DNA of 62,925 bases, filler included, from Octopus bimaculoides (taxonomy: Eukaryota): NCBI RefSeq assembly GCF_001194135.2. It is 8 parts of 8 records of this genome, joined end to end, with 100 filler letters (N's around TTAATTAATTAA, not from the genome) between each part and the next. Parts side by side here need not be neighbours in the genome. Positions count along the whole stretch, not along the records: positions 52,167 to 55,482 come from NW_026381537.1; 7 more parts are not named here. The stretch is one strand, 5' to 3'. Positions 1 to 62,925 of this stretch are shown here, in pieces. The position numbers were made by a program, and so were the translations under genes. Below the pieces are notes generated by a model. The model saw only the letters and a list, made by a program, of their open reading frames with translations, was not told where the DNA came from and made no database searches. How positions within the stretch are numbered: position 1 is the first letter of the stretch; the number at the start of each line of letters is the position of its first letter.

Positions 1-132
1 GCAGTGGTGTTGCTTGAAAATTTTGGATTTTGACAGAATTTCCTATTATGGTTTCATTTCTTCTTTCTTTCTTTCTTTCCACTCTTTTTCTCTAACTCTC
101 CCACCCCGCTCTGACAAACACTGCTCCCCTTC

Positions 133-590
133 ATGACTGACACCGTCACCACCACCACCACCATCATCATCATCGTCATCGTTATCGTTTTCGATATCAT
201 GATTGTTGTTACGGTTCATCATTGTCGTCATCATTTGCATCATCGTTGTCGTCTTCATCATCATCATCATCATCACTGCCACCAGCATCATCATCATCAT
301 TGTCATTACCATCATCATCATTATCAGCACCAACCCACCCAACCCCACAACTATTACTACCACTCCCACCACCCACCATCCCCATTATCATCATCATCAT
401 CATCATCAAAATTGTTGAGCTCTTTGTCATCATCATCATCATCATCACCACCATTATCATCATTAATATCATCGTCAACATTGTCAATATCACAATTGTT
501 CTCATCATTGTTCATCATCTTCGTCATCTTCCTGTCTTCATCATCGTTATCATCTCATCATCCATTACCTACCAACCATCACCATCATGA
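133..590. repeat. Degenerate (CAT/CAC)n low-complexity tract; similar tracts at 6860-7045, 9181-9530, 22625-22710, 29200-29290 and 29650-29857
   Basis: Trinucleotide repeats that generate spurious poly-His/Ser/Ile ORFs. Confidence 0.9.
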
Positions 591-1600
591 CTTAATAATT
601 ATTTCTTAATTGGTACATTTTTCTTTTGTCAACTCAGCTGTTTCTTATAAATGCATGTGCTTNNNNNNNNNNNNNNNNNNNNNNNNNNNNNNNNNNNNNN
701 NNNNNNNNNNNNNNNNNNNNNNNNNNNNNNNNNNNNNNNNNNNNNNNNNNNNNNNNNNNNNNNNNNNNNNNNNNNNNNNNNNNNNNNNNNNNNNNNNNNN
801 NNNNNNNNNNNNNNNNNNNNNNNNNNNNNNNNNNNNNNNNNNNNNNNNNNNNNNNNNNNNNNNNNNNNNNNNNNNNNNNNNNNNNNNNNNNNNNNNNNNN
901 NNNNNNNNNNNNNNNNNNNNNNNNNNNNNNNNNNNNNNNNNNNNNNNNNNNNNNNNNNNNNNNNNNNNNNNNNNNNNNNNNNNNNNNNNNNNNNNNNNNN
1001 NNNNNNNNNNNNNNNNNNNNNNNNNNNNNNNNNNNNNNNNNNNNNNNNNNNNNNNNNNNNNNNNNNNNNNNNNNNNNNNNNNNNNNNNNNNNNNNNNNNN
1101 NNNNNNNNNNNNNNNNNNNNNNNNNNNNNNNNNNNNNNNNNNNNNNNNNNNNNNNNNNNNNNNNNNNNNNNNNNNNNNNNNNNNNNNNNNNNNNNNNNNN
1201 NNNNNNNNNNNNNNNNNNNNNNNNNNNNNNNNNNNNNNNNNNNNNNNNNNNNNNNNNNNNNNNNNNNNNNNNNNNNNNNNNNNNNNNNNNNNNNNNNNNN
1301 NNNNNNNNNNNNNNNNNNNNNNNNNNNNNNNNNNNNNNNNNNNNNNNNNNNNNNNNNNNNNNNNNNNNNNNNNNNNNNNNNNNNNNNNNNNNNNNNNNNN
1401 NNNNNNNNNNNNNNNNNNNNNNNNNNNNNNNNNNNNNNNNNNNNNNNNNNNNNNNNNNNNNNNNNNNNNNNNNNNNNNNNNNNNNNNNNNNNNNNNNNNN
1501 NNNNNNNNNNNNNNNNNNNNNNNNNNNNNNNNNNNNNNNNNNNNNNNNNNNNNNNNNNNNNNNNNNNNNNNNNNNNNNNNNNNNNNNNNNNNNNNNNNNN

Positions 1601-1639
<39 letters not shown>

Positions 1640-1804
1640 ATGTATGTGTGTACGTACATGTATTTATTTATCTATCTGTCTGTCACTATCTCTCTCTCTC
1701 TCCATATATATACACACATACACACACACTCTCTCACATTATCTAACTATTTCTATATATACTCGCATATCTATCTGCACGTCTCTCCTCCGTTTGTCCA
1801 TCTG

Positions 1805-1922
1805 TCTGCCTAGCTATCATTCATCTATTTGTCTATCTATCTACCCTACCTACCTATTATCTATCTAGCTATCCATCTATCATCCATCCATTTGTCTGCC
1901 TAGCTACCTACCTACCTACCTG

Positions 1923-1958
<36 letters not shown>

Positions 1959-1998
1959 CCTACCTACCTATCTGTCTGTCTGTCTATCTATCTATCTG

Positions 1999-2076
<78 letters not shown>

Positions 2077-2078
2077 CA
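1805..2078. repeat. (TCTA)n/(TCTG)n microsatellite; similar arrays at 4240-4384, 14180-14340, 21645-21758 and 32330-32405
   Basis: Direct inspection of the sequence. Confidence 0.95.
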
Positions 2079-3184
2079 TCCACACATACTTACACACATG
2101 TATATATACAGTGTGTATTTGGACACATGTGTATGTACATGTGTGTGAATCTGTTTGCAGATACATGGAATCAAAGAGATGCCTGTATGTGGTGGATAGT
2201 GGGGAGGGGGTGTTCGAGAAGGTTGGAGGTGCCAGCATGATAACGGAATGAAGAGGGTCTGTGAGCAAGAAGCAAAGGAAAGAAAAGAAGGAAGGAGGGA
2301 AGGAAGGCAGGCAGAACAATGTGGAGGGCGTGTTATGATGTCTTTGAGGGAGGAGGGTCAGAGGATGGTGTTGGAGGGGACAGGNNNNNNNNNNNNNNNN
2401 NNNNNNNNNNNNNNNNNNNNNNNNNNNNNNNNNNNNNNNNNNNNNNNNNNNNNNNNNNNNNNNNNNNNNNNNNNNNNNNNNNNNNNNNNNNNNNNNNNNN
2501 NNNNNNNNNNNNNNNNNNNNNNNNNNNNNNNNNNNNNNNNNNNNNNNNNNNNNNNNNNNNNNNNNNNNNNNNNNNNNNNNNNNNNNNNNNNNNNNNNNNN
2601 NNNNNNNNNNNNNNNNNNNNNNNNNNNNNNNNNNNNNNNNNNNNNNNNNNNNNNNNNNNNNNNNNNNNNNNNNNNNNNNNNNNNNNNNNNNNNNNNNNNN
2701 NNNNNNNNNNNNNNNNNNNNNNNNNNNNNNNNNNNNNNNNNNNNNNNNNNNNNNNNNNNNNNNNNNNNNNNNNNNNNNNNNNNNNNNNNNNNNNNNNNNN
2801 NNNNNNNNNNNNNNNNNNNNNNNNNNNNNNNNNNNNNNNNNNNNNNNNNNNNNNNNNNNNNNNNNNNNNNNNNNNNNNNNNNNNNNNNNNNNNNNNNNNN
2901 NNNNNNNNNNNNNNNNNNNNNNNNNNNNNNNNNNNNNNNNNNNNNNNNNNNNNTATATATATATATATTAAGAAAAAAAAAGAAAATATATAAAAGAAAA
3001 CTACCCTGATATTCTATAGTTACGAGTATGGCGTGTGCAGTTAAGACCATTGCTTCCCCACCATGTGGTTTTGGGTTCAGTCCCACGGTGTGGCACCTTG
3101 GGTGAGTATCTTCTAACATAGCTCAGGGCTGACCAGGTCCTTGTGAGCGGATTTGGTTGATGGAAAAAATTCAGGAGGATCAGT

Positions 3185-3295
3185 TAATTAAGATTTCATC
3201 CAACATAATCCCCTCTCAGATTAACATACTTATTGCAATGGTCCTTCAGTTTTTCTAAGCTCTGTAAAAGAACTTACAGGTTCATTAGATTAGCT
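3185..3295 (-). mobile_element. mariner transposase C-terminal remnant
   Basis: KLKDHCNKYVNLRGDYVG*, matching the mariner KCIxxxGDYVE terminus. Confidence 0.65.
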
Positions 3296-3509
3296 CACTC
3301 TTTCCATGAAATCGACATTGCCTGTTGTAGTGCATGGTGTACCATGCACCAGGTATTGAAGTGATCGTAGACCAATGTGAGTTGGTGAAGTGCTTTGCTG
3401 AAGAATGCAATGCACCACTTGGTCTAAGATTTGAAACCACAATCTTGCAGTCATGAATACAATGCCCTAACCACTGAGCTATGTGTCGTGTCACATAAAA
3501 AGCACTACT

Positions 3510-3712
3510 CACCTTGCCTGTGCTTGTGCCACGTAGAAAGCACTAAGTCCACTCTGCTGAGTGGTTGGTGACAGGAAGGGCACCCAGTTGTCAAAATCCT
3601 GCCAAAACAGTCACAGAAGTCAGGTTCAAGCTTTGGCCTGGCCAGCTCTTGTAGTACCATCCCACCCATGCTAGCATGGAACGCAGATGTTTGATGATGA
3701 TGATGATGATGA
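3510..3712 (+). mobile_element. RTE-type LINE/SINE 3' end with a (GAT)n tail
   Basis: GAGTGGTTGG..AGGAAGGGCACCCAG motif and a GATGATGAT tail. Related pieces lie at about 7600-7760 (-) and 53020-53190. Confidence 0.55.
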
Positions 3713-3797
3713 TAATACTAATGGCTCCATGGGTATTCTGGGCTTCATATATTTGTACCCCAGTGTCACTTTGATGGCATGCACTGCTCTCTCACTC

Positions 3798-3840
<43 letters not shown>

Positions 3841-4238
3841 GTAATAATGATAATATCTATCCTTGAGTAGAGCTAACATCAATAACAGACAAGAGCATCA
3901 ACATGTTTTTCTAATTGTGTGTGTGTGTGTGTGTGTGTATGTGTGTGTGTGTGTGCAGGCTACAGGCATCTTTGTATATATTTTAGGTGTCTGTGTGTAT
4001 ATATATGTAAGCATGTATGTATGTATGTAAGCACCTGTGTATGACTCTGATGTGTGTACCTGTATATGAGTAATTGTATGTGTGTGAGCATGTGTATAAA
4101 AATGTGTAGACATGCATGTAAGTAGGTGTGTGTATACATACATATATGTGTGAGTATGTATGTGTCTGCTTGCTTGTTTTATAATTCACCTTGAAAAGTA
4201 ATTTCAAATTTAATTTATATTACACCTGATCTGTCTGC

Positions 4239-4384
<146 letters not shown>

Positions 4385-4686
4385 NNNNNNNNNNNNNNNN
4401 NNNNNNNNNNNNNNNNNNNNNNNNNNNNNNNNNNNNNNNNNNNNNNNNNNNNNNNNNNNNNNNNNNNNNNNNNNNNNNNNNNNNNNNNNNNNNNNNNNNN
4501 NNNNNNNNNNNNNNNNNNNNNNNNNNNNNNNNNNNNNNNNNNNNNNNNNNNNNNNNNNNNNNNNNNNNNNNNNNNNNNNNTATATATATATATATACACA
4601 TATGCATGTCCATGTATTGATATAGATATATCTATCTACATATATATATAATAATACAAATAATATGTGAGTATATGCATATATAC

Positions 4687-4723
<37 letters not shown>

Positions 4724-4734
4724 AGTAAATTATA

Positions 4735-4947
4735 CAAATATGAAAATGAAACTAACATCTTATTTTAACAGATATATTTACCAAAATTACATAAAAATAT
4801 CTTGAAAGACTAAAGTGTAAATTTATTCAATAAATTCACCATTGGCTTCAACCACAGATGCCAGACGACTTCAGAATCTCCAACAAAAATTCTGGAAAGT
4901 CTCCTTGTTTAAGTTGGTGAATGCTGCCATAATCCTTGCCTTCAGCA
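4735..4947 (-). mobile_element. Tc1/mariner-superfamily transposase C-terminal remnant (DD37D/maT-like)
   Basis: LKARIMAAFTNLNKETFQNFCWRF*SRLASVVEANGEFIE*. Confidence 0.75.
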
Positions 4948-6406
4948 CCTTGGATGGTGCTGTTAGCACTCCACTGGCACGGGTGCCGGTCATCGAATTT
5001 GGTTCAGTTTCGATCTCACTTGCCCCAACAGGTCTTCGCAAGCTGAGTTTAGTGTCCAATGAAGGAAGGTTGGGACATGCCAAACTTCTGCTACTAGTTT
5101 GGTTAGGCATTGCAAGACTAACAATCTGGTGTAGAACTCAACATACATATTCTTCAGAATGAAGCGCTGGTGGAGTACGGGATGGTAATAAGAAAATGAG
5201 ATGACAAAAGAATAAAGCAATTATCTTAGGAATTTCATTAACTTAGAGTTGTTTCCAATGTAAGCTAATGACATTCAGAAGATCAATGTCTATTCCTTTG
5301 TCATCACATTTTCATATGCACATACACACACATACACATGTTCACATATATACACACACATCTATATTCATATATATATATATACATACATTCTCTTTCA
5401 CACACACACACACATGTACTCACACACCCATCAAGACCATTCTAGGCTCATGTCAGTGTTGCAGACTTTCTGGTAGGATGACACAGTTCCCAGACTTTTT
5501 TTTTGAAGTGTGATAGGGGTGGTGGGGGNNNNNNNNNNNNNNNNNNNNNNNNNNNNNNNNNNNNNNNNNNNNNNNNNNNNNNNNNNNNNNNNNNNNNNNN
5601 NNNNNNNNNNNNNNNNNNNNNNNNNNNNNNNNNNNNNNNNNNNNNNNNNNNNNNNNNNNNNNNNNNNNNNNNNNNNNNNNNNNNNNNNNNNNNNNNNNNN
5701 NNNNNNNNNNNNNNNNNNNNNNNNNNNNNNNNNNNNNNNNNNNNNNNNNNNNNNNNNNNNNNNNNNNNNNNNNNNNNNNNNNNNNNNNNNNNNNNNNNNN
5801 NNNNNNNNNNNNNNNNNNNNNNNNNNNNNNNNNNNNNNNNNNNNNNNNNNNNNNNNNNNNNNNNNNNNNNNNNNNNNNNNNNNNNNNNNNNNNNNNNNNN
5901 NNNNNNNNNNNNNNNNNNNNNNNNNNNNNNNNNNNNNNNNNNNNNNNNNNNNNNNNNNNNNNNNNNNNNNNNNNNNNNNNNNNNNNNNNNNNNNNNNNNN
6001 NNNNNNNNNNNNNNNNNNNNNNNNNNNNNNNNNNNNNNNNNNNNNNNNNNNNNNNNNNNNNNNNNNNNNNNNNNNNNNNNNNNNNNNNNNNNNNNNNNNN
6101 NNNNNNNNNNNNNNNNNNNNNNNNNNNNNNNNNNNNNNNNNNNNNNNNNNNNNNNNNNNNNNNNNNNNNNNNNNNNNTGGTGATGATGCCATTAGGATTA
6201 GTGATGGAAGTGGTAGCAGTGGGGGGGTTAGTGATAGTGATATTGGTGGTGGTGGTGGTAAGAAGCTTGCTTACCAACCACAGGGTTCTGGGTTCAGCCC
6301 CTTTGCATGGCGCCTTGGGCAAGTATCTTCTACTATAGCCTCCGGTCAACCAAACCCTTGCGAGTAGATTTGGTAGATGGAAACTGAAAGAAACCTGTCA
6401 TATTTA

Positions 6407-6459
<53 letters not shown>

Positions 6460-7779
6460 TGTATATGTGCTTGTATCCCCTCCACCACTTAACAGCTGGG
6501 TGTTGGTGTGTTTATGTCCTTGTAACTTAGCAGTTTGATAAGAGAGGGTGATAGAATAAGCAGGAGGCTTTAAAAAAAATAGAAAAAAACCTAGGGTCGA
6601 TTCATTTGACTGACCACAGTCTAATGACTGAGGTGGTTCCATAAGACAGTAGGGTATGATTTGAGGGTGATTTGGCTGTTGTTTCTTTGATTGTTTTAGC
6701 TACTGTGTAAAAGAGCCCTCTTCTCTGATTGTAGAGTGTGGTGAAGGTGATGTTAGTGGTAGTGGTGGGGTAGCAGCAGCAGCAGCAGTAGCAGTTGGTG
6801 TTTGCTCTATATTCCTTTACACAAATTCTTCATGCTTCACTGACAAATAAGTCTGGCTTTGATAAACTACACTTCTCAGCCTACAGCACCATACCCCCCA
6901 CCCCGCGATCCTTTACAACCACCACCACCACCACCACCACCACTACCGCCGCCGCCACTTCCACCATCATCATAACCACTACCACCACCACAAACCAACA
7001 CCCTCACACTCCCTGTAACTATTACTACTACTACTACTACTACTCTTGACCTACTCTGCATTACCGCCCCTANNNNNNNNNNNNNNNNNNNNNNNNNNNN
7101 NNNNNNNNNNNNNNNNNNNNNNNNNNNNNNNNNNNNNNNNNNNNNNNNNNNNNNNNNNNNNNNNNNNNNNNNNNNNNNNNNNNNNNNNNNNNNNNNNNNN
7201 NNNNNNNNNNNNNNNNNNNNNNNNNNNNNNNNNNNNNNNNNNNNNNNNNNNNNNNNNNNNNNNNNNNNNNNNNNNNNNNNNNNNNNNNNNNNNNNNNNNN
7301 NNNNNNNNNNNNNNNNNNNNNNNNNNNNNNNNNNNNNNNNNNNNNNNNNNNNNNNNNNNNNNNNNNNNNNNNNNNNNNNNNNNNNNNNNNNNNNNNNNNN
7401 NNNNNNNNNNNNNNNNNNTCTCCCTCTTCCTGTTAGTCCCCACTCCACCACCACCACCACCTGTCTTTGTATTTCTGTCATTGTCTATCAGTAATGTTGC
7501 CCCTTTTCCAATTCACATACCCTTACACATGTAGAAACTATTGTTACTCCCCTCTCTTCCCCCACCCCCGCTCCCACCATCTTTTATGTTTCTGACATTG
7601 TCTGTCATCATCATCTGCATTCCAGGCTGGCTTGGGTTGCATGGTTTGACATGAACTGGCAAGCCCCCCCCCCCACCGGGGACTGCACCACCCTCCAGTT
7701 GTCCATGGTTTCTACAACCGGATGCCCTTCCTAATGCCAAACACATTACAGAGTGTAGCCCCTTGACACAGATTGACCT

Positions 7780-8335
7780 TTACCTTTGCTGTGCATGTGC
7801 ACTAAGTTTTAACATTCTAGCTCACTTCTGCTGTTTACAGCAGTGCTTGGAAGGAAAGTGTGTAGCATGTGATCATTGCATTGACCAAGACAGAGAAAGA
7901 TCCGTCATGGCGATACCTGCTCAATGTCTGCGCACGCAAAGTTGGAGAAAGTGTATGAAGAGGGGGTGTATGAGTCGCACGGAAGTGTGCGAGTGGTTCA
8001 GACGTTTCCAAGATGTCCAAAAAAATGTTGATATTGATGAACGTTCTGGGAGACTCACAACCAGTAGAACTGAGAAAAAACATTGCATATGTGAGTGCAG
8101 CTGTGAGGGGAAATCATCAAATCACCATTTGTGTGTTATCAGAGGATGTACAGATTGGTTACGGTTTGGTTCAGTCCATTATCACTGAATATTTGGGTAT
8201 GAGACGCACGTCTGCCAAGTTTGTGCCAAAGATGCTTTCAGCTGACCAAAAAGACACTCGGGTTTTCAGTTGCACAAGGTTTCTTTGATTGTGTCGAGAA
8301 CAATGAAAACTTTGATTAGGTCTATGAGCAGGTAT
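7780..8335 (+). mobile_element. mariner transposase remnant (N-terminal HTH region)
   Basis: CMSRTEVCEWFRRFQD..DIDERSGR and IITEYLGMRRTSAKFVPKML; frameshifted. Confidence 0.85.
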
Positions 8336-10049
8336 CGCCAAGCAGGGGATCTTGTTCAAAACGGGGGCACCAGTTTTCATTAATGTTTTATGTAGTGTTT
8401 TTAGTACCGAAAGACTTTCAAACTTCGTATACTTATCTATTTTGTGTTATAGAACAGAAAAAAAATTTTGTATTCGGATTTATTTCATGTAAAAAATTGT
8501 CTTATTTCAATAATTTCAACCAATCACTGACAAGTATTCAGCTGTTTACAGTTACTCCTAAGCGGTGTAAAGCGTATTTAATCTCCATTACTTCTGACAT
8601 TTTGCAGAGGCAACACACGTGTGTTCGTTTTACCTAACCTTAACTGACTTGCTCCTTCCCTCAAAAACCATGCCTTGTGCCTATAATAGAAAGGTTTATT
8701 AGCTACTGCCAATATGCNNNNNNNNNNNNNNNNNNNNNNNNNNNNNNNNNNNNNNNNNNNNNNNNNNNNNNNNNNNNNNNNNNNNNNNNNNNNNNNNNNN
8801 NNNNNNNNNNNNNNNNNNNNNNNNNNNNNNNNNNNNNNNNNNNNNNNNNNNNNNNNNNNNNNNNNNNNNNNNNNNNNNNNNNNNNNNNNNNNNNNNNNNN
8901 NNNNNNNNNNNNNNNNNNNNNNNNNNNNNNNNNNNNNNNNNNNNNNNNNNNNNNNNNNNNNNNNNNNNNNNNNNNNNNNNNNNNNNNNNNNNNNNNNNNN
9001 NNNNNNNNNNNNNNNNNNNNNNNNNNNNNNNNNNNNNNNNNNNNNNNNNNNNNNNNNNNNNNNNNNNNNNNNNNNNNNNNNNNNNNNNNNNNNNNNNNNN
9101 NNNNNNNNNNNNNNNNNNNNNNNNNNNNNNNNNNNNNNNNNNNNNNNNNNNNNNNNNNNNNNNNNNNNNNNNNNNNNNNNCCACCACAACTACCAACAAT
9201 GACAAGAACACCATCACCATCACTCCTGCCACAACCATCACTGCTACCATTACCAGAACTGCCACAGCCACTACTGCTGCAACTATCATCTCCTCCTCCC
9301 TCACCACCATCACAACTATCATCATCACCACCACCAAAACAAGTAGCACCATCGCCACCACCACCACCACTGCAACTACCATCACCACCTCCACTACCAT
9401 CACAACCACTATCCCCACCAGCACCACCAGAACTACCATCCCCATCAGCACCACCACCACCAATACCATCATAACCACCACCATCACCATTGTTACTATT
9501 ACTACTACCACCATCACCACAGCCACCCTCTCTTCTCTACTTCAAACCAATAATGAAGCCTCTATGTGACTGCTTCATCTGCTAGAAATAGCAGTCATGT
9601 CTTCCTCAAATCACACACCTTAACTGACTTCAAAGGGAAAAAAAAAGAAAAAACAAAATGGTTCTAGGGTTCTCTGCAAATAGGAATCAGATGGGATGGT
9701 CATGGGGCTTGATTGTCTTTTTTTTTAACCATAGCTCTGCTTGATCTGGTATGTGGGCAGCAGGGGCGATGGGTGGGTGGAATAACTTCAAACTAAATGA
9801 CAGGTAGTGTAGCAGACCACCTAATTCCAGTTACCAAACTATGACCACTACTACTACTACTACTACTACTACTCATCCTGCCTCCCCCCCCACTTGTAGC
9901 CCTTATTAACCCCTTCTCCACCATCACATGTATTATCTACCTCCCTCACATCACATCACATCATGTCACTTATCTTATGGGGCTGCCTTGGACCCTACAC
10001 ACACACACACAGATATATGTGTGTATATATGTGCATGTGTATGTATATA

Positions 10050-10116
<67 letters not shown>

Positions 10117-10272
10117 ATCTGTGTGTGTATATATGTGTATGTATGTGCATGTGCTTTCTATGTGTATCTATGTCTGTATATATGTATGTATATATATATG
10201 TGTGTGAGTGTGTATCTGTGTGTGTATATATATATGTGTGAGTATGTGCATGTGCTTTCTATGTGTGTGTGC

Positions 10273-10317
<45 letters not shown>

Positions 10318-10361
10318 NNNNNNNNNNNNNNNNNNNNNNNNNNNNNNNNNNNNNNNNNNNN

Positions 10362-10373
10362 TTAATTAATTAA
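10362..10373. other. TTAATTAATTAA six-frame-stop linker inside an N gap (assembly artefact); also at about 20206, 34065, 52111, 55528, 58423 and 59893
   Basis: The identical 12-mer is flanked on both sides by 40-50 N, seven times. Confidence 0.9.
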
Positions 10374-10418
10374 NNNNNNNNNNNNNNNNNNNNNNNNNNN
10401 NNNNNNNNNNNNNNNNNA

Positions 10419-10830
10419 GGCAATAGATATAGATAGACAACAGATATAGACAGACAACAGACATAAATAGACAACAGGCATAGACAGACAACAGACATAG
10501 ACAGACAACAGACATAGGCAATAGATATAGATAGACAACAGACATAGATAAACAACAGATATAGATAGACAACAGATATAGATAGACAACAGGTATAGAT
10601 AGACAACAGACATAGATAGACAACAGACATAGATAGACAGTAGATATTGACAAAAGACATATATAGCAGATATAGACAGCAGACATAGATAGACAACAGA
10701 CATAGATAGACTACAGCCATAGAGAAACAACAGGCATAGATAGGCAACATACATAGATAGGCAACAGACATAGATAGACAACAGACATAGAGAAACAACA
10801 GACATTGGCAGGAGATATAGATAGACAACA
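10419..10830. repeat. Minisatellite with a unit of about 16 bp (ACAACAGACATAGATAG-like)
   Basis: Tandem degenerate units visible directly in the sequence. Confidence 0.9.
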
Positions 10831-11367
10831 GAAAAACACACAAATAGCAAGATAGGCGTGAACACAAAAGGATGTAGGGATGTAAACTCATAGGCATATA
10901 TATATAGAAACATAGACAAATAGCTATATAGGCATAGATAGAGAGACAGATATGAGAACATAGCCGATCACATACATAGAGATATAGAGCTACAGAGAGA
11001 GATACAGATAGAGATATAAGGTTATAGAGTGCTAAAATAGAGATATAAGGATAAAAAAATACAAACAGCGATAGTAGATAGATGCAGAGAAAGACATGGA
11101 TAGATAAACAATTATAAATAGACAGAGAGAAATATAATGTTGTGCTATATACAATCACATAAGCAGTTAGCTAAGTAGTGTATATTATATCTGTTCTTTA
11201 GTTTATACAAGGATACATTTCAAATTGAACTTCCGTCTTTCACAAGTCCGTCACGTTGAAACAAAAAAAAGTTAGGTATTATCAGATATATGGTTATTCA
11301 AAATGCAATGCACTTCTATGCATTTGTATCTAGCTGCCTGATGCATGTGCATATAAATTATTTACAT

Positions 11368-11431
<64 letters not shown>

Positions 11432-13422
11432 NNNNNNNNNNNNNNNNNNNNNNNNNNNNNNNNNNNNNNNNNNNNNNNNNNNNNNNNNNNNNNNNNNNNN
11501 NNNNNNNNNNNNNNNNNNNNNNNNNNNNNNNNNNNNNNNNNNNNNNNNNNNNNNNNNNNNNNNNNNNNNNNNNNNNNNNNNNNNNNNNNNNNNNNNNNNN
11601 NNNNNNNNNNNNNNNNNNNNNNNNNNNNNNNNNNNNNNNNNNNNNNNNNNNNNNNNNNNNNNNNNNNNNNNNNNNNNNNNNNNNNNNNNNNNNNNNNNNN
11701 NNNNNATATATAGTCTTAAGAGTACATTCGCGTACGGGTAGTTATTGTGTTCGCGCGCGTGGTTTTATGTTTGTATTAGTTTTGATTGCTTTTGATTTGT
11801 TGCTGTTAATGTTTAACTGTCTGCTGTATCTCATCGAGGACACACGTATAATGATAGGCCTTCCAACCATGACCACCCGATACTTTTACACATAATGAGG
11901 ATTACGTTATTTCACGCATATTTTCATTTTCTAAGACAATACGGTGCGATTTGAGGGGATTTTGTCAGCAATTTCTAACATGTAATAGGTTCGGGTATGT
12001 ATGTTTTGTTTTGTTTTGTTTGTTTATGCATTCATTTTTTGCTTTATATTGTTTCGTTTGAGTTAGTGTGATGTCATAGATAGCTTCCAACTGAATGCGT
12101 GTAATGACTTAGAACAACTAATGCGTAAACACACGCACACACGCAAATACATATACGCGCGCACACACACACGCATACAAAGAGAAAGTGAAAGAAAAAT
12201 ATCATTGATATATCACTATATAACATATATAATTATATATACAATTTTCGTAGCTTACCTTATATATTTTTAAGTAATCCTTAGTAGATAATCCTTAGGG
12301 ATAATCCGTGCCTTTAATCTTCTCTTTTGCATTTACTAACTGCAGTTTGTACTCGGAACGTAGTTATTGTTTATAAAACAGCGAAATATAAAGAGTGAGC
12401 GCAGATTCACGTCTGCAATTATTTCTACTGTACACTTTATGGAATATGTTTAAAAGTAAAATTGGTTCTGCATATATGTAGATGCACATATACGTCCATA
12501 TATAAATATGTATATATTTATATGTGTGTGCCTGTGTGAAGTGTGGATTTCCTACTTATATATATATGAATATATATATGTACACACATGTATGTATGTA
12601 TGTATGTATGTATAAGATAAAACCAATCAGCTGTTTATCTATTTACTACACGATATGAAATATAAATTAACCCCAGTTTTTTTCTTTTCCTTCCTTACCA
12701 TTAAAAGGTAGACTTTATATCGTATAAGGGAGAAGTATAACTATGCCGTCAACATTCTTCCTACAGAGTGAGTTCAACTAGCGGAAACATAAACAAAAAA
12801 AATAATTAAAAATTGAAGAATAATGAGCTTCTCGTTGTTCTAATATTTTCTTCATCATTTCAAATAAATTAATTTGTAAGAATCCTCTAAAAGTAATTTC
12901 ATCTAGTTACCAATGCTCCATGCTTATAGAAAGAAACGTCTAGACAAGTATGTCTGTACATATAAATAAATATATGTGTGCGTGCGTATATGATTGTGTA
13001 CGACTGTGTGTGTATGTACGTGCGTGTGTGTGCATCTATGCATGTTTATTATATTCGTGTCATATACATGTGCCTCTTTGTTGTATGCATATGCATGCTT
13101 ACTGGTCCGCGTATTTACGGATGTATATACGCGCATTCGATCATCTGGAAAGATATTTCCGTGCGCACACTCCACTGACACACACGCACAACCACACACA
13201 CACACACACACTTATGAGGATGAACGTACACATGCACTTATACTCACATACACTAATACTCACCCACACACCTAGACTCTCATTTTAAATGTGCATAAGA
13301 ATCGTTGTGAAAGTCGTATTACTACTTGATACATCACAATGAATCAATATTGTTTTAACTGGTATTTCTCTTGATTTCGTTACATAAGTTTATCTAAGTA
13401 GATAATAATAATAATAATAATA

Positions 13423-13485
<63 letters not shown>

Positions 13486-13908
13486 TTTCTACTATAGGCA
13501 GACGGCCTGAAATTTTGCGAGAGGGGACTAGTCGATTACATCCACCCCAGTACGTAACTGATACGTGCTTCATCGACCCCAAAAGGATAAAAGNNNNNNN
13601 NNNNNNNNNNNNNNNNNNNNNNNNNNNNNNNNNNNNNNNNNNNNNNNNNNNNNNNNNNNNNNNNNNNNNNNNNNNNNNNNNNNNNNNNNNNNNNNNNNNN
13701 NNNNNNNNNNNNNNNNNNNNNNNNNNNNNNNNNNNNNNNNNNNNNNNNNNNNNNNNNNNNNNNNNNNNNNNNNNNNNNNNNNNNNNNNNNNNNNNNNNNN
13801 NNNNNNNNNNNNNNNNNNNNNNNNNNNNNNNNNNNNNNNNNNNNNNNNNNNNNNNNNNNNNNNNNNNNNNNNNNNNNNNNNNNNNNNNNNNNNNNNNNNN
13901 NNNNNNNN

Positions 13909-14021
<113 letters not shown>

Positions 14022-14185
14022 TGTGATGACATGCTTCAGTTGAATTGGCCTTTAATGGAATCTCTGTTCTAGGCTGAATTTTCTTCATTTGTTTTGTTTT
14101 GTTTTGTTTTCAAACATTCTCAAGTGGTAAGAAACAGGTGGACGAAGTAGAGAGAGGAAAAGCACGGAGAAAGAGAGAGAGAGAA

Positions 14186-14250
<65 letters not shown>

Positions 14251-14260
14251 NNNNNNNNNN

Positions 14261-14336
<76 letters not shown>

Positions 14337-16873
14337 GAGAAAGAACAATTTGGTGAATGAAATGAAACAAAACCGATAAAAGTTCTTCATAATTGAATTA
14401 TTATGCATCTCTTTCTTTTTCTCTTTTTCCTTTTCGCGAAGGAAATTTTTTTTAAAGTACATATTAATTTAGTGAGAAAAAGAGAGCGAAAGAGAGACAG
14501 AGACAGAGACAGAGAAACAGAGAGAAAGAGGGAGGGATGGAGGGCAACAAAAAAAATAGAAAAAGTAAACTTAAGTACTAAATTGCATAGCAACTGTTTG
14601 TTAATTACGCGCTCACACACCCAGAGCAATTGGTACAGAGGAAGACACACGGAAGGAGAAAGAAGTGGGGGACCTCGAAGGAAATAGAGAGAAAGACCAA
14701 CATGGAGAGAGAAAATTAAAAAAAGCACTTAACTTGCGTAACACCTGTAGATGGTGCACACTTAAAGCTAAGTCAGTATGAAGTGCTTATAAAGCTGTGT
14801 CGGTAAGCATTATGACGCGAATCTAACGGGAAAATCTAGAATTACTTTCAATTATGACTATCGCACTTCCTTTACTAATTACTACACATTTCTATAATAA
14901 ATCCGTTAGTTCCTGAGAAATTGTATTTATTCATTTTTATAAGACAACTCTGTTGCCCGCTTTCTCATTTTAATTCTATCATTAACGTTGTTTTCCCTTC
15001 GCCACACGCGCACATTACACACACACACACACTCGCTCGTTCTGTGTGATCGTATATATATACGCCTTGATTTCTATCGCCAGTGATGTGTGAACGTCAG
15101 TGACAACTTAGTGTGCGCATTTATACGTCCGTCTGTGTAAGCTTGTGTAGGCCAATGTGCGTATATGTATGCCTATGCTTGTGGGTGCGTGTATACGTAC
15201 GTGTGTGTGTGTGCGTGTATGTTTGTTATGTTCGTGTGACCGTATGCTGTACCTTTTTTTTAACGATTCTAATTGGTGTTGTTCAACCCCCAGTCAACTC
15301 TGGTCAAAATATGTTCCAGCCATGACCAGCTCGTATTAATGTTCTTTTCTCGTATATTCAGAATTAACAATATCTAATGTATGTTTTTTTTTTTTCTAAA
15401 AAGATTGTGTATATAAGCTGAAGGGGATTTAGCTGGTATTTGTTGGATTTAGTTCCCAATGTTAGCGCCGGCAGGGTGAATGCGCAGAGGTTTTCCAATT
15501 TTGTTTCTAATACGAAGTGATCACCTACAGATATCGATAAAAGTTCTTCGGAATGTCCAAATTTTACTTTATGTACATAGACGCATATACACATGCATGC
15601 ACACATGCTCGCGTGTGCTTATATATNNNNNNNNNNNNNNNNNNNNNNNNNNNNNNNNNNNNNNNNNNNNNNNNNNNNNNNNNNNNNNNNNNNNNNNNNN
15701 NNNNNNNNNNNNNNNNNNNNNNNNNNNNNNNNNNNNNNNNNNNNNNNNNNNNNNNNNNNNNNNNNNNNNNNNNNNNNNNNNNNNNNNNNNNNNNNNNNNN
15801 NNNNNNNNNNNNNNNNNNNNNNNNNNNNNNNNNNNNNNNNNNNNNNNNNNNNNNNNNNNNNNNNNNNNNNNNNNNNNNNNNNNNNNNNNNNNNNNNNNNN
15901 NNNNNNNNNNNNNNNNNNNNNNNNNNNNNNNNNNNNNNNNNNNNNNNNNNNNNNNNNNNNNNNNNNNNNNNNNNNNNNNNNNNNNNNGTGTGTGTGTGTG
16001 TGCGTGTATCAACAGTATTAGACGACATATATCATATTCGCCACAGTTGATCTGCCGCTGCCTCTCTGCTACATAATATTGCACATGTATTTGCATATAT
16101 CAATGTGTGTATGTGGAAGATGTGCTTAGTATATGAAATAAGCGTTCGTGTCACTCGCTCGTTCTGTGTGATCGTATATATATACGCCTTGATTTCTATC
16201 GCCAGTGATGTGTGAACGTCAGTGACAACTTAGTAATTGCATCGCCTGCGAACTTGCTTGGCATCTTGTCAGCTTCTACTTGAATATAAGTAGAACTGTA
16301 GCGACTGGCCGCCGTAGTTGCAAGTAAAAGCCATCGAACTGTTTGTAAAGAAAACATTAATGCATGATGTAAAATTCGACTAAAAGTACCACAAAAACAC
16401 ATTGAGAGTGGACAATGTGTACGGATGGGTGAGAGGAAAGATGTTCATTAGCAGAAAATGAAAGAAATGTCTTAGCATTATTACTGCTGCTTCTATGTTC
16501 GTCGTTTTTCATATTGTCATGTTGTTGTGATATAGTGTTGCTGGTGTTACTGGGGCTGATAGTTAGGTTGTTGGGCTTACGAAAACTATGATTTTCATTA
16601 ACTCATACATTCATATGCTTGCAAGTTCATATGATTGTGTGTATATAATGTGCATAATATATAATGTACTTTTATATGTGTGCATGCATATGTATGTATG
16701 TATATACATATGTACAGGAGTGTGAATATCTATATATATATGTGTATACATGCATGAGTATGTGTGCACGTGCATATATGAATATGTGTATATATATATA
16801 TTTATACACGTAATTTTGTATATACATGCGTGCAGTTGTGTAAATTATATATTCATACAAGCGCACGTGTGCA

Positions 16874-16955
<82 letters not shown>

Positions 16956-17318
16956 CAGATATATTTTCACACATATACAAGTATACGTATTACGTTTATG
17001 GATATTACGGGTGCATGCATTTATATGTGTGTTTACACACAAACACAGGCATGTATTAACTTGTATATGTTTATACATACATGTATGCAACACATAGATG
17101 TATCGATATATATGCATATTCACGAATATATCTAGTGTATTTATACGTATATGCATGCAAACATATACAGGTTAGTATACGTGCAAATAAATAAATATAT
17201 ATATATATATATACGTGTGTGTGTATATATACGTTTATATATTTGTGTGTATATATGCCTATATATATACATATAAATGTATATATACATATATATATAT
17301 ATATGTATATATATATAC

Positions 17319-17358
<40 letters not shown>

Positions 17359-17973
17359 GTATATATATATATTTATATGTATNNNNNNNNNNNNNNNNNN
17401 NNNNNNNNNNNNNNNNNNNNNNNNNNNNNNNNNNNNNNNNNNNNNNNNNNNNNNNNNNNNNNNNNNNNNNNNNNNNNNNNNNNNNNNNNNNNNNNNNNNN
17501 NNNNNNNNNNNNNNNNNNNNNNNNNNNNNNNNNNNNNNNNNNNNNNNNNNNNNNNNNNNNNNNNNNNNNNNNNNNNNNNNNNNNNNNNNNNNNNNNNNNN
17601 NNNNNNNNNNNNNNNNNNNNNNNNNNNNNNNNNNNNNNNNNNNNNNNNNNNNNNNNNNNNNNNNNNNTATATGTATGTATATATGTCTACATATATATAT
17701 ATATATATATATATAAATATGTATATATATACAACTCACACACGAGTACATACGTGTATAACTGCATTCATATATACACACACACACGTGTATATGTTCA
17801 CGTATGTGTGCAATAAGTGCTTGCATGCGTCCATTAATGCTACTCTCATTACTGTTACGCCCCAAGTCAGTTCTTCAACGTTTACATCAACCTCACCTTT
17901 TTGTTGTTGTTGTTGTTGTTTTCTTTTGCAATTTTCAAATACAGCCTGTGTTCCTTTTATTTATTTATTTATT

Positions 17974-18035
<62 letters not shown>

Positions 18036-18039
18036 TAAG

Positions 18040-18731
18040 AAAGTAAGCTGGCAGAATCGTTAGCACGCCAGGCGAAATGCTTAACGGTATTTCGTCTGCC
18101 GTTACGTTCTACGTTCAAATTCCGCCGAGGTCGACTTTGCCTATCATCCTTTCGGGGTCGATAAATTAAGTACCAGTTACGCACTGGGGTCGATGTAATC
18201 GACTTAATCCGTTCGTCTGTTCTTGTTTGTTCCCTCTATGTTTAGCCCCTTGTGGGCAATAACGAAATAGGTATTTCGCTTCCGCTACGTTCTAAGTTCA
18301 AATTCCGTCGAGGTCAACTTTGCCTTTCATCATTATGGATCGATAAATTAAGTACTAGTTGAGTACTGGGTCGATCTAATCGACTTCACCCCTCCCCCAA
18401 AATTTCAGGCCTTGTGCCTACAATAGAAAGGATCATTATTATTATTATTATTAGTAGTAGTAGTAGTAGTAGTATTAATATTATTATTATCATCATCATT
18501 ATTATTATTATGACGGTGACGCGTTGGCAGAACCGTTAGCACCCCCCCCCGGCCAAATGCTTAGCAGTATTTCGACCGTCCTTACGTTCTGAGTTCGAAT
18601 ACCGCCGAGGTCGACTTTGCCTTTTATGTTTTGCGGGATTGATGAATTAAGTACCAAGTTGCGTACTGGTGTCAATGTAATCGACTAGTCACCCCACTCA
18701 AAATGTCAGGCCTTGTGTCTATAGTAAAAAG

Positions 18732-18765
<34 letters not shown>

Positions 18766-19060
18766 TTATGTTTGACTTTTGTTTTGCATTTGTACAAGTT
18801 GGATCCAAGTCTCACCCAGAGACCTCAAGNNNNNNNNNNATTATTATTAAGGCGGTGAGTTGGCAGAATCGTTAGCACGCCGGGGAAAATGCTTAGCAGC
18901 ATTTCGTCCGTGTCTACGTTCTGAGTTCAAATTTCATCGAGGTTGTATTTGACTTTTATCCTTTCGGCGTCGATAAATTAAATACCACTGAAACACTGGG
19001 ACCAATGTAATTGACTTAGCCCCTCTCCCAAAATTTCAGGTCTTGTGGCTTTAATAGAGA
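18040..19060 (+). mobile_element. Head-to-tail cluster of three tRNA-derived SINEs (family A) separated by (ATT)n; the first copy is internally dimeric
   Basis: Each copy has a TGGCAGAATCGTTAGCAC head and a GAGTTCAAATTCC-type B box, and ends in CCTTGTGCC..AGAAAG followed by ATT repeats. Confidence 0.9.
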
Positions 19061-19080
19061 GAATTATTATTGTTGTTGTT

Positions 19081-19111
<31 letters not shown>

Positions 19112-20289
19112 TTATTATTATTACTCTTATGTTTCTGATTTTCTGATTTTAAACCATACTATTATTATTATTATTATTTATAATTATTATCTTGAAGCTT
19201 AAGTTGCGATTTGAGGAAGTTTGGGCTGTTATTTCTCGCTGGTCAGTCGAATATAAAGCGACTCTTTTATATTGTCGTCATAAAAAAGTACCCCGGTCGC
19301 AACATCCTCATTTAACCATTCATAATGCCAATATTTGAGTCTTAGGAGTGCATCTGCTAAGCTATTTCCTGTATAAGTGGTAGCGGGGTTTGCAAAACGC
19401 ATGAGCAGAATGAAACCCTCCAACACTCCACCATGGTCCCTTTGAATATCTATGTTTTTTAATACTTCTTTTAAAAGCAATTATAACTGTACTATTATAA
19501 AAGTGGAGTAAGTAGTCATAACTATCTTAGTTGTTTTGGCCATTTAACCTTTGGTTACCCCTATGACCAAAAGTATTTTTGTTATAACCATACTGAAGCA
19601 GTGTGCATCCAAGACCACATTGTCCAAAGGGTCCTTTTTATAAGAGTGCAAGGGTCAAACACGAAGGAAATTATTGATGTTTCTTGCCATCGCGACCGTT
19701 CAGAGACTCCACTGAAGTCTGTATCAGAGGTTGGAAGGAGCATGGGGTGAGGTAAATGATAATGGGGATACAGTAATGGTAGTAGTGGTAGTGGTTGTTT
19801 AAAGCGAATCAGTGTTATGGATTAAAAGTTGAATAAACGAAGATGGGCTACTTGAGATCTGACAGAGAATACAAGTGCCGGCACTAGATGACGTACTAAT
19901 CGATATACTTTGCGTTAAACTATATCGTTGTTATAGTTATTTATCACTCCTAGCAACAGCACGAAACTAGTAACTATCGAGAAAGATTGACAAATTAAGA
20001 AAGTATAATCTGCAAAAGACATACAATGTGTGTGTGTGTGTGTGTATCACAGACCACACTCCTTGATACACTGATGATATATATATATATATATATATAA
20101 TCATAAATATACAGGGATTAGCATTGAGTTGCTTCTCCAACATACTGAAAATTTAGAAATANNNNNNNNNNNNNNNNNNNNNNNNNNNNNNNNNNNNNNN
20201 NNNNNTTAATTAATTAANNNNNNNNNNNNNNNNNNNNNNNNNNNNNNNNNNNNNNNNNNNNCTTTATTAAAAAACAGCAAAAATATCAC

Positions 20290-20500
20290 AAAACCTGTTA
20301 CTCAGAGTTTCACCTTCCCGTTCGTCTAACAGTTTTTGTTGACAATAAGGTTATATGCAAAAATATACAATTACTTTATTTCTTACTTTGTTAGATCCAT
20401 ATTTGAAAATGGTTTCGTTTCATTGGTCCTTCCAACGAACGCTCTTTTCAGTAGCCGGTTGCATGAAATCACAATTGTAGTTTAAAATCATATTATTATA
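20290..20500 (-). mobile_element. Probable 3' end/terminal repeat of a Penelope-like element, inverted relative to the adjacent RT fragment
   Basis: Carries a hammerhead-like motif at 20295-20332 and an RLLKRAFVG-type remnant resembling the end of a PLE ORF. Confidence 0.45.
20295..20332 (-). ncRNA. Degenerate hammerhead ribozyme motif
   Basis: The minus strand reads CTGT-TAGACGA-ACG GGAA GGT-GAA-ACTC T GAGT-A-ACAG. Stems I and III are intact; the core has two substitutions. Confidence 0.5.
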
Positions 20501-20869
20501 AAAATCGAAGAAAACCTGAAATCAAAAATAGCTTATGTAGAAGGAAAAGGGACCTCAATACCCAGGGTAAAAAAGTTAGTGGTAAAAAATAATAATGAAT
20601 TTGAATGAATTAAAAGATTTATCCGTTAAAAGAAAACTTTCACACTAAAATACATATGCTTTTAGTAATACATGCACATACCAAACAACCTATATATACA
20701 TATACACACTAAAAATACAGGCGTTGTTACATGGCTACATACATATACACACAAATATAGGCAAAACATAAATATATACAAATGCATATATATGTATGTA
20801 TGCACGCAAACACATGCACGCGCATAATACCTCCTGGTGTATGCTTATACAGTTTAGTTCTGACAGGTG

Positions 20870-21595
20870 AGAGAAAGAAAACGAAAAGAAAATCAGAGAA
20901 TAACAAATGGTGGCAAGAAGAATTGCTAACAATCTTAAAGTTAGCGATAAGATAGAATACCTCCCCACCACGCCAGCCCTTCATTACGCTGAAAAACCAC
21001 AAAGCTAATTTCAATAGAGACCCTAAATGGAGACTAATTAACCCAGCTAAATCTGAAATAGGCATTATTAGCAAATATATTTTAGATCGTATTTTAAGCA
21101 GGTTAGATAGTGAATCAAATTTACAGATTTGGAGAAAAAGCAAGTTAGTGATAGATCGGTTGAAAGGAAAAAGCCATAAGCCCAACTGCAAAGTTACGCA
21201 GTTCGATATTGTCGGTTTTTACCCGTCAAAATCTAGGTCTTTGCTTCTAAAAGCATTAAACTTCGCCAAGCAGTATGTCACCATCGATGCCTCGGAAATA
21301 GATATTATCCTTCATTCAAAGAAACCCCTCCCTTTTTTACGATGATTCTACCTGGATCAAAAAGTGTGAAGATTCTCTGTTCAATGTGGCGATGGGGACA
21401 TATGATGGGGCGGAGTTGTATATGCTTATAGGAACTCATATTTTGCATGACCTGCATCTAGAATTCCCTTTTATAGATGTAGGATTATACAGGGATGATG
21501 GTCTTATGATTTAAACGGCCATGAGTAAGATAAACTTTAGAATCTGATTACTTTCTTCCAAAGAATGGGCTTACGGAAAACGATAGAAACGTACG
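20870..21595 (+). mobile_element. Penelope-like RT fragment of a second family, decayed
   Basis: FITLKNHKANFNRDPKWRLINPAKSEIGIISKYILD, QFDIVGFYPS, a frameshifted MG(T)YDGAE-like segment and YRDDGL. Confidence 0.88.
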
Positions 21596-21636
21596 TACTG
21601 CTATAACCTATTGAATTTTTGTTGCATTTCTTCAAA

Positions 21637-21759
<123 letters not shown>

Positions 21760-22243
21760 TCTTGCATTAAGCCTAGTGGTCCTGTTTAATATCAATCGAA
21801 ATCCTACGGATCTTTTGTTTTCTGTATACTATGCAGACAAGGATCTTGCTTCACTTATCAATGAGGTGATAGTCACGATTATAATTATCCCCTCAATCTC
21901 TGTCTATCTATCTATCTATGTGTATGTATATATGTATACGATACGTGTGCGTAGTTTGTGTTTCTGGTTGTGTTTGTCCGATACATGGTAACCGGTATTG
22001 GTTTGCTTACATCCCTGCAACTTTGTAGTTCGGCAAAAGAGTACGATAGAATAAGACCCAAACTTGGAAATAAATGCTGGTGGGGTGGGGAGGCAATGCA
22101 TTCGACTGAAACCCTTCAAAGTAGTGCCCCAGCATGGCCACCGTCTAATCCCTGAAACAAGTAAACGAAAAGATAAAAGATGTATGCGGGTGTGTCTATA
22201 TGCTTGCGTGCATATATGCGTGTAGCGCGTGTATGTGCGTGTG

Positions 22244-22285
<42 letters not shown>

Positions 22286-22664
22286 TGTGTATCGATCGGC
22301 ACTTTCTCTTGCAAATCTCGTGTGTTGGGCTTCGTCCAGCCTTCGTATTCGATTCAACATTTCCAGTCTTTTTTCTCTCATTTTCTTTTGGTTGCGGTTT
22401 TAGCCACGATTATCTCCACCCATCCTAGCCGTATTATCCAAAGGATTAGTATTAGACACAGTGGTGCCCACTCGTTATCAAGCTGGGTATTTCTGCTCGA
22501 CCACCTACAACTATAACATCAACAACAATGACATTTTCAGTGCTTTGTAATATTTAAGTAGGTCGCAGGATTAAATTTGTGACTTCCTCGCTTATTAAGT
22601 AAGTGCATATATGTAGAACTGTTCATGATGATGATGATGATGAGGAGGATGGTGATGGTGATGA

Positions 22665-22698
<34 letters not shown>

Positions 22699-24190
22699 GG
22701 TGGTGGATATGGTGATGAGGATGAGGTGAGGGAGGGGAGGAAAAGAAAAGAGAAAAGAACGAGGGAGCTTATGAAAAATATGATTAATATGAGAAGGGAG
22801 ATACGTGAGGGCGGTAGTGGTGGTGGTCATATCGAGTTGGCACCTGTTGCCGCATTACTTGCATAAATCTACATAATATCAAGATGCAGCTTCTTTCATG
22901 CTATAACCCTCTTATATCGATTTCATATTTTGGCACAAGGCCTGCAATATCGATCCCAGTACTCAACTGGTACTTGTTTTATCGACCTCCGAAAGGATGA
23001 AAGGCAAAGCTAACCCCCGGCGAAATTTGAACCCTGTACGTATTTACTTATATATGTGTGCGTGCGTGTGTTATTGTGGGTACGTACATATGTATTGGTT
23101 TCAAATTCCGGCACAAGGCCAGGTATTTCAGAGGAGGGTATATATAGGTCGATTGCATTAACCCCATTAACCCCAATTGCATTGACTCCATTCGAATTAA
23201 ATAAGCACCAGTTACGCACTGGGGACGATGTAATCGACTTAATCCCTTTGTCCCCTTTATGATCAGCCTCCTGTGGACAATAAAGAAATAACTATTTATA
23301 GAATTGATTGCTTCTGGTTGACCAAAAATGCGAAATGAAGAGACACTCAATGTGTAGAATTCTGCATACGGTTTGTCGAATAGGATTTTCGGAAAACTGG
23401 CGGAATGAAACGTGAGCTTTGAATAAGTAAAGTAACTTCCCATCACTGCAGCATCCTTTTCTACTCTAGGTACAAGGCCCGAATTTGAACTCAGATGAAA
23501 TATTGCTAAGCATTTCGCCCGGCGTGCTAACGTTTCTACCAGTTCGCCGCACTCGAAGAAAATGAATACGAAAAATATTCTTTTGTACACTAGAAACAAG
23601 GCCCAAAATTTGGGAGGAGCGGGGCGCAGTCGATTAGATCGATTCCAGTACGTAAATGGAACTTAATTTATCCACCCCGAAAGGATGAAAGGCAAAGTCG
23701 ACCACGCCGGAATTTGAACTCAAAACGTAACAGCAGGCGGAATACTGCGACGCATTTCGTTCGGCGTGCTAACTATTCAGTCAGTCGTTGCCTTGCTATT
23801 TTGGAAATATTAACTATGAAAGTAAAGTTAATTAGTCGACGCAATTATAACAGTTTAATTAAATATACTAAAATAGCCGGCATTGTAGCAAGATAGAAAG
23901 GAGACCCTAAAGATTTTAATAGTGGACCCTCGCTACATTTAGGAGTGATACGAGAAATACAGACGAGGAGGGGGAAGGGGAGGTGTAGAGACAAAGAAAG
24001 AGGGAAAGGAGGAGAAATGAGAGAAAGAAATAGAGAGAGAGAGAAACAGAGATTAATGGATATAAGAGAGAGAAAGAGTAACTAAACGAGAAAGTGTGAG
24101 GATTGGAGATGTAAACCGAGAGGTATGCCTGTGTCTGTGCGCGCGTGTACGTATATATACACACACATAATAGGTTTATATGTAGGCACA

Positions 24191-24240
<50 letters not shown>

Positions 24241-24785
24241 NNNNNNNNNNNNNNNNNNNNNNNNNNNNNNNNNNNNNNNNNNNNNNNNNNNNNNNNNNNN
24301 NNNNNNNNNNNNNNNNNNNNNNNNNNNNNNNNNNNNNNNNNNNNNNNNNNNNNNNNNNNNNNNNNNNNNNNNNNNNNNNNNNNNNNNNNNNNNNNNNNNN
24401 NNNNNNNNNNNNNNNNNNNNNNNNNNNNNNNNNNNNNNNNNNNNNNNNNNNNNNNNNNNNNNNNNNNNNNNNNNNNNNNNNNNNNNNNNNNNNNNNNNNN
24501 NNNNNNNNNNNNNNNNNNNNNNNNNNNNNNNNNNNNNNNNNNNNNNNNNNNNNNNNNNNNNNNNNNNNNNNNNNNNNNNNNNNNNNNNNNNNNNNNNNNN
24601 NNNNNNNNNNNNNNNNNNNNNNNNNNNNNNNNNNNNNTATATATATACATATATATATATACACACATATATATATACACATACATATATATTAGCCCGT
24701 ATATAGATAGAAATATATACCCATAGATAGTTGGATACATATATAAAGGAATATGTATAAACATATGTATGTGCATATATATATT

Positions 24786-24818
<33 letters not shown>

Positions 24819-24841
24819 ATATGTATGTATACGTATATGAA

Positions 24842-24893
<52 letters not shown>

Positions 24894-25665
24894 CATATTT
24901 ATATGTATGCATAAATATATGTGTTTATGTATGTATATATATATATACACACATACACTCATATATAGATATATATACACACACAGCTACACACACCACA
25001 ATGTCACTGCCACACCACTTCAACCACGAGTACCACAAACAATGCTGTCATCTATGCAAACTACAAGAAAAACCCCGCACCGCCACCATCACCTCCCACC
25101 ACCACCACCACCAGTGCAGCCAGCATCACACATTCAATATTACCACTGACACCTATACCATCTATTGTCACAACCCTCCCTTTTTCCTACGGACCATCCT
25201 CTAACCCCTTCTCTACACCTATCCGTAATAGTCTCCATGGTATACCATCGACAGAACCTCTATGTGGTCATTTAGTATGCAAGAAATAACAGCAGAATTT
25301 CTCTCATATTACATCTGAATGTTTTAGAGAAGATTGCTATGGATAGCGTAGTCTTGGCTTCCACGAGCTGAGAAAGAAGGCGGGGTTGTCATAGTTTGGA
25401 CGCTTTTCATCATAGGTTTGCAAAGTCAGATCTGACCTGGAGGCCAATCAGTAATGACAACTATAGGTATGCCCACTGGTGGCTAGCCTTGGCCTAAATA
25501 TGAGTGATAGCCTCAGACTCCTCTTTGGTCCTGTCGACTCGGTAATCGTAACATCACCATTTTTTCAGTTCTATATTTTAGAGACGAAGAATTGTTTATA
25601 TTACTTACATTATTTACATTTGACGGATATTTAAGAATGAGAACCCAGGTTCGAAATTTCCCCAA

Positions 25666-25711
25666 GACACCTTATGAAGGCCGGAGGTTATATCAGCCGA
25701 AACGTTGTGTT
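25666..25711 (+). ncRNA. Degenerate minimal type-I hammerhead ribozyme motif
   Basis: Stem I GACAC/GTGTT, core CTTATGA (consensus CUGANGA), stem II closed by GGC/GCC, and GAAACGTT with a palindromic minimal stem III. Confidence 0.6.
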
Positions 25712-25882
25712 AACAACATACAAGATGAGGATAAATATCCGTCAAATGTAAATAATGTAAATAATATATCACCATTTTTTGCTATGGAATATTATTTACA
25801 GGATTTAGTTATTGTAGATCGATAAATTTTGTAATAGTAAGATGTGGCTGCTATATCTTGGAGATCTAGTGACTACTACGAC

Positions 25883-26130
25883 CAGCGGTTCTCAACCAGC
25901 TTTTGTCTATGATGCTTACTTTACTCTGGTGGATCTTTATGGCCATTTAACATTTAAAAAATCGTATTACTATATTTTTATGATTAAATATTTTTAGCAA
26001 TTGCATTAAAAAAATTGTTAAAATATTTGCGTATTGCAGAAGCAATAACCAATATATTGCTGATAGATTATAACTAAAAAAATCTTTATGGAGCCCCAAG
26101 GGTTATATGGACACCGGTTGCGAACCATTG
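25883..26130. mobile_element. hAT-type non-autonomous element (MITE)
   Basis: Termini CAGCGGTTCTCAACC and GGTTGCGAACCATTG resemble hAT-Charlie-type TIRs. The 8-bp flanks are only partly matched. Confidence 0.7.
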
Positions 26131-26521
26131 ACTCAGAAGTTTCGTGCTTCCGTTGTGCCACCACTAGAATCAGCTTGTGCTGTGGAAGGAGAACCACATG
26201 TTTGGAGTGTCGCAATATGCTGCATGAAATAACTTGTGCACGCATTATTGCGAAGTATAATCCTCAACAGTAGAGAGAGTTCTACTACATGTAGATTTTC
26301 CGTGCTAACAAGGACAAGTGATTTCACAGTCTTCCATCTGTGTTCTCCGGTAAACGGAGAGCAGTTCCATTCAGTCGAACTCTACGCTCAAATCCCACGC
26401 TCCAGATTGCTTTTGGAGAAAATGATGAGGGTTTGGTCAAATAGGAATGTGCCCGTCTCTAAAACCTTTCTTTTTTCCCTCACATGCCCCAGACAGGAAA
26501 ACCACCAGCCATTGTCAGTCT

Positions 26522-26554
<33 letters not shown>

Positions 26555-26904
26555 AGTTATTTTTAGGGTTCTTCTTCAATCCTCTCTCAGTCTCTCCCTT
26601 TTTTCCTTTTCTCCTAAACTTGTAAAATTCCTCTCCGTCTACTTCGTCTTCCCCTTATCGTCATGTTGCTGCAATTGATGATGACATTGACAATGATTAT
26701 GATGATGATGATGATGACGACGGTGACGACGGGGACGACGACCACGACGACTACGATGACGAATGTTTTTGTGTAGTTAGGTGAGATAGCTGTAAGATGT
26801 TAACTGTTAGTTGACGCTAACGCTGACTATAAACGATAATACATGGCTGGAGACATATGTCGCCGCTTGACAATTTCCTCCGTACAATATAAGCCAGACT
26901 GACA

Positions 26905-26940
<36 letters not shown>

Positions 26941-27483
26941 TAATATTATTATTATTATTGGCATTTGTGGTGTTGGTATTATTATTATTATTGTTAGTAG
27001 TATTGGTAGGACAAATGGGGAAACAGGTTACACATCGACCACACAACGTGTGGTGTCACTAAAGTTACAACGTGAATGACAGCAGTGTGAAAAGGAGAAA
27101 ACACGACGAACATTTTGTTTTCGTTTTGTTCCAGTTTGGTGCTTGACTGCTTTTTTTTTGTTTTTTGTTTTGCTTTTACTTACTTCCGTTTACCTGATGC
27201 CAAGCCACTGTGTGCTACTGGAGGGAAAATGGTTTCTTTCCTTTTTATTCATGCAGAAGAACCCTATGTTCATAATAGGGAGAATATGAGATGTGCATAC
27301 TTTTCCCCAGTGCAATTTATACAGTATATATATAAATGCATACATATATACATACATACACACACATATGTATATACACACACACTAATACATACATACA
27401 CACATATGCACAACCGTTAGTCTAGACCTTTATTTCACTCCGTTTATTTTTTCCGTCTTTCCATTTGTCTTTTCTTCTCATTC

Positions 27484-27519
27484 GTTTCTGTAGAAGAGCG
27501 TAGGCTCGAAACGTCAAAC
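27484..27519 (+). ncRNA. Degenerate hammerhead ribozyme motif in a probable PLE terminal-repeat remnant
   Basis: GTTT..TAGAAGA-GCGTAGGCTC-GAAACGTC-AAAC, preceded by a pyrimidine-rich tract like the 3' region of the PLE at 60200. Confidence 0.4.
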
Positions 27520-27618
27520 ATTTCTTCCAATTTTCCTGAGCGTTAAAATAACACCCTTTGTTTACTGTTCCCTCACCTGTGCCTATGTTTTGTTTTTTGC
27601 TTTTTGCATCATTTTGAA

Positions 27619-27657
<39 letters not shown>

Positions 27658-27849
27658 AATGTGTGTGTATGTGTGCGTTGGTGAGTTTGTATGTGTGTGT
27701 TTGTGTGTTTGAGTGTGTGTGTATGTGTGTGTGTGTGTGTGTCCGTACGTATGCATATATGTGTCACACATGCACAAACATAAAACACATATAAATGTAT
27801 GTATTGGCAGTCGGGTGTTGGTTGTTCATCTGAGTAAGAACTAAGGATT

Positions 27850-28880
27850 TCTGAGATTTACAAGAATGAATAGAAGAGCCTTCGAGAACAACGTAGATGC
27901 TGATGGGGAAAATATCTGAATGGCTCTGATTGTAAAGAGATGTTCTGGGTTGCAGCAGAATATTGCTTAGACAAAAGTTTAGGGCTTGATCGACTGACAT
28001 TGGTTAACCGGGGTATGTATGAATGTTGCACGTCCTGAAATGTCCAATAACTTCATGATACATAAACGATGATGTGTTCAAGTATTGCATCTGTAAATGT
28101 ATGCTGAGTTGTAAAAGTTTTTTGATTAGGTACCAGATGAATTTGATTATGCACGCGGAGAGAAACTTTTGCCGTAATAGATATATTTTGTTAAGAAATA
28201 TTGTAAATATCCTTTTCCCTTTATTTTAAAGAGAAAAATAAAATGCTTACTTATATCTTATGGATGAGATTTGTTTATAAAGTTACTATTGAATGAATAT
28301 AACATCAGTTTGTTAGCACACTTGTCACAAGTCGCTCTAAGATATTTCTCTACGATAATTTCGATTTTATTCATGCACACCACTTCGGTTATAAATTTTT
28401 CTACTCCTTTTAGATTATTTCAAAATTTCTCATTCTCCTGAAGGAGAAATAGGGCAACTGCTGTGCCGAGGACGCTTATTGAGACAGAAGCATGTGTTCG
28501 CAGTTTTCTTGTGCCCAGAGTCTTAGATTGTTTTTCTGCTGTTGTTGGTGGCAAAAGGCTTTGGAATGACAGGGGTTGCCACATTTGTGGTATGTAGTTC
28601 TAAATTTCCCCTAATACTTGATGTTCTTGACTTCACAGGATTTATGACGGGTCGTGGGTCCTGCTCAGTATCCAAGGTTTCACCTGAATCAGGATTTTCA
28701 GCCTCATCTAATCCAAATTTTCCTTTCGAAATTTATTTCCAGCAGCTGCCAAGTGTCTCAAGCAGCTTGTATTTCACTTCCGTGCACCGGAAGTCTAGTT
28801 CTAGTGATACATTTGCTGTTGGTATTGCTAGCAATGATGTTATTACTGTTGCTGGTCCAGACTTCATAGTGAACAAAAAG
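27850..28880 (-). mobile_element. Heavily decayed LINE, probably I/Jockey group (ORF1 tail plus APE endonuclease)
   Basis: Near-open frames broken by single stops. LLDISGRATFIHT..SI and SHSDIFPISI resemble the APE motifs LLNDGSPT..SAIDL and GSDHFPI. Confidence 0.4.
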
Positions 28881-29727
28881 ATATAATCTTAAATTTGCAC
28901 ACATCACACACACACATACACACACACACACACACAGACACACACACGCACACACACACACACACACGAAAAACTTCTTATATGTATACATATACANNNN
29001 NNNNNNNNNNNNNNNNNNNNNNNNNNNNNNNNNNNNNNNNNNNNNNNNNNNNNNNNNNNNNNNNNNNNNNNNNNNNNNNNNNNNNNNNNNNNNNNNNNNN
29101 NNNNNNNNNNNNNNNNNNNNNNNNNNNNNNNNNNNNNNNNNNNNNNNNNNNATTACTAGTACCACTGCCTCCAACACCAGCGACTGCACAAATATATCGA
29201 CTCCATCACCACCACCACCACCGCCATCAACAACAACAACACCAACAACAACAACACCAACACCACAATCACCACCATCACAAGTGTCTCCGTAATCACT
29301 CAAATCATTATCCTGCTAACAAATGAACTTTATAAGCACACACCGCCCTCTTGCTATGTCGATAAACCAATATGACCGCCAACCACACATTATCACACCT
29401 CTATTACCAACACCAGTCGAACGAGTAGTGCTTCCTTAGCATGCTAGAAAGAGCAGTCTAATCCTCTTGAAATTCTTACCTTAACGTCTTTATGACAGAA
29501 TATTATCATAGCAACTTTTGAGAGGAACATGGGAAATAAGTGGAAGTCGTCACGGCATGATCTTCGTTGATTATAGGGTTGATGGATAACGGATGACCTT
29601 GGGCTAAACAACAAGAAAAGAAAAACAATGGTATCATCATGATTACAATGACAAGATACTACAAGCAGCACCACCACTGTCACCAGCGCAGCCACCACCG
29701 CTACTACTACAACTCCTACTACAACTT

Positions 29728-29788
<61 letters not shown>

Positions 29789-29799
29789 CGCCACCGCCG

Positions 29800-29857
<58 letters not shown>

Positions 29858-31137
29858 NNNNNNNNNNNNNNNNNNNNNNNNNNNNNNNNNNNNNNNNNNN
29901 NNNNNNNNNNNNNNNNNNNNNNNNNNNNNNNNNNNNNNNNNNNNNNNNNNNNNNNNNNNNNNNNNNNNNNNNNNNNNNNNNNNNNNNNNNNNNNNNNNNN
30001 NNNNNNNNNNNNNNNNNNNNNNNNNNNNNNNNNNNNNNNNNNNNNNNNNNNNNNNNNNNNNNNNNNNNNNNNNNNNNNNNNNNNNNNNNNNNNNNNNNNN
30101 NNNNNNNNNNNNNNNNNNNNNNNNNNNNNNNNNNNNNNNNNNNNNNNNNNNNNNNNNNNNNNNNNNNNNNNNNNNNNNNNNNNNNNNNNNNNNNNNNNNN
30201 NNNNNNNNNNNNNNNNNNNNNNNNNNNNNNNNNNNNNNNNNNNNNNNNNNNNNNNNNNNNNNNNNNNNNNNNNNNNNNNNNNNNNNNNNNNNNNNNNNNN
30301 NNNNNNNNNNNNNNNNNNNNNNNNNNNNNNNNNNNNNNNNNNNNNNNNNNNNNNNNNNNNNNNNNNNNNNNNNNNNNNNNNNNNNNNNNNNNNNNNNNNN
30401 NNNNNNNNNNNNNNNNNNNNNNNNNNNNNNNNNNNNNNNNNNNNNNNNNNNNNNNNNNNNNNNNNNNNNNNNNNNNNNNNNNNNNNNNNNNNNNNNNNNN
30501 NNNNNNNNNNNNNNNNNNNNNNNNNNNNNNNNNNNNNNNNNNNNNNNNNNTATATATATATATATGTATGTATGTATACACACACACACACACACCCACA
30601 CACACACACACACACACTCACACACACACACAATTGCTAAGACGATATACACTTGCACACATAGTTCATATGCACTGATACAATATGTACAATACAATGG
30701 AACATGAATCCATACAGATCTCTCTCATTCTCCCTCTCCCTTTATCTCACGGTCTTTCTCTCTTTCTCTTTCTCTCTCTCTATAATGGGCGTTAATCGAA
30801 ACAGTTATGACGTTTCGTTAGCGAGACATTTACCGTCTTTTTGATCCACGATGTCTTAGGCCGTAGCTTTAACAATGCTTTACTTCATTAATTTATGAAA
30901 GTGATAACGGACTTTTCAGAACTTCTATGAAAACAAGCGGCAAACTGTTCGAAAGATAACAGTAAAACTCTGTAACACGGTTTCCATTCTTGGTTAATGT
31001 CGGTCATGTGTCTGTCTTGGCCAAGTTAATGAGCTGTCATAAAAAAGCATGTAGACAAACACAAACATGCACGCATATATGTGTGTATGAATATATGTAC
31101 GTAGACATACATACATGCACAGAAACGCACATGTCCA

Positions 31138-31187
<50 letters not shown>

Positions 31188-32329
31188 CTTATCTATCTGA
31201 CTTCCTCTTCACCGAATACCACACAAATGTTTCACCATGCAAGTTTTATATAAATTTAAGGGTGAAACCTTTTTAACAGGTTTATATCCAGCACAAAACT
31301 ACCAATAATATTCTAGCCTGAATTCGCATACAAGTTCTTCCAAATGTATTTCGCATCTGAAATCCCATACTGTAAGAAAATTGAATTACAAATTAAAAGC
31401 AGTTCTAGCAATGTCAATATTATCGGTCACACATATAAAGTGTACGTATTTTGTTTATGCGCCAAATTTGTTGCGTTGTTCTTTAACACTCGGCGTCGTT
31501 CGGGAAGCTTTCCTCGGACGCTCTGCCGCAGCAAATTTGGTCCCTAAACAAAACACATATACTATGTACGTGTGAGACTAATAATGTAAATTGTTAAATA
31601 AAACAAGAAAAGAAACACTTAGAAGCTATGGAAGAATATTTATGAATTTGGCTATCCGGAGAAATACATTGTTCTCCTATTTCAGTTTGCTGACTAAAGT
31701 TCTCGATAGATTCAAAATGATACGGTGTTTATATTAACTTTTCAGCTTTTTGAAGCGTCCACACAAGGGCTATCACAAAGTTTTTGTAGATCTTATTTAT
31801 AATAAAACTGAAATTGTTAATGTACAGCGTATATATATCTATATATATATGAAATAATAATCACAGATTTGATGATATATCTGTAATACCTTACAGCACC
31901 CATGTGCGGATTATTCTGGTGTACAAATCAAGCAAGCTACCAAACAGCCAATGAAATCGGAGGGATAATTTGAATATTTTATGAAAATCAAACTGCTTAT
32001 TTGAAGACGAAATAGAAAAATTAGGTAACGATTGTTAAGGCTTGGACATAATAAAATATTTTATTCAAGGCACCACGCACATGTATACACACATACACAC
32101 GTTTAGATATATCTGAATGAATAAGGAGACCGAAAGACAGGGGGACAAAGGTGGTGAACTTTGAACGTTCAGTTAACTTCGAATGCCTCGGGGTGAGGAG
32201 AATAACGCGAATTTCCATCGTGATCTTTCATTTGGGAGAGAAAGGACATTTGCATTCAAATTTATAAATTCACTGAATAATTTTTGCAACAGAAAGCAAC
32301 AATTAGTTTCCAGTGATCGGTTTTTTTTA

Positions 32330-32404
<75 letters not shown>

Positions 32405-33522
32405 CCTAATGAAGTAACTAGTTACCATCACTCCAGCTTATCTGTACGCCTATTCTCTCTATATTCATTCTTGGATAAATACATAGGTATATATATACTT
32501 GTACATGTAAATATATTCAAATATATATGCATATATATGTATGTGTAAACATTCATGTTTATAAACGCACATATGCATATTCGTATATATATATATATAT
32601 NNNNNNNNNNNNNNNNNNNNNNNNNNNNNNNNNNNNNNNNNNNNNNNNNNNNNNNNNNNNNNNNNNNNNNNNNNNNNNNNNNNNNNNNNNNNNNNNNNNN
32701 NNNNNNNNNNNNNNNNNNNNNNNNNNNNNNNNNNNNNNNNNNNNNNNNNNNNNNNNNNNNNNNNNNNNNNNNNNNNNNNNNNNNNNNNNNNNNNNNNNNN
32801 NNNNNNNNNNNNNNNNNNNNNNNNNNNNNNNNNNNNNNNNNNNNNNNNNNNNNNNNNNNNNNNNNNNNNNNNNNNNNNNNNNNNNNNNNNNNNNNNNNNN
32901 NNNNNNNNNNNNNNNNNNNNNNNNNNNNNNNNNNNNNNNNNNNNNNNNNNNNNNNNNNNNNNNNNNNNNNNNNNNNNNNNNNNNNNNNNNNNNNNNNNNN
33001 NNNNNNNNNNNNNNNNNNNNNNNNNNNNNNNNNNNNNNNNNNNNNNNNNNNNNNNNNNNNNNNNNNNNNNNNNNNNNNNNNNNNNNNNNNNNNNNNNNNN
33101 NNNNNNNNNNNNNNNNNNNNNNNNNNNNNNNNNNNNNNNNNNNNNNNNNNNNNNNNNNNNNNNNNNNNNNNNNNNNNNNNNNNNNNNNNNNNNNNNNNNN
33201 NNNNNNNNNNNNNNNNNNNNNNNNNNNNNNNNNNNNNNNNNNNNNNNNNNNNNNNNNNNNNNNNNNNNNNNNNNNNNNNNNNNNNNNNNNNNNNNNNNNN
33301 NNNNNNNNNNNNNNNNNNNNNNNNNNNNNNNNNNNNNNNNNNNNNNNNNNNNNNNNNNNNNNNNNNNNNNNNNNNNNNNNNNNNNNNNNNNNNNNNNNNN
33401 NNNNNNNNNNNNNNNNNNNNNNNNNNNNNNNNNNNNNNNNNNNNNNNNNNNNNNNNNNNNNNNNNNNNNNNNNNNNNNNNNNNNNNNNNNNNNNNNNNNN
33501 NNNNNNNNNNNNNNNNNNNNNN

Positions 33523-33554
<32 letters not shown>

Positions 33555-33672
33555 ATCTATGTACGTGCGTGTGCGTGTGTATTTTATATATTACATATAT
33601 TACACTATATTTGATATACATTTATATACAATATACAATGTGTGTATATGTTATAAATTATCTATATATAAT

Positions 33673-33709
<37 letters not shown>

Positions 33710-34178
33710 GAAGAGAGAGACAGACAGACAGATAGTGTATGTATGCGTGTGTGTGCTGTTTGCGTATGTATGAATTAGGGTAATTCCATATGTGTATTCC
33801 TGTATGTAAATTTTCTCCGCCTATATATTGTGGAAACGAATGTGTATGAACACACTGTCACAGCCATACTCACACACTCACGAACATGCATATATACACG
33901 TATACATATACACGCATTCACACACATACACACAGGCACAAGATAAAGATCTGAAGTAACAAATTACATGAAATAAACGCGAACAATCAGGAAGTTTCGA
34001 AACTCTGGTCGACTACCCCCNNNNNNNNNNNNNNNNNNNNNNNNNNNNNNNNNNNNNNNNNNNNTTAATTAATTAANNNNNNNNNNNNNNNNNNNNNNNN
34101 NNNNNNNNNNNNNNNNNNNNATATATATATACATATATATATATACATATATATATACATACATATATACATACATAT

Positions 34179-34211
<33 letters not shown>

Positions 34212-34689
34212 AAGTGCGTCTTATATGACATGAAATACAGTATATATTTATATTACTATCATTAGTTGATTTTAGATCCTTCCCGGTGTCAACGCTATTT
34301 TTCATCATTGCAGAGTTAGTAAAATGCGGTACCACTTTATGACTCCCGTTCCACACAAAATTGCTGACATTGTGCCTAATTTAGAAACTGTTATTTTTAC
34401 CTACCATATATACCAATTATTTTTACGTCGTTGAACGACTCACTATCAGTCTAAAATTGCTATCTGTATTGCCTTAGTTTGTTGATCAAACATAGACCAG
34501 TCCTACAACGTACCATCCGTTCTGATAATGTTTCGGTATCAACGTTGACTGGCAGGAAATTTGAGATGAATTCTTCTCGTACACTAAGAGCCATATATAC
34601 TATACTACATAATTTATCTTGTATATTAATATATAATGCGTTCAATGTAGGAAGGAAATATTCAACATTTTACAATTTGCCATTATTTT

Positions 34690-34926
34690 AATGCAATGTT
34701 ATTACCCGTTCGAATACGCCAAAGGCGCGCTCAAACTTTTAAACAAGCCATTCACTGTGTTTTTTGTCACGGATTCTCGCTGTTGACAAATGGTTTACAT
34801 GTACTTAGATCAGCTCGCAACGCCACCTGTCCAGACAGTGATATACATGACAAAATACAGTGAATGACCTGTTTATAAATTCGAACGCGCCACTGGTGTA
34901 TTCGAACTGTTAATAACATTGCATTT
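34690..34926. mobile_element. MITE-like element with imperfect TIRs of about 50 bp
   Basis: AATGCAATGTTATTACCCGTTCGAATACGCCAAAGGCGCG versus the reverse complement of CGCGCCACTGGTGTATTCGAACTGTTAATAACATTGCATT. Confidence 0.6.
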
Positions 34927-37900
34927 ATACACATCATTGCTTGGCGCTCCCACCTCATAATTGTTTTAGTTTCATATGTTTTTGTGAGTTAGCGAATTAT
35001 TTATAAATTTGAATGTAAGTCCAATGAGTGTTGATATACTGAAACAAGAAAACAATTGAAATTCTTTTAATTATATCATTTTAATTTATTGATAGTTTAC
35101 AGAGTTGCTTGTGAAATATATTTGTGAAACGTGGATATATTGACAGAGAATTGCCTATTTTCGTAGAACTAATGTAATTTCACAATGTAACTAAAACAAA
35201 GAAGGAAAAAAACTGCAAAGAAAGGGTAACAGGATAAAACTCCATCACATACAAATACCAAACAGATTTAATGATTAGGCGGATATGTCTCTTACAGTAC
35301 TTGGAATACTTTGGGCTTTTCCCTCCCTTGTTTATTACCGACTCACAGACTTCAAATTTCAACGTTAACTAGTGTGTAAGGCGCCGGAGAAAGTGTATAG
35401 CAATATTTCTTCTGATTTTATCTTCAAATGTCGCCGGGATCGACTTTGCTTTTGCTCTTTAGGGATCGATAAAATAAATACCGGTTGAATACAGGGGTCG
35501 TTGTAATCTACTTGCACCCTCCCCAACAATTGCTGACCTTGTGCCAAATTTGAAACCAATATGAATTAGTGTGTAAGGCAGTTGTTAGCACCCCGGGCAA
35601 AATGCTTAGCGGCATTTTTTCCGACTTGGCGTTTTGAGTTCAAATGTCGCCGGGATCGACTTTGGTTTTTCATTCTCTCGGAATCGATAAAATAAGTACC
35701 GATTGAACACGGAGGTCGATGTAATCGACTTATTCACTCCCCACGAAATTACTGGTCACGTACCGAAATTTGAAACCAATATGAACTAGTGTGCATTAAA
35801 TTCTTTTCTTTTTGTTTCATTTTTTTCATGGTTAAAGGTGAAGCTTCAAATATACATTTATGGTGCAAAAAAGCAATTCTTGAAATTTTATTAAATATTT
35901 TCCTCCAAAGAATGCGTCATATAAACGTAGGTGGCTGCTGGCAGAATTGACCTCACTAGTCAAATAGGGTTCACAAAAACTGTCAGTTTTTTTTTCAAAC
36001 TATGATTACTCATAAACAAAGAATATATGACAACGGTCATTTTTAGCAGTATTTCTAAGCCTTTAACGTCCTGAGGACAAATTCTCCCGAAGTCGACTTT
36101 GCCTTTCATACATTCGAGGTCGATAAAATGAAGTACCAGTCGAGCACTGACATCAATATAATGGACTTACCCTCTCCCGCGAAGTTGCTGGTTTTGTGCC
36201 AAAATTTAAAATTAATATTTATCTTTTACTTGTTTTAGCCATAAAACTTGAGCCTTTCCGGGGCTCCGCCTTGAAGGGTTTAGTCGCATAAAAAAAAACT
36301 AATCGCAGTATTTATTTTTAAAGTGTGGTGTTTATTTCTCTTTTTGCCGAATCTCTAAGTTACGGGTTCGTAAACAAACAAATATCGTTTGTCAAGCGTT
36401 GTGGGTGATAACTACCTACCTACACGCGCGCGCGCACTACGTAAACAAAAACACGCATCCATCCATCCATCCATCCATCCATCATACATCCATACATACA
36501 TACATATACGACAGGCTTTCGCACAGTTTCCATGTACCAAATTCAGTCACTAAGCAATGATTGACTCGAGGTTATGGAAGACACTTGCCCAAGGTGCTAC
36601 GCAGTGGGGCTGCACCCGAAGCTAAGTGTGTGTAAGTGTGTGTGTGTGTGTGTGTGTGTGCGTGTGTGTGTGTATGTGCGCGCGGACATTAAATTTAGAA
36701 TTAAAGGTAGCTATAATAATGCAAATATTACCGGTCGCACATACATAGTGTATGACTTGTTTATGCGACAATTTGCTGAAGGGTAGCTCCTGCGGCACAT
36801 TAGGAGGTCAGGGTACTTGATTCCGCGCAAAAAATCCAAGGTTTTTTTCTTAGTGAAACCCGTGCGGGTTCACTTATCAAAATTTACCAAAATTTCTTTT
36901 ACAATGAATTCTTTGATACATAACAGTGTGAATGTATTTTTTCAAAATTCTTACCATTTTGATAATAATAAGATCATGTTTCATTTATGCCTTAGTAAAT
37001 AACAATAAGAAAGCAAGAATAAACAATATAATGATTAAAATAAGCGCGTAGATCACACAAGTTTGGCAGCCGCAAGTTCTGCAACGTAGAGAAACTAAAA
37101 CTAACTTAAAGTAATCGCTCTTGAAGTTTTAGATCACACGCCAAAGTAGCACCGCATATAATGTGAAGTATGTTTACTGGTGTGCTGTGGAGTAGCTCAT
37201 GTGAAACAAAATAAAATTTCGAATTAAAAGCACCTCTAATAATTATTTCTATTCTAGATATAAGGCTTTGAAAATTTTGTGGGGCGGGTAGTCGGTTACA
37301 TTGACCCCAGCACGTAACTGGTACTTCATCCGAAAGGTTGAAAGGCAAAGTCGACCTCCGTTGAATTTGAACTCAGAACGTAACAGCAGAAGAAATTCCG
37401 TTAAGCATTTCGCCTGGCGTGCTAACGATTCTGTCAGCTCACCGCCTTATAAGAGCAACTCTGATAATATACACATTATCTGTTGCACATAGTGTATGTG
37501 TTTTGTTTTTATACCAATCTGCTGCGATCTAGCGTCATGTAAAAGCATGTACAATCTTATAGGAACTTGTAGCTGGAATATCTGTACTAGGTTTCATTGG
37601 AATTAAAAGTATGTGAGAAACATCTACATCTAGATTGCACCCCGGCACATTACACTTAATTTTTATAGAAACATCAGGTGTCTACTTGTAAAGTATACGA
37701 CATGCTGATTTAATGATCAAAGGCTCTTGATTCCAGTTTTGTTTGACCTCTTTCAACTCTAATGCAGTCAGAACGATATATGAGTGAGGTCGGCGTATGT
37801 TTTAGAATTAACGCTTCATGATCAGTTCGGAGTGTATCACTTAATCAATGACATATGTATTAGTTGGCACATTTAAGCCGAACGGTCGATGTGAAGTAGG

Positions 37901-39117
37901 CGCAATAACGATACACCTAACGTTGACGAAGTCGGTACATTTTTTTAAATACTAGACATAAATTTCATAAACTACAAAATATAAATATCTACACTACCAC
38001 ATTTGAAACGTATCTTTATCTCGTTTTGAATGTACGGGAAGGTATTTAGAATGCCCAAACTTATTTCTGTAAATGTGCTAAGCACTGATCCTGATCATAG
38101 TTTAATCAATAAGCGTAGGAGCGAAGTAAATGCAGTAAAAATAGGGGGCTCAGTGTGGCCCCATTTAAGCGGCTCTTCAGAAATTGAACCTCCTTATGGT
38201 ACTTCCTGGGAGTTCATGGTATGAAATTCATTGTCATTGCTCCGATTTGGTCGCCAATGCTTTGTACTTAGTTTAAAATGCAGTAAAAATAGGGGTGTCA
38301 GTGGGGCCCCAATTAGGTGGCCCTTAAAAAATAGACCCTCTTAGGTCATTCCCTGGGAATAGGAGAGTTGCTGGTTTGAGTTTCGCTGTCTTTGCACCAA
38401 CGGTCTAAGAGGAGTTAACAAACATAAAAACGTAATTTATAAGACATCGTTTATTTTACGATAGATGTGTGAGAAAGGCGCATTTCTTTTTGAATCAACA
38501 AAACATTTGTATGACCATCGCACTTTTCAAAAATGAACGGTACGTGTGTAAGGTCAATACGTATATGAGGTCAGTACATTTATTAACATATAATGACATA
38601 GGTGCGAGGTGGGCACTTTTTCATTTAATCAACAATACAGGTTTGGGGTCAGCTCACTGACACTATAATTTCAGACTAGACATAAAGCACGAATGCAGAA
38701 ATATTTTTTTACAAAAACCTTCATAAAAAAGATTAAGCACGGATACAGTCTTAATAAAACATGCACAATGCGGCGAGCTGGCAGAACTGTTGGCACGTCA
38801 GATAGAATACTTACCAGCTACCGAGGTCGACTTTTCCTTTTATCTTTTTGGTGTCGAATATATCTGGCAGAATCGTCAGCGTGTCCGACAAAATACCTAC
38901 TGCCATTTCTTCTGGATCTTTACGTTTTGAGTTCAAATCCCTCCCCGGTCAATTGTGCTTTTCATCAATTCAAGGACGCGATAAAATAAGTATCAGTGCA
39001 ATACTGGGGTCGATGCGATTCACTTGCCTCCTCCTCTAAAAATTGCTGACTTTGTGCTAACATTAAAGTATTTGGGCTTTAACTTCCGTATTTTTGTACT
39101 GGTTGTTTTGGTTAAAA

Positions 39118-39148
<31 letters not shown>

Positions 39149-40479
39149 CCCCTCTCTCTCTGTCTTACGCACACATGCACATACACACACATGCACACAC
39201 ATACACACACATACGTACATACATACAAGCATTTCAGCTTCACAACTATCATTATTGGAGCAACGCAATGCATACCAACCCGTCTGGAGCAAAGTATGGC
39301 TGAACTTTGGTCTTGAAGAGAGAATGCAAATCCTTAACTCAAAAACTTCAAATGATTACAATATCTGAGACTATGGAAATCTGCAAGACCTTAAGATTTA
39401 AAGGATGATGGTTAAAACAAGATACTTTCTTTCACAACCTTACTACCAAGCAGGTGGTCGGTCAAAGTTTACTCTAAAATCGGAAAGAGAAAGAGAACAT
39501 TCATACATACATACATACATATCCGGGTCGAAACTTCTATATCCGGATTCCAATTGACTCGCTCGTTACAAATACAATCTGTAAGCGGAATGGTAAAACT
39601 CTGCAAGACTTTTCTCGAGTTTCAAATGTGACGTTGTTTTCGTTATCTACATTCCAAGGATGGAGATTTATGTCTTTGTTAGAAACTAGCTGCTTCTTCA
39701 GAGGAAGAATTTAAATGATTAAAAATAGAAGAGAAACATACATACATACATACATACATAGCTACACTCAAAACACGCACTCTTATTCAACTCGACGTTT
39801 AAGTATTCATTGCACAAGGTATTCTTCTTATTGATTTTGGTAAAAGGTCAGAAATTCTTATTATTTACATAATAACCAGACATCTTATTTTAACTGAGAT
39901 CAAGTCTATCAGAAACTTCACCGAATAGCCTTTGTTTTCCTCAAGTCCATTTTCTAAAAATATGAATTGTAACTCTGTTTCTTTGCTTTTCTTTAATGCA
40001 TTTCTATTTAATTTTGTTTGGACTAATAAAAATTTTTGTATCTAATTCAAATTAAAAGATTTTTCTATTTCGAATGCTTTCCTTTTTCTTTTTTTTTTTT
40101 TTTCCAATTTTTACTTTTCCCCTTTTCATAAGTTTTGTCAATTGTCTGTAATTTAAAAAAATATTATAAAATATTGATACGGTTTAAACCGAACTGTTAG
40201 AAAAAATACTTTGCCGTAGAATTATTGTGAATTTGAATGTCAAACCCAGAGATTTTTGTAGTACACTCCCTAGCATTCAAATTTGATAACTGACCTGTTC
40301 ACAAGACTAATAAATGGCATTAAATATAACAAAATTTGAATGCCTAATTTCATTTCGGCTTTCCCGCAAGAGGTGTTAGTTTCCTCAGTTGTCATTTAGA
40401 ATAAGTGTCAGAGCGACCGCAAGCTATGGAGCTAGTGTTTATCACAGTTAATAACTCAGAATATTAAGGTTTATTGCAA

Positions 40480-41175
40480 ATGTTGGCACAAGACCAGCAA
40501 TTTCGAGAGAGAGGAAAAGTCGATGTAATCGACCCCAGTATTCAACTGGTAATTATTTCATCGAACACGGAAGGATAAAAGGTTAAGTCACCGAAGTCCA
40601 CTTTGCCTTTCATTCTTTCGAAGTCGAATTTGAACTCAAAATGTAAAGCTGGACGAAATGTCGCTAAGCATCCGGCCCGGTGTACTTACGATTCTACCAG
40701 TTCTCCCCTCTACTTAAAGTATTAATATTAATTAAGATAGGTACTAAGACAGCGAGCTGGCTGAAACGTAAGCGCGCCGAAAAAAAAAGATATTTAACGG
40801 CATTTCTTCCGACTCTAGGTTCTGAGTTCAAATACCACCAGGATCGACTTTACCTTTCATCTTTCCGGAGTCAATAAAATAAGTACCAGTTCAACACAGG
40901 GATCGATATAATCGACTAGCTCCTTGCTCTGGAATTTCTGGCCTAGTACCAAAATCTGAAACCAATATTGTTGTAAGTAATAAGGTATCGAGCTGGCAGA
41001 ATCGTTACCGCACCAGAAAAGGGCGTAGCGGCATTTCGTCCGTCTAAACTTTCTGACTTTTAATTCCACTGAGGTCGACTTTGCTTTTCATTCTTTCGAG
41101 ATCGATAAAGTAAGTTTCGATTGAGAACTGGGATCGATGTAAATTTCGGGCCTTGTACCTATACTAGAAAGAAGT
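40480..41175. mobile_element. Family-A SINE cluster: one copy on - followed head-to-head by two on +
   Basis: Same motifs as the other family-A copies. Further dispersed copies lie at about 13485 (-), 22920 (-), 23590 (-), 35370 (x2), 36050, 37240 (-), 38770, 42175 (-) and 58780. Confidence 0.88.
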
Positions 41176-41529
41176 ACTAAACTGTTTTTAGGACAATAAA
41201 ATTCTATGCCAGATCCATATTCGAATATTGCTTCAGGCAAATACTAATTGTCTTCAGTTACACTGCATATGTAAACTTATAATATCGAATTGCGAAGACT
41301 AGCAGAAAGTCACTTGATAATATTTTCACATTTGATTTCCAGTTCTAATAATTTTTATATTTTATGTTTAATTATTTCTTTGTATAATAGGGCTCACTTA
41401 GTAAATATTGCTTTCATTATTTTTTCAGTCAGCACCAAGGTAGTCCAACTATGGAGGGGGAAGCAGTTTGTCAAGTTTTACCTTTCTCTCAAAGCAACAT
41501 AGAGATTTCAGCAGCCCATCTGTAAGCTT

Positions 41530-41567
<38 letters not shown>

Positions 41568-41574
41568 GTGTGTT

Positions 41575-41642
<68 letters not shown>

Positions 41643-43419
41643 AGTGAGAGAGACAGGAGAGAGTGGGGGAGAAAGAACATTACAAACAATGAATGAAATA
41701 AACATGAAATGAAAAATCGTATAAATAAAAGGGCATAAATACAGATGTATACCCACCTCCGACTTTGTTGCCTCATAACTTCCAGAAAATGTATACATTT
41801 TAACGAAAGTTTCAACAAATACCGCTTAGATGCTGTGAATTCAGAGTATGTAGGGATTTATGGGAAATAATTTTTCGAGGGGATGGGGAGAGGGATTTCA
41901 GAAAATTCACACGACCCGAATTCTTCTCTCGTAACTTTCAGGAAAATGGTTATCTTTTAATGAAAGTTTATGCAAATACCTTTCAAACGGCACAGATTAC
42001 GATTATAAAGAAATTTATGTGGAAAATGTGTTCCGAGGGTGTGGAGAGAGGAGTTTCTGTAAGACGGAGTTTCGGATCACCAAAACAAAATAAGTTAGAG
42101 CTACTCTGTTTTGACGGAGATTTTCCCAATTTTATTTTAAACTGCAGCCTTCGAAATGATGTGTGTGTATATAGCTTTCCGGTTTTGGCACAAGACCAGC
42201 AATTCCAAGGGAGGAATATGTCGATTAGATCGATGTCAGTGCTCAACTCCTTATTTCATTGACTCAGAAAGGGTGAAAGACAAAGTCAACCTCTGAACTC
42301 AGAACGTAAAGACGGACGAAATGTCGGCGTGTTAACGATTCTGCCAGCTCGCCGCCTCAAAATGGAAGATTATATTAACTCTGGTCTTTGTTATGTTTTA
42401 TTTCATCAATCTCCATCGCATCAAGCATTGATATAAATAATCCCTAATTTACATCTCCATCGGTATAGGGATTTTTTATTCACGCCAGTGAATTTGATGT
42501 ATCAGGTAACCGAACGCAACAAAGCAGCATTTACCCAGAATCCATTGCAAGTAGGAAGGGGCTCATTTTATGCTCATAGTTTTCTTGTATGGGCAGCAAG
42601 ACCTTTCAGACCTTGTCAGATGTTACCCTACTGTCATTGGTAGCGGAGGGTTTCCATAATAGTCCAAGCTTCAGGAACTCCAAAACATTGGTCCACCACT
42701 GACCTTAGTGGCGATGGTTTTCTCACATTCTATCAGAAATAGAAATTTTAATTTTCCTATGCTTACCAAACTGCAAATGAAGCTTCGTGGGAATGAAAAT
42801 ATTTATATATCAAGAATATAATACAGAAAGTTCAAAAGACTATGCCGAAGCTATAGCGCTAATAATAGTTTGTACATCTTGTTACAAAGTTATTAATCAT
42901 TAAGTCACTTGGCATAGAAGAGGAAAAACATATCTTTCCACGCAGGACAAAAGACTTACAGAGATGTTTTTTTCCATGAAGGCCTTATCTATTTACAATA
43001 AACAAATGTATCTTAACAAGAAACACATTGTAGCACTGACAACAGATATGAATTCACAAACCGTGAGTCAACCGTCCTATACTGTATTCACAAAATCTTT
43101 CCTTCGTGTTTTAAAGGAAGTTGTGAATAACTATGGCAAAGTGATCGTTTGACAATAACTCTGGTCAGTAGAGCAGGGAATGAAACATCGACTCAGTGTT
43201 ACTAACTTAAAATAGGCGCAGTAACGAAGCTGAGTGAAGGCGATTTGCCCAGGGCGGCACGTTTGGTTCTGTGGTATCATGTTGTATAGGTCAGGATGCT
43301 CGGGGCTGGTGGCGAACTCAAAGGCCGCCCAGTGAGGCATATACATTAGCTACACTATTGGATGAGAGCTAGTAGATGTAATATAGAAAATCCAAGTTTG
43401 ATTAATTAAATTTTACAGC

Positions 43420-43982
43420 CTCAGTGGTGTGACCTGGTGGGTTCTCCGTCGGTCTCGACGTTGAGCATTCAATTGCTCGACCAACTGGAATACTCATGGA
43501 ATAAACTGTGAGCGTTTGAATATTCCACATACACGTATACCTTTAATGAAATTCTCTGAAGGAACTAACGGGACACATAGTGATAAGGCTGGACCTTTGA
43601 ATTACAGCTACAACTCAGAGAGAGAGAGAAGAGAATTTTCGGCAATTTTGGACAGAAACTTTACTTATCGACACCGAAAAATGAGAGACAAAGTTGTTTG
43701 TTGTTGGCACTCCGTCGCTTACGACATCGAGGGCTCCAGTTGATCCGATCAACGGAACAGCCTGCTCGTGAAATTAACGTGCAAGTGGCTGAGCACTCCA
43801 CAGATACGTGTACCCTTAACGTAGTTCTCGGGGATATTCAGCGTGACACAGTGTGACAAGGCTGACCCTTTGAATTACAGCTACAACTCAGAGAGAGAGA
43901 GAAGAGAATTTTCGGCAATTTTGGACAGAAACTTTACTTATCGACACCGAAAAATGAGAGACAAAGTTGTTTGTTGTTGGCA
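43420..43982 (+). mobile_element. Two tandem SINE bodies (family C; resembles the octopus OK/Ceph-domain SINE from memory), period 273 bp
   Basis: GTTGATCCGATCAACGGAACAGCCTGCTCGTGAAATTAACGTGCAAGTGGCTGAGCACTCCACAG body. The 116-bp segments 43594-43709 and 43867-43982 are identical. Confidence 0.7.
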
Positions 43983-44916
43983 NNNNNNNNNNNNNNNNNN
44001 NNNNNNNNNNNNNNNNNNNNNNNNNNNNNNNNNNNNNNNNNNNNNNNNNNNNNNNNNNNNNNNNNNNNNNNNNNNNNNNNNNNNNNNNNNNNNNNNNNNN
44101 NNNNNNNNNNNNNNNNNNNNNNNNNNNNNNNNNNNNNNNNNNNNNNNNNNNNNNNNNNNNNNNNNNNNNNNNNNNNNNNNNNNNNNNNNNNNNNNNNNNN
44201 NNNNNNNNNNNNNNNNNNNNNNNNNNNNNNNNNNNNNNNNNNNNNNNNNNNNNNNNNNNNNNNNNNNNNNNNNNNNNNNNNNNNNNNNNNNNNNNNNNNN
44301 NNNNNNNNNNNNNNNNNNNNNNNNNNNNNNNNNNNNNNNNNNNNNNNNNNNNNNNNNNNNNNNNNNNNNNNNNNNNNNNNNNNNNNNNNNNNNNNNNNNN
44401 NNNNNNNNNNNNNNNNNNNNNNNNNNNNNNNNNNNNNNNNNNNNNNNNNNNNNNNNNNNNNNNNNNNNNNNNNNNNNNNNNNNNNNNNNNNNNNNNNNNN
44501 NNNNNNNNNNNNNNNNNNNNNNNNNNNNNNNNNNNNNNNNNNNNNNNNNNNNNNNNNNNNNNNNNNNNNNNNNNNNNNNNNNNNNNNNNNNNNNNNNNNN
44601 NNNNNNNNNNNNNNNNNNNNNNNNNNNNNNNNNNNNNNNNNNNNNNNNNNNNNNNNNNNNNNNNNNNNNNNNNNNNNNNNNNNNNNNNNNNNNNNNNNNN
44701 NNNNNNNNNNNNNNNNNNNNNNNNNNNNNNNNNNNNNNNNNNNNNNNNNNNNNNNNNNNNNNNNNNNNNNNNNNNNNNNNNNNNNNNNNNNNNNNNNNNN
44801 NNNNNNNNNNNNNNNNNNNNNNNNNNNNNNNNNNNNNNNNNNNNNNNNNNNNNNNNNNNNNNNNNNNNNNNNNNNNNNNNNNNNNNNNNNNNNNNNNNNN
44901 TATATATATATATAAT

Positions 44917-44948
<32 letters not shown>

Positions 44949-45479
44949 TCGTGCCTCACATGGCAACACATTAGTTAGATCTTTATATGGTCATTAAAAA
45001 TAGCAATCAAATATACTCCAAATTGCATCTTTATGTTCTTTATGAAAGAAAGGACACCTTAGTAAATGTAGTCGGTACAGCTGTCTTAAGACATGGGCAC
45101 ACTGGACAGTTGCCCTGGTCCCCACAGGTCTAGGACCCCATTTCTGATCTATGTACGCTGTGGCTTGCGATCAATAAATAAGTATTGTAGGTCCTCTGAA
45201 TTCATTTGCTCGGGTGTCCTCTCATGCGGCTAAGACAGCTCTGGCAGTAGGGCTACATTGTTGCTGTAAAAGAAATATTAGACCTTTTGACCATGGCTTG
45301 AATTCTCTTCATTATGATGAAGAGAATTCCTAATTGCCTAATTCTCAGTAATGGCTGACCTGGGTTAAACATGAATGACGACGACAAAAATAACATCAAC
45401 AACACAATACTGTACTGCTTAAAAAGACGCAAGCGCATGCCCATGTTTATTGTATAATATATACATACACACATACATT

Positions 45480-46480
45480 CTTCTGGGGGTTGATAAATAA
45501 GGACCAGTTGAGCACTAGGGTCGATGTAATCGACTGGCCTCTCCTCTGAAACTACTGGCTTCGTGCCAAAATTTGATACCATTATTAATACTGCTGGAGG
45601 TGGTGAGGTGGCAGAATCGTTAGCACGCCGGGTGAAATGCTTAGCGGTATTTCGTCTGTCGCTACGTTTGGAGTTCAAATTCCGCTGGAGTCGACTTTGT
45701 TTTTCATCCTTTCAGGGTCGATTAAATAAGTACCAGTTACGTTCTGGGGTCGATGCAATCGACTTAATCCCTTCCCTCAAATTTCGGGCCTTGTGCCTAC
45801 AGTAGAAAGGATTATTAATACTGCTGTGAGGCAGTGAGCTGGCAGAATCGTTAGCAATCCGGACAAAAATGCTTAACGGTATTTCGTCCGTCTTTACGTT
45901 CTGAGTTCAAATTCTACCGAGGTTGATTTTGCCTTTCCTCTTTCAGGGTCAATAAAATAACTAACAGTTGAGTACTAGAGTCGATGCAATCGAATGACCC
46001 GCTCCTCCTGAAAATTACTGGTCTTATAGCAAATTTTGGGACCATTAAATGTGACGAGCGGACAGAGTCGTCACGGCACCGGACAAAATGCTTAGCTGTA
46101 ATTCTTCCAGTTTTACATTCCAAGTTCAAATGTCGCTGCGGTCGACTTTCTCTTTCATCCTTTCGGTGTTGATACAATAAGCACTTGTCAAAAACTGGGG
46201 TTGATGTGTCGACTAATCCCTCTCCACAAAATTTCAGGCTTTGTGCTTTTGGTAGAAAACCTTATCATTACCTAAAACAGCGAGTTGGCAGAATCATTAG
46301 CACGTCGGAGAAAATGCTTACTGGTATTTCTTTTGGTCCTTTACGGAAATTCCACCGAGGTGGACTTCGCTTTTAAGCCTTTCAGAGGCGCCAAAATAAG
46401 TACCAATCAAGTAATTGGGTCGATGTAATCGACTTGCCCCTCCCTTCAAAATTGCTGGCCTTGTGCCATAATCAGAAAGA
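45480..46480. mobile_element. Cluster of five family-A SINEs (one partial on -, four on +)
   Basis: The repeated head, body and tail motifs occur about every 230 bp. Confidence 0.9.
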
Positions 46481-48210
46481 ATTAGTGCTACTGTAATTAT
46501 GCAAGTATTTAGAATTAACATAACAATTGAGAAAGCGACAGCAAGTTTGCCTTTATTTTCATTTTGCAGCAAGAGAAAGAACAATCTTTACAACTTAGAA
46601 AACATAGGTTTAACTTTTAACAATGTCATTCTTTGTACAGACGGGCGCGGCAGATAAACATTTCATATTTCACGTGGACATAGGCGTGGCGCTAGGGAAT
46701 TTAGGCGGGGAGTAATAGTCTTCATGTAGTTAATGTTTTATTTTTTTAACTTTTACTTGTTTCAGTCATTTGACCGCGGTCATGCTAGGATACCACTTTA
46801 AAGAGTTTTAGTCGAACTAACCCTTCACAGAACTTTTTTTTTAAAGCCAGGTACTTATTCTACCTGTAAATTTTGTCGAACCGCTAGATTATGGCAACGT
46901 AAACACACTAACACCGGTTTACAAGGTTCTTGATGTGAACTCATGTGTTGAAATAGATTTTGTTGTATTTAGGGAGGGTCATTATGTCAATGATAAATAA
47001 ACGCACTGGTATTTCACTTCTTTATTTTATAATCGATGAAGTCATCGATCGTTTGATTAATCGTTCGGTTAATCAACCAATCAATCAATCAGCTCGGTTT
47101 GTCAAAGTCATTCAGTTACCTTTCGTCACCTCATCATTGATATGCCCTCTCTAGAACCAGTGCTTATGTTTATTATCGACATAATGATCCTCCCGAGATG
47201 CAACAAAACCTTATCTTGTTTTCCCATTAGTGTACTGAAATATCGTTATTTTGTTCTGAGAGGTTTATTTGTCAGGTTGAGAACAGCTGGCTTGACACTT
47301 GGGTAACAACTTGCCGACTGCGCGACGATACTCTACTTGAAAACCCAGATGTTTTCTGATAACCGTATTAACCAATGATATTGAGGACTCACTTCAGTGG
47401 CGATACATTTGTTACTCATCAACAGAGAGCCGATTCTCAGTCACTGAATCTACTAAGAACAACAGCTAAATCTCCCTCCTGTCTCACATTAGTCACATGC
47501 TTATACATGCTCACACATATACACACTGAGAGTAGCGTCGCTAAAGAGGAAAGGACAGTCAACTCTGACCGACACTTTTAGGTCTGTTGTGTAAACCTGT
47601 ATAGTGAGCGGGAAGTGGCGGAGGTATCAGACTCATAAGTGTATTTACTTATTAAATTTTTCTATATGTGACTGTGGATTTTCATGGATGAGCTCATGAA
47701 CTTTGGTCCTTTTCTCTAAATTATATATTTATATATTATATAATGTGAAACTTAATTTAAGAAGGCAAACATCTCAAGTCATATACATTATTATTAATAG
47801 AAAAAAATTCAAAGTCTTATGGCTGTTTCTGGGATATCCCAGAGTATGAGATATTTCGTCATCGAAGACTGATAAGGAAAATGAGAAGGCTATAGATTAA
47901 TGAAATGACGACATAGAAGAGAAGCGTAAAAAGATAAGGAGATGAAGAAAGAGAAGAAAAAAGAAGCATAAAAGTTCACAGTTCAACTTTCCGATCTTGT
48001 AGAAATAAGTCCATAAGTCCTTAGGTGCAATTCTGCGTAAATCGATGTAGGTTAAAGTCCTCCAATACTAATGATGTATCTGATTTGAGATATTTGCCTT
48101 AACGTTTGTTGTTCTCGGCTATAACTTTAGATCCCTAGTAATCCGTTATATCACTTACCTAGCGTACCTAGTCGTTTAGATCACCTGTGCACTAAACCCT
48201 CATATATATA

Positions 48211-49380
48211 CAGGGGCTGGACAAAATAATGGAAACACCTAGCATCATAGCATAATTTTAAAATATCTATAAAACCGTCAAAAGTTTGTTTATTTTTATG
48301 GTTTTTTTTATTTATTATTAGTGTTGCTTAATATGTTTTGCTAAAATTGCTGTCTCTTTTCAGGTGTCATCAGAAAAAGTAATTGAAATACACTAAAATG
48401 ACAGATCTATCGGACTTTCAAAGAGGTCAAATTGTTGGTGCTCGTATGGCAGACGCTAGCGTAACGAAGACAGCTAAAGTGTTTGATGTATCAAGAAATA
48501 CTGTCTCTAAAGTAAATATAGCCTTTGAGAAAGAGGGAAAAACCTCCTCGTCGAAACAAAACTCCGAAAGAAAGTCAAAACTTTCATATGGGGACCGTCG
48601 GACTCTTCTTACGCAAATTGTTAGAAAGGATCACAAAAGTACAGCTCCCAAAATTACTGCAGAGCTTAATGACCACCTTGAGAACCCAATTTCCACAAAA
48701 ACTGTTCGCTGGGAGCTGCACAAAGCCAGATTTCACGGGTGGGTTGCAATCAGAAAACCACTACTTTCAAAAACAAACGTTGCAAAGCATTTAGAATGAA
48801 GTAAAAACCTATGGAATTGGTCCCTAGAGCAGTAGAAGAATGTTATTTTCTTGGACGAGTCATCCTTTATCTTATTTCCAACCACTGGCCGAGTGTACGT
48901 GTGGCGACTGCCAAAAGAAGCATTTGACCTAGATTGCCTTCTTCCAACTGTTAAACATGGTGGAGGATCTGTGATGATCTGGGGGACAATATCTTGGAAA
49001 TCCGCCGGCCCAATGGTTTTCCTTCATGGTGGAATTAATAATCAAGGTTATTTAAGCATTTTATCTGATCAAATTCATCCCATGGTTGCAGAACCCTTTC
49101 CGGAGGGAAACGCATTCTTTCAGGATGAGAATGCAGCAATTTACGGAGCTAAAGTTGTTACTGAATGGCACGAGGACCACAATCCCCAGATCTCAATATT
49201 TTAGAAAAACAAGTAAGGAGTCGATATCCCGCATTATCAGCACTACAATAACTGGAGACTGTTTTACCTGAAGAATGGACAAAAATTCTTTTAGAAACAA
49301 TTCAAACTTTGTACCTCGTAGGATTCAAGGTATAATTACTGTCAAAGGCGGCCCTACCCCATATTAAAATAAATTTGTTT
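48211..49380 (+). mobile_element. Tc1 DNA transposon, decayed, right end missing
   Basis: TA then CAGGGGCTGGACAAAATAATGGAAACACCT as the left end. Translation gives MTDLSDFQRGQIVGARM, KPLLSKTN, DESSF, VKHGGGSVMIWG and FQDENA. It has stops and a deletion before the third catalytic residue. Confidence 0.93.
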
Positions 49381-49424
49381 CATCAAAAAGGAAAACAATA
49401 ACTGTCCCTAAATGTAACTAGAGT

Positions 49425-50466
49425 GTTAGACTCGTAAAAACCAAAGCCATTAGAAAAGGAATATTCCAGGGAGACATTCTCTCTCCACTCCTTTTCTGCT
49501 TGGCACTGACACCTTTATCTGATATGCTAAACAGAACTGGATGTGAATACAACTGTTACGGCAAAACAATCAACCATCTCTTGTATATGGATGATCTAAA
49601 ACTATATGCTACAAATGATAAACAGCTGGAAACATTACTACAGACAGTACATGGATTTAGCAAAGAAATAAGCATGAAATTTGGGTTAGAAAAATGTGCC
49701 AAAACAACCTTGAAAAGAGGAAAACTAGTTCAGAGTAGCAAAATCACACGAGATAATTCAAATGCGATAAAAGAATTAGACGAAAGCTAGACATAAAAAT
49801 ACTAAGAAATCAATGAACTAGATACGATACAACACACACAAATGAAAAAGAAGATAAGAAAAGAATACTACAGAGGCGTTAGATTAATATTGAAAAGAGA
49901 GCTCAATGCGAAAAACAAGATAATATGTATCGATACTCTAGCCGTCCCAATTATAAGTTACAGCTACAATAGTTTTAACTGGTCTCTAAATGGACTAATC
50001 AAAATAGACAGGAAAACAAGAAAAATAATGACAGGATTTAGGATGCACCACTCAAAATCTGACATGGACAGGTTATATATACAGCGTATCGAAGGTGGTA
50101 GAGGCCTTATACAGCAAGAAAACTATTACAAATAAGCACTATGGGACTACAGAAATATTTACTTCTGAAGCAAGGAAAACTGATAAAAATAGCCCCAAAA
50201 CACGAACAGGATAAAAAAACTGTTTTCAGTCTTTAAGGAAGCCGACAAATACAAAAAATTAAGTCATAATACCTAACAACTCTTTTACTATTTTACTTGT
50301 TTCAGTCATTTGACTGTGGCCATGCTAGAGCACCGCCTTTAGCCGAGTAAATCGACCCAGGACTTATTCTTTTGCCGAACCGCTAAGTTATGGGGATGTA
50401 AACACACCATCATCGGTTTCAAGCGATGTTGGGGGGACAAACACAGACACACAAACATATACACAC

Positions 50467-50505
<39 letters not shown>

Positions 50506-51409
50506 NNNNNNNNNNNNNNNNNNNNNNNNNNNNNNNNNNNNNNNNNNNNNNNNNNNNNNNNNNNNNNNNNNNNNNNNNNNNNNNNNNNNNNNNNNNNNNN
50601 NNNNNNNNNNNNNNNNNNNNNNNNNNNNNNNNNNNNNNNNNNNNNNNNNNNNNNNNNNNNNNNNNNNNNNNNNNNNNNNNNNNNNNNNNNNNNNNNNNNN
50701 NNNNNNNNNNNGTGGGATTGAACTCGGAACCATGTGCTTTGTAAACAAGCAACTTACCACACAGCCACTCCTACACCTATGAAGAAAAAGAAGAAACAAA
50801 CAAAAGCTGTAAAACAACTGAAATCCAAACTAAATCTGAAACAGCAACGGATCACGATAAAACGATGGCAAGAAAAGTCCCTTCATGGCAAATACTGCGT
50901 TAAATTAGATAGAAAAGAAATAGACAAAGCAAAATCCCAGCAATGGCTGAGAAGCTCAAGACTCAAAGTAGAGAGTGAAGGATTTTTAATTGCAGCACAA
51001 GACCAAAGCCTCCCCACCAGGAATTACTAAAAACATGTAATGAAAAGAAATGCAACAATTAGTTGCAGAATATGTGGAAACTAAGAGAAAACAATAAATC
51101 ATATTGTCTCTGGCTGCCCAGTCTTGGCTAAGAAGGAATGTATTCACGGTCACGACAGAGTCGGGACCTATATACACTGGATGGTCACAGAAAAGGTCAC
51201 AGAAAATGAGAAAGCAACCATACTTTGGGATTTGCCAATGCACACAGATAGAGAATTAAGGCCAATAGGCTGGTATAGTTGTCAGAAATCACCAAGAAAA
51301 AAATGCTTTCTAATCGATGTATCAATACCGATAGATGACAATGTTTCTCTAAAAGAAACGGAGAAACTTTCAAAATACAAAGATCTGGAAATAGAGGTAA
51401 CTCGAATGT
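49425..51409 (+). mobile_element. R4/Dong-like RLE non-LTR retrotransposon fragment, 5'-truncated and interrupted by a SINE at about 50285-50775
   Basis: GIFQGD-LSPLLFCLALTPL, HLLYMDDLKLYA, MKFGLEKCAK, GGRGL, LIAAQDQSL, a CRICG..HIVSGC zinc knuckle, and LIDVSIP..EKLSKYKDL (RLE domain). Confidence 0.92.
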
Positions 51410-52066
51410 GCAGTTCGTTCGTCACCTCGTCACCTCGTCCTCCGCCCACGCAGCCGCTACCGAGACAACGCCTCCGTCTCTCGCTTCCTATCCGACCGTC
51501 TCGCGCACGCTTCAATAGCTCGCAGGCCGTTGTTATTGCTGCTCCGCCATTTCGATTTCCGGACCGGGTGATGGTTCGTGTTCTGAAGTAAACTATTTCG
51601 TTTCACAATGCTCAGTAATTACTTCAATAACTGACGTGTGACGCACCGCGCACCTGTACAGGCAATGTCGATTTGATAGCGGGAGTGATCTAATGTACAA
51701 CACATATATTTTGAGCGTTGTCAACGCGTCCTTTGACAAGGTTGTTCAGAAAGAGTTTGCAGAGCCCTCGTCTGGTGTTTACGACAAGAGAGTTCACATG
51801 TTGCGGATCTTTTTTAAAACGGGGGCCACATTTTTCATTAATGTTTTACGTAGTGTTTTTGGTACCGAAAGACTTTCAAACTTCGTATACTTATCTATTT
51901 TGTGTTATAGAACAGAAGAATATTTTTGTATTCGAATTTATTTCATGTAAAAAATTGTCTTATTTCGATAATTTCAACCAATCACTGACAAGTATTCAGT
52001 TGTTTACCTTTACTCCTTTGGCTCATTAAGCGATGTAAAGCGTATTTAATCTCCGTACCTTCGTTT
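51410..52066. repeat. Unclassified dispersed repeat abutting or inserted in the R4-like LINE; its AT-rich half recurs at 8358-8590
   Basis: About 230 bp are nearly identical between 8358-8587 and 51818-52054. Confidence 0.75.
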
Positions 52067-52278
52067 NNNNNNNNNNNNNNNNNNNNNNNNNNNNNNNNNN
52101 NNNNNNNNNNTTAATTAATTAANNNNNNNNNNNNNNNNNNNNNNNNNNNNNNNNNNNNNNNNNNNNACCTATGTTTTTGACCAGTGGTTTTTATGAACTT
52201 TTGTAAGTTTGGTGAGTAGAGACGGAGCCTCTATCAAATATCTTTATTGTTATATCTATTTTTCTTCTAATTTTGCAG

Positions 52279-52336
52279 CTTCACATTCTGCTTCAGCTTC
52301 GTGTTCAGTAAACTGTGATTATTCACGTCCCTGCAG
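52279..52336 (+). CDS. Candidate internal coding exon 1 of an unannotated Cys-rich protein: (A)SHSASASCSVNCDYSRPC(S)
   Basis: Acceptor ttttcttctaattttgcAG and donor CAG|GTAAGA. The exon is 58 nt and only one frame is open (phase 1 to phase 2). It carries 3 Cys. Confidence 0.55.
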
Positions 52337-53269
52337 GTAAGAGCTGTTATTTCTTTCATTAACTTTTTAATTAATTAAATAGTTGAATTACTTTCTTTTC
52401 CTGGTTATTCTTTATTGAGTCTCCTCAATATGATTTCCATCGCTCATATATATCACTGTTGGTAATGCACTACATCCTCTAGTAATGTACTACATCTTTC
52501 TTCTATACACCCTCTTGGTCATACTACCATGAAAGAACAAAGGACTCAATTTTGTGGGTAACAAAGCAACCTCTCTAGAAAAATTGTTGATTTGAAGAGC
52601 ATCCAGTCTCAGATACAATACCAAATTTAGAACCGACAAGTAAGCTGTCATCCCCAACCTGTCTAGGAGTGCAGCAACTCTAAATAAGAACTCAGATCCT
52701 GATGATCCTTCCAGCCTATGACAGCATGGAAAACAGACATAAAAGATGATGAGGATAGTGTGTGCATGTGTATGTGTTCACATACATGTTCATTTACATA
52801 TCTACATACAGGTATGGCTGTGTAGTAAAGAAGGTTTAGGTTCACTCAGTTTTAGGTTCACTCCCACTGCATGAAATATTGGGAAAGAGTTTTCTACCAT
52901 TGCTCTGGGCCAACCAAAGCCTTGTTAGTGAATTTGGTAGGCAGAAAGTGAAGGGCACCCATGTGTGTGTGCATGTGCCTTTGTTTTGACATATGACAGT
53001 TGTAAACAAATATCTTTGTCATACATTATTCTGTCATTCGCTTTCATTCTTTCATGAAGACATATCTGGCTAAGGAGAAATATTATTTCAATTAGAAACA
53101 GATGAAAATTGGTGATAGAAAGGGCATCCAATCACAGAAAATCGACTTCAGTCAATTCCACCTGACATGCGCAACCATAGAAAAGTGGATGTCAGAAAGC
53201 TTCTGCTGATAACCCCCCCCCCCCACACGCTGTAAGTATTTTTTTAATTTGTGCTGTTTTCTTTTCCAG

Positions 53270-53337
53270 TGATGTGTATTCATGCCTATCAGGATCTTGT
53301 TCAACTCTCACTGAGAAGGATTTGCCTGCTAAATGTA
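53270..53337 (+). CDS. Candidate internal coding exon 2 of the Cys-rich protein: DVYSCLSGSCSTLTEKDLPAKC
   Basis: Long polypyrimidine acceptor gtgctgttttcttttccAG and donor A|GTAAGT. The exon is 68 nt, phase 2 to phase 1, in frame with the previous exon. It carries 3 Cys. Confidence 0.55.
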
Positions 53338-53981
53338 GTAAGTGACAATTTTTCATAAAATACATCATGACTTTTCTTAAACTAATATGCTACCATTCTC
53401 CGCTTCATATATGCTAGTAATAAAAAATTTAATAAAAATAATGAGAGTCTGCTATTTATACTGTTTTATTTAGAAAAAGTAAAATTAAAATACTGTTTAA
53501 AATCAAAGTTGTGTTGGAAGAATTCGACAGGGCATTACTATATTTTGTTTTTACATAGTGAGTGTAAGAAGATGAAAGTAAGTATCTTAAAATAGTACTC
53601 AGCAACATTACTGTAAAACTAAAAAGTAATGTGTCAGCTGTTGGCCTCAAATAAAAGATGTTCCATGACTAACAAATATGACTTTACTTTACTGTTGCTG
53701 TTCACTCATAGTATACCATGGCAAACTCCAGATCTACAACTTTGGTTATAAAGATCTTTGTTTAAAATATTTTTACAATAAATTAAACTCAGAATACTTC
53801 TGGTATCATTTTTAAGTTTTCTTAGCATTGAGTTACTGAGTGATTTCAGTAGTTGCAGTTTGGTACTCTGGACTTTTTTAAACATATCACAAGTTTTGAG
53901 ACCATATGTTGTGAAACTTCATGATACAATAATAAAGTTTTTACAGTTAATCACAAATGTCTGTTTTCTTAATTGTTTCAG

Positions 53982-54046
53982 AATGCTATGTGAAATGCCG
54001 TGAAGAATTTAATAATCTTCGCATAAGAAAAGACAACTGCATGTAA
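53982..54046 (+). CDS. Candidate coding exon 3 of the Cys-rich protein: (K)CYVKCREEFNNLRIRKDNC, then either M-stop (TAA 54044-54046) or a donor AT|GTAAAT after 54042
   Basis: Acceptor ctgttttcttaattgtttcAG. Only the phase-1 frame is open, matching exon 2. It carries 3 Cys. Confidence 0.5.
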
Positions 54047-54364
54047 ATATTATTTCTTTACTTCTTTTCAAATAATGGTAATGGTAAAAAGCACTTCAGA
54101 GAATGGGGTGCAAAGTGGAAGTTAAACCAGATGTTAAAACCAGGTCTCTATATAAATTCCCTGAAACTTACCCACCATTCTATGACACAATGTTGTATTC
54201 AACTGACTCTCCTGTTTTTAATTTTAGTTTTGCTATCTTAGTAGAACTATATGTATATTTATGTGTATGTATTTACATGCATATAAATATGATTGTACTT
54301 GAATGAAATGTAGCACTGGTTCTATGAGATCCATGCTATTTCAAAAATTGATAACATTCTCTAT

Positions 54365-54628
54365 ATGATCATTGAAATTATTGTTATGATCACAATACTG
54401 TTAAGATGTGCATATGGCTATGATACAAAAGATAAAGACTTCTGGTGTTCTCTGATTCAAATGACATTGCCATTTACAGTACAAACTTCTGAAAAATCAG
54501 CCAGTCATGAAATTGATTTTGCATGTAGCAGTAAAAGTGAAAGAATTGCTACCACACTTCACATGGTGTTGCTGCTGTGCACACTATTATCCTTAATCAC
54601 ATCCAAACAAAGTTCTTTAACTAATTAA
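54365..54628 (+). CDS. 87-aa ORF with hydrophobic N- and C-termini; possibly the terminal exon (from 54406) of the Cys-rich gene, with a GPI-anchor-like tail
   Basis: ATG at 54365 and TAA at 54626-54628, in non-repetitive sequence. The C-terminus is SSKSER-IATTLHMVLLLCTLLSLIT. A weak AAG acceptor at 54405 is phase-compatible with exon 3. Confidence 0.3.
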   Translation: MIIEIIVMITILLRCAYGYDTKDKDFWCSLIQMTLPFTVQTSEKSASHEIDFACSSKSERIATTLHMVLLLCTLLSLITSKQSSLTN

Positions 54629-55087
54629 TATAAAATCATTCACTGGTTGTCCAACTGCTAGCTCATAGTTTATCTTCTTCAGAACTGGCTGGCCTTGTAC
54701 CACCTCTACTCAGGTACTTCTGACACATTCATCTCTCCTCTTCCTTTTGTATCATCTACATTGTGTCCAACACCCCTCCAGGCTCTTCACTAACCAATTA
54801 TGCCCAGTCCTTCCTATCCACAATATTGTTGCTCCAGAATCTCCTCCCTGCTTTTCTCTTTCCTGTCTGTTAGTTTCATTATAATTGATACATGTCTTTT
54901 TCATCATCACTGAATAGTGATGTTTTAGGTAGGTGTCTTTCCAATGAGGGAGATATGTTGACAGATGTGTAGTGGAACTACCTATCGTCTCTAATACCTA
55001 TCACCATTAGATACAAAACTGCTATCGCCATTCTTCTCATTTAAATATAAACAAACCCGAACGTAGCGGAAAACATTAACCTTGTCA

Positions 55088-55231
55088 TCACGTGACTGAT
55101 CAATATTCGAATCGGCAACTTCTTCGAACCGTTCCCGCCAGAACACAAACTGACCAATCACGGCCCCTAATAAGGTCACGTGATAGAGTAAAATTCTAGA
55201 GCCATCAGGAGCCGATAGTTTGTTATAAATA
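55088..55231 (+). promoter_or_regulatory. Promoter-like motif cluster
   Basis: TCACGTGA at 55088-55095 and 55176-55183, CCAAT at 55154-55158, CArG box CCTAATAAGG at 55166-55175 and TATAAATA at 55224-55231. The region is locally CpG-rich and non-repetitive. Confidence 0.5.
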
Positions 55232-55354
55232 GCTTTAACTCGGTGGCCAAATTTGTCTCGGTCCAGTTTCTCTATAGAGACTGTTCCGTGTACCACACGA
55301 CAGCAGCAGCAACAATTAGCCAGCGACCACTTCAACAGCTTCGTCCAGCCAACG

Positions 55355-55482
55355 ATGACCACCGCCGTCGCCATATCAGCAACACGTTTCTACGACTACT
55401 ACCAAGCAGCCTCAATCACCACCAGCATCAACACGACTTACTATGTACACCAAACCAAACCTCCGCGGCACATCTCTCTCTT
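55355..55482 (+). CDS. Possible N-terminus of a gene downstream of the promoter cluster (MTTAVAISATRFYDYYQAASITTSINTTYYVHQTKPPRHISL...), running into a gap
   Basis: ATG in aacgATGa context about 130 nt after the TATA box, with the frame open up to the gap. It could equally be 5' UTR. Confidence 0.2.
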
Positions 55483-56038
55483 NNNNNNNNNNNNNNNNNN
55501 NNNNNNNNNNNNNNNNNNNNNNNNNNTTAATTAATTAANNNNNNNNNNNNNNNNNNNNNNNNNNNNNNNNNNNNNNNNNNNNATATATATATATATATAT
55601 ATATACTTAAGATTCAGTTGAATTAGGTACTTAAATTGAGGTATCTTGTTAGGTCGATCTACTTTGCACACCTAAACAATACATCAGGTGAGTATCAAAC
55701 TCTGTACTGAGGTGTTTGCACTTAATATTCTTGTAGCGTATACAGATAACACGATCCAACTTAGTGAAGAGATTCGATGTTGGTTATTCAGACGTACTTT
55801 AAATACAAAGATACTTCCTATAAAGTTCCCGAAGTGCAGATTCCATGGTAGGAGAATAAAATATAAATGAGTAACAAAGGTGTACAGGTGTCAATTCATT
55901 ATGGCCATTTCAAGCTACACCTTTAATTGATTAATGAAAACATTACATCATTGCAAAGAAACCGTTTTCGTCAGATGACTACATAGACTTCAAACAGAAA
56001 TTAGAAACCAACTGCTTTAACATAGTCAGCATCGGAGC

Positions 56039-56669
56039 TGAGAGCATACTAAAGAATGGGAGTTTAGTTGTGTATAAAAACTGAGGCAGCGAACGGTTAT
56101 TTGAAAATATGAGTGAAAAAGGTTTTAAGAGACGTTCCCGCTATAGAAAAGTAGATAAGTAATTCAAAATCCATATAAGTCATTTATTAGAGTAAGTTTT
56201 ATAGAGGTGTCCAATGGATAGGCATAGTTATGTTTGAATTAGGATATGATTGACAGTTATAAGTAATATTAGGTATGGTGTTTACTTTTAAAAAATTATA
56301 TGTAGCTGTTTAAGAATTTCTACAACTAACTCTTGTTCTTGTTGCATTCAAGCAACATCCTATATAACTACATCCGCTAGTTTAATTTCATTCTCACGCA
56401 TTTTTTTTAAATGCACACCATACCTAATATTACTTATAACTGTCAAGTCATACCCTAATTCAAACAAAACTATTCCTTTCCATTGGGCACTTCTATAAAA
56501 CTTCCTCTAATAAATGACTTATTTGGAGTTTCAATTACTTATCTACTTACTCTTCTGTAGAGGGAACGTCTCATAAAATCTTTTCCACTCAAATTTTCAA
56601 ATAACCGTTATCTGCCTCAGCTTTAGTTTATACACAACTAGACTCGCATTCTTTATTATGGTGCTCTCA
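56039..56669. repeat. Long inverted repeat / foldback element, arms about 255-270 bp, spacer about 105 bp
   Basis: 56039-56295 aligns along its whole length to the reverse complement of 56402-56669, with TGAGAGCA/TGCTCTCA ends. Confidence 0.9.
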
Positions 56670-57208
56670 ATTTTCATAAGGATAAATATGTATATCCGAA
56701 TTTGTTCTATGCTATTTCCTTCATCAAGTCTTCTGTAGTAATATTATTTTTTTTATACTTCTTTCACTGAAGAGAACAGTGATATGTAATAAATATAATT
56801 ATTCTACAATTAATTTACATGTTAATATCGCTGTTTGAAACGATCGTATGCATGTATTAAAATTCTTTCAAACTTTAACATCCTCTCTTCTCCATTTTTA
56901 ACAAATTTGTTGAGTTCTATAGGATACTTTTCCATAAATTCTCATGACATAGCATATACAAGTATATATATATATAATGGAACAAAAACGCAATAGAGTA
57001 CAATAAAACATTCGGACAGACAGACGATACAAGGCGGACAAGAGAAGGACAGGCAAAAAAAGATGGATCACTCGTGGCCTTCTATCCTCAGTCAAGTCCC
57101 AGAAGTCACGACCGTTTCGGGCAGTTACACTTTAGACGGTTCGATCTGGTTGCCCCCCAAACAAGTCTAAGCTAAGCGCATTAGACCCCTCTGTAAGAAA
57201 GCTAGCGA

Positions 57209-57245
<37 letters not shown>

Positions 57246-57675
57246 CACACACACAGCAACATGGATTGAGCGGGGTTTAATGTAAATTACATTTGTTTCA
57301 ACGCATCATTATCGGCTGTTAATTGCTGGATGTTACATAAGGTATGCCCAATATTTAAATTGATGATTCAACACTATCTGCATACATACGCATTCTTGGG
57401 TGATCAGAGTCAACTCACTGCTCTATCAACTTAATATTTCCACATTCTATGTCTGCACCAAATTTTATTTTTAGAGGTTTCTTTGTTGCATCCTCGGCAG
57501 TAGCTCCAAAGATATGTAATAATCTTGTGTCGTACTCTATTTCAAAATTCGATGCTGCAGAAATAAACATCCATAAAGATGAGAGATAAACATGCCATAA
57601 CTATTGCGTGTGATTTTGTTGATAGTACGACCCTCCCAAAGCATAACAACACCAATATAATAATATTAATTATTA

Positions 57676-57775
<100 letters not shown>

Positions 57776-57781
57776 CATTAT

Positions 57782-58378
57782 CTCAAATGCACTAAGGAGG
57801 AAATATTAACAATGGAAAGACGGACGAGAAAGTCGATGACGCTGCATGGGGCTCTACACCCTAAAGCAAACGTAAACAGAAAATGAAAAAATGTTGGCAG
57901 AGAACTAATTAGTATAGGCCATTGTATAAGCAGTGAAAGAAGAACGCTTGCCGAGTATTTGATAAATAGTGATGAAGACCTGCTACAATATGCCGCGACA
58001 GATATGGATGTAAATGCAGATGAAATGATGGGCAAGGAATAGCTTAACCAAAGAGCTGAGGAGAAGAGTAAAGAAGACCTTCTTGAAATGAGAATGCATG
58101 GACAGTTTGAAAGGAATAAACAGGACGTTAAGGATAATACAGCATCGTAGGCATGGCTTGAGCGAGGTGATTTGAAGCGTACCACCGAAAGCCTGATCAT
58201 TGCTGCACAAAACCAGGCTCTCGCTACCAATTCGGTTGAGTATAACATCTATAAAACTTCTGACACCCAGAAATGCAGACTCTGTGGAAAGAGTGTGGAT
58301 AATGTGACTTACTTGGTAAGTGGATGTGAGAACCTTGCACAAAAAGAATAGAAACGTCGCCACGATAAAATGTGTGTG
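57782..58378 (+). mobile_element. Second R4/Dong-like LINE fragment
   Basis: RRTRKSMTLHGALHPKANV, MHGQF, TESLIIAAQNQAL and KCRLCGKSVDNVTYLVSGCENLAQKE*KRRHD. Confidence 0.88.
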
Positions 58379-58569
58379 NNNNNNNNNNNNNNNNNNNNNN
58401 NNNNNNNNNNNNNNNNNNNNNNTTAATTAATTAANNNNNNNNNNNNNNNNNNNNNNNNNNNNNNNNNNNNNNNNNNNNCGAAAGTTGAAATGATCACGTC
58501 TAGAACATCTTCCTGTGTAGGTCCGTCACTTCTGCTTAATTATAAGCAAAACAACTACAACGAATGAGT

Positions 58570-58745
58570 CTAGGACATTTACCCCCTGTGGACAAATTAC
58601 CCCTGAGGGTGATTTAAAATTTCTTAATATATTGGAGAGGGGGTAATTAACCAAGAGGGGTAATTATCGTGGGGAGGGTAGCTGTCGTCGGGGAGAGGGT
58701 GTCTGAGGTGGGGGTAATTGTCCTAGCGGAGTAATTGTCCTGATA
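58570..58745. mobile_element. Small MITE-like element built from GGACAATTACCCC subrepeats
   Basis: Two tandem GGACA(T/A)ATTACCCC-like motifs on the left face several GGGGTAATTGTCC motifs on the right. Confidence 0.55.
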
Positions 58746-59227
58746 CGACAACTAATATAAAAAATATGGTGGCAAACTGACAGAGTTGTTAGTGCAGCCC
58801 TTGATCCAGCTTTCAACACTCTGAGTTCAAACTCCACTGAGGTTGACTTTGCATTTTTTCTTTATGGTTTTGATAAATAAAATACCGGCCCAGTACCAAG
58901 GATCATTTCTCTGTTTGTTTGCCTGCTTCTCACTCTCTCTCTCTCCCCACTCCCCACATCTCCCCCTCTCTCCTCCTCCTATCTTAGATGGCTATGGTCA
59001 TCAGGCCAGGAGAGTTATGGGGTTCCTCCCCAGCACCCTTTTGATCCCACTAGCAGTTGAGGTTTGAAGACAAGGTAATATGGCAAGACAGTAAATTAAT
59101 CCAGCAATAATCCATTCATTACACATCAGAGGTGTTATTCTTCTGTATCACATCATTTGTGACTCAAAGATCTTCATATTGATTTTTAGATTGTGCCCTC
59201 ATATATGTGTGTATATGTGTGTATATA

Positions 59228-59275
<48 letters not shown>

Positions 59276-59665
59276 GGCGCAGGAGTGGCTGTGTGGTAAG
59301 TAGCTTGCTTACCAACCACATGGTTCCGGGTTCAGTCCCACTGCGTGGCACCTTGGGCAAGTGTCCTCAACTATAGCCTCGGGCCGACCAAAGCCTTGTG
59401 AGTGAATTTGATAAACGGAAACTGAAAGAAGCCCGTCATATATATGTGCGTGTGTGTGTGTGTGTGTCTGTGTATGTTTGCGTGTCTGTGTTTGTTCCCC
59501 CACCATTGCTTGACAACCGATGTTGGTGTGTTCACGTCCCCATAACTTAGTGGTTCGGCAAAAAGAGACTGATAAAATAAGTACCAGGCTTACAAAAAAT
59601 AAGTCCTGGGGTCGATTTGTTTGACTAAAGGTGGTGCTCCAGCATGGACTGAAACAAATAAAAGA
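59276..59665 (+). mobile_element. Near-complete tRNA-derived SINE, family B (CORE-like), with an internal (GT)n
   Basis: A box TGGCTGTGTGG, B box GGTTCAGTCCC and a CORE-like GCACCTTGGGCAAGTG. Other copies lie at about 3020-3160, 6255-6560, 21940-22170, 36230-36620 (-), 46750-46920 (-), 50285-50775 (-) and 52810-53000. Confidence 0.85.
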
Positions 59666-60199
59666 ATATATAGTAATGATAATAATAATACTAATAATAA
59701 TAATAATGATAATGACAAAGGCGGCTATAAGCAATATAAAACCAAAAAGGAAAACGTCAATCGTCACTAATCATGACTGACGGTGCAGGGCAGCACTTAC
59801 GTTGCTAGAAATAAGAGCTATAAAAGGTAAAAGCCTTTAGGAGTACAANNNNNNNNNNNNNNNNNNNNNNNNNNNNNNNNNNNNNNNNNNNNTTAATTAA
59901 TTAANNNNNNNNNNNNNNNNNNNNNNNNNNNNNNNNNNNNNNNNNNNNGTGGTGGTGGTGTGGCATGAGGTGGTGTGGTGGTGTTTGGTGTGGTGTGGTG
60001 GTGTTGGGTTGTGGTGTTGTTTGGCTTGTGGGGATGCGAAGCTGGGGTGTGGTTTTCGTGTGTGGATGTGGGGGTAAGGGTGTGATGTCTGGGTTTGGTG
60101 GGTGGAGGTAGAGTGGATTTGGAGGTGTTAGGATGGTGCGGTTGGGATGTGTTCGGATGGGGTGTGGATGGAGAGTGTAACGATGAAGGGAGTACGTTG

Positions 60200-61735
60200 G
60201 TATGAGTGAAGACAGGAAGTAGGTGTCAGGGCAAGAGAGGAGAGGTGGGTGGGAATGAAGAGAAGAAGTAGGTGTGAGATGAAGAGAGGAGAGAGAGGGG
60301 AGGGGAGGTGAGCCGATGTGGTGCAAAGTAGCGAAGAGAGAAGATAAATTCCCGTTCACGGGGTAGGCGGGAGTCCGGATTGCCCCTGTGCAAAGACAAT
60401 CCAAGCACAGACAGATGTTGTAATGAATGACCTTTAAAGCAGAAATGGCACGAGACCAGGGTATCGCTACAGAGTTTAATGTCTCGGAGGTTTTCCGCGA
60501 ACTGGTCAGCGAAGTGGCGTCCCGTTTGACCGATGTACAGAAAAGGGCAGAAAGAGCAAGGAATACAATAAATGACGTTGCTAGAAGTGAATATAAAGGA
60601 GTGAGTGATATGATATGGACGATGATGGGTGCCTGTGAAGATAGTGGTGCTGGAGAGGTAGATCAAGTGCGGTAAAATGGGTGGGAGCAGGAGAACAATC
60701 CTGGCCGGGAGGGGGGTTAGTGAAGAAACTGTGGACCAGGAGGTCACGTAGGTTGTGGGATTGTTTGAAAGAGGGGACGGGTATGTTGGCGAAGATGTGC
60801 GAAGTGGAGGGGTTCTACTGGAGTCGCTGGAAGGCTCAGAGAATGGTGCATTGGAGAGGCAGGGTGGAGGAGTGGTAGGTGAGGGGAAAGGGGAGACGGG
60901 TAACGTTGAGGCGGGTGCGAGGAGAGAGAGCAGAGGCACGTTCTATGGAACGTGCTCTGGCAAGGGCGGTGAGGATAGTGGTGAGGGGATATCCATGAAT
61001 GATGAAGTAATGAGCCATGAGTTGAGACTGAGTCTCATAGTCATGGTTGTCACTGCAGAATCTGCGTAAACGGAGAAATTTGGAGTAGGGGTTGGAGAGC
61101 TTGGTGTGGATAGGGTGGGAGGAGGAGAAGTTGAGGCATGTGTGTGAGTCGGTGGGTTTTTATTGGATGGAGGTGATGAGAGTGGAGTGGTATATGTTGA
61201 TCGAAATGTCGAGAAAGGCGACGGAAACGTTGGAAATGGTGTAGGAGAATTCGAGGGCAGGATGGAAAGATTGGACAAAAGAGAGGTAGGAGTCTAGTAG
61301 TTCGCGGGACTGCGAGGTCGCACCGATACGGTCATCAATATTACGACCGTATAGTTCGTGAATGGGACCAGTGAATCTTGAAAATATTTGGGCCGCAACG
61401 TAGCAGACGAACAGGTTCGCATAGTTAGGGTCCATTCACGTTCCCATGGCAACTCCCGAGATCTATTGGCAAAACTCCACCGTGAATGAAAAGTAGTTGG
61501 TGGAGAGAACATGTTCAGCCAGACGAAGAAGTGTGAACGGTCTAGGTCTAGGTAGTATTTGAGGGCAAGAAGGCCTTCGTAGTATGGGGGTTCTCCGTAT
61601 ATAGACTCTTGATATCAGGAGTGAAGAGAAGGAGGTATTTAGAGATAAGTTCCGTGCGGCAGTTACAGGCAGAGGCTAGGGTTGTTGGGTTTGTGGATTT
61701 TGGGAAGGAAGTAATGGTGGGAGTGCGAGGAGTGC
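60200..61735 (-). mobile_element. Penelope-like retroelement, decayed RT plus GIY-YIG endonuclease
   Basis: Minus-strand translation gives YFLPKIHKPNNP, DIKSLYT, SGVAMGT*MDPNYANLFV, YGRNIDD, KPTDSH, FLRLRRFCS, HGYP and SSNVIYCIPCSFCPFLYIGQTGR. It contains stops and frameshifts. Confidence 0.92.
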
Positions 61736-62831
61736 ATATATATNNNNNNNNNNNNNNNNNNNNNNNNNNNNNNNNNNNNNNNNNNNNNNNNNNNNNNNNN
61801 NNNNNNNNNNNNNNNNNNNNNNNNNNNNNNNNNNNNNNNNNNNNNNNNNNNNNNNNNNNNNNNNNNNNNNNNNNNNNNNNNNNNNNNNNNNNNNNNNNNN
61901 NNNNNNNNNNNNNNNNNNNNNNNNNNNNNNNNNNNNNNNNNNNNNNNNNNNNNNNNNNNNNNNNNNNNNNNNNNNNNNNNNNNNNNNNNNNNNNNNNNNN
62001 NNNNNNNNNNNNNNNNNNNNNNNNNNNNNNNNNNNNNNNNNNNNNNNNNNNNNNNNNNNNNNNNNNNNNNNNNNNNNNNNNNNNNNNNNNNNNNNNNNNN
62101 NNNNNNNNNNNNNNNNNNNNNNNNNNNNNNNNNNNNNNNNNNNNNNNNNNNNNNNNNNNNNNNNNNNNNNNNNNNNNNNNNNNNNNNNNNNNNNNNNNNN
62201 NNNNNNNNNNNNNNNNNNNNNNNNNNNNNNNNNNNNNNNNNNNNNNNNNNNNNNNNNNNNNNNNNNNNNNGTTCTTTATTTACGTAACTTAGCAATTCGG
62301 CAAAGAGAGGAAATAGACTAAGTACTAGGCTATTAAATAGTAAGTATTGGTGTCGACTCCTTAGAGAATTAATTCCTTAAAGGCGGTGCCTCAGTACCTG
62401 AGCAGTCCACTGGCTGAAACAATTAATAACAATATCATTCTTTCGTTGAGTAATTATACGTCTAAGAAGTAACAATTCCAGATTGTTTGTTGAAGCATTG
62501 AGTAAGCCTCGATAGAGGAAATGAAATTTTGTGTGCTATAATCACTCGATTGAATATAGTGTTTATAATAATGAGTTAATGCTGTTTGATATTTATTGCT
62601 ATAATAATTATTTACGTCATCGGCAGTATCAATTTATTTTTATGTCAATTAAACCTGGAAGGAAGTAGTGTTATTCAAATTTAATCCTGTCTCATTTCAC
62701 CTATTCACTCTATATGTTCATAAGAGATATGTGTATATATGTATGTATGTATGTACGTATATGTGAGTATGAATATGCGCGTGTGTGTAAGTATATATGT
62801 ATACATAAATACATACACAGATATATATGTG

Positions 62832-62870
<39 letters not shown>

Positions 62871-62925
62871 AGTCTGTCTGTCTGTCTGCATGTATGTGTA
62901 TATATATATATGTATATATATATAT

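Follow-up and report, generated by a model that had tools for sequence, protein, structure and literature searches.

A candidate three-exon gene for a cysteine-rich peptide with a weak likeness to EGF-type ligands in Octopus bimaculoides

The plus strand of a 3316-nt piece of the Octopus bimaculoides genome, at positions 52167–55482 of the window (the whole stretch of DNA that was analysed, 62,925 nucleotides with filler), carries three short exons that chain in compatible phases and would encode a small peptide with nine cysteines. The best overall explanation, to which we assign a probability of roughly 0.5, is that these are coding exons for a diverged, disulfide-rich peptide of the EGF-ligand type. 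That the exons truly code for protein, as part of a small unannotated gene, is slightly better than an even call and draws mainly on the cysteine density of the peptide and on the retention of CpG dinucleotides in the exons. An evolutionary link to EGF-type ligands, suggested by the spacing of the central cysteines and by the position of one intron, is tentative. On the present evidence, the locus is a plausible candidate that falls short of a discovery.

Exon chain and splice sites

The piece has 36% G+C and is eukaryotic-looking and rich in introns. Every GT and AG in it was scored with a weight matrix that is generic for metazoans and not trained on the species. The proposed features are the following, where a slash marks an exon border:

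52185–52211, plus strand: candidate exon 0 (xVFMNFCKF), uncertain; donor TTTG/gtgagt at 52212, 9.5 bits
52279–52336, plus strand: exon 1, (A)SHSASASCSVNCDYSRPC; acceptor 7.5 bits, donor CTGCAG/gtaaga, 11.7 bits
52337–53269, plus strand: intron 1, 933 nt, phase 2; AT-rich and CpG-poor
53270–53337, plus strand: exon 2, (S)DVYSCLSGSCSTLTEKDLPAKC; acceptor 9.4 bits, donor ATGTA/gtaagt, 6.1 bits
53338–53981, plus strand: intron 2, 644 nt, phase 1; splits a Lys codon, A/AA
53982–54046, plus strand: exon 3, (K)CYVKCREEFNNLRIRKDNCM and the stop codon TAA at 54044–46; acceptor 5.6 bits

The borders of exons 1–3 are all GT/AG and their phases are compatible, in agreement with the original prediction for this locus. 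Joined in phases 2 and 1, the three exons give (A)SHSASASCSVNCDYSRPCSDVYSCLSGSCSTLTEKDLPAKCKCYVKCREEFNNLRIRKDNCM followed by a stop, which reproduces the predicted peptide with its nine cysteines and which we count as 62 residues. In exons 1 and 3 the proposed frame is indeed the only open one, and exon 2 is open in two frames. The acceptor borders read tttttcttctaattttgcag/C for exon 1 (...aattttgcag/C) and ttttcttttccag/T for exon 2 (...cttttccag/T), and exon 3 is delimited by cttaattgtttcag/AATGC...TGCATGTAA, with the acceptor ...aattgtttcag/A. The splice sites had been described as strong, which is accurate for the donor at 52337, the best in the piece, and for the acceptor at 53270, the second best, but not for the donor at 53338 and the acceptor at 53982, which are ordinary; of the five sites used by the chain, two are thus average. 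The exon 3 acceptor is the sole phase-compatible one downstream that combines a frame starting with x-Cys and a reasonable pyrimidine tract. We also note a weak alternative donor, CAT/gtaaat, at 54043, which scores 3.9 bits and ranks 22 among 199.

Upstream of exon 1, the candidate exon 0 is phase-compatible with exon 1, as predicted, and its donor is the third best in the piece. It has a single open frame, which is shut upstream by a TGA at 52178–80, 11 nt inside the piece, and the left edge of the piece lies 18 nt upstream of the exon. Exon 0 would encode the hydrophobic end of a signal peptide that starts beyond this edge, an assignment that we regard as uncertain. The piece itself shows no start codon followed by a hydrophobic signal, the 5′ end falling beyond the left edge at 52167; the ATG at 52193, taken as a start, would yield MNFCKFASHS..., which is without a signal peptide. 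The original prediction had read the SASA ahead of the first cysteine as an A-x-A signal-peptidase site. This stretch derives from a degenerate hexamer repeat, GCTTCA, five copies of which (52278–52307) make up the opening 30 nt of exon 1, encode (AS)n and give rise to the first 10 residues of the peptide. SASA was the sole basis for proposing secretion, which is a prediction only. Exon 2 also has a repeat-like portion, its start resembling the local family of TG/TA-rich microsatellites.

At the 3′ side, neither AATAAA nor ATTAAA occurs between the stop codon and the CpG island at 55040, or neighbouring promoter. The introns contain five copies of AATAAA, close to the number that chance would give, and the argument from poly(A) signals is uninformative because of this chance-level intronic occurrence together with the lack of any signal after the stop. 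Copies of AATAAA are located at 53419 and 53431 in intron 2, just past exon 2, where read-through of the exon 2 donor would give ...PAKCSK and a stop at 53343–45. Read-through after exon 2 thus represents a possible alternative 3′ end.

Cysteine density and CpG retention

Splice-like motifs and short open frames may simply coincide in AT-rich intronic or intergenic DNA, in which case the locus would yield neither mRNA nor peptide. We consider such a coincidence unlikely, although it carries appreciable weight. Comparable chains, defined as three exons with at least 60 codons and with splice thresholds set at the weakest proposed sites, were counted in 10 Mb simulated with an order-2 Markov model of the piece, and about 35 of them are expected per 55 kb over both strands. 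The plus strand of the piece itself holds 14–21 alternative chains at the same thresholds, and its minus strand holds none. With some 35 chance chains per 55 kb, a compatible splice chain alone is therefore no evidence for a gene. Coincidence is also favoured by the stop codon with no poly(A) signal after it, by the lack of a homologue in protein or metagenome collections and of a Pfam match, by the partly simple-repeat-like character of exons 1 and 2, and by the fact that the most striking chain was picked from 55 kb of sequence.

The cysteine content, in contrast, is difficult to reconcile with a chance chain. At least nine cysteines in 62 residues are found in only 4 of 6299 chance chains, corresponding to 0.022 expected per 55 kb under the Markov model, and the mean share of cysteine in these chains is 3.8%. 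None of the 337 chance chains in a smaller simulated set reaches the observed density, and the binomial tail for the cysteine count is 5e-4. The cysteine density is above chance and favours real coding exons.

Independent of the cysteine argument is the distribution of CpG dinucleotides. In the sequence before 55000, CpG o/e is 0.13 outside the exons and 0.56 inside them, and the 191 nt of the exons carry 4 of the 14 CpGs, where 0.73 would be expected (Poisson P=0.007); a density of at least 4/191 is reached by 0.67% of the chance chains in the Markov sequence. The exonic CpGs are confined to exons 1 and 3. Exon 1 contains one at 52300 (TCG) and one at 52326 (Arg CGT), and exon 3 contains the sole two CpGs between 53525 and 54986, a distance of 1.46 kb, both within in-frame Arg codons (CGT and CGC). 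Three of the four exonic CpGs occupy positions 1–2 of Arg CGN codons (CGT, CGT and CGC) in the proposed frame, where deamination, whichever product results, converts Arg to Cys or His. This pattern is as expected under protein-level constraint on the frame, and it favours coding exons over coincidence.

Taken at face value, the joint coincidence would occur about 1e-4 times per window or less under the Markov null, which is smoother than real, patchier DNA. We discount the chance figures for both cysteine and CpG, but not to nothing, because the null is smooth and exons 1 and 2 are partly repeat-like. A further point against coincidence is that the weak EGF-ligand likeness of the peptide crosses both splice junctions and has an intron at a hallmark position.

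Relation to EGF-type ligands and other cysteine-rich families

Searches of about 5.8 billion protein clusters returned no relative, either with the peptide or with 106 conservative variants by which the 5-mer seeding was widened, and none was found in JGI metagenome contigs by peptide patterns or an exact 32-mer. The putative N-terminus of the neighbouring gene also gave no match in the protein collections, and exact look-ups of the two longest ORFs of the piece (127 and 87 aa) came back empty. These protein-collection negatives are weakened because the annotation of the source genome may be absent from the collections. Pfam yielded no match at all at E-values up to 10, EGF models included. 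The predicted small-exon coding gene draws support from its cysteine density and its retained CpGs, but not from any relative in the protein collections.

As an unbiased survey of disulfide-rich folds, the peptide was compared by phmmer with 177,635 sequences of solved structures, which gave two or three matches. The top match is the ant EGF-like toxin 7r6p_A (E=0.02, or 0.015 with a 52-aa core), and human TGF-alpha is third (E=0.52), with a PHD finger at E=0.1–0.17. In the controls, the best match of the reversed sequence had an E-value of 1.1 and two Cys-fixed shuffles had no match. The alignment with 7r6p_A contains 16 identical positions out of 34, 11 of which are non-Cys, and spans both splice junctions (DYSRPC/SD... 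and ...PAKC/K/CY). Against a profile of eight human ErbB ligands the peptide scores 6.3 bits, which 1 of 1000 full shuffles and 11 of 1000 Cys-fixed shuffles also attain; hhalign against the same ligand alignment gives P=4.6e-4 and a probability of 33%, covering C1–C5 only. We note that the EGF lead arose post hoc.

The original prediction assigned the cysteine spacing to no known family. We find a likeness between the five cysteines in the middle of the peptide and the A and B loops of EGF-type ErbB ligands, although it is weak and the C-loop is absent. The spacing C-x5-C-x4-C-x11-C-x-C is similar to that of ErbB ligands (TGF-alpha, HB-EGF, EGF and neuregulins, as well as Spitz/Vein in insects), and the glycine within C-x2-G-x-C and the ...LPA-x-C-x-C end of the B loop appear to be shared, the former (in CLSGSC) being the equivalent of Gly18 in human EGF numbering. 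When aligned to EGF-type ligands, exon 1 ends directly past the cysteine corresponding to C1 and exon 2 forms the counterpart of C2–C4, including the conserved glycine. [quoted passage not shown]

The C-terminal half of the peptide is, however, distinct from that of ErbB ligands. C5 and C6 are separated by 3 residues (C-YVK-C) or by 17, rather than by 8, and the C-x2-G-[YF]-x-G-x-R-C sequence after C5 is missing. The peptide has neither Gly39 nor Arg41, a Lys preceding its next cysteine, whereas a C-loop of C5-x8-C6 with Gly39 and Arg41 has been cited as diagnostic for EGF (PMC8851504). In addition, the A loop comprises 5 residues instead of 7, three further cysteines bring the total to an odd number (nine, not six), and there is an additional intron directly after the aligned C1. 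The stop codon comes 20 codons past C5, at the end of a charged tail, REEFNNLRIRKDNCM, with no juxtamembrane or transmembrane segment. Neither a canonical EGF C-loop exon (C..G[YF].G.RC, C-x8-C) nor any other phase-compatible downstream exon starting with x-Cys is present in the piece. A six-cysteine EGF module, with loop lengths of about C1-x7-C2-x4-5-C3-x10-13-C4-x-C5-x8-C6, is absent, C1–C5 fitting loosely (x5, x4, x11 and x1), and we do not file the peptide as a member of the EGF family; at most, it may be a derivative in which the A/B-loop hairpin was retained and the remainder remodelled. Descent from EGF-type ligands is correspondingly a doubtful, though tenable, proposition.

Invertebrate genomes commonly contain orphan cysteine-rich secreted peptides, for instance antimicrobial, pheromone or venom-gland peptides whose genes have a few small exons and are easily missed by annotation pipelines. 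The candidate resembles them in its small exons, high cysteine content and lack of detectable homologues, and differs in that its secretion and expression are predicted only. The exons may thus be truly coding and yet specify a lineage-specific peptide of this orphan type, in which the EGF-like spacing would be a product of convergence or coincidence. This would account equally for the cysteine density and the CpG evidence for coding, and it fits the absence of a match to the Pfam EGF models, the missing C5–C6 spacing, Gly39 and Arg41, the nine rather than six cysteines, the extra intron directly after the aligned C1, and the borderline E-values of 0.015–0.5. It does not explain why ErbB ligands make up two of the top three matches among the 177,635 solved sequences, with the controls hitting nothing, or why an intron sits between C4 and C5, and we judge an orphan origin to be improbable.

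A further possibility is that the exons are genuinely spliced but non-functional as coding sequence, as part of either a non-coding transcript or a decaying duplicate of an EGF-ligand gene (a pseudogene) that is devoid of its C-loop/transmembrane exon. The piece indeed lacks both the canonical second EGF exon and a membrane anchor, the protein collections contain no counterpart, and the alternative read-through stop with AATAAA lies just past exon 2. In opposition to this, the frame is intact across all junctions, and exon 3 has kept its Arg-codon CpGs where none else is found in 1.46 kb. This retention speaks for the non-canonical exon itself being still under constraint at the protein level, and we regard loss of coding function as highly unlikely.

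Other cysteine-rich families gave a poorer correspondence. The C-terminal cystine knot has the PROSITE signature CC-x13-C-x2-[GN]-x12-C-x-C-x2-4-C, of which only the C-x-C-x3-C end fits the peptide; there is no CC doublet, and no Pfam match or CTCK match in the PDB. Similarly, we found no Pfam or PDB support for the twin Cx3C small Tims, for myticin/CS-alpha-beta defensins, for the follistatin-N domain, for TNFR repeats or for the PLA2 C-terminus.

Predicted peptide and its implications

If the exons encode a diverged EGF-ligand-type peptide, as we favour, they would be the last three, or perhaps four, exons of a small plus-strand gene, the start codon and signal peptide of which lie beyond the left edge. 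The product would be a disulfide-rich module some 55 residues long, probably extracellular. The core RPC-x5-C-x2-G-x-C-x11-C-x-C would form a diverged EGF-ligand-type hairpin with A and B loops that, by analogy with EGF, are stapled by C1–C3 and C2–C4. The receptor-binding C-loop would give way to a short C-x3-C and, after it, a charged and probably helical tail with a cysteine at its end. Two extra N-terminal cysteines (C-SVN-C) could pair with this tail. We infer that the peptide would be expressed, secreted and disulfide-paired, and that the hairpin may serve extracellularly as a ligand for, or modulator of, an ErbB-type receptor.

EGF homologues that are secreted and have no membrane anchor include L-EGF of the mollusc Lymnaea stagnalis (PMC4210270) and the EGF-like peptides of ant venom (PMC8851504). 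Like L-EGF and the ant toxins (MIITX2-Mg1a, PDB 7r6p), the small precursor proposed here would end soon past the cysteine-rich module. Those peptides, however, possess a full six-cysteine EGF module with Gly39 and Arg41 (PMC8851504), whereas the C-loop is replaced here. L-EGF and the ant toxins act on ErbB receptors, and the peptide described here is known from its sequence alone.

The most specific version of this proposal, which we put forward as a long shot, is a lineage-specific secreted derivative of an ErbB ligand, in which the A/B hairpin and the ligand-type intron were kept and the C-loop and anchor were replaced by a Cys-stapled helical tail. Such a natural 'half-ligand' could be an antagonist or modulator of ErbB receptors, or a venom, pheromone or defence peptide. 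Should the EGF link hold, the locus would be an ErbB-ligand gene reshaped to encode a directly secreted peptide whose C-terminal half is different, which would bear on the recruitment of hormone genes as toxins, pheromones and receptor modulators; recruitment of a hormone as a toxin is already documented for the EGF-like peptides of ant venom (PMC8851504). If the gene is real, with or without this link, it would be another small disulfide-rich peptide gene overlooked by both ORF-based and homology-based annotation, such missed genes being a known blind spot in invertebrate genomes. The main practical value of the locus is as a well-defined target for RNA-seq, with two exact junctions (52336/53270 and 53337/53982).

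Apart from the exon chain, no tRNAs were found in the piece, and Rfam returned only sub-threshold mir-297 matches, which fall on TG-rich repeats. Intron 1 contains TG/TA microsatellite-like tracts, a C12 run and a (TTAA)3 run, the last of which is identical to the artificial linker between the joined parts but has none of the N flanks of the true joins and is judged to be natural.

A CpG island and a putative neighbouring gene

To the right of exon 3 of the candidate cysteine-rich peptide gene, a CpG island begins sharply and is followed by an open frame on the + strand.

Window 55040-55482: CpG island, 47% G+C
About 55088 and about 55176: two CACGTGA E-box palindromes
About 55153: CCAAT box
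About 55224: TATAAATA
From ATG 55355 past the right edge of the piece, + strand: open frame MTTAVAISATRFYDYYQ...

The island, within which the E-boxes, CCAAT box and TATAAATA all lie, has a CpG observed/expected ratio of 1.22, compared with 0.13 across the remainder of the piece (the part of the window at 52167-55482). A homologue search with the product of the ATG 55355 frame found none, and a Pfam scan of the same product gave no match. Together, the island and the frame resemble a neighbouring gene's promoter with its first exon, on the + strand.

Possible read-through of the exon 2 donor

If the donor of exon 2 were read through, the peptide would end as …PAKCSK*, with a TGA stop (53343-53345) two codons on. 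Two AATAAA hexamers lie downstream (53419 and 53431), and with this stop and hexamer pair the same transcript may alternatively finish early, with a shorter 3' end.

Repeats in exon 1, intron 1 and the 3' flank

Several repeats are found within and around the candidate gene.

52278-52307: degenerate hexamer repeat (GCTTCA CATTCT GCTTCA GCTTCG TGTTCA), the first half of exon 1
52367-52378: (TTAA)3 run, intron 1
52746-52811, 52965-52985 and 54252-54291: TG/TA-rich imperfect microsatellite family, intron 1 and 3' flank
52832-52863: 16-nt tandem duplication (AGGTTTAGGTTCACTC twice), intron 1
53215-53227: C run of 12-13 nt, intron 1, some 40 nt before the acceptor of exon 2

The hexamer repeat translates as ASHSASASCS and also gives rise to the acceptor-like ...TTCAG motifs within exon 1. 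The letters of the (TTAA)3 run are identical to the artificial stop-codon linker between pieces; because the run lacks flanking N's, a hidden join was set aside and the run appears to be a natural simple repeat. The microsatellite family produces spurious Cys-dense frames, and its mir-297 matches in the Rfam scan are sub-threshold (27 bits, where the gathering score is 90). The C run and the tandem duplication are probably leftovers of repeat elements.
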